Source: Podarcis cretensis
Lineage: Eukaryota
Reading direction: 5' to 3'
NCBI GenBank assembly: GCA_951804945.1
Contig: OX638157.1
Coordinates: 54,126,001-54,190,000 of the forward strand
DNA length: 64,000 bases
In this document: piece after piece, positions 1-64,000 of the stretch
Position numbering within the stretch: position 1 is the first letter of the stretch
How the letters are laid out: each line of letters begins with the position of its first letter
Made by a program: the position numbers and the translations under genes
Notes under the pieces: generated by a model
Database searches by the model: none
What the model was told of the DNA's origin: nothing
What the model saw: the letters and a program-made list of their open reading frames with translations, nothing else

Positions 1-365
1 AATTGCTTGATTTATGTTTTTCTGTTTCTTTGTGCACTTAGTTACCTTGAACATAATCAGGGTAGCCTGTGACTGCCAAGCTCATTTGAGTCTCAGCTAA
101 TCCCTTTATCTATTAAACCCACCAGCTTTCTGCATATGATCTTTTCCTCCTTTAAAGGATCTCTCACAGGCAGCACAGAATGGGCATTGATGATGAAATG
201 CAACAAACTTTTCCTAGAGTTTCTGTAACATGCTTTCTAAGGCTAGGTCCCTACAAATAATACAGATTTGTGCAAATACTCAAGGTTAGTCCAAGGATTG
301 TCACTGTTTATCTATTACTATGTTAATATCCTTCTAGAAGCATTGTTCTACAGTGCGGTTTCACC

Positions 366-775
366 TAGGGATAGGAGCAGAATTCAATTCAATTTACATT
401 TAAAGGCAAGCCTACCTCTTTCTCACTTTCCAAAACAATATGTCAACTCAAACACAACCATCCTCTGAAATCCATGCTTCTCCGAATTTTGTAAGGCAGT
501 TCTCCAGTCAAGTAATGTTTACAAAGAATGCATATACTAGGAGAAGGTGTGCACAAAAACACATATATTAGTGAATATCGTATTGACAATGCATTATAAC
601 AGGGGGAAATGGCCTGCAAGAATTCGCAGGCTAGGCAAAATTGCATAGGAAAATGTGTATATTAGGAGAAATTAATACCAAAATACTGATTTTCACAGGG
701 ATCAATGCAGAAATGTGGCAAACTGGAAAAAAATGGGAATCCAAACTGAACGATTAGTTGGACAGTTCCCTCTCC
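366..775. mobile_element. Degenerate hAT-like MITE (TAGGGATG-TIR family)
   Basis: Starts TAGGGATAGG. Internal blocks (TTCAATTTACATTTAAAGGCAA, GGCAAAATTGCAT, ATATTAGGAGAAATT) match the copies at 20915, 51490, 56165 and 57195. Right end is decayed. Confidence 0.55.
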
Positions 776-3371
776 AAAATAAAAAAGTAAAATTAAAGGA
801 GATACAGAGAAACACTTTCCATAAATGTGCAGAGGTGAATGCAGGGCTGAAGAGGCTAGCCCCACCTGTCACCATCATTGTGTATCATTGTCATGCTCCC
901 CTGATTATGTCTGATGTTCATCGGAAATAGTTCAGTTGTGTTTTGCATGTCTAGACCTTGACAGTCCTCTCCAGTTCTTTGATGTCCATCTTACCTGCTT
1001 AGCTCCAGCTCCCACACTAGTGGCTGGTGATGCTCAGTGTATCTTCCAACTGAGGAAAGGCTACAGATCCTGGAACACTTTTTTTTTAGTTAAGAAAAGA
1101 GATGGTCAAAATTTCAGGGGAGAGGATAGAAGTGTTTATATGATGATGAATGGTGCAGCCACAAGAAACATTTTCGCTCTTTCTCATGATGCTGATCCTT
1201 GAGGTCACCCAATAAACTTGATTTGCAATAGATCCAGAACCGACAAACAAAAGTACGTCAAATAGTGCAATAACTAGCACAAGATGTGCTGATGTCAGTA
1301 GCTTAGATAGGTTTCAGAATCCTAGTGCTATTTTGGAGGTGTTTATGAATCAGCTTAGTTCTCACTTTCTCTCAAAAATTGATAAGTACAAGTCTCAGTT
1401 AATCAACACATCGTATTTTTTCTGATTTTTTTTAAAGAAGAGAATTTACCCTTTACAAAAATAAAAAGAAGGATTTTTTCCAGCTATCATATTTATAACT
1501 CACTTTATTAAATTTGTGAGAAAGGAATCATCCTCTCTCTTCTTTCTCTTTCTCACATACCCAAACACCTACACACCTATCCTATCTTTCAAGAAAGAGT
1601 GAGAGACACCTTTGGAAAGGAGCATAATATTTTTCTTCCTGCGTCATTAAGAAAATGTACAACGTGCACATTTATAATTCCATTAGAGCTGGTCCACAGG
1701 TGAACTTCAATAAGAAAAGAGTGCATAGTTTTCTCTCATCTTTTCATAAGATACAGAGCTAAAAACAAAAAGTAGCAAAAAGTAGTGTACTATCTTACAG
1801 ATTAGCAAGCTTATTATGACATGAAAATTTATGCAAAAGAATCCACGTGTTAACTTACTCGGTAAGTAGGTGGGTATAGAAAGGGGGAAGTAGAATGTAG
1901 ACTCAAATGCCAATGAAATGAAGAAGAAAAAATACAGTCCACAACAATTCAATCAGTGCTGAAATGTATGAAAAATAACCACAGTGACCATTTGCTATAG
2001 CAACAAGGTGATAACACAACCATTGTTTTTGTTGCAACAGACTAAAATGGCTACCCCTCTGGCAGGGTGCAGGGTGTACAATCTCTTAGTTATACTTAGT
2101 GAGATTCAACTAATGCATCACACTGGTGCAAGGATTCCTGCTCATACAGCACAGTTCCTTCCTCCCCATCCCTTGTGCTCTCCCCAAATCTCCCCCAGAG
2201 GGTGGAGAAAACACCAGAATGAGATATAGAGGGCACTTTGTTTTCAGTAGCATGCCACAGCAAAAGAAATGGCTTTGAGCCTCTTTTCTGTACCTTGCTT
2301 GCTTGGTCTGGGGCAGACTTCGGTCTTCCAAATTTCAACGGCACCCTGTGTGAGGCCAAAACTCAGCATCCTCCCATCTCTTGCCTTCTGTTCTGCTCAG
2401 TTCACTATGTCATAGTTGCAAGCCCCTAGGCTTGGAGCCCAGTGCATCAAAAATGGTTGTGCTGTCCTAAATCTGCCTCTGGCTTGGTTTTAGACACAAC
2501 TTGGCAGTATTTTATTTTGCCAATTAACTACAAAAATTAAACCTTTTGTTTGAACTTTGGTCGCGTTAATTAATAAAATAACAGAGTCCTGTGTGAGGGC
2601 TATGGCTTCTCATTTATAGCCAGCATGTGAACAACATTTATAATTGCATTCTTGATATTGTCCTAATGCACGTAGATGAGCAAATCTTTATGCAGAGGAC
2701 AAATGGATTTTGTTCCCTTAATATGTTCTCAGTGAAGCTGCATTTTAATTATAATCAGTTGCTGCTATCTTTTGAACTGCCCTTGTATATGTTGACACTG
2801 CTTGATTTATTTTACAGCTGATAGTATTCTTGCCATTGCCAGCACTCAACATGTGTCAGTCGGCCTGGCATATCATTGCTCTCTGACGATGTACTGATCC
2901 AAAAATAAAAAAAAATTCTCCCTCCGTCTAATAGTTATGGTGTGATACTGGCAGTAGGGTCAGGTATATTACATTCTCTCCTTTAGTCATAACATGCCGC
3001 TGCTGGATTTGCAATTAATCATTTTGTGGATTCATGTGAGTGCCAGTTTGAACAAAGAGCACATTTCCCCGAAGTAAATTAATGCACATAATTATAAGTG
3101 TGAATTCTTCTTGATATTGGATTTTGACTATGACTGTTCAGAGAACTGGGAACAAAAAACACATTCACTTTACTGGAGGGTGGGGGAGAGAGATGAACAC
3201 GTGCATGATGTTCTGACTGCTTTTCAGAAATTTCTACAAATATCCTGAACTAAAATAAGCAGTCACTGAAAACTGTATTTGTAAGACAAGGCTCTAATCC
3301 AATGTTTGTTTAAGACATCATTGTTGATACTTTGTTTTTTTAAAGGCATTAATCCATGAATATTATTTTTT

Positions 3372-3400
3372 ATTACTACTACTACTACTACTACTACTAC
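3372..3400. repeat. (TAC)n microsatellite
   Basis: Direct read of the tactactac run. Confidence 0.9.
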
Positions 3401-3884
3401 AAATAGCTCCAGCTTTTGGTGGGCTCAGTTCAAGAGAACTTCAGTGTCCCACTCCCTCAATGAATCTAACCCCTGACTGCTATTGTAGCTGCTCCTCTGC
3501 CTTACCACTGCTTCCCAGTCAGAGCCAATGAGCAAGCAAGTAGTGCGCCTCCTTCTCCTTCTGACCACTGCTGTCATTTGCTTAGTCATTCCTTCTTAGC
3601 CAGATGGAGAAGGAAGTGAACAAACAGTTTACTGTGTTAAATACAATGAGCAGGTCCAGGGAGCTTTTGCGGGTGAGTAACCTGCTGGAGTGTGGGCCCT
3701 TAGCAGGTGCCAGATCATAACAACCCCTTGACACTTGTCCAGGTTGATGACTTACCATAGCATGTAATATTGGAAGCAGCCATTTTAAAAAGTTTTGAAC
3801 TAGCAAAATGGTCTCCATTATGACAGTCGCCCGATTGCATTCAGACAGTACTATATACCCTTTCTCCAGTGTTTCCTTCCCTGG

Positions 3885-4393
3885 TGTCAGGAACGTGACT
3901 CACCAGAATGCAGGGCAAGAGTCAGACTCAGAATTGAGCTAAGTGAAAGAGGGACTGACTCTTCAAATGAGGACTGGCTGACAGAGTCTAGAGAGGGCAG
4001 TTCAACCCCCCCCCCTTCTCGAGGAAGACACTGTTGGCTCTCAAGAAGAGGAAGAGTTGGAAGGCAGCCAGAGCATTGCTAGGCAATCAGCAGTTAAGCA
4101 GAGGTCTGAGACTATGTCAAGTGAAAGTGGGGAGGGTGGAGGCCAGCTTCTCAGTCCCTGTTCTAGGAGACTGGATAAGATCAGAGGGCAACAGAAGGGC
4201 AAGAGGGGAAAGGCGGGAGTTGGCGTCCTTCCTGCTGTGGGAGGGGCGAAGATTCAGATTGATCTACTATCATCAATGTGAGCAGGAGAGAAGCCATGCT
4301 TTGGATGTGTTTTGGTGTAAATAAACATACGTAAAACTGCCAGAGAGTCATTACTTCTTAGTGGGGCTTGCTTGCCTGCCAGAGATCATTACA
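3885..4393 (+). mobile_element. Solo LTR (Gypsy-like)
   Basis: TGTCAGG...TTACA termini; 5-bp flanks CCTGG/CCTGA; AATAAA at about 4320; same termini as 9577-9987. Confidence 0.75.
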
Positions 4394-4752
4394 CCTGATA
4401 AAATCAAATGGGTGCCAAGGAGAGTGGCCTGGAAGTGAAAACTGCCACTGTCAGGTTTGCCCCCAAAGCTCTATCTCCCAGGGCCCAGCCCGATTGGCTG
4501 AATTCAAATTGCGGGTTTGGCAGGAACACCATAGTGCCTTGTGGACAGCCTAGTGATTTTCAATGGTCAACTGCACAACAGAGTTTGCTGGGGGGGGGAT
4601 TGCGCGGCCTGACACAATGGTCTGTAACCGCTGCCCACCTCAAACCTGGTAAACATCCATTCTTGTCATAGAGCTGTAATTCTCAAGATTGATTTAACAG
4701 TCAATGCTTCTTCCCAGGGAGCTCTGAGAGTTAAAGCTCTGTAAAAGGAATA

Positions 4753-5045
4753 GTAAAGCTAAAGGGACCCCTGACCATTAGGTCCAGTCGTGACCGACTC
4801 TGGGGTTGCGGGGCTCATCTCACTTTGCTGGCCGAGGGAGCCGGCATACAGCTTCCGGGTCATGCAGCTAGCATGACTAAGCCAATTCTGGCAAACCAGA
4901 GCAGCGCACGGAAACACCGTTTACCTTCCCATCAGAGCGGTACCTATTTATCTACTTGCACTTTGACGTGCTTTCGAACTGCTAGGTTGGCAGGAGCAGG
5001 GACCGAGCAATGGGAGCTCACCCCGTCATGGGGATTCGAACCACT
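4753..5045 (-). mobile_element. Sauria/Squam1-type SINE, 5'-truncated, inserted in an older palindromic MITE
   Basis: AAAGGGACCCCTGACCATTAGGTCCAGTCG...GGGATTCGAACC matches the other copies. The flanks join into the AACTACAGTTCC MITE family. Confidence 0.9.
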
Positions 5046-6579
5046 GTCCTAATAACTCTCAGCACCCTTAACAAACTACAGTTCCAATGATTCTTTGTGA
5101 GAAGCCATAACTGTATGATGCCACTTTAAATGTGCAGTGCAGCTGGGGTTGATAAGTGATAAGAAGCTGCCTTATGCCCCCTCAGACTATTGCCTAGCTA
5201 ATTCAGTGGCTGTCAGCAGCAATACACAGTCTCCAGATAGAGATGCTAGTAACTGAAGCAGGGATTCCCAGCACACAAAGCAAGTCCTCTGCTAATGATA
5301 TCTGATCCCCCACCCCCCACAAAAAAGAAAAAAAGAAATCTGTGCTGAATATCAGCTGAAGATTGGAGGTGGTCTTCTGTGTGGGCACTTCTTTTTCCCC
5401 TTCAAAGAACCTCAAAGCTACACAAGACCCATGTAACACTGTTCCTCAATTATGCATTGCTGTGATCTACTTTGTTGGGTTGAGGGCAAAGAAGAATGGC
5501 ATCAAATAGCCCACCTATCTTTGGGGGATTGCCATTAAACAGTTATTTTCTTGACAGAAATAATGTTATACCCTGCACAATGTCATTGGACTACAAAGGA
5601 GATGGCTTTACTTCGCACTTATACTCAGGGTTTAACAAGGGCGCTGCTGAAACCATCTTTGGTAGTAAACAATCTGTATTGATCTGTATCTCGCTCAAAT
5701 TCTCTATGATCGTTGTTCCACAGCAATCAGCCTCTTCTAAACATTGAAAGAACAACCAAAGAAAATGGTGCCTTGAAATAATTTTTCTCCCTACTTTTGG
5801 AAAAGGAAGAGTGCATGTGCTCACATATAACACACTTAAATGTAGCCTCCCTTTGATAGGCTTATTTTAACTTCCCTTTATGGTATCTATTTTTGTGCCT
5901 CTTCACATTGTTTGGAATGGTAGCTAAAAGAGTTTGCACGCTCTCTGATTAAGAATAGGAGCAAATAAGCAGTCTGCTCATGTAGTCTGCTTTCTTTTTC
6001 TAGGTCTTACAATTTCAGACTATGAGGTGGAAAAGACATACTAGATTTCCCATTTTACCTAAGTGGCAATCTATAAGCAATTATTTGGTTTTAGTGGATT
6101 AATTCTTTTTATGCTGTTTTTTATGCTGCTATATTCTATGATGAAGTTGTATATGGTGGATATTTTTTGCAGTTCTATGTTGCTAGTAGGTTTCCTTTGT
6201 ATAGTAAGCCACTTCGATTATTGGTATAAAAAGTGAGGTATAATTAATCTAAACAAATAAATGCATCAATCTCCTCTGCATTAAGAAATAACACCATAAC
6301 ACCCACCCACCCCTATACTAACAAAATAAATATGATAGGGAAGATAGATTACAACTCTTTTCGGTATACAGTTTCTCTTTCTAGGTATATATGTACCAGG
6401 AGGTCTTTTTATTATTATTTTAAAATGAAAGCATTCAAATATGTAACCCCTGGCTTGCCATCTGAAATGGTACAGCCCATCAGTAGATACTTTGAGTGAG
6501 TGCTATTATTGTTTGAGCTGCTCCTAGACTATGCACATTTATGATCACATAAAATACTGCCCAGATCTATAGTATCTAT

Positions 6580-6640
6580 ATCCTGCATTGCAGGGTGTTA
6601 GACTAGATGACAATTTGGACCCTTCCAACTTACAATTCTA
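6580..6640 (+). mobile_element. CR1 LINE 3' tail remnant
   Basis: TCCTGCATTGCAGGG..TAGACTAGATGA..CCCTTCCAAC..ATTCTAT matches the tail of the CR1 at 49223-49607. Confidence 0.75.
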
Positions 6641-6993
6641 TTAATTATTTAAGAGGCCACACAATGTTCTGTCACAGTCTAGTTGTACAGTCTGTTGAAG
6701 TATGAGATCACTGCTTTCAGGGTCCATACATATGTTGGTAAATTAGCAGGGTTATATACAGATCCTTGGTGGGACTCTGATCACAGACCTGCAGCAGAGT
6801 TTCGCCTAACAGAAGTGGTGAAGAGAAAAGGGAAGTCTAGGAACTAGACTGTATTGTGCATGGTTAATTCGCTGGATACTGACTAAGACAGTGAACAAGA
6901 AACTCAGCCCAGGAACGTGACTGTGAAGATAGGAATAAATTTTATCGCCAGTGGCTATGAAAGTCATCAAGCATAGCTCTTACCTTAATAAAT

Positions 6994-7180
6994 GGGATGC
7001 AGGTGGTGCTGTGGTCTAAACCACTGAGCCTCTTGGGCTTGCCGATCAGAAGGTTACCGGTTCGAATCCTCATGATTGGGTGAGCTCCCGTTGCTCTGTC
7101 CCAGCTTCTGTCAACCTAGCAGTTTGAAAGCATGCCAGTGCAAGTAGATAAATAGGTACCGCTGTGGTGGGAAGGTTAAC
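6994..7180 (+). mobile_element. Sauria SINE, 5' half
   Basis: GGGATGCAGGTGGTGCTGTGG (A-box-like), GGTTCGAATCC (B box), CAAGTAGATAAATAGGTACC. Confidence 0.9.
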
Positions 7181-8261
7181 CTCAGCAGAGACAATGCAGG
7201 AGAAGGCTAAGCTGTTTTATGCATGGTTCCCCCTGAATGCTATATATGAGCAGAACTCTGACGTTGCTTCAGCAAAAGTATACCTGAGACCTTGCATAGG
7301 AGCAGCAGTTCTGCCCTGATTGCTAGCTCTGTTTTCATGCAAGGAGCCTCTGTCTCTCTGCAGTTCTGTCTAAAATTGAATTTCTCCACCCAATCTAACC
7401 CATATCCACCCACTCCACAGAGAGGTGTGGAAACGGTTCTTGTATCAGTAGCTCAGACAGCTGTAAGTAGGAAGAAATGTAAAAGCTGTGCTTCATGTGA
7501 AGCATGGGGAAGAGCACCTATAATTGTGCTTCCTCCTGTGTCCCATAATGTGAAAGACATTTGTTGAAACTTCTGCAGGTAGACGTTAGTGCTTGGCATT
7601 TTGTATATTTCCCAAGAAACTTTGGAGGGGGTGGACTCTCAACAGAACCCCTGCTGTTTCTTCTTGAAGTTTCCCACCCATGAAATAAACATTGGGGAAA
7701 GGGGTTAACAACTTACCAAATTGAAGAGCGTTTGCCATCATTGTCAGCTTTGTAATCATTAAGAGAAAATACTGTAGTGGTTCGCCGTGACAAGAAGATA
7801 AATGATGTGGAGAAATTCATTAAATCTAGCTTAATTCGTTGACAAAAGAGCACTGTAATAGAAGGTGTTTTTCTTCTCAATTTTTGTGCGCAAGTGACTG
7901 GATGCTAAGGGCCAGACATTATGCATTACCTATACAGAAAGCACTTCTGGAGCATGAAGGATGGAACACATAGTCATGAAAATTGCATTTCTGTCTATTT
8001 CAGTACAACCAATGCACTCTAGGCGGGGCCACAATTTGTGTCTGGTCTGGAAACTCCAGCTTGTGCAAAAAGCTGTGGCTAGGCTGTTAATGGGGACAGA
8101 CTGCCACCAGCACAAAACGCTGGTGCTTAAAGTGTGTTACCTGCTGCCCATATGCTGCTGGGCCAGATTAAAAGTTATTGTATTAATTTAAAAGCCCCTT
8201 AACAACTTGCGTTCTGGATTTCTTAAGGACTGCCTGATTCTTTATATCACTGTCTGATCAA

Positions 8262-9042
8262 TAGGGATGGAAGGATCTGTCAATTTCAGTTTTCACAGTT
8301 TCTCATTTTCACAATCTTAAATTCAGTTCTCCACATTTCTGCAGCAATTTGCAAATTTCTTCTAAAAAACACATTTTTGTATGCAGTTTTGAGTGACGTA
8401 TACATTTCTGCAATTTATCCTAGGTAAAGGTAAAGGTAAAGGTACCCCTGCCCGTACGGGCCAGTCTTGACAGACTCTGGGGTTGTGCGCCCATCTCACT
8501 TAAGAGGCCAGGGGCCAGCGCTGTCCGGAGACACTTCCGGGTCACGTGGCCAGCGTGACATCGCTGCTCTGGCGAGCCAGAGCCGCACACGGAAACGCCG
8601 TTTACCTTCCCGCTGGTAAGCGGTCCCTATTTATCTACTTGCACCCGGAGGTGCTTTCGAACTGCTAGGTTGGCAGGCGCTGGGACCGAGCAGCGGGAGC
8701 GCACCCCGCCGCAGGGATTCGAACCGCCGACCTTTCAATCGGCAAGCCCTAGGCGCTGAGGCTTTAACCCACAGCGCCACCTGCGTCCCACAATTTATCC
8801 TAACATTAGGATAAATTTTTGTATGGGATTTTCATCGATATGCACAATTTCCCCATATAGAGTCATCTTTGTAAACACTGGCAGGTAGGAGAGCTGCATC
8901 ACAAAATTCAGATAAGTGCAAATTGCAAAGGCAATTTGGTTCTCCTATAGTTTCAGAACCTGTTTCAGGTTCTCCTATAGTTTCAGAATCTGATGGATCT
9001 AGCTTTAAATGTGAGCTGAATTTACTTCTCCCCCTCTACCTA
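8262..9042. mobile_element. hAT-like MITE (TAGGGATG-TIR family) containing a Sauria SINE
   Basis: TAGGGATG left end; 8-bp TSD CTGATCAA (8254-8261) / CTGATCAC (9043-9050). Confidence 0.8.
8423..8790 (-). mobile_element. Full-length Sauria SINE (GGTACCCCTGCCCGTACGGG subfamily)
   Basis: (ACCTTT)n tail, CpG-rich body, 12-bp TSD CAATTTATCCTA (8411-8422 / 8791-8802). Confidence 0.95.
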
Positions 9043-9576
9043 CTGATCACCCAGGTCTTTGCAGAAGTCTCTTTTGGTGCCTGTCCCCCTTAATTAAGAT
9101 GCACAGCTCCTAACTGTTACAAACCATGCATTCACTATTCTGTGCCCAAGCTTGTGGAAATTCTCCTGAATGAGATTAGACAGGCTCCTTCCTTGCTGAA
9201 CTTCAAACATCTGACCAATACTTACTTTTTTAAATTTCAGCAAGTATTTTAAGGTAGTATTTGGCTTTATGAATACTTTTCATTGTTCTGTTCTCTGTAT
9301 GGTTCATTTTTATGTACACCACTTAGAAATGCTACTGATTAAGAGGTATATAAAAGCCTTCAAAAAAAAAAAAATTAATGTGGCAAATAAGAACTTCAGC
9401 ATGCATACTGACACACAGAGAAAATACGTGTGTGTGGTTGTTAAGCATGGTGATTTATAGCCATGTAATATTTGAATATCCCCTCTGCTCAAATCATGGC
9501 CTTTCACACAGGTATTTAGCATGTACTTGCACTGTGAGGGAATCAAATGTATTTTCATATCATGTACATTGGGTGC

Positions 9577-9987
9577 TGTCAGGGAACTGACATCAAAGGG
9601 AGAAACGGAGGCAGGGCACCAGAGCGATGCCAGGGAGGGAACCAGCAGAGGGGAAGGATTTCAGCGTGACACCAATGGAGAGGAGAGGGAGATGGAGGAG
9701 GCGGTGTCAGGGCTCCAAGACCCTTCAAGCGAAACTAGCGGAGAGGGTGCTGGCATGCCCCTGCCTTCCCCTTACTTGCGCAGATGCGTTCCGCACAGAG
9801 AACATAGGAGGAGACTTGGGGTCAAACAGCTTTTATGCTGGAAGAGATTCAAGAAACGCCCATTGACAGATTCTGCAAGTGACTAACAGGTCACGGAGGG
9901 TGAGCTCTAACCCTAAACCAAGTCGAGCAAACGATCTAATTGAACTGAAGGCAATTTACGCACAAGTAACCCCTTACAACCATTACA
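9577..9987 (+). mobile_element. Solo LTR (Gypsy-like)
   Basis: TGTCAGG...TTACA with a perfect 5-bp TSD GGTGC (9572-9576 / 9988-9992). Confidence 0.85.
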
Positions 9988-10234
9988 GGTGCATATGTGG
10001 CAGCAACCTGCAAATTGTAGCCAATGATTCCTTTGTCATTTGTTCATAAAAAAATACCTCCCGGCATCCCCTTTTTTGTTTTGTTTTGGAACAGTTGTGA
10101 CACACCTTAAACTCCTTTTTTTACAGAAAGAACATGGGATGGAAACTCAGTTTAAATGAATGACTAAAATACCATTTTCCCAAACATACCAGGACCTGTA
10201 CAGAAATGATTTTGCCTGGAGGCAAAGCGGAATA

Positions 10235-10460
10235 CAGTGGTGCTTCAGGTTACAGATGCTTCAGGTTACAGACTCCACTAACCCAGAAATAGTACCTCGG
10301 GTTAAGAACTTTGCTTCAGCATGAGAACAGAAATTGTGCGCTGGTGGTGCAGCGGCAGCAAGGGGTCCCATTAGCTAAAGTGTTACCTCAGGTTAAGAAC
10401 AGTTTCAGGTTAAGAACAGACCTCCAGAATGAATTAAGTTCTTAACCCGAGGTACCACTG
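10235..10460. mobile_element. Tc1/mariner (Tigger-like) MITE
   Basis: TA|CAGTGG...GAGGTACCACTG|TA; inverted copy of the family at 35040 and 38882. Confidence 0.9.
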
Positions 10461-10479
10461 TACCTGAAAGCTTTGATAC

Positions 10480-10850
10480 TGTGTCTGTGGGTCAACAGGA
10501 ATGTTTTTAAATTTATCCTGAAAGTGTATAATGAGGGAGAGTATTCCACAAATGGGGAACTCCCACTGAAATGGCCCTGTCATGGGTCAATGCCAAATGA
10601 GTAGTCCCAGGTGGCAGTACCGTCACCTGCCGATCCTAGGGTCCAAGATGGTTGATACTGGCGAAGGCAGCTTTTTAGGTACTTGGGTCCTGCCTGAGGA
10701 TGTCACATACTGTCCTATGACTTGTTTAGGGCTTTATAACCTTGCATTGAGCCCGGAAGCTCACTGGCAGCCAATGGAGTGCTTTCAGGCCTGGTGGGTT
10801 CTAATGAGCATTCACTCAGCTGTACTTTCTCCCGTCTTCTAAATGCCAGG
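10480..10850 (-). mobile_element. Old L2 LINE fragment
   Basis: TTTAGGGCTTTATAA..CACTGGCAGCCAATGGAG is the antisense of the L2 LHWLP..FK...KAL region. Confidence 0.55.
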
Positions 10851-12032
10851 TAAAGTGTTGGTTCAGAAACACTAAAGGCACCTCTCTCCCACACACTGTG
10901 CAAATTCATAACCATCGAAGAGCTTTTCATGATTCCATTTTCTTCAGACTATGCCCAAAGCCAGAGTAATAAAATCCAGAGTTCTCACAAGAAATGCAGG
11001 CACAACCTAAGAAGATATTAATATTCACTCAAGGATTATATTGTTTTTCTAACTCTCTTTGGAGCTTCCAGAGGAACGGCACATTCACCCCGGGACACAG
11101 GGAAGCATTTTTAATGTTTTGTTTTGACATGAAGAGCATCGCAAGCTGTTTGCCACAAACCAAAAAAACCTGCACAATCGGAGGCGCATATGCCAAGTTA
11201 ATGGAGGCAATAATTGAATCTGGGCTTATCTTTTGGAATTTGCTGAATGCAATTTAATATACTCAATATTAAAGGTAATTGGTGTGCAGAGCAAAACAGC
11301 ACTATGATAATGCTGTCTACTATGATATAATGGTCAGATTCCAAAGAGAATATTTCCCTTTATTTTCTCCTCTGTGCTGCTGCCTCTTCAAACAGCGCTC
11401 CCCCCCTTTTATAAAAAGACATTTCCTTCCAGGATGCCTGTGTTAAAATGGGCTGGCTTTTTAAAACATCTGTGGACATAAACCAAGTATTTATTTTACC
11501 ACTGACTGCTGTACCACTTAGCTGAGCAATACTTTTAGTTCCTGCTATGATATCTCAAGTTATTTATGCATCTGTTTTCATAGAGCTACACCAGTGACTA
11601 AATGGAGATGCTATGAGCGCTAATGGGCTAGACTTTCAGACAATTAAAACGTGGCACTGCTAGCAGTGCTGATGTGTCAAGGCTACAAACGCTAGCAGCT
11701 GCAGCTGTTGTGGAAAACTTTTAAATATTCCACTTCTCGCATGCATCATTAGTGCAAGTAAGCTAGCTCAGTGAGGAGCACCTCACATTTCAATAGGTCC
11801 TATCCACGCTAAAGCAAGGGTAGCCAGCATGGTGTCTTCATGATAGTATTGAGGCAGAACTCCCATCTTTTACCATTGGCCAAGCTGGCTGATGGCAAAT
11901 AACATATGAACAGCTGCATTTTGGCTTCCCCTTCTCTAGAATAAAAGTTCTCAACTGTGTCTGTTGGTCTTGGCAGTAGCTAGATTGGCACTGACACTTT
12001 TTGCATACATCTTCTTTAACCTGGGATGCATA

Positions 12033-12382
12033 AAGGTAAAGGGACCCCTGACCATTAGGTCCAGTCGTGGCTGCCTCTGGGGTTGCGACACGCATCTTGC
12101 TTTATAGGCCGAGGGAGCCGGCATACAGCTTCCAGGTCATGTGGCCAGCATGACTAAGCTGCTTTTGGCGAACCAGAGCAGCACACGGAAACACCGTTTA
12201 CCTTCCTGCCGGAGCGGTCCCTATTTATTTACTTGCACTTTGACATGCTTTTGAACTGCTAGGTTGGCAGAAGCAGGGACTGAGCAACGGGAGCTAACCC
12301 CGTTGCAGGGATTTGAACCACCGACCTTCTGATCAGCAAGTCCTAGGCTCTGTGGTTTAACCCACAGTACCACCTGCGTCCC
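12033..12382 (-). mobile_element. Full-length Sauria SINE
   Basis: 17-bp TSD TTAACCTGGGATGCATA (12016-12032 / 12383-12399). Confidence 0.95.
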
Positions 12383-12656
12383 TTAACCTGGGATGCATAG
12401 CACTGGTCAAATCTCTTATTGTTGCAATGTTGGCAGGAATACTGGTCGTACCTGTCTCCTCTTCCCCTCCCCAAGCTACTGGGGAGCTTGCTGGGACAAC
12501 ATTTGAACACTGTAGATTTCCTTATTGGCAGACTGTCCCAATTTGAAATGGGTGGCTCCATCTAAGCAAGCCTGTCCTGTGGGAAGTGGGGAGGTTCAGA
12601 ACACCTTTCTATTTTCTTGATTATTATTTTTTAAAGGAGCTGGTGTTTATTTATGG

Positions 12657-13968
12657 TGATCCCTTAGACCTATCCAATTACCGCCCAGTTTCAAATCTTC
12701 CATATCTGGGTAAGGTAATTGAGAGAGCGGTTGCTAAACAGCTTGGTAGGTTTCTGGAGGAAACATCGGCTTTAGATCCATTTCAGTCCGGTTTCCGTCC
12801 TGGTTTTGGGACCGAGACGGCTCTGGTTGCCCTAACAGATGATCTCCGTAGACAACTGGTCGACATGGTCGATCATGATCTTCTCAACCACCGCCTCGCA
12901 GACGTGGGGATACAGGGCATAGCCCATAACTGGCTGTGCTCTTTTATCTCTGGTCGGGGACAGAGGGTGGCACTAGGGAGGGAAATGTCGTCACGCCATT
13001 CCTTGGTGTGTGGAGTGCCGCAGGGCGCAATTCTCTCCCCGATGCTTTTTAACATCTTTATGCGCCCCCTTGCCCAGATTATCTGGAGATTTGGGCTGGG
13101 CTGTCACCAATATGCTGATGACACTCAGCTCTATCTGCTGATAGATGGCCACACTGACTCGGCCCCGAACACACTGACCAGATGCTTGGAAGCTGTGGCT
13201 GGATGGTTTTGTGGGAGCCGATTGAAACTAAATCCTTCGAAGACAGAGGTCCTATGGCTGGGTCCGGATGGCATGGGGATGAGGGACCAACTCCCTTCTC
13301 TTGCGGGGGCCCATTTATTGCCATTGCCTTCCATTAAGAGTTTGGGTGTAATCCTTGACGCCTCCCTTTCCATGGAGGCGCAAGTTACAGCAACAGCCAA
13401 GGTGACATTTTTCCACCTTCGCCGCATCAAGCAGTTGGTCCCTTACCTTTCCCGCCCCGACCTGGCCACAGTGATCCATGTGACGGTCATCTCCAGGCTT
13501 GACTACTGTAATTTGCTCTACGCGGGGCTGCCCTTGAAGCTGACCCAGAAACTCCAGAGGGTGCAGAATGCTGCAGCGAGGCTCCTCACGGGGTCTCTGC
13601 CATGGGAGCATATTCACCCAGTGCTTTTCAAACTGCACTGGCTCCCGATAGAGTACAGGGCCTGATTTAAGGTGCTGCTTTTGACCTTTAAAGCCCTTCA
13701 TGGCCTAGGACCCTCATACCTACGGGACCGCCTCTCCTGGTATGCCCCACGGAGAGCCTCAAGGTCCATAAATAACAACACCCTAGTGGTCTCAGGCCCT
13801 AAGGAAGTTAGATTGGCTTCAACCAGAGCCAGGGCCTTTTCAACTCTGGCTCCGGCCTGGTGGTACGCTCTGCCTCATGAGACCAGGGCCCTGCAGGATC
13901 TGATTTCTTTCCGCAGGGCCTGTAAGACAGAGTTGTTCCACCTGGCCTTTGGCTTGGAGCCAATTTGA
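12657..13968 (+). pseudogene. L2 ORF2 reverse transcriptase pseudogene
   Basis: ORFs 12586-13665 and 13672-13968 are in the same frame, split by a TGA. The LDLSAAF segment is missing between RRQL and DMVDH. Confidence 0.9.
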
Positions 13969-14170
13969 TTCCTTCCCTCTCTTTCTTTTTTCCTTTCCTT
14001 CTCCTCCTGTGATGAGGCTACATTTTAATATTTAAATGTTTCAATATTTTAATGTTGTATTTTAATTTTGTTTTTAAGTTGTAATCATTCAACTTGTTTT
14101 TATTATTGCTTGTAAGCCGCCTTGGCTGGGGAGGGCGGGGTATAAATAAAAAATTATTATTATTATTATT
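12657..14170 (+). mobile_element. Young 5'-truncated L2 LINE (RT region of ORF2 plus 3' UTR)
   Basis: Motifs NYRPVSNL, QSGFR, GVPQGAILSP, YADD, LKLNPSKTE, SRLDYCN and LHWLP; AT-rich UTR ending GGGCGGGGTATAAATAAA(ATT)n. Confidence 0.95.
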
Positions 14171-14295
14171 TGGCACAACACATGCTAGTAAGAATGCTTC
14201 TTTCCGTACACTGAGTTCATGTTTATTATTTATCATTTGTGATAATGCATTAGGAATTTGTCTCCCATAGTTTATGTACTCAACAGCGGCATTAC

Positions 14296-14780
14296 TTCTT
14301 TGGACAAAACAAAGATCACCAGGGTTGAAGCAATGATTCTTCAACATCAACTTCGTTGGACTTGTCATGTTGTTCGGATGCCTGATTATTGTCTTCCAAA
14401 GCAACTGCTCTATTCCCAACTTAAGAATGGAAAGCAAAATGTGGCAGACAAGAGGTTTAAAAACACTCTTAAGGCAAATCTTTAAAAATGCAGTATAAGC
14501 AAAGATAATTGGGAAACACTGGCCTGCAAGTGCTCCAACTGGAGAATAGCCTCTACCAAAGGCATCACGGACTTTGAAGAAGCACAAACTCAGGACGAAA
14601 GAAAGAAACATGGTAAGAGGAAGGCATGTTTGGCAAATCCTCACCATGATCAACTCTCACCTGGAAACCTATGTCCCCTCTGTGGAAGGACATGTGGCTC
14701 CAGAATTGGCATCCATAGTAACTTATGGACACACTGTTCAGTGTGTTCAGCTACGAGTGATAGCCAAAAAAGAAGAAGAC
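14296..14780 (+). mobile_element. RTE-clade LINE 3' fragment
   Basis: QLRWTCHVVRMPDYCLPKQLLYSQL, a C-terminal CPLCGRTCGSRIGIHSNLWTHC zinc-finger-like motif, and a short GAA tail. Confidence 0.88.
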
Positions 14781-16046
14781 ATCTTTGGGAATCAAACAGT
14801 TATAGACTTTTACTTTGTTTTAAAAGTGCAAAAATGTCCTGCACAAAAATCTGTAGATTTATCTAGCTATAAATTGGCTGGATTGAGCCACTCTGAAGGA
14901 GTTCATGCACCTGTAAACTTTATCCACTTTGATCTAACAGTTATAGCTGTTTGTACATTTCCACATTATAGTGATTGTGGAACACAGAGCTTAATTTTCT
15001 ACTGAGTGGCTTGGAACCCAGCATACAGACTGAAGCAGATAGTGCAGAAAGTAATGAAGAAGAGATAGGAAAATTTAAAAATGTACAGATGCAAGGCAAA
15101 TCTTACAGCCTGTGCATGGCTGTAGTATCTGTAAATCAAATAAGAGCAACAACTAAGGCCGTTATTATACGGGGAGTAATTCAAAACTGGCAATTTTGAA
15201 TAAATGTTTCTATAAAAGATAAGCATGTCTCTTCTAACTTCTGCTGAAGCCTTCTAGGCAAGTTAGGTGTCTGCATTACAGTATCTAAAGCAGTCAGAAA
15301 CTAAAATACTGCAGAACCTCTATCTGAAAATCCACATATATAAATATCATCAGAGCCCAATGATATTATTAAACATATTAAAATAGAATATGTTTAAATA
15401 AAATAACATTAAAAGAGCATTGTAGTTTGTAAGTAGAACATTGCTATCCATGTGCTCACTGTGCATGCCCCAGGAAATATCAGATTTTCAAACATTAATC
15501 CTGTTTTTTGTGAGTTCTCCTCCTGTAGATGAATCATAATTTCAGAGAATTCTTTGTAATCTGGTGCAGAAAGCTGCTGCCCAAAGAAAACCACATCAGA
15601 TATTCTGCCGGCTGCTCCCAAGCCCCTGAGCACCTCCTAAAATCTACTTACCAGACTGTGGCTTTGAACCACAAAGCACCATCTAACGACAGATGCTGCA
15701 GTCCAGGAAGAAGTATCTACAGATGGAAGCAGGTTTTCAAACACACATCCCCTTGCTGGATCTATAAACCCATGTGTAAGGAACGCATCTGCATCTCAGT
15801 GCTCATCCAAGTCCCATAGATCTTGATGGATGCATCTCCACCTGGAGCCATTCACTACCATTGGCATGCAGAAGCTGAGCGGAATTACTGCCAGAGATTT
15901 CAATATAATGGGGAAATTTAACGAGATGAACTAATGTTACCTAACATGTATGTTTTGCAACCTATTGGCTGTACAAAGTCGTAATCAATATATGATAAAT
16001 AAAACCTAAGAGGAGCAGGCTGCCATAGCGGTGGAGTCAGTGGTTA

Positions 16047-16546
16047 CCGTATTTTTCTGTGTATACTACGCCTCCATGTATGTCAACCCCTACTTTTTTA
16101 AACCCAAAATTAAGAAATTAAGTTGTTTAGCTTTTTGGGGGGGTGGGGGAGGTCACTTCTGCCAATTACTCACTCACCTGCCTGAAACTGCCAATTGCTT
16201 GCCACGGCCACTGCCGATTGCACACCTTGCCGCAGCTGCCAATTGTCTGCCCATTTGCCACCACCAACAGCCCACGCTCCCGCCCACTTGCCATTGTCAC
16301 CAATCACCTGGCAGCCTTGGCACACCTGCCAATCACCTGCCCAATTGCCACAACCATAGCCAATCACCAGCAGGCCTTGCCGCAGCCACCAATCACCCAC
16401 CCAATTGCAGCTGCCAATCTCATGCTTGCTGATGCCATTAATCGCACATCCCCCCCTCTGAATTCACTATCCGTGTATAAGATGACACCCAATTTCTGCC
16501 CTTTTTTTATAGCAAAAATCATTGTCTTATACACTAGAAAATACGG
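16047..16546. mobile_element. Tc1/mariner-type MITE (CCGTATTTT TIR) with an internal CCAAT-rich repeat
   Basis: TA|CCGTATTTTTC...GAAAATACGG|TA; subterminal TGTATA..AC motifs shared with 36868-37267. Confidence 0.85.
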
Positions 16547-18347
16547 TATGTAGTAATCCCACTGCTGATATCAGTACTTTGTAGCAACCTGGTCATTTGA
16601 CTTTTTAATTCTTTATTTATATGTAGGCGTTAAGAGCTCATGACACACCATCGCCTCTTTAGCATTTGTGTTCTAAATACTGTTCCTTTAAGAACATGTG
16701 CTTGAGATTGCTCCCCCCCCCATTCTTTTTACCTGGTGTGTTACCTGCTTTTAAAATTGCAAGCTTGAAGGTCTTAGCAGCAGACCCCAAGAGTGTCCTG
16801 GAAAAACCAGTAACCACATTTACTTATTGCAAGAGAATAGCAGGCATTTGGGTTGCTGTGATCTCATGTAATTTTGCACTGCAATGCCTCCCTCTCAAGT
16901 GTTTTTCTTTTTTGGGGAGGGAACTCCAACCAAAATCATGTGAGATCATGGCAACCAAAATGGCCGCAAGTTCTTATGATAAAAAATGAGAAGATAGCGT
17001 CTAGGGTTTTGGCTTCAAGGCTTGGAGGGTATATAGTAGTGATATCTGTAAACCACTCTGGTGTTTTTTTTGTTTTTACTGAGGGGTGGGGTTTATTTGC
17101 TTTAAGCACACAAACATCACTAGCCTAGTTTGTTCTTAACCAGCTGCCAAATGCAGAACCTCTATACAGTGTATGTCACTAGCTTCAGATGTAAGTAAAT
17201 GGTAAATCCTTTCCCCATTCAGTCAACTATATACAAGCAAACAGGAATATATTTCTGTTTCTTTGTATATAGTCTATATTCTCTCTCTAGTATATAGAGG
17301 ATATAACATATTAACATGCATACTTCTCCTTAGAGTGTTCCACTTTCTCCACAGGCTGTAACTTCCCTTTTAATATAGAGGGCATTCCAAACCACACTCT
17401 TGTTCTGTCAGGGACTGTCTTCTGAAACTGAGGGAGAATGTTACCTAGGCTTTGACTTTTGCAGAGTACAAGAACAGTGGAGAAGAAATTAGCCTGAAGA
17501 AAAGGGCAGAAGAAAATAATCCCTTTGGTATTCATGCTAATTCTCTTTTAAAAATAAATTATGTGCAACAGAACTGACAAAACTACCCAAGGACCAGCTT
17601 TAGCAAAAAAAAGAAAAAAAAGAAGCCCTTTTGATATATGCTTTGAGATATGGAAGATGCACACTTCCCTAAGACATTTCCCTGGACAATGCAATGAATT
17701 ATAATAATAATAATAAAAACATAAACAAGCATATCACTCACTATGAGGTTGTTTCCTTCAAGGTCAGGCTTCAGAAGGTTTAAAGGCCTGGCCTTTGCCA
17801 GGGCCTCAAAAGAGGCAAAGAACCCATCATGCCATGATCCCACTCTCTCTTTACAGGGAGAACCCAAGAAGAATAAAGAAAGGGTGAGAGAATGACCTGC
17901 TGAGACTCTTTGAGAGTGCCTCACCCAAAGGGCCCCCAAATCCTCAATCCGGCATTGTGTCTTCCTTTGCAAAGAGCAGATAAAGTATCATTTTACTGCA
18001 CATTCTCCTATTCTGCAAAACACTTCAGCCAAAAAAGTGCCGCTGTTCAATTTAATAGCTTTCCTTGCAACCGAAAAATAAGTGTTTGAGTCTTTAACAT
18101 GTGGCTCAGAACTGCTATTTAGTTTCTGTCATTTAGTCATGTCAAGCTCTTCACATCTCAACAACAAAGTTAAGGCAGGCAATCATGTGCCTATTTCCCC
18201 ATAATGTAAAGAAATATACTTCTATTTCCTCCTGAATATAATTCCATTTGCAGCTGAAGAAAATACAAAAATAACAGCGCCCTACTTTAACACCTCAGAG
18301 AGCTGGAGAGATCAAATCCAATTCTAAGGAAGTGTGTTTGGAGTATT

Positions 18348-18403
18348 GGAGGAGGAGGAGGAGGAGGAGGAGGAGATGGAGAAAGGAAGAAGAAGAAGAA
18401 GAA
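18348..18403. repeat. (GAG)n/(GAA)n purine microsatellite
   Basis: Direct read. Confidence 0.9.
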
Positions 18404-20326
18404 AGAGGGGGAGGATGTTGGAATTCCTCATGATTGATTCTAATGAGAGATTATTAGAGAAGAGCTGTTTTTTCAAGGCTGGCATCCACTGGCCTGCCTT
18501 CACATTCTAGTATAAAACATTTTGAAACATTTTCCTGGCCAAAAACGTCTTCTGGGTTTGTTTGTTTATTTTTCCTTGTGATAACACTTCATCCCATTCT
18601 ATTCACCATTTTCTTTAATTGCTGTAAAGTTACCAACTCAAGGTAGTGATTACAGCACTCCATCTGCTAGAAAAAACTATGAGTATTCCAGCCCCCACAA
18701 GATACGAGCTGGTAACATTTGAATATTTTTTTTCCAGCAGTGACTGCATGTTCTGCTAGAATATCTGTTTGATATCCAGAGCCAGAATGCACTCGCAACC
18801 TAGCAGCTGCACATACAATGCTGAAATACTGTTTCAACCTGAAGCAACCTTTATAAATTCTATAGTTTTTGCATGATACCTCTTGAAGGTGAAAACAGTT
18901 GTAAATTATTTTTTCCCACCCATCTCCTTCTTTCAGGCTGCTAGCCCCTAAACTTCTTAAGCCAGCAGAACCACCAATAGGGCCCCCTCCACTGAGGTGG
19001 TGGTCTTATTCTGTTGTAACTATATTTGATGCTCTGCGGTAACTTATAATTGGTAGCTCTTAACATTCAAACAGGGAGTGCCAGTGTTTGAATGCAATGC
19101 GCTTTGCTGAAGGAGACACACTGCTGTGCTATTATTAGTAGGAATCTAATAGTTCCTGACTTTGTGCACTCTGGCGATATTCTGGAGATGTTAGGAGCAA
19201 GTCTGCCCTTTTGACACTTGTGATTTTACACTGCGATTCCCCCCTCCTTTCTCGGGCTGAGCAAGCATTTGATATGGCGGCCATTTTGCCAGCATGTTGC
19301 AGCAGCATATCTCGAGTTCCTGTGAAAGATGATTAAGGGTAAATAACATGTTATCCTTTATATTCTGTTGGATTCCAACTCCATCAGCCGCAGGAAGCAA
19401 AACCAATGCTTTATGGATGATGGGACTTGTAGTTCAACAGCATCTGGAGGGTACCACATTGCCTTCCTCTAGATTGTTCTGACAGAAAACTGCATTCCAT
19501 TGTATTAGGGCATTTTTGTTTTATCGTCTCCTATGCCCTTTTACGCAAAACATTCAAACCTTCAGAAGATTAAAATTGATGGCAACTCCAGTTAAGAACC
19601 AACTCTGGAGTTTATGTATTAAATGGATTTTCAGATTAATGGAAATGGTGCGCAACTGAACATTTATGGGCTTATTCATTAAACTTCATTATGCCCTTTA
19701 TAAATCCTTTATGCTTGCGGGAAACAAATGAAAACAACAGTGGATTTGTGGAACATTTCTAAAGTGAATTAAATTTAGCATTAGTGCAGGATCAGTGCTC
19801 TTATAATCAGAGCCCTTCAAACTATTTCAGCACAATTCCCCAAAGCAGAAGTACATTGCAGAAAACCAATACTGACATCTTAACCATGCTTTGCAGCACA
19901 CACTGAATGAAATGCACTTCTTCACACCAAAAGCAGATCGACATAGTTGTGTGCTATCAGTTTCACACAGGAAAGAAATACTTTTAGGAAAAGCTTTATA
20001 TTTTTGTGTTTTGGGCATGCTTCTCCAGGTAAAATTTAATTCAGAGAAACAGTGCCACAGAATGATCCTATCATTTAAAGTGAAAACAAACAGTTGATTG
20101 TGTCTAAGTTCAGGTGATATCAAGTTTTGTGAATGTCACCAATCCCAGATAAATTTGGTGACTGTCCATATTTCCTAATAAAAAGAACTATGTTGAATTA
20201 TGCCTAATGAGAAAATGTGTCTGGATCTTTTAGAACAAGGCTGAGAATGAGCGAGTTAAAAAAGGAGCTGTCTGGCTTCTCCTGGGATATTAAGAGGATG
20301 AAAAATAAGCCATGGTACATAATTAT

Positions 20327-20462
20327 TTCCAAATAGGTACCTCTGTTAGTCTGTTGCAGCAAAAACAACAAAGCATCTAGTGGGACCCTAAAGACTTACA
20401 AATTTATGATGCCATAAGTTTTTTCTGACAAAGTGGATTCTAGTCCACAGAAGCTTATGCCC
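20327..20462. mobile_element. Penelope-like element terminal remnant with a decayed hammerhead motif
   Basis: GTTAGTCTGTTGCAGCAAAAACAACAAAG...AAAGACT.ACAAATTTAT; inverted CATAAG/CTTATG; CTGACAA-A-GTGGA-TTCTAG-TCCAC-AGAAG. Confidence 0.65.
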
Positions 20463-20667
20463 AAATATACCTTAGTGATGTGAAAGACAACTTTCTGTTT
20501 AATCACAGAACTGTCTGCAAAATGGGCTGCTTTTTCATCAGACCTTCAAATTGCAAAGCTTTTGCAGTTCAGAATCAAGAATCTGAAACTTAAAGGTTAC
20601 AAGGACAATGTGTCTACTAATGATGTATTTAAAAACTAACTTGAAAGTTTCAAGAATAAGGGTATAT

Positions 20668-20833
20668 CAGGGGTCAGCAACCTAAGGTCCATGGGCCGGA
20701 AGTGGCCCATGAAGGTCATTTGACCAGCCCCCAAGCCGCCCCCGAAAATCACGGGCACCCACGCGATCCGGCCCACGGAGGGATCTCTGCAGGACCAATC
20801 CGGCCCAGGCAAGATAAACCTTGCTGACCCCTG
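20668..20833. mobile_element. hAT (Charlie-like) MITE
   Basis: 13-bp TIR CAGGGGTCAGCAA/TTGCTGACCCCTG; 8-bp TSD GGGTATAT/GGGTGTAT; subterminal GGCCC motifs. Confidence 0.92.
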
Positions 20834-20914
20834 GGGTGTATGATCCAGCTATAAAAAATTTTAAGTCCCATATAGCACATTGGGTACCAGTTCAATGCTT
20901 GCTTGACTCTTCTG

Positions 20915-21324
20915 TAGGGATGGAGGAGAAATCCAGTTCAGTTCACATTTAATGGCAAATCTACCGAATCTACCGAATCTGCACTTTATGAACAATATGC
21001 AAACTGAAAGTCTTTAGAAATTCACTCTTCTCTAAATTTTCCTGTGCAACTCCAACCAAGGGATGTATGCCTACTGGGGCAAAAAATAAATGCATATATA
21101 CATGAATATAACATACAAAAATAAATTATATTAAGAAAATTTCTTTGCAAACATGTTTCTCTTAGGCAAAATTGCATTAAAAGGTGTATATTAGGATAAA
21201 TTTGGACTGATGCTGATGAACTTTCACGAAGACCTTAAAAAATAAACAGATATGGAAACGTGGAGAATTGAATTTAGGGCTGAAAAAAATGAGAAACTGA
21301 GAAAATCCATCCCTTCCATCCCTA
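20915..21324. mobile_element. hAT-like MITE (TAGGGATG-TIR family)
   Basis: TAGGGATGGA...TCCATCCCTA TIR; 8-bp flanks CTCTTCTG/CACTGCTG (6/8). Confidence 0.85.
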
Positions 21325-22329
21325 CACTGCTGTCTATCTCAATGGCTTAGATCTTGAGAAGCACTCAGGGAAGATGGTTGTCAGAATGTGATTCCACACA
21401 TTCTCCCCTCTGCAACCCCATGCCCTCAAGACCACTCCTTAGGGAGAGAGGACCAGCTGATTGGAATGGCTTTCAGCATGGGAGAGTGAGTTGATGGGCC
21501 ATCACTCAAAAGCAAGTGGAGTCACCTTCTGTAAGCAGAAGTCCGTAATTTCAGGGAACCTGCCATTGGGTGATTGCAAGGGGAGCTGGTTTCAGTTTTG
21601 ACTCCATTCAACATGTTCCAAAGCTTTAAAGCCACAGCCCCTTGCCTCATGTTCAGGCAGCAGCTGTTATAAAATGTTGGCTATAGAAACTCTTGCAGAC
21701 TCTTCAGGTCCAGTGGGAGAAGATCACAGGTAATAAGGAACAGTGGGAAGCAGTTCGGGAGTATTAAGGTCTAACTGTACATTTTCTTGGCTACTTTTGC
21801 TTAGTTATAGCTTCCTTTCTGCTCCTACGCAACTCCCCCTAGAGGATGTTCTACTGCCATATAGCAATGTATGAAGTTTTGTGTTCCATGGAAAATAATA
21901 GATTTCTCCCATTTTCCAGGTAGTTCTAAACTTAGTAACAACCCATATGATTTCCAGTAACGCTGTTGTTACAGTTAGTCATGAAAAAAGAGGAAAACCA
22001 GTATAAATAAATTAGCTGCATTCTGAAATGCATCGTGAAGAGACCAGAATTTCATTTTGCCACCATTTTCAAACTGTATCTTGTTTATTTTGCAGAATTG
22101 CATGTTGTTTTAGATGTGCTTTAAAACACAGCAGCTACTGTAAGTTCCACTTCTTCCAATTTGCCAGTATGTTAAGGGAAGTTTTCTAACATTTCTCATT
22201 AATATTATTTTTCACTTTCAGCAGACCCCCAAACTTAACCTGTTTATTAAATGAGACAACTCACTGGGAGATATGTGATTGGAACTCCTATGGGCTGACT
22301 TGTTTTGTTTTGAGTTCAAAGCAGCTGTA

Positions 22330-22674
22330 AAGGTAAAGGTAAAGGGACCCCTGACCATTAGGTCCAGTCGTAACTGACTCTGGGGTTGTGGCGCTCATCT
22401 CGCTTTATTGGCCGAGGGAGCCAACGTACAGCTTCCGGGCCATCTGGCCAGTATGACTAAGCCGCTTCTGGCGAACCAGAGTAGCGCACGGAAACACCGT
22501 TTACCTTCTCGCCTATTTATCTACTTGTATTTTGACATGCTTTCCAACTGCTAGGTTGGCAGGAACAGGGACCAAGCAACGGGAGCTTACCCTGTCATGG
22601 GGATTCGAACTGCCGACCTTCTGATCGGCAAGTCCTAGACTCTGTGGTTTAACCCACAGTGCCACCCGCGTCCC
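22330..22674 (-). mobile_element. Full-length Sauria SINE
   Basis: 15-bp TSD TTCAAAGCAGCTGTA (22315-22329 / 22675-22689). Confidence 0.95.
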
Positions 22675-23370
22675 TTCAAAGCAGCTGTAGAGGAGCCTAA
22701 ATTGGATCTAAATATCTCCCAAGCTACTAGTTCTCACTTAGAGAGAAACATATTGGTATCTATATGGTATGTCCCGCAGGATAAATAACATCTGCAAGGA
22801 AGGAGATTTAGAATGGGGAAATGGCACGGGTTCAACCCCTCACCCAACTGCCCACCTCTGATCCAGTTCTTCCCAAAGCATTTCTGAACTTGAAGAAAAC
22901 AGCCACTGGGAGATCATGGATCTCCTGTCTTCCTACCTAGTTTGATCCTGATACAAGAATAAATAGTGGGATTCCTTGAGAAAAATATTTTTGTAGCCAT
23001 TATTTGCTACCATCTTGAATAATAATCTGTAATGGTATTTTCCCATTACCAAAATGTTATATTTCACCGCTATTTGTCTAGTCCTGATGAAGATCACAGC
23101 TGGCATCATCCTTAAACATCAGCTGCCAAGGACTGGAAGGGACCAGTCCTAGCCACTGTTTCCTTCTCTCTATTACTGGTTGCTAGAGGTGGGTGGATGA
23201 ATGGAGATGGTGGCAAGGAGCAACAGCTGATGATCTCATGTTCTCTATTTTAACATTGCATTTGTATCACACATTCCCCACAAGGAATGAGGGCAAGCAC
23301 ATGTGTTTGCGGCAATTTACAATGATATAATGCAAATAACTCTCCTGCCACATGGTTCATGTCCTCCAAG

Positions 23371-23559
23371 TGGGGTCTAAACCACTGAGTTCCTTGGGCT
23401 TGCCAGCCAGAAGGTTGGTGGTTTGAATCCCTGAAATGAGGTGAGCTCCCGTTGCTCTGTCCCAGCTTCTTCCAACCTAGCAGTTCGAAAGCATACCAGT
23501 TCAAGTAGATAAATAGGTACTGCTGTGGCTGGAAGGTTAACAGCATTTCTGTGTGCTCT
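23371..23559 (+). mobile_element. Sauria SINE fragment
   Basis: GGTCTAAACCACTGAG...CAAGTAGATAAATAGGTAC. Confidence 0.88.
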
Positions 23560-24219
23560 GAACCTAGCCCCTTTAGAGGGAATCACTCAATTTTCTTGTC
23601 ATGCAATTAATTTATGCATATGTTCTTAGACTTTTATTAAAATGTAGCTCTTTTTGTTTACATCCCATTTTGAGAGCATTTAAGTCACAAATGGGGGGCA
23701 GTTTATTAAAAAAACAACTTTATTTTTCATGGGGGATGCTTTTAACATTTGAAGAGAAATTTTAATTGCTTTTTTACCATAAATAATATCTTCCCTGAGT
23801 CTGTATTATGAAGCTTGATTGATTCATTATTTTAAGTCTCTGGGTACCACATGAATGATTTTATAATAAAACTACATTAATATTAGAAGTTATGTCAATT
23901 ATGTTTTTAAATTGAGCACTAATGAAAAAAGGTCTCCTGCACAAATGTATAATTAATATCTTCCTCACCAAATACTTATACTGATAACTAGTAATAGCTC
24001 TGTCTTATTTAAAAATCCTGTCTGTAATGTCCATAAAGGGGGGGAAAGAGGATACTTTGTTTTAAAATAAAATGTGGAAATCCATTTTGTTTTCCCAAAC
24101 TGAAGGGTTTTTTTTTGTTTTTAAAGCAGCCCTCATCTTTACACAACATGTTCTTAAACCACATTGGGGTTCCTGTTAGCAACTAGTCTTTGTACTGTCA
24201 GAAGCCACATTCATATTAT

Positions 24220-24370
24220 ATATTTAAAGCCCGTTGCTTCCACCAAATAATTCTGGAAACTGTAGTTAAGTCTTCACAGAGCTACAATTCCCAGCACTCT
24301 CAACAAGCTACAGTTCCCATGATTCTTTGGGTTAAGCCATGGGCTTTAACTGGACAGTGTAGGTGTGGCC
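24220..24370. mobile_element. Palindromic MITE (GAAACTGTAGTT...CTACAGTTCCC family)
   Basis: Same motifs recur near 5070, 57980 and 59500-59570. Confidence 0.6.
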
Positions 24371-24545
24371 AGAGAATAACTACAGAAGAAGAATGGTGGA
24401 CCAAGATTCCAAATGCCACTCTCAAAGTGGGCCACTGAGGGCCAAACTACACATTAATTTAAATCCAAAGATCTGCACTTGAGTGCAGGTGCTTCTCACA
24501 TATACATAGATTCTTGATGTGAGGACCCCAGCATGGATAAGAATA

Positions 24546-24786
24546 CAGTGGAACCTTGGTTCTCGAACACCTTGGTACTTGAACATTTCGGTTCCCAAAC
24601 GCCAAAAACCTGGAAGTAAGTGTTCTGGTTTCCGAACGTTTTTCAGAAGCCGAACGTCCGATGCAGCTGTTGGCTATTGTTTTCGGGGTGCCTGCGCCAA
24701 TCAGAAGCCACACCTTGGTTTTCAAATGTTTTGGAAGACAAATGGACTTCCGTAATGGATTATGTTCGAGAACCAAGGTACCACTG
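24546..24786. mobile_element. Tc1/mariner (Tigger-like) MITE, second family
   Basis: TA|CAGTGGAACCTTGGTTCTCGAAC...GTTCGAGAACCAAGGTACCACTG|TA; related to 55168-55405. Confidence 0.92.
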
Positions 24787-25537
24787 TACTAGAATGAGAA
24801 GTGGGATATTTTATGCCCTTTCCTCATGCCGTGATCTCAGTCTGGATATTCCCTTTCTTCACAACTGCAACTTGTATTGCCAATAAATAAATAAATAAAT
24901 GACAACAACCCAGTTATTTCAATGGGACCTCCTTTTTTGCAATTTGATTTGAAGTCCAGCCCATCTTCTGATCCAGATTGGGACCACAGTGGGAGGGAAA
25001 GTATTTAAGTTCCAAGAGTCTAAGTTTCCAATCTGGAACCTCTGCTGTCATAACCATGAAGATATGATCACTTGTAGTCCCCCACCCCTGAGGTCCTTAA
25101 TGATATAGGCACCCTGCTCACTTTATAAGTCTGAGTTGGAAACTAGAAGATGGATTGGCATCCCACTTGGTATCAGATTAGTCTCAGGAGGCTCCCGTTG
25201 CTGAAGCATTATTTTTTTAGACATAACAGCTTTCCATCCACACTCGTGGTCTGGAGGCTGTTGAGCTAAACTGGAAAGAGGAAAGAGAGGCCAAGTTCTA
25301 GATCTTTTAATATTGATGGGAAATGTGAATATGTGAATTTCCGTGTAATGTCCTTGCATTACAAGATGCTAAAGGTTAATGAAGTTTCAGCCATTGCTCA
25401 ACGTTTATGGCTCTATTAATTTTATGTTAGAAATGAAACTAAATGCAATTTTAATGCACTCACACATGCATCTAGCCACAAAGTATATTGATCACCTATC
25501 AGGCTATAAAATAAATTCTAAAAGTAAGTAGATAATA

Positions 25538-25559
25538 GTGTGTGTGTGTGTGTGTGTGT
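25538..25559. repeat. (TG)n microsatellite
   Basis: Direct read. Confidence 0.9.
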
Positions 25560-27380
25560 AATTGCATCATAAAAGACATTGGCCAGTCTCTTACAGTAAC
25601 ATTACTAAAAAGAGTATACATCTTCTTCTTTTTATGTTATTTTAAGCAGAAGCTTTTTTAATGCAAGAAGCCATTACTCACTCTAGAGCTTAAAGCTATC
25701 GCCAAGAGTCAAAATGGAAATACCAATGCCATGACAACATAGATGAATCTTTGGCTTTCCAGACAGCGGATTTATTTTTAAATGGTGTGAATCCAATCTG
25801 CACTGGGAAGCCAACTTTGAAACACAAAGGAGGGATTGGCAATGGGAGGTTTTCTCTGGCTCAGCTGAAGTGAGGCTCTCCATTGCATTTTCATCCTAGC
25901 AGAGCGCGTAACTGTGAAAATCGTTCAAATTGTAATTCTCATCGGCTTGCCAAAAGGGGATTATGAATTAAAGTCAGTGTTGCAGGAAATGTCACCTGCC
26001 CTTCTGGAAAGTCTAACAATAAATCAAAAAAAGGTCCTTTTGTTCATCCTTTTTAAAAGGAAATAAATAAATAAAAACCCTCTTTGCTCTTTATCATTAA
26101 CACGGAAGGTCAACAGCCCACCAACCGCTTCTTATCAGTGTTCATTTTCAAAGCTTTTTTTCCAAAGTTTTTTATTTTTTTATTTTTTAGAAACCTAATT
26201 TGCTTTTGAACAAAAAGGAATATAATGAGTGAGTTCAATGAAACACTTTTTTTTGGGGGGGGAGGCAGGTAGCCCACAAAGAAAGTTGCATAGAGGAAGA
26301 CAAAGGTGAACTGAGCAATGCTGGATGGGTTTGTAGCGCAGCTTAACTCTTACAAGGTGTTTATAAAGAGGCAAGAAGATGGGGACTATGGTTTGTTTCT
26401 GCCATCAGCTGAGCCAAACAAAAGAACAGCATTCTACAGAGAGAAAGAATGTGATCAATAGTTCTTTTGGAGATAACCAGAGTAATATATTTAATTGGGG
26501 CACGCATATGAAACGTGGCGAACCAGGGTATAGATCCACAATCTTTTTTCTTTTTTTTTTTATCTAATATCTCCTGAGACTTCAACAGAAACGGGGATGT
26601 TGCCTATGAAAATTGTTTTTATCCCACACCTGGGGTGGCAGGAATTACCTGCTGTCAAGTGATACTTCCTTGCATTCATTAAAAAATGAGAATGGACACA
26701 GAAGGGGTTGCTGATAGAGCCACTTCTATCTCAAACAAAACCTGCCATTGATATGTTAAGGTTTCCTGCTATTCCGAATATATGGGGAAGCAATTGCACT
26801 GAAAGAGAAACATCCAGGAAATAATTCTTCTCTGCCAGGACTACCAGGGCATACTAACAAGGGCATGAAATGTACTAAAAACTTACAGCCACAGGAAAAT
26901 ATGAACGTTTTGAGGGGATGACTTCAGGTCCTGTGGGGACTGCCAACTGGGCCTACATGTGGCAATGCGGAAACATCATAATTGGGCATACATCACTTTT
27001 GCATCCTTCTGTTGAAGAAGGAAACAGAACACCTCACGTGAACAATGGCAGGTGAAGGACAGAAGCCTCAGAAAATAATATTAATAAACCCCAAACCCTG
27101 CATAGTTCAAAACCTGAAAGCTTGATGGCCAACAAGCACAGAACCAGGATGGTGAATGTTAGGAACTCCAAGCCTCTCTATGTGGCCCTCAGGACTCGCA
27201 CCACACCCATCCCCACCTGTACCTCTTCTCACAAGGCCATTCCCCCTTACTAATCCTCCTTTGCACCCTTCTTTAATATTTTTGTCTATCTGGCATGTGG
27301 CCTTAAATTCTGATAATGCCTCATGTTTGGAAGGAGGACAAAATGGGATGGATTGGTTAGTAGAAACTAACCTACTGTAC

Positions 27381-27767
27381 CGCCAAAGAATCGATGCTTT
27401 TGAATTATGGTGCTGGAGGAAACTCTTGAGAGTCCCATGGACTGCAAGAAGATCAAACCTAACCATTGTGAAGGAAATCAGCCCTGAGTGCTCACTGGAA
27501 GGACACATCCTGAAGCTGAGGCTCCAGTGCTTTGGCCACCTCATGAGAAGAGAAGACTCCCTGGAAAAGACCCTGATGTTGGGAAAGATGGAGGGCACAA
27601 GGAGAAGGGGACGACAGAGGACGAGATGGTTGGACAGTGTTCTCGAAGCTACCAGCATGAATTTGACCAAACTGCGGGAGGCAGTGGAAGACAGGAGTGC
27701 CTGGTGGGCTCTGGTTCATGGGGTCACGAAGAGTCGGACACGACTAAATGACTAAACAACAACAACA
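27381..27767 (+). mobile_element. BovB (RTE) LINE 3' fragment
   Basis: RIDAFELWCWRKLLRVPWTARRSN...GVTKSRTRLND; (CAA)n tail; TSD AACCTACTGTAC/AACCTACTCTAC. Confidence 0.95.
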
Positions 27768-29464
27768 AACCTACTCTACAAAGGTAATTTACATTTGTTG
27801 CTCCACCTGTTTTTTTGCCTCTGGTCCCACCTGCCATGTGGTCATCGAAAGGTTGCACAGAAGGTAATATGTTCCTGGGGCTGAAACATTTGTCCATAGA
27901 AACTATGGGTATAGATGGGTCCCAAAACCCATGAGAACTGAAGTCCCAGAGCGCTGTACGTTGATGGGCATTGCCATTCAAATGGTGTGCATCTGCTGTG
28001 TCATGTGATCGATTATGCAGGGGCGGGGCTTACCCGCCCCTCCATATTTTATTCAAGTTGGTACCCCTGACAACTAGTTTCCAGGATTCTTCTGGAGGGG
28101 TGTGTACTTTAAATGAGTTTTAATTGTATGATGTGCATGCAGCCTTACTCTACCCATGACAACACACAACTTATGTTGTGAACCATTCTTTTTGGCTGAA
28201 GGGTGGTATACAAATTGAATAAGTAATAATAATAGCTTCTCAGGGATTTTATTTGAAAGAAGTCTAGCAAATAGTAGAGTGCTTCTATGTCCCCAGAACC
28301 TTATGCAAAAATAACCAGTGACATTCATATTTCACCTTAACTCCAAAGAATTCAAGATGACATATGTGATTCGCTCACTTCATTTCCCCCCCACTCCACC
28401 CTGTGAGGTAGATTAGCTATGTGGGCTCCAGTTCACCTATGGTTGAGCAGGGATTTGACTAAACTGGTGGTCCTTTAAAAATGAAGCAACTGAACAGTCT
28501 GACCAACACTATACAAAAGTTGTGGTATAATATGTATCCTTACAACTTTCTGAGTTAAAAGCAACAAACAAAATGATATATTTCCAAGGATGCAGAAGGC
28601 TCGTGTATCAGTGGAAGGTTTTCAAATTGGGCCTTTTTGTAGCGATACATTCAATTTGTTTCTCTCTCTTTGCTTTCTAGAGTTAATATTGTTACTTTGA
28701 AATGCTCCTAGCATCCTGTAAGTAGGAAGAGAACAGTTATTTTCAGCGATTGGTTTCAGTTTTGTCCCCTGCATGCTCGCTTCGATATGAGGTGTAACGA
28801 AATGTTACAGCTTGCATTCAGTTGCATAAATGACGCATGTCCTTGCAAACACAAGCTGCAGATTTCCATAACAATATGCTATATTGGGCTTGTTTGCATT
28901 GCCCATCTTCCTGTTCTCACTCTTCACACTTTAAAAGTCAGCTTTATGTGAGGGAGAATTAAGGAGAAAAGGGGGAAATGAATTTTGGATGAGATTATGA
29001 GCTGACCTCAAAAATGTCCATTGCACAACTCGAAGCTAAAGCGTTGCCATGAAAAATCACATTTATAAGTTATGTGCTAACTTACAGACATCACAATGAC
29101 ATTTTGAATTATGACACCAAATGCTGAAGCTTGATTTAATCTAAAAGCCACAATTTTGTCCAGATTTTAGTTATGGAAAATTGTTTGGATTTTTTTTTTT
29201 TTTTTAAAGAGGATTGTGTCTGAAAACAAAAGACTTGTTTAACCGTTCGTAGCTTTTTCAGTCTCTCGTGTTGCGACAGTATGGAAGCATGTAATTTTCA
29301 TTTAGCAATTGAAACAGATTGAGGAAACAAAGAGTTTTCTATCTTATCTGTAAACAACGACTGCACTGAGCTCAAGACAGTCATCTTCATTGTTACTCAG
29401 ACTAAAGAAGTGGATTGCAATGCTCTGATATATCAGCAACATACAAGGAAGATCAGTAAAACAG

Positions 29465-29928
29465 CAGACACCTCAAGTGTCCCGATTTAATAGGGACACC
29501 CCAAATTTACAGAAGCTGCCCCGGCTTCTGAACTTAATCCAGGATGCCCCAATTTTCCCAGAAGCTGCTCAAGGCCATGCCCCATCTACTGATGGGGCAT
29601 AGACTGGAGTGACCTTCCTGGGACCACATTAGACTTCATACTGACTCTAGCAGCCGCCAGGTATGGTGTGGTCTTGTGGGGGCCTCTCTAGGCCTCACAC
29701 CATTTCTGGTGGCTGCCAGGCCTGGCACAGCCTTCCCAGGGCCACTCTAGGCCTGGCATCATCTTGTCTTGTGAGAAGGCCGAATACAGCAAAGGTAAGA
29801 GAAGGGAGGGGTGTGGGGGGTGAGCAGGCAGGCAAGGAAGGGGTCAGCGGCCAGGAGGGGGTGAGCGATGGAGATGCTGGATGGTGGGGGGTGTCCTGAA
29901 TTTTTCTAACAAAGTGTTGGAGGATACG
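29465..29928. mobile_element. Degenerate hAT-like non-autonomous element
   Basis: Subterminal TGTCCCG..GGGACA motifs at left; GTGTCC...TGTTGGAGGATACG at right. Confidence 0.55.
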
Positions 29929-29934
29929 AAATGG

Positions 29935-30058
29935 GCTAGACCTTCTAAATATTGCTGGACTACAACTCCCATCATCCATGACACTTGACTATGATGGCTG
30001 GTGATGATGGAAACTGGAATTCAGTCATAACTGGAAGGTCACAGACTCCCCCCATCCT
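29935..30058. mobile_element. Short palindromic MITE (CTACAACTCCCATCATCC...GATGATGG family)
   Basis: Relatives near 11820-11935, 19350-19470, 32990-33090 and 52770-52905. Confidence 0.65.
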
Positions 30059-30806
30059 TGCATTATGAGGGCACAATTCATTTCTTTGCCCTGGTAATGT
30101 GTCCCACGATGTTCTCTTGAACTGGTGTAGCAGTAAGAGATTGCTCGTCTGTTCTAGTATCCATTTGTGCACCCTTCACCCCCCCAAAAAAAAATTAATA
30201 ATTTTTGACCATTCATTGGCTGGGTTGGAACAAAACAAAACTCCTGAAAAGTCATAGGACTAGGGAGAGAAGAGAGATCTCTTTGAAAATTTCAGGAAAG
30301 AGTTGTCACTTACCATACTTAACCTTTATGAGGTGGTCAATGATTTTCCATGTTTCATGCTTTTAAAACTATTTTAGTAAGCAGCTTGCAGCAAAAATAA
30401 GTCTCTTTCTGCATCTTCTCACAGGCTGGAACATCTTGGGAATGATGCAACATTCACATCATGTTGCTCCCAAGGCATTCTGGGATGTGTAGATGGAAGA
30501 GAGCAGTGCTTTTCACTGGTAACACTGCCTGGTGAGACACAGTAAGATGATGGCGATCATCATCATCACCCACCCATCTGACTGGATTGGCCCAGTCACT
30601 CTGGGCAGCTTCCAATAAAATATTAAAACCTCCCTGTACAGAACAGCCTTTTTGAACATCTCAAAATAATTCATCTCCAGAAAATCACCACACACTCTCT
30701 CATTTTTGCAGTGGGGGCGGGGAGGATATTTTGGGGGAGTGAGAAGCAATTTTTCTTAGAAAGGAACACTTGTTCTTCATCCTTCCTGGTGTACTTGGGA
30801 CTATTT

Positions 30807-31170
30807 AAAGGTAAAGGTACTCCTTCCCATACGGGCCAGTCGTGTCCGACTCTAGGATTGCGCGCTCATCTCGCTCAAGAGGCCAGGAGGCAGCGCTGTC
30901 CGGAGACACTTCCGGGTCACGTGGCCAGCATGACTAAGTGGCATCTGGCGAGCCAGCACCAGCGCCACACACGGAAACGCCGTTTACCTTCCTGCTATAA
31001 AGCGGTACCTATTTATCTACTTGCACTTAGGGGTGCTTTCGAACTGCTAGGTGGGCAGGAGCTGGGACCGAACAACGAGAGCTCACCCCGCCGCGGGGAT
31101 TCAAACCACCGACCTTGCGATCAGCAAGTCCTAGGCACTGAGGTTTTACCCACAGTGCCACCCGCGTCCC
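30807..31170 (-). mobile_element. Full-length Sauria SINE (same subfamily as 8423)
   Basis: AAGGTAAAGGTAC..ACGGGCCAGTC...CACCCGCGTCCC; no clear TSD. Confidence 0.93.
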
Positions 31171-31837
31171 TGTTAGTAGTAGTTAAAAAGGCCATATATG
31201 TGGTGAGTCTCTCTTATTTTGCTGGGAAATTGTGATGCTCTGCTTCAAACTATTTTAGGTCAATAAAATAATTATTATGAACTTGAGATTTCAGATTGTC
31301 ATGGGAGATGATTATTCTCTGGAGCTTAAAGAAGGCAACCAAAGTCTAAGTAGCTGGTGAGTGGTGAAGTGATCGTTTTTCCAGATGAACAGGGAAGATG
31401 TTTTATGAGTCTCTCCCTTCCTTCAATGTCTGCCCAGTGGTTGCAAATACAGCTGGCAGATTGAGTCATAGCTAATAAGACTGTTTAATTGATAACCGTG
31501 AAGCTTAGGAACCTTTAGAGACAAGAAACAGGAAATGTCTTAAAGCCAGAGCTTACCTCCTGAGTGACTTGAAGCAAGAAAGGTAATCATTCGAAGCTGG
31601 AGGCTTCAGCTCAAACTGAAAATGTGTAACAAAGGATTTAAAGCTGTCTTGGATTTTATATACATTTTTTAATTGTATAATTTGGACTTTTTGTCTCTTA
31701 TAATTTGTTTTAAACTTTAATTGCACGTGAATCTAGGCTTACTCTTATGTTACACCGATCACAACTACAAGCTTCCACTACACATAAAATAACACTTGTT
31801 GGTTTGTGCAGCTTAGCTGTTGTGTACACAGGTACAA

Positions 31838-32022
31838 NNNNNNNNNNNNNNNNNNNNNNNNNNNNNNNNNNNNNNNNNNNNNNNNNNNNNNNNNNNNNNN
31901 NNNNNNNNNNNNNNNNNNNNNNNNNNNNNNNNNNNNNNNNNNNNNNNNNNNNNNNNNNNNNNNNNNNNNNNNNNNNNNNNNNNNNNNNNNNNNNNNNNNN
32001 NNNNNNNNNNNNNNNNNNNNNN
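31838..32022. other. Assembly gap (N run)
   Basis: 185 N. It sits inside a TGTACA/CACTTGTT-rich repeat similar to 47860-47960. Confidence 0.99.
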
Positions 32023-33559
32023 AACTGTACACTTGTTATATGAGTGTGCAGCTCAACTATTTCTGTACACAAATTATATACTTGTTGAATGTAATGTATG
32101 AACACCCCTACAGAAAACAATTCCCAGCAACTGACACACAGCAGTGTATGGCCTCCAACGCTGGATGCGGTACATAGTCATCATGGCTAGTAGCCATCCA
32201 GCTTGGGGTCAGTCTGACCTACATCCTGACTACATCCTGTTTCTCTCAACCCACCAGAACATGCAGTTGTTAGGTGATGCAGAAGGGAATAGGCAAAAAG
32301 CTCACCTCCCTTCTCCTCTGTCAGCGGTCATCTTCCACAGGAGCAACAGTGCTAGGAGGTTTAATGAGAATCTGCCCTCAGTTCTCTTTTAGTTGACCAG
32401 GCCATTCCCTTAAAACCATCTCTTCCTATGCCTCATTTCACACAGCAATGTAAAGCCACCTTTCCTCAGCCTTTACCACTCTGCCCAAGCATCAATTCAA
32501 TGCCAGCCTCGTAGTTTCATTTGGTCTTAAAGTAAATTATTCACACAGCATTGTTTGCACCTGGTGATTTTTTCTTTGAAAGCAATTTGTATTTGAATGA
32601 GTTCATATTCCAGAATGTGCAATATGGATGTTCAAGGGTATGTTTTTCCATTGTGGAGCATTCATCCATTTCATTGTTTGTTATTATTTTAGCAGGTTTA
32701 TGGTATTGCAGAGGCAGATAGTTTAAATGAAGTACGGAAATTTCAAATGGTTGAACATCCAAGAGGGGAAATTGCTGAAGTAAAGCAAAGTGACAACAGG
32801 AAACTAATTTTTAATCTTCAGAGGATATGACTTAGAACTTTTATTAACTCAAGTGCACAAATTCATGAGATTGATTCCCAAATGTGTAATGTTTTACTTG
32901 TTAATCAAACAAATTATCTGAGTCATATTAAGTTTAAAACAGCTTCTGGAGACGTTCTGAGACGTTATCTAGATGCCCAAAGTGATGCCAACCAGATGTT
33001 CTGGACTCCAACCCCCACTGGTCCCCATCAGCATGGCTAATTATGTGAGCTGTATTCCACAATATCTAGAGGGCACCATATTGGGTTCTCCTGGTTTAAA
33101 TTATTGCTGAATTCTGGAGGGTAGTGGAGAACTTGTGTGTTAGAAACAAACAATGCTTTTTTTTCAGAGAGTGGAGCATTGTGAAATAGACATATAACTG
33201 CCTGTTGTGTGACAACAAGTTTTACAGGTATTTGCAGTGTTTTTGTTTGTTTGTTTTTTAAATATTGTCCAGAGGCAACAGGTACATCAATAGCAATGAT
33301 GCCTCTATTGTCCAACTGTTCAAAAAACCCGTAAGTCTCCAATCTAAGAGGATCTAGGCAAACTGTGAAGCAAGTCCAGACACTCGCTTGCAAACTGGTG
33401 GCCTATTGCTGGTGTACAGCTGTAAATTAGAGCTAGATAATAAAAGATAATTAACTCTAGGAATAATACTGAAGTACCACAGCCCACCATACAGATGCAA
33501 AATCACAAATAAAAGGCATACTTAATGTATAGAAGGGTGCCTGAACATTTTGCTTCATA

Positions 33560-34075
33560 ACTTTCTTTCTAAGAGGGCTAGAGACTTACTGTACAGTTTT
33601 TAAGAAGAGAAGCTCAGGCCCCCCACCTTTGCAGGCCTCATGGAGTCCTCAGGTACTGGGTTGGTGAACATCATCCTGAAATATGCAGCCATTTAACAGG
33701 TGCCTTATTCACTCTCCAAAGCGCTGTGGCCATATTTCTTCCCACCCCAGCCCCCAGGGTATCTCCAGTGGCCAGGACTGTTGCTCCAATTGAAGTCCTC
33801 TCTGCTAGCCATCTCCACTTTAAGGCTACCTGTTTTCTGTTTTCTTTGATGCCTCTGACGTTGTGGAGTCTCCCTCTAAACCCCCACCATTTGCTACTGC
33901 TGCTGCTGCATGCCATATCTCATCCATTCCAGTCCATGTTTACACCCAGCTGTACCAGATCTCTTGTGGCAGCTCAGTCCTGACAGCATACGGTAATTCA
34001 CACTGGCCTGATGGGCCTCATGCCCTGCGTGAGATGCAACAGCATTCTAGATATTTCCAGCTAAGGAAAGCTGGT
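33560..34075 (-). mobile_element. Old L2 LINE fragment
   Basis: CCAGCTGTACCAGAT...GCAGC...AGCATTCTAGATATTTCCAGCT resembles the antisense of the RLQ..QNAAARL region; strongly decayed. Confidence 0.45.
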
Positions 34076-35039
34076 TAGTGGCAGTAAGGTTGCAATTTGG
34101 GTAAATTTGAGCACCATTCCTGCTCCTGAAGCATAGTTTGCTACAAGCAAGTTATTCAGAGCACACTTCGCCCGAAATTATCATTCTAATACAGGAGAAC
34201 CTGTTCACCTCAAATGTGCTCTTCAGTCATGTTCTGAATTCATGGTTTATTTTCTGCCATTAGTCTGTTTTGCATCCCAATAATTCTGATTTCATATGTT
34301 CTAACATATATTCCCTTTCTCGCTCCATGTTTTAAAAACATGTTTATTGAGACTATTAAAAAATATACAACATGCATGAATTAAAGCCCACTAATTAGGA
34401 GGGAGGGAGAAGCCCCAAGAAAGGAGAAGAAAAAGAGAGATAATATGCATCACAGAAAAAGATTTGGTGAAGGAACAGAGCACAGTAGTGGGGGCATCTG
34501 CTTTTAATACAGAAGTTCCCTGGTTCAGTTCCCAACATCTCCAGGTAGGGCTAGGAGATCTAGATGGACCAATGGTCTTATTCTGCAGCTTTCTATTCTT
34601 CCTTTTGTCATCTTTCTAATGAACAAAATGATATAGGCCACAGCACATACTCGATCCCATCAAAACTGAGGAACATTCACCCCAAACTTCACCCTAAAGT
34701 TTGATAGGGGGAGGTCCCTAGTTTAATGGAGTTTTTATGTGTGCATTCACCTCCTTTTTTCTTTTTTAGTATATCCAAAAGAACCTTTCACAAAGGTTCC
34801 TCAGACAACTTGCCTCTTTCATATGCTGTAACAAGGACATGCACCCTAGATTTGTTTTCTGCAGCATTTTTCTATCTCTTGTATCTTTCTCTTATATCAT
34901 ATATGTGGCTCCCATCAAGGTACTGACCAGATCCAATCCTGGTGGTTTTAGATGCCTGAAAAAACAGACTAAGACCTTTCTAAAAGCAAGCAGATTAGAG
35001 CTGCATGTCTCTGCCCCCCTTTTTGGGCAAAAGGTAGTA

Positions 35040-35281
35040 CAGTGGTACCTCGGCTTAAGCACTTTATTCGTTCCGGAGGTCTGTTCTTAACCTGAAACTG
35101 TTCATAACCTGAAGCACCACTTTAGCTAATGGGGCCTCCTGCTGCCGCTGCACCGCTGGAGGACAATTTCTGTTCTCATCCTGAAGCAAAGTTCTTAACC
35201 TGAGGTACTATTTCTGGGTTAGCGGAGTCTGTAACCTGAAGCGTCTGTAACCTGAAGCGAATGTAACCCGAGGTACCACTG
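35040..35281. mobile_element. Tc1/mariner (Tigger-like) MITE
   Basis: TA|CAGTGGTACCTCGG...CCGAGGTACCACTG|TA. Confidence 0.93.
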
Positions 35282-36867
35282 TAGCTGCTTTCTTATACAG
35301 ATGCAACTAAGCCTAGTTCCAGGGTGGCAGTTAGCAACCCAAAGCTTCTCTATCAGTTTGTGGGGTGGCTCGACCATGCTTATAGCTCAATGTACAATCT
35401 GTCTGGCAGGCAATGAGAATTCCTAAATGATGTTTTGCCAACCTTGTTCTAAAAGGCCACTTTTGTGTGTGTGTTTTCATGCTGCTTGTATACACACACC
35501 TTACAGGCCATCACAATCTATTAAAATAATTCAAACAAATCCTCATTAGCACTTCATTTTATTGAAGCCCATCTTTTGTTTGTACCACCACAAAAGTCAA
35601 ATAACCACTTGAGTGTAAATCAAAGCTAACATAACAGATATAACAGATTTTATGCCCGACAGTTCAGACAGATTAAGCTGCGAAATGGTTTTAAAAATTT
35701 AAGCAACACAGCAATTGCTTTGTTTCTCCCGCTATTGATGGCAGTTGTATTCTGCAAGACTTTACCCCGGTGTCATTCATTGTGCCTCCGACAAGTTTCT
35801 TCCTAATTGTAAAATTACAAACACCAGAAATGGGAGAGAACCAAGTGATAACTACAATTTATAGGCTCGAAGAATGGCCCATTCGCTCACTCCTCCTTCA
35901 TAATGATTTGCTAAAATGTTGGCTGCAATCCTCATCATTTGGCTGACTTTTTAAGTGTTCTCTAGATATAACTTTTCCGATTCGTTACATGGCAACTGCT
36001 AATAAATGCCGCAAACTTCATCAAGTCATCCAAAACATTTATGTACTTTTAGAATGCATTTAAATAGTGTTGGGGAAATGCTCGCAAGTTGCTCAGCACC
36101 AGAAATGTAGCTTTTGCTGCTTTGCATGGGATAACTTGGGACTTATGAAAATCTTGGGTAATGTGTGCTTTATTAATTTGGCTTTTTAAAAGCAGCAACA
36201 AATCACAACTATTTTTATCTTTATCTGCATATGAGACTTGTTCACACATTGCAGTAAACCCAGGAACAAATGGGCCCTGCGTAGGTACAGGTGGTTGTGT
36301 GAAAGGGTGCACTTTTTTGGTATATACTGCTCAGCCATGTACAAAGGTATATAGATTGTACTCTCACTGAATGTAACATAACACACTCCTAAAGAAACTC
36401 AGTTATCTCTAGATCTGTGTCAGAAGTGTATGTTCTCATGTTTACCATGAAAGTCAATCTGTGTACATTTCATATTTAGGGAGGGTATCTTTAGACAAAG
36501 GGTGATTCATGATAATATTCCTATGTATTTAAAAGTAGCAAGAGAAGTGGCTTTCCATTGGTGATGTTGGCTCAAAATGGCAATGATTGTTTGCAAGATG
36601 TTTCACTCACCTTGAAATGGATAGCTTCAATTTATTTTAATTTGGGGTAGAGGGGTGAATAGCAAAATACAAGCTCCTGGCTGCTCATCCTTGCCTCCCT
36701 GGACCAGTGCCACATCACAGGATTTAAACAGGACAGAATAAATTATCTGTAGCAGTTCTCTCGTTCTTTTTAAATCATTCTCACTCTGTCTCTATTGCTC
36801 TATTTCTCTGTCTTCTTGTTGGGAGTCGAGAAACAATCAATTTGAAATGGATTCATACATGAAATGA

Positions 36868-37267
36868 CCGTACTTTTCTGTGTATAAGACTAGGTTTTTT
36901 TATTTAAAATTTATGCTAAAAAGTGGGGGTCATCTTATACATGGATAGTGCAGAGGGTAGACACTTGATTGGTTGCTGCCATGGCTCTCAGTGGCTATTG
37001 TGCATGTTATTGGTTGCCTCGTCAATAGTTGGTGTTGATTGGCTGATGCTGTGGCAATTGAATGGGTGGTTGGCAGCTTCTGCTGGCAAGGGGACAGTCG
37101 AGAGGCGAATTCTGCAACATGTGTGGGTGAACAATTTTCAGCAACCCCCCCCCCAAACAACTCTGTACAATCTCCCCCCATTTTCTTAAATTTGAGTCCC
37201 CAAAAATAGGGGGACTATTTGTTTCATGTCCTATACATGGGAGTGTCTTATACATGAATAAATACGG
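36868..37267. mobile_element. Tc1/mariner-type MITE (CCGTA TIR)
   Basis: CCGTACTTTTCTGTGTATAAGAC...GTCTTATACATGAATAAATACGG|TA. Confidence 0.85.
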
Positions 37268-38881
37268 TAGGTGACTTCTACCCAACCAAGCCTTGCCCAC
37301 ATTAGATCACCTCTTGCACATGTCCAAGCTGTTTGTACATTGTCATCTTCTTATTTATTTATTCTTATATTCTTATTTATTAAAATTCACCTGATTTTAT
37401 GCAAAATCATACACAAATACAGACATATAATATACACAGAGTCAAAATTCATGGTGTCCTCTGGGTTGTATCCAACACTGCACATACAGAGTTCTGCTTA
37501 TGCAGTGGGACTTTCTGTTTCTCTCCGCTCCCCGCACACCCTCTAAATCTGCTCTGGAAGGTCCTCCATCAGGTTTCATGGGGGCACTGGGGAACTCCAA
37601 GATGGAGGAGGGGGAGGTTATGTTGCACAAGTGGAAGTCAGCTGTGCTAGCAGAACAATACCTTTGAATACGACTCTGTGTTTCTGCATTTATTATGTGT
37701 ATTAATGTGTAAGTGCTTTTATCAAGTTAGATTCATTGTTGGCTGCTTTAAGAAATGTGGAAAGTCCATGTGCAGGAATAGCTCGTCAGGTGCGATGGAG
37801 TCACTGTGCCAACTTCCTGAATGATGGGTCTCTGTTACTTGCTGGGTGGAGCAAGGAAGCAGGAAAGTCATTGCCAGGAAAATAGAGCAGCAGCTCTGCT
37901 TCATCTTGTGATCTGCTTCTGCACATCTGTATAACATTATACTTATAACAATCTTATAATAGTGCATATAATATATAAGAATTGTTTGCAAGTTTATTCG
38001 ATCTTGTTGTTTTAATAAAGCTCTCATTTCTCAATGAAATCAAGGAGCAAGATTTGAATGGGGGGAATCTATGCAGTTGAGCTCACCATCATGATTTTCA
38101 GATTATTTCACCCGTATTCCTTGTTTTTCTCACTTTTACTGCAAACCTTCCTCCCATTCCTTAGAAGCTGAAATTTACTACACAGCCATGCCTCAGTGCC
38201 TCCTCCTCTATCTTCCTTCATGGGAACCCTCCAACACTAAACCAGTTAATTGCTATTTTGTTACATATTCTCAACAACAGCAAAAAGCAATTTCTGGAAA
38301 AGTAATGGCAGGGATTGAAGTGGGCCTCTTAAAATATATTTGTAAAGTCACAGTGTGCCATGCCATTGCATTCAACCATTATTATTATTATTATTTAAAA
38401 AGGAAAAATGAACCTGAAATACTTTTATGTTTCAGTTTATTTCTTTTTTTATAAGAATGTCTTGAAAAACACTGAAAGATCTTGGGGGAACCCTCTGATG
38501 CTTTATCCCCCCCAAAAAAATTACAAAGTTTTTAAAGGCGTTCCCTATCACAAACACACACAGAGATCAACGGTGCAATCTTATGACACAACTGCCACGA
38601 AGTTCAATGGGTTTCTTTCCCAAGGAAACCTGCTGAATGATTGGCAAAATAATTAAGTGGCAGCATTTCAGCAAACACTTTATCCTCAATTTCTCATATA
38701 TTTGGTCAAATCACTGGAGAGGAAAGGCAAACAGATAGCAGAAGCAAGAAGGAGTAGCCAGTTCATTGGGGTGATGGCTCTCAAAGCATATGCAGATTTT
38801 CCAGAGATCTGGCTGGGATGTTGCCTAAGAGTTCAGCCAAACATTTGTTGTGGTAGGACCAGACAGAATCAGAGCTCAGTA

Positions 38882-39090
38882 CAGTGGTACCTCAGGTTAA
38901 GAACTTAATTCGTTCTGGAGGTCTGTTCTTAACCTGAAGCACCACTTTAGCTAATGGGGCCTCCTGCTGCCGCCGCGCTGCCACTGCACGATTTCTGTTC
39001 TCATCCTGAAGCAAAGCTCTTAACCCGAGGTACTATTTCTGGGTTAGTGGAGTCTGTAACCTGAAGCATCTGTAACCTGAGGTACCACTG
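38882..39090. mobile_element. Tc1/mariner (Tigger-like) MITE
   Basis: TA|CAGTGGTACCTCAGGTTA...TAACCTGAGGTACCACTG|TA. Confidence 0.93.
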
Positions 39091-39789
39091 TATTGTTGTG
39101 CATTTGGCAAGGCCTACACTCTAGCAGGGGGCTGAGAGATAAATCAGATTGCTTTACTTTTAGTTGGCGAATCATGTAAATACATGAGTGATCCTGTTTA
39201 GGTTGCTTGTTTAATCAAAAGGATTCCCAGGTAGGCATTTTGAAAGAGTCCCAGTTCATTAACCATCCAAGAAAGTGAAGTAAAATTTATTCTGTTTTTT
39301 CTCTAGTTGCCATTTCCTATTTGGGTGTTTTTTCCTCCACTTGATTGACATCTGTATAGTACTGAGACCTTTTAACTGCAGTACAAATGACAAGGGAATC
39401 ACCACAAATAGATAACGTCTAGTTTGAATAATATTGCTTTTGTGAACCACAATGCTAAATTGACATACTTTGGAGTATTCTTGTTGACAATGGAACTTTT
39501 TAAAATGAGTCTTTTCCTATATATTTTTAGCTTCAGTTACAAGTGTACAATACTGATTCAAAGCTCCATACTTATCTTTCCAATTCTGGGTATCTGTACA
39601 TGAAATAGTTCAACTATATGGTGAATAGGGTATGTGTTTGAAGCAGAAACTAAACAATTTCACACTCAGAATTTCCAACTTATTTCGCTTGTTTTTTAAA
39701 AAAAGTTACCATTCATGTTTGGACATTTTGTTCCAAAATTTCATGAGGGTTTATTTTTTATTTTATTTTTATTGTTTATTGAGTAATCC

Positions 39790-39933
39790 CAGTGCTTTTT
39801 TCTGGGGGGCTCAGGGGTACACATACCCCTAAACATTTTTTTAATCCAAGTTTAGCGTCATTGAGGGGCAGTATTTCAATCTCAGGAGGAAAATGAAAGT
39901 AACCTTAAACATTTTTTAAGAAAAACTGCACTG
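39790..39933. mobile_element. hAT-like MITE
   Basis: CAGTGCTTTTTTC...GAAAAACTGCACTG ends; flanks AGTAATCC/TAAAATCC. Confidence 0.7.
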
Positions 39934-40206
39934 TAAAATCCTATCTCAAGGAATATATTAAGGAACAGAGTAATTTGGTATTTTAATGGTTAGGGGACAC
40001 ATATTTGTGAACATTTATTATGAAGTTAACCAATGGAGGAATTTTTTTTATAAGAAATGTTATATGTGCATACAAACAAAGAGGGACATATTGCAGAGGG
40101 CAAGCTGTTCGCCCTTAACATGGCCTGAGGGCCCTTGAAAAGCTCCCTTGCTGAAACTAAGAGGTTCATGGCTAATCACTGCCCAGGTAGAAGACTGCCT
40201 CTAAAC

Positions 40207-40525
40207 TCCTGCTGGATTAAGCCAATGGCCTATTAAGTTCAGCTTCATGTTCTCACAGTGGCCACCCAGATGCCCATGGAAAACCCACATGCAGAACCCA
40301 AGCACAAGAACAGTCTCACTTTCTGTGGCTTCCAGCAACTGGAACTCAGAAGCTTTACTACCTCCAACCATGAAGGCAGAGTACAATTATAATGGCTAGT
40401 CACCACTGATAGCCCTACTCCCCTTGAATTTATGCAGTCCTCTTTCAAACCCATCCAAGTTGCTGGTCATCACTGCCTCCTATGCACTGAATTAATAAGA
40501 ACTTTATTTCATCTGTCCTGAGGCT
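40207..40525 (-). mobile_element. CR1 LINE 3' fragment
   Basis: CCTGCTGGAT..GCCAATGGCC..TTCTCACAGTGGCCA..CAGATGCC. Related fragments at about 32120-32200, 48965-49070 and 55490-55635. Confidence 0.75.
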
Positions 40526-43500
40526 CCTTCAGTTTCACAGTGGAAGAAAAGTGGGGCATATATGTACCATATGATTAAAAATAAATATAATGGTAAGTAC
40601 TCGAATAATAATAAAGCTCTGGAGAAAATGATCTGCTATTTAAATAGCTCAATAATACTTCCATTTGCGTCTGTAGTGCATATGCTTGAAGTCTCCATTG
40701 CTGTAAGTCACTTTGAGTAGGCTTTGCCTGGGAAAGTGGTATATACAGATTTTTTAAAAGTCATTTTTCCACTCACTGTGAAGTTAGAACTATAAGAAGT
40801 ATAACTGTGTTTCACCCTCCCCTGTAAACTGATCCTTTAAAGACCTGTGCTACTGAAAAACATTTTGTTTATTGCCGCAGCTCGCTCGCTTCTTTTGCCA
40901 TTATTTCCCAACCTATTCTCACATTATAGGAATGCCAGGAGATAAATAAAAGCTCAAACTGCTCCATAGAAATATAAATTCAATGAAGAAATGGCCTCAG
41001 AGACAGCAGTGAATTATTTAGACCCATTCCTCTTGTATTTTCTGTGGCTGATTAATTCCACCGGGTACTACTGTTTGAGTCTTCATCAATGGGCCACAGT
41101 CGTGCATATATGCAACTATGCTTCTTATATCTTTTCAATTGCGTTTGCTATTTTAATTTTAGATTTGCATTGATTTTTGAATGAAACACGGAACATAAAG
41201 ACATAACAGGTGCCATATTGCTGTAGAAATAACCATTACAGCAAAGTATACTGAGAGGGAAAGAAAAATACAAAACTGCAATTGAGCTTACAAAGCAGCC
41301 ACAACAAATATCTATCATAAAAAAAGATATTTGTGCCAGAAAAAGAAGAAATAAAAGTTCTGAACTCTTGGAAGTCAACCTATATTTTGAATAATTCAGT
41401 GATTTCAAGGAACTGAAATATGTTCATGCAATCATTTGTTCGGGCTCTCAGTAAGCAATGGCATAGATTGGAGGGCTTGATTTTATTTGTACCTCAATCA
41501 ATTTAAATTATGGGTGTCTGGATTAAAAACAAGATGTATCCAAAGCACAGTCTGAGTTTTCATTTCCAGATGTGAGTTTGTGTAGGGAGATAAAGGAGGG
41601 GTAGGCAAACTTCAAAACAGAAATAAGTCTGAGAAAGCAAAATAGAAGTAGCAGGAAGTGTCTCAAGATAGTAATACTTACTGTTCCTCTTCCTCTTCCT
41701 TGCAGCTCACCATTTCCTTGAGATTGTCCCAAATAATGGAAAGATGATATGAGGGACTAGGCAAGAAGCAAAAATCCTAGACCTGCTGATTAGGCTGCAC
41801 AGATTTACAGATTTCATTTTAAACCAAGTGGCATGGGGCATGAAGTAATCACTAGTGCAGAGATTTCAGGGATCATGGTTGATTATTTTCTCTTTCTAAT
41901 ATACATAATAAAACCAAACAAGTTTCCCATAGCCAGCATGAAGCCTCAGCATAGGACATTTGAGAGATAAGGATGGTGTAACATCAGGGCAGTAAAGGAT
42001 CCACTGAAACTAAGCCAATATAGCAAGTCACAAGTTATATTAGGGCCCCAAATGATGATGGTTGACTGTGGCAGCCCTGCTGGCAGTGCAGCAAAGGTGC
42101 TTTTCCTGACCAGTGCAGTCCAGCTCTGTCACTCTTGTTAAGCCAGCCGCTTATTCACAATCATGCCTCAGTTTGCATTTCTTAGTGCAGAAAGTGTTGA
42201 TCTGATGTGTAGAGATATTTTCTATACCACTTAATTCAAGAGGGTTCTGGAAGCTTCTCTGCATGAAAGAAACAAGCAGAAGCTTCATGTTTGGGTTATA
42301 ACTTCAGAGAAGCTGAGTACAGCTGACTTAAACTGGTTTTTGTTATCTCTTCTGTCAAGGTCATGCTGACTATAAAATTAAGGCCAGAAGGAACCTGGGT
42401 TTCACTTTCACTTTCTATCTCTTTTCCTTCTGGTGTGGTGTTCTGTACATAGTATTCATAGTGTTAAGGTTTCGTCTTATTATAAGTTACTGTAAGTTTA
42501 AATTAAGTCTGCTGGATTGCTTATGGTCATTGACAATCCTGAATGTATTGCATTTGTGACCATTATGCTCATTTGCCTTCAGTAGCAGTGAAGCTCTGCT
42601 GAATGAAATACAATTGCCTCTGGTCTATCTTTTGGGATAGTTTTTTACTCTGCTTACTATACATTGGAGTTCTGCTCTGGATCAATACGGAGTAGAATTT
42701 CATGCTTGTTATCCTGTGACAGAGGTTATACTGATCATTTCCGTGTCTATAACCTTAATATACAACTAGAAGGCAATTCTGCTATAGTGAAGTAAAGTCT
42801 TTTGCGTGTAGAGGGAAACCCCAAAAAGAATATCTGCATACACTGATTCAGAGTAAAAAGATGTTCATGTCTGGAGGAAGACTGCAGCCTCCAGGTCCGC
42901 TCCCCGAGCCACGCCCCCCAGGCCGCCACGGATTGGCTAGTTTGAATTGAGGGCCTGGCGGCAACAACCCATAAGGCACCACAGTGGTCAGGGAAGCAGC
43001 AATGGCCTGAACAAAGATGGCAGTGGGGTGTTTTGGAGGCGCCAAATTGGGCTTCAACTGCTGCTTACCCAGAAGACGGGTAAGTGGCCATTGCAGATAT
43101 TTGAGGCAAAACAAGTTACATCGTTTTGATAAAAAGGGGGAAATGTAGTTATTTGGGGAAAGGAGTACAGGGGAAGAGGGGGCATCAATATTATCAAGAT
43201 TTCCCCTAGAGAGATCATTAAACAGTCTTTGCAAATGTGCAAAATAATTTATACTCTACAAGCAAGATCTTGCAAGAATTCTTCACCCCTGGAAATTTCC
43301 AGAGAAGCCAAAAATTAATTATGACACTTAAAAATGGAGGGGATTAAGGCCACTCTACTTTTCCCTATGTCTGAATTAAAAGAAGCCATGTGACTGAGAA
43401 TAAATAAAAATGACGTTCTCATTAAAATCAATGCACTTGGTATAACACCAATTCCCCTGGTGCAGCAAAATATCCTAAAACAGTATTTCAAATACTGCTA

Positions 43501-43853
43501 ATAGTGGAAGGCCAGAGCCTTCCAACTTTGTACTTCACTGAGAGAAAACAAATAACTTAATTCTGAAAGTCAAACTAGCAAGACCACTTGACATCAATAC
43601 TCATTGGATTTAAAACATGGCCCTCCTTTTTTATTGCATATCCATGACAATATCTGCTTGTTATGCTATGGCCACACATGAGCCTGCTCTTAATAGTGGT
43701 TGTGTCTGCAAAAGTTTTGGGGCAGTCACACTGCTTCATTTCTAACCACTGCATATCCCATAATTTCCTGCTGAAATCCCATAACTTTGTATACCACAAA
43801 TGTTCTGGTTGATTTTATCCTGCTTTTGTTGTTCTCTTACCCCTCTGGACAGC

Positions 43854-44106
43854 AGAAGAAGAAGAAGAAGAGTTTGGATTTGATATCCCGCCTTTCACTC
43901 CCCTTCAGGAGTCTCAAAGCGGCTAACATTCTCCTTTCCCTTCCTCCCCCACAACAAACACTCTGTGAGGTAAGTGGGGCTGAGAGACTTCAAAGAAGTG
44001 TGACTGGCCCAAGGTCACCCAGCAGCTGCATGTGGAGGAGCGGAGACTCGAACCCGGTTCCCCAGATTACAAGACTACCGCTCTTAACCACTACACCACA
44101 CTGGCT
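43854..44106 (-). mobile_element. tRNA-derived SINE (Squam3-like)
   Basis: Antisense reads AGCCAGTGTGGTGTAGTGGTTAAGAGC (A box), GGGTTCGAGTC (B box) and a (TTC)n tail; matches 54607-54871. Confidence 0.9.
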
Positions 44107-44345
44107 AATGTGGTAGCATCAGAAACGCCGGAAAAAATCCACTACGGATGCATTATGGTGTTAAGAACATTCTACAGAATACATAGACAATAAAACACCA
44201 GTCCAGAGGAGCCGTTACTTGCTCAATCCATATTTTATTTTTAGGTGTGGGAAGAAGATCCATTGATGGGCACTCAATGCAGAGCACAAATTGGGAAGTG
44301 AAGAGTTGTGGTTCATATTGTTGTAAGATTTGGGGTTTGGGACTG

Positions 44346-45159
44346 GAAAGCGTGTTCTCCTTCATGGAGAGCACGTGTTGCGGTGGGGTCTGCTGAGCCA
44401 CCCCTCTGTTACCAGGCAGGGTCTCTAAAGATGGCCTGGGGCAGTGATTGGTTCACTGGGTTGCTGGGGTAAAAGTTATGTTGCAATTTTGGTGGGAGGG
44501 GTAAAATGTTTAAATACTCTGCACGCAGCCTGGAGCTTTCTCTTTGCTGCGTGCAACGGATCACCCGCCCACCCGCCCTTGAGTAAGGGGTTGTTGCATT
44601 GACCTTGCTATGCCTGTCATGGGGTCGTCTGCCGTTCGGGCAGGGGCCTGGTAGGAATTTTGTCCATCTGGCTGATTGGCTGGGCCATTTGGTTTTTGCC
44701 TACTGCGTAGCAAATCGTCACAACTTGTAAGGTTGCGGTTAGGCATTGGTTATAAATTGGTGGAGGAGGGGTTAGGATAGGCTGGGCCTGCCCCTCCATG
44801 GTTGCTGTGGAAAGGGAATTCCGTTAAAGGAATCCTGGGGCTTGCCATCTTTTTGTCCAATCCCTGGAATGGGACTAGGGCCGGCAAGCCTTCGGGGAGC
44901 ATGCGGATGAGAATTGAGGGTCTGTGACTCAGCTCCATTTCTCCCCGACTTGTTTTCCCGCACTGTCTTTCGGTGGTGCCCGGAAGTCAGTTCTGTCCCC
45001 AGGCAGGGGGACAGATAGTCTTAACCAATGCCTAAACAACAACTCACGGTTTTGTATTTAAATAAAGTTGTAGCCAAAATTATGCCAAAAACCTTAAACA
45101 AAAATTAAGTGTGCGTTGTGAGTTATTTGGGGGGGTGGCTTGGGGACCTCGACACGCAA
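44346..45159 (+). mobile_element. Non-coding LTR-like element, probably a DIRS/Ngaro-type solo repeat, with a structured-RNA core
   Basis: GAAAG plus hairpin at the start; ATTGG, GC box and TTTAAATA; TCACCCGCCCACCC; AATAAAGTTGTAGCC; ends CCTCGACACGCAA; no TSD. Motif order is shared with 58070-58843. Confidence 0.75.
44446..44516 (+). promoter_or_regulatory. Putative Pol II promoter of the element (reverse CCAAT, GC box, TATA-like)
   Basis: GATTGG at 44446, GGTGGGAGGGG at 44491, TTTAAATA at 44509. The same order occurs on the minus strand at about 55002-54907 in the divergent copy. Confidence 0.5.
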
Positions 45160-45295
45160 ATAGTTAAATAAAGAGAAAAGGACCTTCAGTGACCTCTGTC
45201 TGAAGGCAACAAAATGCAGGTAACAGCACAATTGTAACCATTGTAATTTCTGCTGAGAAGTCCTATTGAATTTACTGGGATTTACTGTTGGGTAA

Positions 45296-45649
45296 GCGGG
45301 TGGCGCTGTGGTCTAAACCACAGAGCCTAGGGCTTGCTGACCAGAAGGTCGGTGATTCGAATCCACACGATGGGGTGGACCACTGTTCGGTCCCAGCTCC
45401 TGCCCACCTAGCAGTTCGAAAGCACGTCAAAGTGCAAGTAGATAAATAGGTACCACTCCGGCAGGAAGATAAACAACATTTCCATGCTCTGCTATGGTTC
45501 GCTAGAAGTGGCTTAGTCATGCTGGCCACATGACCTGGAAGCTGTCTGCGGACAAACGCCGGCTCCCTCGGCCTACAGAGCGAGATGAGTGCGCAACCCC
45601 AGGGTCGTCCGTGACTGGTCCTAACGGTCAGGGGTACCTTTACCTTACC
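45296..45649 (+). mobile_element. Near-full-length Sauria SINE
   Basis: GCGGGTGGCGCTGTGG...GGTCAGGGGTACCTTTACCTTACC. Confidence 0.93.
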
Positions 45650-47268
45650 GTATCTAAGTGGTATTAAGGTTGCAGCCTGAGTGCAATCCTCTGTGCCTGG
45701 AGAAGTGAGGGGAGTGTAATGATCAAATCAGCATCATCCTCTTGATTGTAATTTTCATAGTATGAGCTGCTCAAATGAGCTAGCAAATGTTTTACAATGT
45801 TATTCTGAGACATGCCACTGGTATGAACCTGAAAACTCCCAATAAATATAAACTTGGAGCTTCCCAATCAGACATTTTCTGAGAAGTGGAAATGAAAAAT
45901 CCCAATAGCAAGGTAGACCCCCTGATCATTGCTCATATTTTAATACACTCCATAAACCGCAAAGCAGAGAAAACGTTCTTGCATGGGAGAAAAATGCATT
46001 GTGGGAACATTACTCTGTCTGGCAACTCTAATTGAAAAACAGTGTAGCTTGCAAATTCTAAAATGCTTTGTTTTCGTTATTATCTCCATACACTCCCTTT
46101 GCAATTAGGGCATGAGTAAATCAAAACCACTCTTTTGCTCTTTCTAATATTTTGAAAGCTGTTGAAGAAATCATAGAGTAATTTCCTACTGAGCAACTTC
46201 CACTCTTCCAGGCTGTGGGCGCAAATGGGGAGGTGTAAATGGAAGCTACATTGTTGGTGAGTCTCGTTATCTAATGAGAGAGCTTTTATAGGGAGCCCAT
46301 TTGTATTCACTTTGGATTTATAAGATTACTTCCATCCACTGACAGCTTTTGGACTCCATACTTTCTAACTATAAACAGGGTGCAGATGTGAGAAGAGATT
46401 GCCAAGAGAGGGGGGGGGGAAACAGCCCAAAAATTCAAAAGCTCTAAAAACAGTAGAAGCCAGTATTGTCTAGTTTGATCAGAATGAAGTTGACAGTAGA
46501 ACAGTAGGAAAAATCCATATTTCTGTGACAAGCAGTATATTCATTTCAAAACTAATGCTATAGATGATACTTATTTATTTATTTAGCAGGAGGTGGGGGA
46601 GAGTCTTGAATACAGCTATACACGGGAAGTTTTGATTGCATATTTTGCGGCCTGGGGAAAGACAGTGTAATGTGAGACTGAGCAAATGTTAATGTTAAAT
46701 TAGGGAAACAGATGCAACCAGGACACTAGACAACACTCAGGGAGGGAATGAATCCCCCTTTGCTATATAAGGATGGAAGTGCTTCGCCCATCACAGCTCT
46801 TAATCTGTGTTCCTTTCGTTGCTGGATGTGGTTCACCCCTCTTCACTGTTCTGTGGGATTTGTGATTTGCATTATTCAGTGTCCTTGGTCCAGTGATGAG
46901 GCCCGGGAGATAGAGACTATAAGGCTGTTTTGGAATGCAATAAGTTGATTTGCATTGGAGTTGCCCCAGTTTGCATGGTGACAGCATGGGTTAGGAAGGA
47001 ACATAATGTTGGCAGGACACTTTGGATGCCTCTTGGTTTGGATGAGTCCTATTTGGAGACAGCTTAGCCTTCAGATACCCACAGCTAAATGATTAGGGGC
47101 TTCAGAGACTGGAAAACCCTCACACAGAATTCAGACATGCTCCCTTCTTCATGGGGTGAGGCATTAAGGAGAAGAAAGCCTACTTTCTGATTCCATTTCT
47201 GGAAATGAACTAGGGAAGATCATCCCTATATATCTTCAGATGGCACACTCTGACTTAGGTGTACTATA

Positions 47269-47515
47269 AAGGTAAAGGCTAAAGGGACCCCTGACCGTTA
47301 GGTCCAGTCGTGACCGACTCTGGGGTTGCAGCGCTCATCTCGCTTTATTGGCCGAAGGAGCCAGCGTACAGCTTCCGGGTCATGTGGCCAGCATGACTAA
47401 GCCGCTTCTGGAGAACCAAAGCAGCGCACGGAAACGCCGTTTACCTTCCCGCCGGAGTGGTACCTATTTATCTACTTGCATTTTGATTTGCTTTTGAACT
47501 GCTAGGTTGGCAGGA
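47269..47515 (-). mobile_element. 5'-truncated Sauria SINE
   Basis: TSD AGGTGTACTATA (47257-47268) / AGGTGTAGTATA (47516-47527). Confidence 0.93.
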
Positions 47516-47574
47516 AGGTGTAGTATAGCACCAGCTTAATATTGTAGATAAGTTATGCACAAATCAGGTCCAAA

Positions 47575-47767
47575 GCATTATTATTACTATTAATTGCATT
47601 TATGTCCCAGCTTTCTCATTTAATCCCCACAACAACTTTGTGTGGTAGGTTAGGCTGAGAGACAGTTAGAGGTCCAAGATCAGCCAGTGAGCTTCATGTC
47701 TGAGTGAGGATTCAAACTCTGGTCTCCCAGGTCACAGTCCAACACTATAAACTATGCCACGCTGGCT
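47575..47767 (-). mobile_element. MIR/CORE-like tRNA SINE, old
   Basis: ATCCCCACAACAAC..GTAGGTTAGGCTGAGAGA..CCAAG.TCA.CCAGTGAGCTTCATG..GGATTCAAAC..ACGCTGGCT. Confidence 0.75.
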
Positions 47768-47959
47768 GAAATAATGTACTCTGCATTCGATTGCAATTAC
47801 ATTAGATTAGATTACTCTATATTAGACTGTAAGATTGCTCAGAGGTCACAATGAAGGCAAACAAGCTGTCTCTGTACAAAAGTTCACGTGAAAGATTGTA
47901 CAGCTGAAATGTTTGACTTTACGAACTTTACACTTGTTGAATGCAATGTACAGCTACCC

Positions 47960-48180
47960 CTTGTGTTAGTGCCTGACCTGTCCAGTGATACCAGAAAACT
48001 CTCAGCGATACTTGTGGCACCCAGGTGGGTCCCTGAATAGCCACTGATGGTTAATGATATTTGGATTACAGTGAATAGGCCATTTGCAGATCTTTTAATA
48101 AAGTTGTGAGCTACTTAATTCCAACCTTGATTTCCTGTCTTCATTCAAAGGCAGATGGACATAGTCTCATTTGTCACGCA
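47960..48180 (+). mobile_element. 3' fragment of the 44346-type element family
   Basis: AATAAAGTTGTGAGC at 48097, then a GT-rich tract ending CACGCA about 80 nt later, as in the 44346 copy. Confidence 0.4.
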
Positions 48181-49222
48181 TTGTACACATAGGTAATGTC
48201 ACGCCTATGGCCTTTATTAAGGCTGTTAAGAGTTTTTCCCTGGCTCCAAATCATAATTATATGATAGCTCAGCTATAGGCTGGTTCTTGAGGGGAAATAA
48301 AATTTTCTTGAGAAAAAGGCTTGTAGGACTGACATTATCTGCTCCTGTGAGTGAGGAAAGACCTTCTGAGCAAAATGTTCTTCTCAGTATCCTATCATAC
48401 CTTCCAACTTTTCTCCAATGAAAAAAAGGGACATCCTAGAAAGGAAGAAAGGAGGAAGATAATCTTGGACTGGGTGATATTGGGCATATATCCAGGCTGA
48501 TGCACAACACTGATTCCTGTCCCAGTTGAGCTACCTGATCTGGCATTGGTTTTGACTAACAAATTAACACAGATGCTGTAGCAACTGTTTGTTCTATCTC
48601 CGTGCCAGCAGTTTCACAACTTCTGGTGCAGGCTTCCATTAGAGCAGAACAAAGATGTGCAACAGAGGAAAGGCTACCAGTGATGAAACAGAAATCTTGC
48701 TTCCATAATTATCTTGGCTTTTCACAATATAACATAGCAGTTAGATGGAGATTCAATTACCTGCAGCCCTCTTGTGGATACCTTGTATCTCCAGAACGCT
48801 CATAAGAAAGGTTGCACACAATTAACCCATTACATGCAAAAGTGTGAGATCACTTACACATTCCTTTTTATTTTAATTGCCCCAGAAATAATAATAAATA
48901 TGATTTCTTCATAGATATCTAGGCAGGGAGATCTGTGAAGCAATCTCCACCCCCCCACCACCACTTGTAAGCACCTGGTTGGTCACCGAGAGAACAGACT
49001 AGGTAGATTCAGCAGGGATATTCTTAAAATGGACTAGATGAATCTCTGACCTTATCCTGCACAGCTAGCTCCTTCTATCCAGAAATATCCAAGGGTAAGG
49101 CTATGATGGGGTGGGTATACACAAAATGAAGATAAAGGCCTCTAACCTTAAGAATGCAAAGAACGGTTGATTTGGTTACCAATGGAGCCAATGCTTATTG
49201 GGGAAGGTGTTTTATTCTTGAC

Positions 49223-49607
49223 AGGGCAACCAAATTTAAGAAGAATGTTGACAAGCTGGAACATGTGCAGAGGAGGGCAACCAATATGATCAAGATATCA
49301 AATATCACAAGGGGCTGTCACATAAAAGATGGAGCAAGCTTGTTTTCTCCTGCTCTGGAGGGTAGGACTCGGATCAACAGCTCCAAGTTACAAGAAAGGA
49401 GATTCTGACTTAACACCAGGAAGAGCTTTTTGACAGTAAGGGATGTTCGGCATTGGAGTGTTCTTGCTCAGGAGTTGTGGACTCTCCTTCATCGGGGGTT
49501 TTTAAGCAGAGTTTGGATGGCTACCTGTCATTGATGTTTTAGCTGAGATTCCTGCATTGCAGGGGGTTGAACTAGATGATGCTTGTGGTCCCTTCCAACT
49601 CTATGAT
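49223..49607 (+). mobile_element. CR1 LINE 3' fragment
   Basis: FKKNVDKLEHVQRRATNMI...LFS...GRTR...KLQERRF; tail CTAGATGA..GGTCCCTTCCAACTCTATGAT. Confidence 0.92.
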
Positions 49608-51489
49608 GGCCAAATTGAGGCATAGGCTTGTGTCCATCTATATCTGACTGCCCAGAACTCTTTAGCATCTCAAGCAGAAATCCTTTTCTGTCCTGCTGTC
49701 TGAAATCCTTTAATGGGCAATTTGATGTATTGGGCCGAGGACTTTCTGCCTGCAGAGCTGTATGTTCCTACCCATATTAGCCTGCTCCCTAATACCCAAG
49801 TTGCTAAATTTTAGAAATTCTAAATGGAGGCCTCCATTTTGGCAAAGCAATGTAGGAACTAATAAAATAAATTTTAAAAATATCCAAGGCTCAGAAAGCT
49901 GCTACCTACATTATTAAAGCTTAGCCGTGATCCACTCTAGTATAATTCAACCAATTCTCTTGACTAGGAGCTTTCCATCTCCTCCCTTCCAAAAAAGTGT
50001 CAATTTATTGAGACATATACACCAGAGGAAACATCTGTTTCATAAATGTAGCTAAATCATTGCACAAGGGAGATGAAGATGGAGAGATATACAACACTTC
50101 TCCACCCATTCATATTATGTGTGTGGAACAAAACATTCATCTGCTAAAACTCTGTTTTAATTATTATCCATTTCATCTCTTGTCCACTCAAAATTGGACT
50201 CAAGTCCATCTCCTCTAAACATTAAGTACCAGGATGGTTGCTGGCAAGTACAAAATATAAGACGATTAACTGAGCAGACGTGTTACTGGAAAACTGTTCA
50301 CATTTATCTTCACAGTACATTGCCTTTGTGGAAGGGGCTCTGAATCCACATTTAATTAAACTGTGTGTTCATCTTCCAGTGAACACTCCTGAGTGAAGGG
50401 AGAAAGTCAGAGAACTATAGATTGTTTTGCATAAAGCACCCACAAGGAAGCAAGCACTGGAAGGACTCCAAAGCCAACTGACTGACACCCACTGAAAGAA
50501 TAGCGCACACACAAGAAAAATCACCTCAGTGTTTATTGGCATCGTTGCCGACGTTTCCTCTGTCTTAGAGAACTACAGAGGTTTTATAGTTATAACTTTG
50601 GTAGAACCAGACTTGGAACAGTTTGCTTGCAAACAAAGCTTTAGGAAAACCTCCAGCAACTTAATCTAAAATAGCCCCTGAGCACTCTCCTTGTTTTCTC
50701 CAAAGTGGTTGAGGGATTGCAACCTCAGTTTGTGCTCCTGCAACATACCACTTCAGTTTGAAAATATGTCATCTTGAAATTGCTGCTCTGTGAACAGGGA
50801 TGGTAATGGGGGAACACTGCTTTGCACGGAGCAAGTGGAAGAATCTCACTTTAACAAACGCAGCAGGCCACAGTGGAGGTCTACCAGTTGGCCAACAAAA
50901 AATACAGAAAATGGTGAGAATATGTGGTGCTGAGAGATTTGGGGACAACCACTGCCTGTTTCTCAGAGCTGATATATACCAAAGGCCAAGAGATTGCTTT
51001 GAAAGTCTTTATTCATTTCTCTCTATCTTTCAGACACTCTGTGGGTGTACATTTAGCTAGCCAGTTTGCATGCAAGCTTTCCTAACATCCCTGCAGCTTT
51101 TCACACCACTGTCCCAGCAAATAAGGTCATCAGGAGGCTGAGAAACCACATAATTTTCTAGCTTTACTCCTGTAAGTTAAGCCCTGTTCATTTCAATGGA
51201 AACTCCTTAAAAACAGGATGGAAAGCAAAGGCAGTAGTAGAGATGTATTTCTACCAGACATTTAGTTGAAAAAAAGAACTTTATATGGATCCAAGTGTTT
51301 AATATTAAGAAGATAGTAACGTATGGGTTTCAACAAGTTTTTTTAATACTACTACTACTACTTCTACTACTAATAATATATCTATAAATTCACAGAGAGG
51401 TTCAAAATGGAATCCATGTTCCACCTCAGAGTTTCCTGCCCTCTCAAATGCCTCAGACTTTTCTCCTTTGCGGCCCAGATCCCTTGACC

Positions 51490-51939
51490 TAGGGATGAGA
51501 AATTTGCTTCAGGTAACCTTCCTAGTTCGTGCTTCCCAAAACAATGTGGATCAAAACACAGCTATCCTTCACACTTCTCCAGGTGTTGCCGTGCAGTTCT
51601 TCAACCAACTACATATAGTTGGGGGAAATGTGCATAAGAATGCATATATTAATGAAACTCACATACAAATATGTGTATGGAGAAGTGTGCACTAAAATGC
51701 TGGTAATTTTTGTGTGATGATTATTTAAAAGTGCATTTGTTGTTGTTTAGTTGTTTAGTCGTGTCCGACTCTTCGTGACCCCATGGACCAGAGCACGCCA
51801 GGCACTCCTGTCTTCCACTGCCTCCTGCAGTTTGGTAAAAAAAAAGTGCATAGTAATGTAGAAATACAATCAACTATCCTTAAAATATGAAAAATGAGAA
51901 ACTGAGAGAATCTGAAATTGACAAATCTGTTCATCCCTG
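51490..51939. mobile_element. hAT-like MITE (TAGGGATG-TIR family) containing a BovB tail
   Basis: TAGGGATGA...TCATCCCTG. Confidence 0.75.
51737..51836 (-). mobile_element. BovB extreme 3' fragment
   Basis: (TTG)n TTTAGTCGTGTCCGACTCTTCGTGACCCCATGG; TSD AAAAGTGCAT (51727-51736 / 51842-51851). Confidence 0.92.
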
Positions 51940-52344
51940 TGATCCATTCACCCCAGAACACCTTTCTAATACTACCTCTTCTCTTCCTTTCAATTCCTTC
52001 TGAAAGATCAACTTTTCCATAAAGTCTTTGGAACAATCCCTTAGTCCCATAAGTAAGTGAAAATACATGTACCTGCAATTAATGGAGGTTCTCCCCCTGC
52101 TCACATCACCTCTGTTTTCTTCCCCTCTGTCTGTTGTTTAACTTTTCAGCTTGTGTCTGTGTCATTCCTCCCTTTTGAAATCTTAATTTTGATTACAAGG
52201 AATATACTTTTTTATTTTTGAAGCTTAATACTGTTGTCATGTTGGGACATGGTTAACGAAAGCAGGAGTATGGCTTTGTCTGGCAGCTTTAATGCTCCTA
52301 GTAAAGTGGTCATTTTCATGATCCTAACAAAGACACCAACTTTG

Positions 52345-52570
52345 GTTTTCTTAGGGGTTGTCGTTTTTGGCATCCATCTGTCTAGAGAGACAATGGAGTG
52401 CGCCTCCCGGGGTGAAGCCAAACAAGTGCAATAGCAGCACCAAAGTGACCTCCCCAGGGCACAAGTGTGTAAGGAGGTCCTGGGCTGCTCAGATGCCCTG
52501 GCCTCACTGATGTGGTCCAGTGGAAAGCAGAGCAATATGTTTGGCATCAGCTTGGCTGCAGGAGTTGCCA
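52345..52570 (-). mobile_element. RTE-related short non-autonomous element
   Basis: Antisense 3' end GGCGCACTCCATTGTCTCTCTAGACAGATGGATGCCAA resembles RTE-type termini (recalled, not searched). Confidence 0.5.
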
Positions 52571-54059
52571 ATCATCTTAGAGACTCCACTCTGGATTTGT
52601 GTAATGTTTACTCCTTAGCCTGTTCTTCTCCCAATTATATGTCACAAGGCAGTGGAGACTAAATAGCTATGAAATTCCTGTAAGACTTCTGTTTTGGAAA
52701 AGTACAACAGATGAAAGTTTAAAGAATGCTGAAAAAGACAGAGAGAGCTAGCTTTTGGGCTCTGAAAGTCAGCTTTCCCCAACTTTGTGCCCTCCAAGTA
52801 TTCTGGAATACAAGTCCCATAATTCATTACCATTGTCCATGCTGGCTGTGGTTGATCTGAGTTGTAATCCAAATACATCTGGAGAGTACTAGGTGGAGAA
52901 GGTTAGGGATCTGTAGCTTAACAATATTTGGGAGTGCTGATTGCCTCCCTGGAGATCTAATGTGGAAGCAGTAGTCTTTGGCTGTCTTTTGGAGTGTTTA
53001 AGCTGGGGCTCTGTCTATGCTCAACTGGTATATTTGTAAATAAAGGCAAATATTTCATAACACCAAGAAGCCTTCTGTCACCTCCTTCCAGAGGTAAGCC
53101 AATCAGGGTAAACACTGCACCTCTGGAACTTTTCACTGTTTGGAAAAGCAGGGCAAGCTTAACAATGCCTTTTCTACTGATGTGGGGCTACCATAGTTGG
53201 ATTTAGCACCAAGATTCCCATAGATCCCTGTTCTGCATTAAAAAACCAAAGCAAACACATCAGCTGGACATGAAAAACTGCCTTTCTCACACAATTCAGG
53301 GACAGCCGTTCTGGATCTGAGTTAAATGTATGCTGCAAATGACAAATTAAGAACATCATTATGCCACCAAATGGATACAAGTAAGCTTTTGATTCATTTC
53401 TGTTCATATTATCCATACCCCAACTCAAAATCATTGCCTGTACAAAATATAGCAATTAAAACAAATTATTATGAATTGGGTCAACTGAGTTTGCTGGCAG
53501 AACTGTCTGAAGATTGAAATGAAAGTTCCCGCACAAGAGAAATTCCTGGTAGAAGAAATTTCTCATAAACATCACCCACAATTTTAGTCATAATTCCCAG
53601 ATTGCTGCTTAAAATAACAGCATTGGGTTTGTGGAATCATTTTCTTTTTCTCAAGGAAGCAGGAAGAAAACTCACAGCAAGTTCTATTTTAAGCAGCTTC
53701 TCTGCTCAGGACAGATTGCCCCCTGCTTCCTCTGAGTAGCAAAAGGGAGGGTAGCCTTGCCAGGATGACAAGGATATCAAACTATCAGCGGCACATGAAA
53801 CATTTTCACAGCCGGGAGCCATCTGGAATGTGTCCACTGCTACCGCAAGTTGTCTCTTAATTGCGGCTGTATGAGGACCAAAACACAACGTTTCTCCTAA
53901 TGCAAACTCAGTTGAACCAGGCACATTTTCCACCACTCTAACCAAACAGGGCTTGATTTTTATCAGGGGCTGTCCAGATAGTACAAACTGTTCTTGTGTG
54001 CTGGGGACCTATACACTAGGAAGCTCCAAATACTGGCTGTTGCCCAGGCAGGCGCATTA

Positions 54060-55060
54060 TGTGACCCACGGGAGCAGCACATAACCAGACTGTACAATGG
54101 TGATGGGATAAAATCAGGCCAAATCTTTATTGACAGCAGCAGGCAGCAGAAAGGTTAGCATGGCAATGGGACAGGATGTGTTCATCATTACACAAGCCTC
54201 ACATTGATGGAATGGACCCAAACCTGTTCCATGGGAGTTGGTCAGTGTTGAACCTTACCATGGTGCATGCTAAACAAGCAAGGTCTCACTGGGCAACCAG
54301 GATGCAGATTCCAACCAGGCAGATATCCCAACCCGAGCTTAGGGGGTGCTGAGGTCAAACCTACCCTCAGACACCTTATGGTCCCTCACTATACTTTGTT
54401 GTTCCAGCCCAATTCCATTTCCACCCTCAACAAACAACGTTCTTCAGCCTAACAAAGGAAGGCCATAATTTTACTGAGGGAAAGGGGGGGGGGGCAAGTG
54501 CCAATCAGGTTGAGAGACAAAAAAATCCTTTTTTGTCCTGCCAACCAGAGACTCAGAATTGCTCAGTGAAGGCCCTAACCTGAGAGTGGGCAGGTGGGAA
54601 GCTTTTGAGAGCCAGTGTGGTGCAGTGGTTAAGAGTGATAGACTGGTAATCTGGTGAACCGGGTTCGCGTCTCCACTCCTCCACATGCAGCTGCTGGGTG
54701 ACCTTGGGCTAGTCACACTTCTTTGAAGTCTCTCCACCTCACTTACCTCACAGAGTGTTTGTTGTGGGGGAGGAAGGGAAAGGAGATTGTTAGCCACTTT
54801 GAGACTCCTTCGGATAGTGATAAAGCAGGATCAAATCCAAACTCCTCCTCTTCTTCTTCTTCTTCTTCTTCAACCAAAATGGCCCTGAGCTCTAGGGGAA
54901 GCAGCCTCATATAGGCTTCCCCCTCCCCTTTTCAAGGGCTCATGGGACAGCTTTTTCCCATGAGCCCATCACATGGACAAGATACTGGGGAAAAGATCCA
55001 ATGTGTTTATTGGCTGGAGAACAAGGCTTATAATGGATTGAATATATGACCCCTAAGCAC
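54060..55060 (-). mobile_element. Divergent member of the 44346-type family, interrupted by a SINE
   Basis: Minus strand reads ATTGG, GGGGAGGGG, TATATGA, [SINE], TCCCACCTGCCC, GGCAGG..AGGATTTTTTTGTC..CTGATTGGC, AATAAAGATTTGGCC. The 5' boundary is uncertain. Confidence 0.55.
54607..54871 (+). mobile_element. tRNA-derived SINE (Squam3-like)
   Basis: GAGAGCCAGTGTGGTGCAGTGGTTAAGAG, GGGTTCGCGTC and a (TTC)n tail. Confidence 0.9.
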
Positions 55061-55167
55061 TCTAGTTGAAATTCCACTTGATGATGCTATGGGGATGAAC
55101 ACATTCATGTGCGTAACAATACTGTTTTTGTTTCTATTTTTATGTGGGTGACAGTGCAGTTCTAGTA

Positions 55168-55405
55168 CAGTCATGCCTTGATACCTTGGTTTTTGAACAG
55201 CTTCATTCTCGAACATTTTGGCTCCTGAATGCCACAAACCTTAAAGTGACTGTTCTGGTTTGTGAACTGTTATTGGAAGCCGAATGTCCGACAGGGCTTC
55301 AGCAGCTTCATGCAGCCAATCGGAAGCCACACTTTGGTTTCTGAACGTTTTGGAAGTCGAACAGACTTCTGGAACGAATTCTATTCGACTTCCGAGGTAC
55401 AACTG
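55168..55405. mobile_element. Tc1/mariner MITE (24546 family), decayed
   Basis: TA|CAGTCATGCCTTG...CGAGGTACAACTG; internal GGAAGCCGAA.GTCCGA shared with 24546. Confidence 0.8.
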
Positions 55406-56164
55406 CAATTGTTTTCTATGGGCCATTAGTCCTAGCTTTGTGTTTGGCAGCGAGCCACACTGGCAATGTCTCGCCTCCACTGTCAAAGGCAGCATGCCTA
55501 TGGATGCTTGTTGCTAGCAATCACAAGTGCTTAGGTCCTGTTTTCAGTTTTTTCCTTGGTGTCTGCTGGCCACTGTGAAAACCAGATGCTGAAATAGATG
55601 GGCCTTTTGTCTGATCCAGGACGCTTTCCTTATGCTCTGCTAGGGCATGTATTTGCTTTATGTAATCTTGGAACAATGATAAATGTTAAATATCCCAGTC
55701 CTAAATCTAGGTCTTTTGGTTACAGCTTGACAAATAGGATTCTAAAAGAGAATTTGGGTCATGTAGATACCAGACTTAACAAAACCCCCTTCTTTGACAT
55801 TAAAATTCCTTCTGCTTTAGCATCTGGTTGAACAATCAAAGAACAATACTTGGCATTATTTTGCTTCCTGGGACAAATTTTATATGCCACATTGCTCTCA
55901 TAATTTTGACACACTTTAATTTGATGGTGTCACAGGGGATAGACAGCTGGATTTATCTTATCCTGTTCAGTCTAGTGGCAGTAAATGCCCCTAAAAAGAA
56001 AATATAAACAATACAAAGGGAACCTGAAGCTGGATTTATCTGCCACTCTGTTCCATGCTCATTAGCTTTGGTTTCATGTTCTAACTTCTGTGACACATGG
56101 ATTCTAATATTGCAGGTTCCCAGAGCAAATTTTGGAGACAAATGTCATAAAACAACAATCTGTA

Positions 56165-56614
56165 TAGAGACAGGAGGAGAAATCTGGTTCACCTTTAAAG
56201 GCAAACTTACTTAACTTGCACTTCCTGAAACAATATACCAATTGAAACACAGCCATTCTTCAAAATCCACAATTTTCTGAATGTTGCAATGCAGATCTCC
56301 AGCCATGTAGTCTTTACAAGATTGCATTTACTAGGGTAAAAATGTGTAATAAATTGCACATAGTTCTGAAAATAACATGAAAAATTGCAAACAAGTGTAT
56401 AGTAGGAAAAAAAATTATTTGAAATGCTGGTGAATTATTCAATGACTTAATCTCTACACACAACAACAACAACAACAACACACAACAACACACAACAACA
56501 CACAACAACACACACCACACATATACCCCAAACTGACTTAGAAATATGCTGAACAGAAGACTGGAAAAATGAGAAACTGAGAGAAAACCAAATTGGCCCA
56601 TTCACCCATTCTTA
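56165..56614. mobile_element. hAT-like MITE (TAGGGATG-TIR family) with an internal (AAC/ACAC)n expansion
   Basis: GGAGGAGAAATC...GAAAAATGAGAAACTGAGAGAA...CATTCTTA. Confidence 0.7.
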
Positions 56615-56729
56615 CTTCTGTGGTAAATAAAGTCATTCAAGGGAATATGCAAGAACATTAATCATTCTCATGTGTGGCAGGAGATTCAGATACAGCATGT
56701 AAGTGCAAATAAATCCAATTGTGCATTGC

Positions 56730-56748
56730 TTTTCTTTCTTTCTTTCCT

Positions 56749-56788
<40 letters not shown>
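56730..56788. repeat. (TTTC)n microsatellite
   Basis: Direct read. Confidence 0.95.
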
Positions 56789-57194
56789 GGGAGCTCATGA
56801 AAGCTTCAGCATACTCTTGTGCTTACCATCTGCAAGTCAATAATTATTTGTCAATAATTCATATTTTAGAATAGAGCTTGTGTTAAGCAGGGATTATAGG
56901 ATTACATAAGGCTGCCTTCTTAAGGCAGGTCAGGGGGTTCAGCATCAGAATAGAATTTAATTAGCACTTCCTGAAGAACTTTCTCTTGGAATGAGTGGCT
57001 GTTGTGTTTTTCCCCCTTGAGGGATAGGCAAAGTGTTTGCTGGGGACATGTAAGTTTATCATGAGAACAAAAGTATGAAAGCAATAATTTTTAAATTCCA
57101 AAATCCACAGTAGTGCAGCCAAACAAAACAGTGAACGAGCTTTTGAATTCTACAGACCTCTTTACTAGGCTGGATGCTAAGGAAAACGGATAGG

Positions 57195-57756
57195 TAGAAA
57201 TGGGCGAGTAATTTGATTCAGTTTGCAGGTGAAGGTGAAGCTACCTAATTCACACTTTCTGAATCAATAAGCAAAACAAACTCAGCCATCCTTTAATAAT
57301 AATAATATAATAATAATTTTTATTTATACCCCGCCAAGGCCAGGCTCAGGGCGGCTAACAAGCAATAATAAAAACAAGTTGAATGAACTTAAAAACAAGA
57401 TTATGCTTTGACATACATACATATCTGAAATTTGCAATGCAGTTCTCTAGCCAAGTAATGTGTACAAAACAGCATATACTATAATACAGTGTGTATATAA
57501 ATGTATATAGTAGTGAAAATTAGATACCAAATGCATTCTATATGGGGAAATGGATTTGGAAAATTGTGTATATTGGAGAAAATTGCATATAAACATGTGT
57601 ATTGTAGGAGGAATCTGCACAAGCAAGCTAACAAATGTTTGTGAAAACTTGGAATTGTTTTTTTAGGAACTGCTGTAGAATTGTGAAGAATAGAACTTAT
57701 CATTGGGAAAATGAGAAGCTGAGAGAAACTGAAATTAACAGAATGAGCCATCCCTA
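57195..57756. mobile_element. hAT-like MITE (TAGGGATG-TIR family) containing an L2 tail
   Basis: Ends GAAATTAACAGAATGAGCCATCCCTA; family-typical body. Confidence 0.75.
57295..57405 (-). mobile_element. Young L2 3' tail
   Basis: Reverse complement is close to 14060-14170 (ACAAGCAATAATAAAAACAAGTTGAATGA, TTTATTTATACCCCGCC). Confidence 0.85.
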
Positions 57757-58069
57757 ATGCTAGTTGGGAGGGGATAGAGGAGACGGGGGAAGCTGGTTTA
57801 GTGTTAAAGCCATTGGTCTCAGTGTTGAAAGGGAGTGTAGATTAGATTACCTAATTAGATTAATCTCTCCTAGATGCTGCACAGGTTTAGAGGCAGCCTT
57901 AAAATATGTTAGCTGAGAAGACAAAGTGGAGTTAGGCTACATTCATACCATACAATGCAAGCACATGGCTTTGCCCAAAGAATCATGGGAACTGTAGTTT
58001 ACCCCTGACAAAACTACAATTCCTAGAAATCTTAAACCATAGTTCTTGGCATTCTCTGGTAGAGCTATG

Positions 58070-58843
58070 TTGTGGTTCGAGGACCCGAACCCCACGCAGT
58101 GGAATGAAACACAAGGACACGTGATATAAGGTTAATGGGCAAGAAAAGGCCACAACTTTATTGATTACACAAGTGAAAAGGTATTGGCTTAGGCATTGGA
58201 TTACATCAGCTGACTCCACCCACTCGGAGAGGGGTGAGTCTAAAAAACAAAGTGGGTTTATTCACCAGTAGGTGGAGCCTGTTGATGCTAATCCAACTAT
58301 AAGCTCTCCCCTGATGTCACCGAGGGTCGTCCCATGGCCTCCCGCCAAGCAGGCATCGGACGGAATACATGACCGCTGGATTCCTTTAACGGAATACCCA
58401 AAAATTGAAGGCGCAGGCGATGGCCACACCTAGCCCTTCGACACACCACAACACATTATTCCAATGCCTAACCTACCCACCAATACCACAAAAGTTGTGA
58501 CGATTGCTACAAGGTAGGCGAAAAAACCAAAAAAGCCTAATGCCAAATGGAAAAATTCCTACCAGGCCCCCCGGACAACCAGGACGACCAACCTAAGGTC
58601 CATAGCAAGGCCAAAAGAAAACTGGAAACCCTGCTCTAAGGGAGTGGAGGGTGGGTGACTCGCGATGGGACAACGAAAAGTGAGGGCTGGAGGCTGGCGC
58701 TGCAGCAATTTAGGCTGCTGTACACGTCCCCTTGAAGGCGCCAGCCAGGTGAGTGGGAGGCAGGGGGCAAACGCCCCCTGCTTGAGGCGGAGTCCGGCTC
58801 CCAGCCACAACCACTCCCCTCTCTTGCAGGAGGAGAGTCTTTC
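58070..58843 (-). mobile_element. Non-coding LTR-like element, probably a DIRS/Ngaro-type solo repeat, with a structured-RNA core
   Basis: Minus strand reads GAAAG plus hairpin, TCACCCACCC, CCTTGCTATG, GGCCTGGTAGGAATTTTTCCA, GTAGCAATCGTCACAACTT, GGTTAGGCATTGG, TTCCGTTAAAGGAATCC, CCAATGCCTAA, AATAAAGTTGTGGCC, CCTCGAACCACAA. Inserted without a TSD into a MITE (57935-58869). Confidence 0.75.
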
Positions 58844-59802
58844 TATAAATGTGTGGTGTGGAAGTAGCCCTCGCGCACATGCGTTTGTTGCTTTTCTCTG
58901 GGAAAATTGAATGCTGCAAAAGGTTTTCTTAAAAAATAAATAAATTAGGTGCAAGTTCCAGATCTTTATTCGGTGGTACAAATGAGGCCATTTAGTTTCA
59001 TGCAGCACTGCCCGATCTTCTAGTGTTCCTGGGCAGATCTACACAGTGCTGTCCTCTATCTCCACACGTAAACTGGACTGTGCAAGCTCTTATTACCTGA
59101 ATATATTTACAGTCATCGTTCCGTGATGTTTCAATCCCCATCTGCTACAGTTGAAAAGAGAACAAAGTGTGGGTTAATTTCCTACAGCTGGATGCCTGCA
59201 CCTTTCCCTCAGCTAATTAGCATTGGCCCAAGGGACAGAGAAAAAAGGTGTCTCCAAGGCAAAAATCTAAACTCCCTTCTGACATGCCAGATGCACAGGA
59301 AAACGATGCAGTCTAGGAATCCAGAGCACATGAGAAAATATAGTTGTGTTTATTCCTATACTAACCTAGTTGCAAGGACAATAATATAAATCATTGCAAC
59401 CTTCTTCTAACCCAGTTATTGGCTCAGTCTTATTCTGGAGTGTTAGACCTTTAGGCTGCATCGACACCTACATTCAAGTCATGTTTTTCCCCAAAGAATC
59501 CTTGGAAGTATAATTCACCCTTCACAGGGCTACCATTCCCAGCATCCTTAACAAACTACAGTTTCCAGGATTCATGTGGGTGCTTTAAATATATGGTGCC
59601 TGACCCAAAAAGGCACAAAGGTCATGTGGCCGCAGTCCTCCCTAGTGTGGAGAGACGTATTGTATTTCTCTTCAAATTATAGTAATTATGTCTAAGTTTG
59701 CATCCACCTATAAATTAGTACATGGACAAATCTGTGTCCTCTATTGTCTTCTTCTTTTTGGTTGATGCCTTTCCGCTTTCCTTTTTTCCTCCGGCAATGC
59801 AT

Positions 59803-60226
59803 AAAGGACCCCTGGACGGTTAAGTCCAGTCAAAGGCGACTATGGGGGTGCGGCGCTCATCTCGCTTTCAGTCCAAATACAGCTTTCCAGGTCATGTGGC
59901 CAGCATGACTAAACTGTTTCTGGCACAATGGGACACCATGACGGAAACCAGAGAGCACGGAAATGACATTTACCTTCCCGCCACAGTGATACCTATTTAT
60001 CTACTCACACTGGTGTGCTTTCAAACTGCTAGGTTCCCTGTGGAACACCCTCCCATCAGATGTCAAAGGAATAAACAACTATCTGACGTTTAGAAGACAT
60101 CTGAAGGCAGCCCTGTTTAGGGAAGTTTTTTAATGACTTATGCTTTAATGTATTTTTAATCTCCTGTTGGAAGCCGCCAAGAGTGGCTGGGGAGACCCAG
60201 CCAAATGGGCGGGGTATAAGTTATAA

Positions 60227-60269
<43 letters not shown>

Positions 60270-60383
60270 GGTTGGCAGGAGCTGGGACAGAGCAATGGGA
60301 GCTCACCCCATCACGGGGATTCAAACTGCTGACCTGATTGGCAAGTCCAAGAGGCTCAGTGGTTTAGACCACAGCGCCACCTA
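59803..60383 (-). mobile_element. Sauria SINE interrupted by an L2 tail
   Basis: AAAGGACCCCTGGACGG...CACAGCGCCACC; flanks CAATGCATAA/CATTGCATAA. Confidence 0.88.
60036..60267 (+). mobile_element. L2 LINE 3' fragment nested in a SINE
   Basis: LWNTLP...TFRRHLKAALF; GGGCGGGGTATAA..(ATT)n tail; 6-bp TSD TAGGTT (60030-60035 / 60268-60273). Confidence 0.88.
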
Positions 60384-63189
60384 CATTGCATAAGCCACCC
60401 AAAAACACACGAACTCCAGGACCCAACCTCGAGCGCACCCATGGACAACAGGTTCCCAGTGCACACTATGATCAGCCTTGTAGTGTTTTCCTTTCGTTTT
60501 CCTTTCATAAGGGCTGCAGAGAAGTTCAAATGGCCCCAGGTGAGCTTGCATCCCACTGCAGAGCAAGGTGATGGATAAATTCCAGGTGCCAACAAAGACG
60601 CCAGCCTCAGCATTCCACAAAATGGGAATTGCTGCTACGTTGAGTCTTCCTTCCTTTATTTAACTCCCCATCAAAATCACTCTAGTAGGAGTGAACCGAG
60701 CTATTGAAGCCTGTGGAGGATTCTTTCTTTCTCTTGTACTCAACAGTTCTCCTCCCTAATTCAGTCAGGCACTGACCTAAAGCCACAGCATAGCTTTCTC
60801 TCTGCTTCTCAGCACAGATCATTTTAATCCCATGTATAACTAACTGAATAGATAGACCTTAATGGCTCCAAGGGAACCATTATAGTTCATGCTGTCATGT
60901 CTGGTTGATGTACATGTGAACAGTGCCTTTGCTAAAAGACCTGATGCATTCAGTTCCTAATGCACTATAGCAGCCAGCATTTTCACTCAAGTCGCAGGCT
61001 GCCTATGAATGTCATGTTTTCTGGCCACCTACTTTTGTAGATGCTCTCACATATTCTGGGCCTGGCCAGTTTTGGTGTGAGTGTGTGTGTCCGGAAACCC
61101 TCCAAAGTTAGGTTTTTGACAATGATTCCAAAAAAGCTGTATCAGGAACTCAGAAACAGCCTGATCCTATGTGGATTTAGGCAGACTTACACTTTTTGAA
61201 ATAAATGGGCTTATGTATATTGATGCTACTGAAAACTGATCAGGCAGGCTAAACTGTACTACTGATATATATGCATATATTTTTTGCCTGTAATAAAGAA
61301 CATTATAGGCCCCAATCAACAGTGATAATGTTCACTATTCAATCTCAGTATCTCTTCTCTAACTTTGATGTGATACAATATTTAACTTTCAATGCAGTTG
61401 AGGTTCTTGTTATTATTGTTGTTTTTAAAAAACAAACTATTAAAATGTTAACTACCATAATGCAGTCTGGCAAAAAAAAAAAAAAGATAAGGTCTTAATC
61501 TCCTCCAGCCCCCAAACTACTACTTCATTTAATATTTTTTAAATGACGATATGGAAGGAGAATAGTCACACCTCCACCAAGAGTTCCACAACTGGAGTGC
61601 CACAGCAGAGAAGGCCCTGCCCTGTGTCCCCTCAGAATGAGTCTCAGATGTTGATAGGATCACAAGCAGATCTTACGACACTGACCAGCAAGCAATGGGA
61701 GATATGCTTCTTTAGGTACAGGTAACTGGGTCTTTAGCAACAACTTTTGCAAACACACTGACACATTCTTGGGTGAAGAGCACTTTCCCAATGACTTTTC
61801 ATTGCTGACCAGTTTGGTAAATCCTGGGATAGATGATTTTAGGACCTCACTGGTGCATTCTGTCAATGCTGGACTGGTCAGGTACCAATATTCACTGTTC
61901 CCAAGGTCAGGGAGAAAAAAGTAGTCTCCTATAAACCACTCAAGGTGATGGAGTTCACCCAGGGTTGAAAGGAGGGATATTTCCCTCTTATAGTTAGTCT
62001 GGCGGCCTGTATTTTTATAGATAGGATGATCAGCTGCAGTGCTTAATCATTTTAGATAATGGGCTGGAGAATATAACATTTAACCATTATTTTGTTTCTC
62101 AAATCTGAGTCCATGTGCATTGGCCCAATCTATGCAAAGACCTTCAATAAAGAGAAAAAATTCCTCTTCACATAGCCTTATTTCTCTATTCCATATCAAA
62201 GCGGGGGCAAGTAACTGGTGGGAGTTCCATTCTCTGAAAATATGAAACTATGATATGAAACCATGCGAGATTGTGGTTAATATTCTGTAAGGAATGTGAT
62301 TACTGTTTTAGCCTGACAAAACAAATAGTGTGCAAATCTCGGCTGAATTCTCACCAAAAGTGTGTTTTCTTTCCTTTTCTGAAAGGAAGGCATTTATCAT
62401 ACCTGTATTGGATACAAATGCACAAAAGGGCATCCCTTGCCAATCAGACATTGAAACCAGTTTTTATAGGCTTCCACATCTATTATTTTGTTCCCAGGAG
62501 CTGCAATAAAACAGATAACGCTGTAAAGCTAATGATTTTTAAAGAATAATTTGCAGCAGATGTTTGCTCTCTCCAATGCACACAAGAGCCCCACGTAAAT
62601 GTGCAATATCTCCTCTGACTTGCAACATTCTCTGCAGGTTGCGGTATAATTTTGTCTAATTGGAAAGAATGTGTGATCATTTGAATTTTATTCTGTGGGA
62701 TAGAAGTGCTATGATCTGTGGAGGTTCGTGAGGCAAAGAAGCCAATTCCTTTCCTGAACCCACACGCTCCCAGTGGCACTTACCTTCAAATATTTCACCT
62801 CTCCTTTTTATACAAGAACCTCAGGGGTGTGCAGCATTTTAAGAGCACACCTAAAAGGCAGAGGTATATTTATGGTGTCTGCCACCCCCAGGCAGAACAT
62901 TTTTTTTAGTCCATAGAGAAACTATTTAGCCTTGCTTGAAGTATTAACTGACATTCAGACACCAGGGAGGCTCAGGAACACACATTCCTAGACAGGCACT
63001 CTGTTATCCCCTCTTCCAGAAGCTGCTTTGCCTCCCCAAGAAGGCAGGATGTGGAAGGGTTATCAGGTGAAGACAGAGTGTAGTAGGGTCCCCATAAAGT
63101 TAGCAGGAGAAGGTGCCCCCTGCCCAATTGAGTCTGCATTACCTGAGAGTAAGCCTTGTTGAATATGGTGGGGCAGACTTCTGCATTAA

Positions 63190-63698
63190 TGTCAGTGACT
63201 GGGCAGAGGAGGAATGGTGGAGACCACCTCCCTATCCTGACCCTTCCAGGGAGGAAGAAGAGGAAGACAGTATAGATTTACAACAGGGGTTTGAGGGAGG
63301 TCACAGCTCAGAGGCAGATGAGGGGGGAAACTGGGAAATAATGGGAGAGGAGGAAGAAGAAGAAGCACCACCAGGGGAATGGCAGCTGATGGACTCAGTG
63401 TCTTTAGAGAGCATTACAGAACCTCTTCCAGAACCCGGCAAGCCTTGAAAGTAGTAGAGCAAAGGACTCAGAAGCAAAAGGCCCTTAGCACCACCTGCAG
63501 GGGAGGTGACAAATGAGGAAGTGCAATTAAAAGGGGATGGAAAGTCACCATTATTCCAAGAGGCTGCAGTCCAAGCCTCTCTCTGTAAATATTGAATAAA
63601 AAGCAGAGGGTAAGGACTTTTCCTTGTCTTACAGGCAAAAGCTGCATTTTCAGGTAGGCCCCAAAATCAGCCCTTGGTGCCCTGACCCATGGGTCACA
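63190..63698 (+). mobile_element. Probable solo LTR (Gypsy-like); right end uncertain (63633 or 63698)
   Basis: Starts TGTCAG like 3885 and 9577; purine-rich coding-like 5' half; AATAAA at 63595; no TSD found. Confidence 0.6.
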
Positions 63699-64000
63699 GT
63701 TTTCGTCTGATTCATTTGAAAACTGTGTGAAACACCTGCAAAAAAAAAAAATGTTGTGTAGCTTTCAGCTAGACTGAATTCATTACCATGCAATGTGAAA
63801 TAAAGTGCAAGTCTCTTTAGTGACCATTTAAATGCATATGTTTATTGGGGCTTATTTTGCTATGTGTACTTTAAAACAAATGGAAAGTTATTTTCATCTC
63901 AAAAAGCAGGTTGATTGAAACTCATTTCAGCTAGAAGTTCCATGTGCAAGAACCAAGGAGCAGGACAATGCTAATATTCAGCCCTCTGTGTTCCCCCAAA

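Follow-up and report, generated by a model that had tools for sequence, protein, structure and literature searches.

A predicted RNA junction with an ENE-like U-rich hairpin and long-range helices beside the poly(A) signal of a lizard repeat

Introduction

Does a repeat in a lizard genome encode an RNA that can hold its own poly(A) tail? This question is raised by a locus in a 64-kb stretch of lizard DNA (the window), where an initial annotation of the sequence placed an ENE-like hairpin enclosed by a long-range clamp. ENE triple helices are established RNA stabilisers, which occur in herpesvirus lncRNAs, in MALAT1/NEAT1 and in plant and fungal transposons. [quoted passage not shown] ENEs within TE RNAs, including ENEs inside LTRs, are known, and in Arabidopsis Evade the ENE directly raises mobility.

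Results

Two copies of the element are present in the window, copy A on the plus strand and copy B, whose core spans 58610-58148, inverted on the minus strand (Table 1). A sequence check recovered in copy A every string that the initial annotation had quoted, each at its position. The TATA-like TTTAAATA that precedes the folded domain may be a promoter element, and copy B carries a weaker TAAATT at the aligned place. The small 5′ hairpin of copy A can also be formed at the aligned place in copy B, and suggests an RNA start upstream of 44575. The GU-rich stretch, judged by its sequence, is a possible downstream polyadenylation element.

Table 1. Sequence and structural features of copies A and B, with positions in the window
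Feature	Copy	Position	Strand	Description and basis
TATA-like TTTAAATA	A	44519-44526	+	Upstream of the folded domain (sequence, alignment)
Small 5′ hairpin	A	44575-44591	+	GCCCUU/AGGGGU (MFE of copy A)
Three-way junction	A	44605-44713	+	P1 enclosing hairpin P2 and the U-loop hairpin
Clamp helix P1	A	44605-44613 with 44705-44713	+	UUGCUAUG(C) with (G)CGUAGCAA; core strings UUGCUAUG at 44605-44612 and CGUAGCAA at 44706-44713 (sequence, helix table)
Hairpin P2	A	44622-44649	+	Helix table, copy comparison
ENE-like hairpin	A	44650-44704	+	GGUAGG-AA-UUUUGU-CCA...UGG-UUUUU-G-CCUACU; lower stem GGUAGG/CCUACU, internal loop AAUUUUGU vs UUUUUG, closing stem CCA/UGG (sequence)
L1 5′ arm	A	44717-44726	+	Pairs with 45065-45074, overlapping the last As of AAUAAA; core ACAACUU 44720-44726 complementary to AAGUUGU 45065-45071
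L2 5′ arms	A	44731-44753	+	L2 44739-44752 (14 bp, perfect complement of 45022-45035); outer extension 44731-44735
Variable looped-out domain	A	44754-45020	+	~270 nt, little conserved except one hairpin
Conserved hairpin in variable domain	A	44818-44833	+	AUUCC-GUUAAA-GGAAU
L2 3′ arms	A	45021-45041	+	L2 45022-45035; extension 45037-45041
AAUAAA	A	45061-45066	+	Followed by the overlapping L1 3′ arm 45065-45074
GU-rich stretch	A	45111-45122	+	~45 nt past AAUAAA; a similar one in copy B
Three-way junction	B	58503-58609	-	Folding, helix table
ENE-like hairpin	B	58513-58563	-	GGUAGG, AAUUUUU, CCA...UGG, UUUUUUCG, CCUACC
L1 and L2 5′ arms	B	L1 58491-58501; L2 58456-58471	-	Domain fold, helix table
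Extension helix	B	Within 58456-58501	-	GGUAUUGG/CCAAUACC (domain fold, helix table)
L1 and L2 3′ arms	B	L2 58189-58204; L1 58149-58159	-	Domain fold, helix table
AAUAAA	B	58157-58162	-	Domain fold, helix table

The BLAST alignment of the two copies was confined to 44643-44726 (80% identity), and a k-mer comparison identified eight exact, collinear blocks of 10-19 nt common to both. Each of these blocks is a proposed pairing partner, the AUUCC-GUUAAA-GGAAU hairpin, or AAUAAAGUUGU, and the block letters are identical between the copies at 96 of 96 positions, with ~50% identity elsewhere. The expectation that the divergent second copy keeps all of the motifs was therefore borne out, in a sequence of which the rest is barely alignable. 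No further copy was found in the window: a scan with the motif pattern gave two matches (0.02 expected) and no third instance that might bear on the similar motif suggested for some vertebrate CR1 3′ UTRs, and a candidate at 39227 was rejected as a chance match. Among metagenome contigs a gapped ENE pattern gave just two bacterial chance matches, three patterns gave no match in viral contigs, and protein-word searches with the ORFs overlapping the element, aimed at lizard-run contigs, gave none either. The summed contig depth puts the related copies at a rough figure of tens.

Copy B is flanked by direct repeats of a short high-copy motif (57932-58035 and 59451-59551, 73% alike), of which fragments lie at 5073-5108 and 24305-24346. 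The motif may represent a MITE-like element, or else a repeat that hosts the copy B insertion. On the element strand of copy B, a GC-rich hairpin GGUUCG...CGAACC (58070-58095), absent from copy A, lies ~65-90 nt past AAUAAA.

Folded alone, the junction of copy A reached -46.5 kcal/mol (z = -2.45) and that of copy B -39.6 kcal/mol (z = -2.15), and the independent MFEs of both copies gave the same three-way junction of the P1 clamp, P2 and the U-loop hairpin. The reverse strands reached -28.7 kcal/mol (z = -0.93) for copy A and -24.6 kcal/mol (z = -0.92) for copy B. Because several of the pairs are G-U and the reverse complements fold worse, the junction fold belongs to the AATAAA strand. Furthermore, the substitutions that separate the copies preserve pairing: four of the six pairs in the inner 6-bp stem of P2 (P2b) are changed on both sides with the pairing intact, one pair of P1 is changed on both sides and still paired, and further consistent changes are found in P1 and P3. 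For the ENE-like hairpin of copy A, pair probabilities of 0.85-0.95 were calculated for the lower stem, and the U-tracts were predicted to be unpaired (p 0.8-1.0).

In both copies, the nucleotides of the ENE-like hairpin can alternatively form two small hairpins (44646-44672 and 44681-44702 in copy A). The two U-tracts then lie in loops of their own, at a cost in stability of 4-6 kcal/mol by single-sequence energies, and the arrangement could be a switch or a coincidence. RNAalifold favoured this alternative on the MAFFT alignment because the alignment sets hairpin P2 one base off register. A hammerhead or other ribozyme at the junction was also considered and rejected, as the core motifs are absent and Rfam gave no match.

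Reads of other family members informed the analysis of the long-range helices. Four libraries (two of bulk RNA-seq, one single-cell, and a small one whose type is uncertain) were used at a likeness of at least 90%; their reads pile on the conserved blocks only and therefore derive from other members of the family. In the predicted fold, L1 and L2 start six nucleotides past the junction, are nested, close the variable domain, and end in or beside AAUAAA, and the 3′ end of the RNA emerges next to the junction. The 495-nt domain of copy A gave z = -3.9 and the 485-nt domain of copy B z = -2.5. L2 is part of the MFE of both domains, with a pair probability of ~1.0 in copy A; its inner end carries two to three double changes between the copies and is still paired, and its outer extension reads GGUUG/CAAC(C) in copy A vs GGUAUUGG/CCAAUACC in copy B. 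The L1 helix of copy B comprises 11 bp; that of copy A contains one C·A mismatch at 44719/45072 and has, as it stands, a predicted probability of 0.04-0.06. L1 overlaps two As of AAUAAA in copy A and three in copy B. Once 60 nt of 5′ context were added, the long-range helices of copy B were lost from the MFE. Where copy A fails to pair with the 5′ arm, at 45021 and 45041, most or all of the reads from other family members bear a letter that does pair, and at 45072 all reads bear a letter other than that of copy A, one that pairs. Copy A is therefore a slightly decayed fossil of a better-paired source. The long-range clamp of L1 and the 14-bp L2, as first proposed, is supported by the compensatory changes between the copies and by these pairing letters.

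Retroviral R/U3 structures, namely the HIV-1 poly(A) hairpin and the HTLV-1 Rex-responsive element, act on 3′-end processing, and the long-range helices of the lizard element might mainly do likewise, with L1 burying the last As of AAUAAA, the clamp cutting the effective distance between signals, and the U-loop hairpin being incidental. The overlap of L1 with AAUAAA in both copies is as this explanation would have it, and the similarity and the GU-rich stretch run beyond AAUAAA in an LTR-like manner. We nevertheless regard it as improbable, as it leaves the conservation of both U-tracts and of the junction unexplained and relies on a helix of low predicted probability in copy A.

The same data bear on a reading of the blocks at the DNA level, as promoter or enhancer sites of an LTR U3 whose complementarity is a by-product. 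Suitable motifs can be named: two opposed CCAAT boxes, one inside each L2 arm, a CRE-like CGTCA, a kappaB-like GGGAATTCC, and AATAAA as a TATA box ~36 bp after CCAAT, the step from CCAAT at 45025 to AATAAA at 45061 being textbook promoter spacing. For protein-binding DNA, however, one would not expect a nested complementary partner for every block, compensatory double changes in P2b and L2, G-U pairs through which the junction folds far better on one strand, or majority read letters that pair at the mismatches of copy A, and such sites are therefore a very improbable explanation.

RNA depth over the element was 0-24 reads, vs hundreds on the flanking SINEs. The reads run in both directions, and the four libraries contained no pile of read starts or ends over the element and no polyadenylated ends at it; read starts at the promoter candidate TTTAAATA were not seen. 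The tissues sampled thus lend no support to an abundant, self-stabilised form of the ~550-nt non-coding Pol II transcript that had been postulated; for germline or embryo, the low depth is compatible with either presence or absence of such an RNA. We also rejected a small RNA transcribed by Pol III and terminating at the T-runs, since the candidate upstream motifs are confined to copy A and wrongly spaced.

The element does not end in a poly(A) tail. Weak homology, the GU-rich stretch and some family reads continue past AAUAAA, which therefore speaks more for an LTR-type unit than for a retroposed copy; together with copy B, which has no A-rich tail, this continuation makes the genomic copies unlike LINE-mobilised poly(A) retrocopies. 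The LTR-like signals present are the TATA-like box, AAUAAA and the GU-rich stretch, and the element class in best agreement is an LTR-type unit composed of a promoter, R with AAUAAA and U5. A 16-nt direct repeat around copy A (44320-44335 vs 45115-45132) was rejected as a target-site duplication, being no better than shuffles (56/200), and a search for TG/CA termini with a duplication gave no pair common to both copies. No partner LTR or gag/pol was found near the copies, and the ORFs flanking the element had no Pfam match. Copies A and B were also rejected as the inverted terminal repeats of a DIRS-like element: 13 kb separate the two, their divergence is far too great, and the sequence between them is crowded with SINEs and contains no RT. 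The stretch is best described as the 3′-terminal folded RNA domain, on the AATAAA strand, of a non-coding interspersed repeat that is probably LTR-type.

Other repeats surround the element. Copy A lies between two SINEs, one ending at 44106 and the other starting at 45296. The latter belongs to a very abundant tRNA-headed family found in both orientations (45296-45646, 4753-4995, 8433-8784, 12033-12377, 22325-22669, 30806-31165 and 47272-47515), with an RNA depth of hundreds to thousands; read joints that skip ~61-72 nt (45311-45328 to 45384-45393) point to a common subfamily without the skipped segment. The former is one of two copies, 89% alike, of a second SINE, whose head is tRNA-like and whose core is CCCAAGGTCACCCAGC (43851-44106 and 54610-54863), preceded by a (GAA)n run. 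The sole ARAGORN call in the window, a tmRNA at 43570-44125, overlaps one of the two copies and is spurious. A 359-aa ORF on the plus strand (12586-13665) contains a reverse-transcriptase domain (RVT_1, E 1.4e-24) and is probably a LINE fragment; the ENE-like descriptor given below has no match near it.

The U-rich loop itself can be set against an ENE feature by feature. Two tracts of about five U face each other in each copy, uninterrupted in copy B (U5 vs U6) and UUUUGU vs U5 in copy A; the G of UUUUGU is kept in most aligned reads, and in an expressed paralogue the 3′ tract is shorter by two Us. The tracts are conserved as sequence and the distal stem above them varies between the copies, a pattern characteristic of a loop in contact with a partner. 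On the upper side, C-G pairs abut both U-tracts and the closing stem has only 3 bp; the lower stem, GGUAGG/CCUAC, is G-C rich and offset by AA on one strand and by G or CG on the other. AAUAAA follows ~360 nt downstream of the loop on the same strand, and in the predicted fold the long-range helices set it beside the junction. By eye, neither copy has a conserved internal A-run of five or more besides AAUAAA, which leaves the tail as the sole A-rich partner available. Against an ENE stand the interrupted tract of copy A, the AA and G/CG spacers, the 3-bp upper stem, the ~360-nt distance, the shortened 3′ tract of the paralogue, the context-sensitive long-range helices of copy B, the alternative pairing, the lack of an Rfam match and the sparse reads in both directions. 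Copy B has a second small U internal loop (58527-58550, UUU vs UUUU) above the main loop; considered as part of a possible double ENE, it falls short of the length needed for five triples and has no counterpart in copy A.

Searches of both copies against Rfam 15, at the gathering threshold and at E up to 10, returned only chance-level snoRNA and miRNA matches with E above 1, and no family reached its threshold; Rfam may lack a model for PAN-type or TE ENEs. An ENE-style descriptor, written after the motif had been seen and combining a lower stem of 6 bp and a closing stem of 3 bp with a pair of facing U-tracts between them, matched only copies A and B in a scan of both strands of the 64 kb (0.017 expected), and by extrapolation would give hundreds of chance matches genome-wide. 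As the descriptor is post hoc and chance matches are many, the case rests on conservation and not on the pattern. The looseness of the descriptor, the comparison of two full copies and the near-background expression would all suit a functionless accident of two related fossils, which we consider the least credible of the explanations, given that neutral decay can yield neither 96 identical block letters out of 96 beside ~50% identity nor compensated stems.

A more serious rival accepts the fold and leaves the tail uninvolved, with the U-rich loop acting as a platform for a protein (hnRNP C, HuR, La or an Sm/Lsm ring) or as a recognition, packaging or dimerisation signal for the replication machinery. 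It accounts for all of the structural evidence equally well; the loop departs from a canonical ENE in its AA spacer, G interruption and 3-bp upper stem, its 5′ tract AAUUUUGU / AAUUUUU resembles an Sm site, and the conserved GUUAAA hairpin loop of the variable domain could serve kissing or dimerisation. However, one tract would suffice for an Sm or single-strand U-binding site, and the element has kept two facing tracts across deep divergence; Sm sites end by consensus in GG or GA, and the tract in the loop is followed by CC; and the placement of the 3′ end at the junction is left unexplained. We hold this rival to be unlikely, though deserving of attention.

Discussion

Collectively, block conservation, the shared junction, strand specificity, compensation and the read letters make it very likely that the element contains a selected RNA structure. 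The proposed ENE-like module with a clamp stands as an AATAAA-strand fold, with a U-loop hairpin in a junction and a long-range clamp; its likeness to an ENE holds in outline. Capture of the poly(A) tail by U-A-U triples, the ENE mechanism, would be the likeliest single mechanism, a tentative reading to which we assign a probability of about 0.4.

Under the ENE mechanism, cleavage and polyadenylation would come first, and the tail would then fold back into the U-rich loop, where it would form ENE-type U-A-U triples with the U-tracts; the triples would slow deadenylation and so leave more of the element RNA. P1 and L1 are a few nucleotides apart, and with both formed the 3′ end would lie ~15 bp of helix from the U-rich loop, a distance that a trailer of 15-25 nt could bridge. 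Tail capture would explain why the blocks were kept in lineages that have diverged almost beyond alignment. The fuller model, a junction-embedded squamate ENE to which long-range helices deliver the tail and in which the alternative pairing serves as a switch between a closed and a tail-binding state, is put forward as a possibility, and a rather doubtful one.

One review lists TE ENEs in plants, fungi, slime mould and stickleback retroviruses; a 2026 review adds no reptile TE ENEs, and in these reviews animal TE-borne ENEs are limited to the stickleback retroviruses. According to PMC10869381, which cites Zhang et al. 2017, anole lizards carry triple-helix modules of the MALAT1 type by the dozen. 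With the stickleback ENEs and the anole modules known, to call ENEs undescribed in vertebrate TEs would be too strong. If the ENE reading is true, the element would add a new host clade, an ENE embedded in a junction and long-range delivery of the tail; it would be the first amniote TE ENE, with a new tail-delivery architecture. It would mean that amniote mobile elements, too, use this counter-measure against deadenylation, and would provide a natural case in which tertiary folding, not linear proximity, brings a tail to its clamp. Whatever the loop does, the locus contributes a well-supported structured RNA domain in a vertebrate repeat.

Four known systems invite comparison. The element shares with the Sm site of Sm-class small RNAs the AAUUUUGU / AAUUUUU tract between two helices, and differs from it in the CC that follows the tract, the second conserved U-tract opposite, the long AAUAAA-bearing unit and the lack of a match to any snRNA family. 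The HIV-1 poly(A) hairpin, the HTLV-1 RexRE and other retroviral structures near poly(A) signals have no facing U-tracts. As in retroviral R/U3, part of AAUAAA lies within a helix, and hundreds of nucleotides near the 3′ end of the unit are looped out by long-range pairing; unlike there, facing U-tracts are present, and the LTR class of the lizard element is a probable assignment. With the MALAT1 triple helix and mascRNA, the element has in common a U-rich internal-loop element in multiple copies in a lizard genome. It has no encoded A-rich tract, the 3′ U-tract of copy A being followed by GCCUACUGCGUAGCAAAUCG, and no tRNA-like structure, Rfam giving no tRNA or mascRNA match in either copy; AAUAAA stands in their place, and the element is therefore not MALAT1-like.

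PAN-type ENEs comprise those of KSHV PAN RNA, the single- and double-domain ENEs of plants and fungi (rice TWIFB1, Arabidopsis Evade/Copia93) and those of stickleback retroviruses. Unlike in these, the lizard loop has AA and G/CG spacers before the lower stem, a G breaks one tract of copy A, the upper closing stem is only 3 bp long, and the hairpin is one arm of a three-way junction ~360 nt before AAUAAA. PAN-type ENEs lie within ~100-150 nt of the tail, whereas the lizard hairpin would rely on long-range helices for proximity; its host, moreover, is a squamate, and the candidate is known from sequence and predicted fold. The likeness lies in a hairpin with two facing U-tracts in a G-C-closed internal loop, placed upstream of a poly(A) signal on the same strand in the RNA of a mobile element, so arranged that it would work like, and may be, a PAN-type ENE.

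Follow-up and report, generated by a model that had tools for sequence, protein, structure and literature searches.

A predicted single-domain ENE-like hairpin in a structured, high-copy repeat, probably the terminal repeat of a reptile retroelement

Two diverged copies of a high-copy repeat and their ends

The window analyzed here, a stretch of 64,000 nucleotides (64 kb) of genomic DNA, contains two copies of a non-coding repeat element in opposite orientations (Table 1). A previous sequence-only reading had proposed that one is an inverted second copy of the other, and our comparison confirmed that the two are diverged copies of one repeat, with BLASTN matches joining 58570-58492 of copy 2 to 44643-44726 of copy 1 and 58399-58378 to 44814-44835. 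A profile built from both copies found no third copy in the 64-kb window, and a pattern scan for further copies gave none in metagenome contigs, viral contigs and prokaryote genomes, as expected for a vertebrate repeat. None of the 18 open reading frames near the copies had a Pfam domain match, and hence no retroelement domain was found there. Elsewhere in the window, a 372-amino-acid open frame at 12547-13665 (+) contains a LINE-like reverse transcriptase domain (PF00078, E 1.6e-24) that is unrelated to the ENE-like repeat, and interspersed repeats of about 350 nt, presumably Sauria-type SINEs, are abundant, the assignment of the host to the reptiles being based on these. An ARAGORN tmRNA-like call at 43570-44125 (-) lies over a SINE-like repeat and is almost certainly spurious in a vertebrate. 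Just past the 3' flank of copy 2, at 57946-58037, there is a fragment of another very high-copy repeat with short inverted arms. Lastly, short stretches with acceptor- and donor-like flanks at 59093-59141 (-) and about 63690-63735 (-) mark possible exons of a minus-strand host gene, in which case copy 2 would sit in sense orientation within an intron.

Table 1. Coordinates of the repeat element, its motifs and its flanking words in the window
Feature	Position	Strand	Description
Repeat element, copy 2	58069..58842	-	774 nt, non-coding, terminal-repeat-like; based on depth, contig ends and Pfam
Repeat element, copy 1	44347..45159	+	813 nt, diverged subfamily, motif order as in copy 2
Copy 1 motifs	44650-44704; 44739-44752/45022-45035; 45061	+	U-rich hairpin; clamp; AATAAA
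ATAG flank word	58843..58846 (5' flank), again 58065-58068 (3' flank)	-	putative target duplication or recombinase core
5' hairpin	58813..58838	-	9 bp, purine-rich 3' arm, upstream of inner TG(G)TTG; pair probability 0.99
5' terminal arm	58787..58811	-	complementary to 3' end of copy 2
P0 (4 bp) and P1 (8 bp), 5' strands	58601..58613	-	close the three-way junction; common 10-mer
Junction side hairpin	58565..58589	-	upper stem differs in both strands between copies
ENE-like hairpin	58513..58563	-	6-bp basal stem, AA, U5/U6 internal loop, 2-nt CG bulge, 3-bp CCA/UGG stem
Upper U3/U4 loop and 3-bp apical stem	58530..58547	-	not kept in copy 1
P1 and P0, 3' strands	58498..58511	-	P0 overlaps 5' arm of poly(A)-signal stem
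Outer stem, 5' arm	58491..58501	-	pairs with 58149-58159
Clamp, 5' arms (8-bp and 12-bp helices)	58460..58487	-	
18-nt block, identical in both copies	58378..58395; 44818-44835	-; +	5-bp hairpin, GUUAAA loop, pair probability 0.76-0.88
Clamp, 3' arms	58180..58200	-	CCAAT in each
Poly(A) site, likely	58127..58162	-	AATAAA 58162-58157, CA ending 21 nt past hexamer, common AACCTTA
3' terminal arm	58069..58095	-	

The depth of the family was estimated from four public runs mapped onto 57900-59250. In two large runs, the depth over copy 2 ranged from 1e4 to 9e5 compared to 44-87 in the single-copy flank. Relative to the flank, the depth was about 3,700-5,600-fold at the hairpin of copy 2 and 6,900-12,500-fold at its poly(A) region, ratios that mark a highly repeated family and are not to be equated with its copy number. 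The poly(A) region was the deepest bin in three of the four runs. Family contigs were also present (20 and 22 of 30 bins) in two runs that derive from other organisms and are presumed to be RNA; such contigs are uninformative on strand, ends and transcription.

Contig ends bound copy 2 near 58842 on one side and near 58068-58070 on the other, since two X16 contigs have a stop or start at 58842 and one X15 contig stops at 58070. Both copies start at AAAG (58842 and 44347), about 29 nt before an inner TGTTG, and the 3' end of copy 2 is CAACA. In the best two of the DNA-like runs, the depth of this 29-nt 5' extension was 0.78 and 1.31 times that of the bin beside it, which exceeds the expectation for the mere purine tract of full-length proviruses. 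Copy 1 has a 5' hairpin in the same place as copy 2 (44350-44376; pair probability 0.99), formed by another sequence. At its flanks, copy 1 shows CTGG on the 5' side and ATAG on the 3' side and no clean target duplication. TAG follows both copies, and TAG and TGG precede copies 2 and 1, respectively; a fixed TAG is not evident from the contig ends. Copy 1 may start earlier, at a second TGTTG with a G-rich stretch (44319-44346, +) located 28 nt upstream of AAAG, and this alternative start at 44319 is preceded by ATAT, a three-of-four match to the 3' ATAG.

Towards the 3' end, the spacing from AATAAA to CA is equal in both copies, and a G+T-rich stretch follows (0.69 and 0.74). Such an order of AATAAA, a downstream CA and then a G+T-rich stretch is the usual geometry of a poly(A) site. 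A second AATAAA at 58262 (-), present only in copy 2, sits in a hairpin loop; this 13-bp hairpin is missing from other members of the family. The two ends of each copy are furthermore complementary to one another, a feature that was absent from the sequence-only reading; the stretch of about 30 nt that follows the 5' hairpin pairs with the terminal 30 nt or so. The duplex between the ends of the same copy reached -48.4 kcal/mol for copy 1 and -38.0 kcal/mol for copy 2 (0 and 1 of 500 shuffles were as low), as compared with -26.7 and -30.6 for cross-copy pairs and -33.1 and -26.6 for the opposite strand. The end pairing is thus copy-specific, and because the own-copy duplexes lie far below the cross-copy ones, the arms appear to have changed together within each subfamily.

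Typical LTRs are non-coding and have inverted ends of the TG..CA type, a purine-rich tract and a poly(A) signal. Since the termini of the present element do not seem to be TG..CA, both a solo LTR and a solo AB repeat of an Ngaro-type tyrosine-recombinase element come into play. The solo LTR reading covers the inner TGTTG..CAACA and the purine tract, not the 29-nt 5' extension, while the Ngaro-type reading accounts for a start other than TG, for the short word found at either flank and for the end-to-end pairing. We regard the chances of the solo LTR as evenly balanced and the Ngaro-type solo repeat as a tentative possibility, both being matters of judgement. Either way, copy 2 is likely to be an orphan terminal repeat of a reptile retroelement. 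Three other classes were considered. A Hammerhead/Penelope reading was set aside as there was no Rfam hammerhead match, and a DIRS reading as there was no convincing internal region complementary to both termini. Helentrons are built with sub-terminal inverted repeats and an end hairpin; a Helentron read on the plus strand was ranked low because the poly(A) geometry is conserved and the G-U bias (see below) points to the sense strand.

Motifs kept between the copies and their predicted folds

The two copies have eight collinear words of at least 10 nt in common (null mean 0.04, maximum 1 in 500). It had been suggested that the spacers cannot be aligned by eye and that conservation is focused on the paired motifs. 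As for the spacers, a weak alignment does exist, since 504 of 698 aligned columns (72%) are identical compared to 66 +/- 2% for 20 shuffles, the full-length alignment consisting of these two copies only. The suggested focus is borne out in part: identity amounts to 111/127 in the arms versus 393/647 elsewhere, a contrast that is partly circular because the arms were picked after the alignment was seen. On the other hand, the spacer at 58268-58359 is deeper in the family reads than the hairpin, and conservation is therefore not confined to paired motifs. This spacer is not common to copy 1. It carries TGACATCA at 58319 (-), and copy 1 carries TGACTCA at 44925; we take these words to resemble CRE/AP-1 sites.

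The common blocks are mostly identical rather than covarying. Among the 19 common words of at least 7 nt, mutual complementarity was found for 11 at 7 bp (28 of 1000 shuffles), and it was not above the null when the threshold was 6 or 8 bp. Within the element, family differences, as judged from the 40 of 159 rows that were listed, fell into the declared helices in 2 of 25 cases (the helices occupy 198 of 774 positions; binomial 0.028), and in these rows both helix-located differences are Watson-Crick pairs in the family where copy 2 has G-U. In ten helices picked from the sense folds, G-U outnumbered A-C by 16 to 3, which favours the strand carrying AATAAA, while a strand-neutral scan for repeats gave 12 G-U versus 8 A-C, a bias that does not surpass that of the null. 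Structure extends over the whole element (z -3.4 and -6.3, 20 shuffles each), and in a scan of 454 windows of 120 nt that covered copy 1 the windows in this copy were not unusually stable. We conclude that the RNA structure is real, conserved and probably selected in this high-copy retroelement repeat.

The letters previously quoted for the minus strand of 58513-58563 are identical to those in the window, and the lower U-rich loop that had been described there is predicted to form a hairpin in both copies. In folds with a modelled A30 tail, the basal stem had a probability of 0.85-0.97 and the U-tracts were unpaired with a probability of 0.88-1.0 in seven of the eight contexts; one copy 2 context melts the ENE-like hairpin, leaving the basal stem at 0.13. 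Each copy folded alone gives the same three-way junction, in which the helices P0 and P1, absent from the earlier account, are closed around a side hairpin and the U-rich hairpin. The stability of the junction compared with 200 shuffles corresponds to z-scores of -2.17 and -2.51 for the two copies. For the hairpin alone, the z-score is -2.54 in copy 2 (4 of 200 shuffles were equally stable) and an unremarkable -1.65 in copy 1. In longer folds, the probability of P1 in copy 2 was 0-0.12.

Two A's between the basal G-C pairs and the 5' U-tract are kept in both copies. The bulge at the base of the loop is a 2-nt CG at 58520-58519 in copy 2 and a single nucleotide (G) in copy 1, and G-C pairs adjoin the U-tracts on the upper side (CC/GG), the AA and the CG bulge lying between them on the basal side. 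The longest word common to the copies, of 19 nt, has its end within the 5' U-tract, and a 10-nt word spans the 3' U-tract; the U-tracts are kept although unpaired U-runs contribute no folding energy. An ENE descriptor, which was composed after the motif was seen, matched 58513-58563 as the sole site in the 64 kb when at least four U's were required (mean of 0.025 in 40 shuffled windows), and matched none of 2000 shuffles of the element when at least five were required. Copy 1 fails this descriptor because a G breaks its 5' U-run. RNAalifold applied to the two copies did not recover the U-rich hairpin because the U-runs were misaligned. A search of Rfam gave no match at the gathering score, only matches at chance level (E 1.6-9), and no tRNA-like structure was called at either end of the element.

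Long-range pairing was also re-examined. The two proposed clamp helices (58189-58200 with 58460-58471, 12 bp; 58180-58187 with 58480-58487, 8 bp) indeed consist of perfect Watson-Crick pairs, whereas the view that the clamp is extended in copy 2 had to be abandoned, because the main clamp is longer in copy 1 (14 bp versus 12 bp here). In neither copy is any perfect inverted repeat longer than the one formed by this same arm pair, which measures 14 bp in copy 1 and 12 bp in copy 2; in sets of 300 shuffles, these lengths were attained once and six times, respectively. The predicted probability of the 11-nt clamp core was 0.91-0.92 in copy 1 and 0, 0, 0.53 and 0.03 in four contexts of copy 2. As the clamp is the top inverted repeat in both copies and its probability in copy 2 is low, the comparison supports it more than the energy does. 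Beside the common core, both arms differ between the copies yet still pair. Family variants with another spacer rejoin the homology at 58200-58202, which is the edge of the clamp arm.

The outer stem formed by 58149-58159 and 58491-58501, which had been said to overlap the poly(A) signal, does pair (10 Watson-Crick pairs and one G-U), covering just the last three A's of AATAAA. Its duplex energy is -14.4 in copy 2 (0 of 500 shuffles) and just -8.6 in copy 1 (5 of 500). In full folds, the stem over AAUAAA had a probability of 0-0.05 in all four contexts of copy 1 and exceeded 0.05 in only one of four contexts of copy 2 (0.84). P0 and the outer stem share a strand and therefore compete. Contigs that skip 58170-58490, inside the outer stem, were seen twice in one run and once in another, and may reflect a template jump across the base of the stem or an alignment artefact; because the sides of the joint are short (24 and 19 nt), it was not used as evidence.

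A possible role in binding the poly(A) tail and its alternatives

The explanation that we prefer, and whose chances we consider to be about equal either way, is that the U-rich hairpin would act as a single-domain ENE that binds the poly(A) tail, which would slow the deadenylation of the element RNA. Its starting point is the observation that the copies agree in their motifs, in how these are ordered and in which of them are complementary. In the folded RNA, the predicted three-way junction of P1, the side hairpin and the ENE hairpin would present both U-tracts unpaired, and the transcript would be cleaved at the CA located 21 nt past AAUAAA and then polyadenylated. From the hairpin it is 11-12 nt to the first clamp arm and, depending on the copy, 401 or 411 nt downstream to AATAAA. 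The clamp of 12-14 bp may loop out about 260 nt, so that the linear gap of 400 nt between hairpin and tail would shrink, and the tail could then, on the model of KSHV PAN and Evade, make four to five U-A-U triples in the loop. Such a structure would have served the parent element, and its continued use by the solo copy 2 is not implied. The AA insert on the basal side counts against an ENE since it separates the G-C pairs from the 5' U-tract in both copies.

This insert, being non-canonical for an ENE, is equally an argument for the foremost alternative, which we judge rather unlikely, namely that the fold was selected for something other than tail binding. It could be a signal for protein binding, export, packaging or reverse transcription, or the outer stem could tune the use of the poly(A) signal. 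That the whole element is structured would fit, as would the retention of parts that an ENE could dispense with (the invariant 18-nt hairpin and the end-to-end pairing) and the switch-like sharing of a strand by P0 and the outer stem. However, opposed U-runs between G-C-rich helices, upstream of an AAUAAA on the same strand, are the pattern of an ENE and rare by chance, and the weakness of the AAUAAA stem in copy 1 counts against occlusion of the signal as a conserved role.

According to a further alternative, the common blocks are DNA promoter elements, with CCAAT boxes facing either way, AATAAAG serving as a TATA-like element and an initiator about 25 nt downstream, and the complementarity would follow as a side effect from the inversion of factor sites. 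In retroviruses with a very short R, AAUAAA lies in U3 near the promoter, which we counted in favour of this idea. In both copies CCAAT precedes AATAAA, by 36 nt in one and 37 nt in the other, and the upstream arms contain ATTGG; moreover, the arms are identical over 11 nt instead of covarying, and the inner clamp pairs about equally well on either strand. The U-rich hairpin, P1 and the copy-specific extensions of the clamp are nonetheless left unexplained, and as an account of the whole pattern we find promoter function improbable, although it can coexist with the RNA model.

The sequence-only reading had gone beyond a single ENE and proposed a double ENE, in which the upper U3/U4 loop would bind a second stretch of the tail. 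This loop is present in the predicted structure of copy 2, where U3 faces U4 above the 3-bp CCA/UGG stem, and among the 40 of 159 rows listed no substitution falls into it. Its helices, however, are stems of only 3 bp on both sides with a G-U closure at the apex, one U of the upper run is missing in 9%, 8%, 21% and 42% of the depth in the four runs, and copy 1 has a 2x2 UC/UU loop in its place. According to PMC7583470, it is the upper domain of the dENEs described that is canonical and has the higher activity, the opposite of what is seen here, where the upper domain does not resemble the canonical PAN stem-loop. We therefore rejected the double ENE as a feature of the family, and a double ENE seems quite improbable altogether.

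The least tenable explanation is that the common words are mere remnants of ancestry and the stems chance products in a G+U-rich repeat: only two copies are available, several of the statistics were designed after the motif was seen and other 800-nt windows contain equally many inverted repeats, but eight common words of at least 10 nt amid near-random spacers, a top inverted repeat that is identical in its arms between the two copies and own-copy terminal duplexes far below the cross-copy ones make this highly improbable.

Returning to the single-domain ENE, it may be combined with the assignment to a reptile Ngaro-type family in a more far-reaching proposal, which we consider unlikely as a whole. 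The 3' module of the RNA would tether itself, the clamps bringing the tail to a non-canonical ENE in a three-way junction, and the ends would pair at the B-A junction as a substrate for recombination or priming. If true, triplex protection of poly(A) would exist in a mobile element of amniotes that does not belong to the LTR class, at thousands of sites per genome.

Comparison with known systems

ENEs in retroelements are known already. Reviews count more than 200 ENE-like elements, including those in transposons of plants, fungi and slime mold and in stickleback retroviruses, and PMC7583470 places ENEs inside LTRs and in stickleback retroviruses. As far as these reviews go, mobile-element ENEs have been described mostly from plants and fungi, the stickleback retroviruses being the only vertebrate elements named in the reviews. 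No ENE in a reptile element was found in the titles and abstracts of the literature on ENEs, Ngaro elements and squamate repeats, a coverage outside which most subscription papers lie; the supplementary lists of the primary ENE survey (Tycowski, Shu and Steitz 2016) may bear on the novelty. A high-copy reptile family with diverged subfamilies would offer thousands of natural variants for covariation analysis, and would test how far an ENE tolerates a basal AA insert and the long-range delivery of a distant tail. Within host transcripts, solo copies could supply a poly(A) site that brings its own stabiliser. Should the parent be a tyrosine-recombinase element, the paired ends would bear on priming and integration, which are poorly known.

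The closest structural parallel is the ENE of KSHV PAN, which, according to PMC7583470 and PMC13541005, is likewise a stem-loop whose internal loop is U-rich, with about five U's on each side, and which has short flanking helices and a 2-nt basal bulge and is positioned upstream of the poly(A) tail. The upper G-C pairs beside the loop and the 2-nt bulge at its base, listed as ENE features in PMC12501189 and PMC13541005, match copy 2. In contrast to PAN, two A's separate the basal stem from the 5' U-tract, and the hairpin is part of a three-way junction, AAUAAA being some 400 nt away and the long-range arms lying in between. Also, the host is a retroelement instead of a herpesvirus RNA, and the element is known from its sequence and predicted folds. 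The mutagenesis of the Arabidopsis element Evade (PMC12501189) indicates that G-C pairs directly beside the U-tracts are essential.

Evade (PMC12501189) and the rice element TWIFB1 represent the ENEs and dENEs of transposable elements, and the accessible descriptions of these systems resemble ours in that an ENE-like motif lies in or near a terminal repeat of a mobile element. The host is different, being probably a squamate, and because the second loop is not conserved the repeat is not a dENE. A long-range clamp and end-to-end pairing were not found in those parts of the descriptions. Like the repeat, the MALAT1 and NEAT1_2 triple helices belong to a vertebrate genome and have an internal loop rich in U close to a 3' end. 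They differ from it in that the repeat has neither a tRNA-like call nor an Rfam match, carries AAUAAA instead, and is dispersed at high copy number.

As an element, the repeat resembles a solo LTR in its length of about 800 nt, its non-coding nature, the placement of its poly(A) signal some 95 nt before the 3' end and its inner TGTTG..CAACA inverted ends after a purine-rich tract. It deviates from a solo LTR in that both copies begin about 29 nt before TG, at AAAG, with an extension about as deep as the adjacent sequence, in that copy 1 has no clean target duplication, and in the terminal complementarity of 27-30 nt, which includes G-U pairs. With a solo AB repeat of the Ngaro type, judging from PMC8547959 and, for SIRE of VIPER, PMC6681497, it has in common that it is an isolated terminal repeat apparently without TG..CA ends, and the short word on both flanks recalls insertion by a DIRS recombinase (PMC7192593). 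The inner TGTTG..CAACA and the purine tract, on the other hand, resemble an LTR of the integrase type, and no full-length element with split repeats was seen. In a parent with the order A1-ORFs-B1-A2-B2, the end-to-end pairing of the element would correspond to a local hairpin, because B1 abuts A2.
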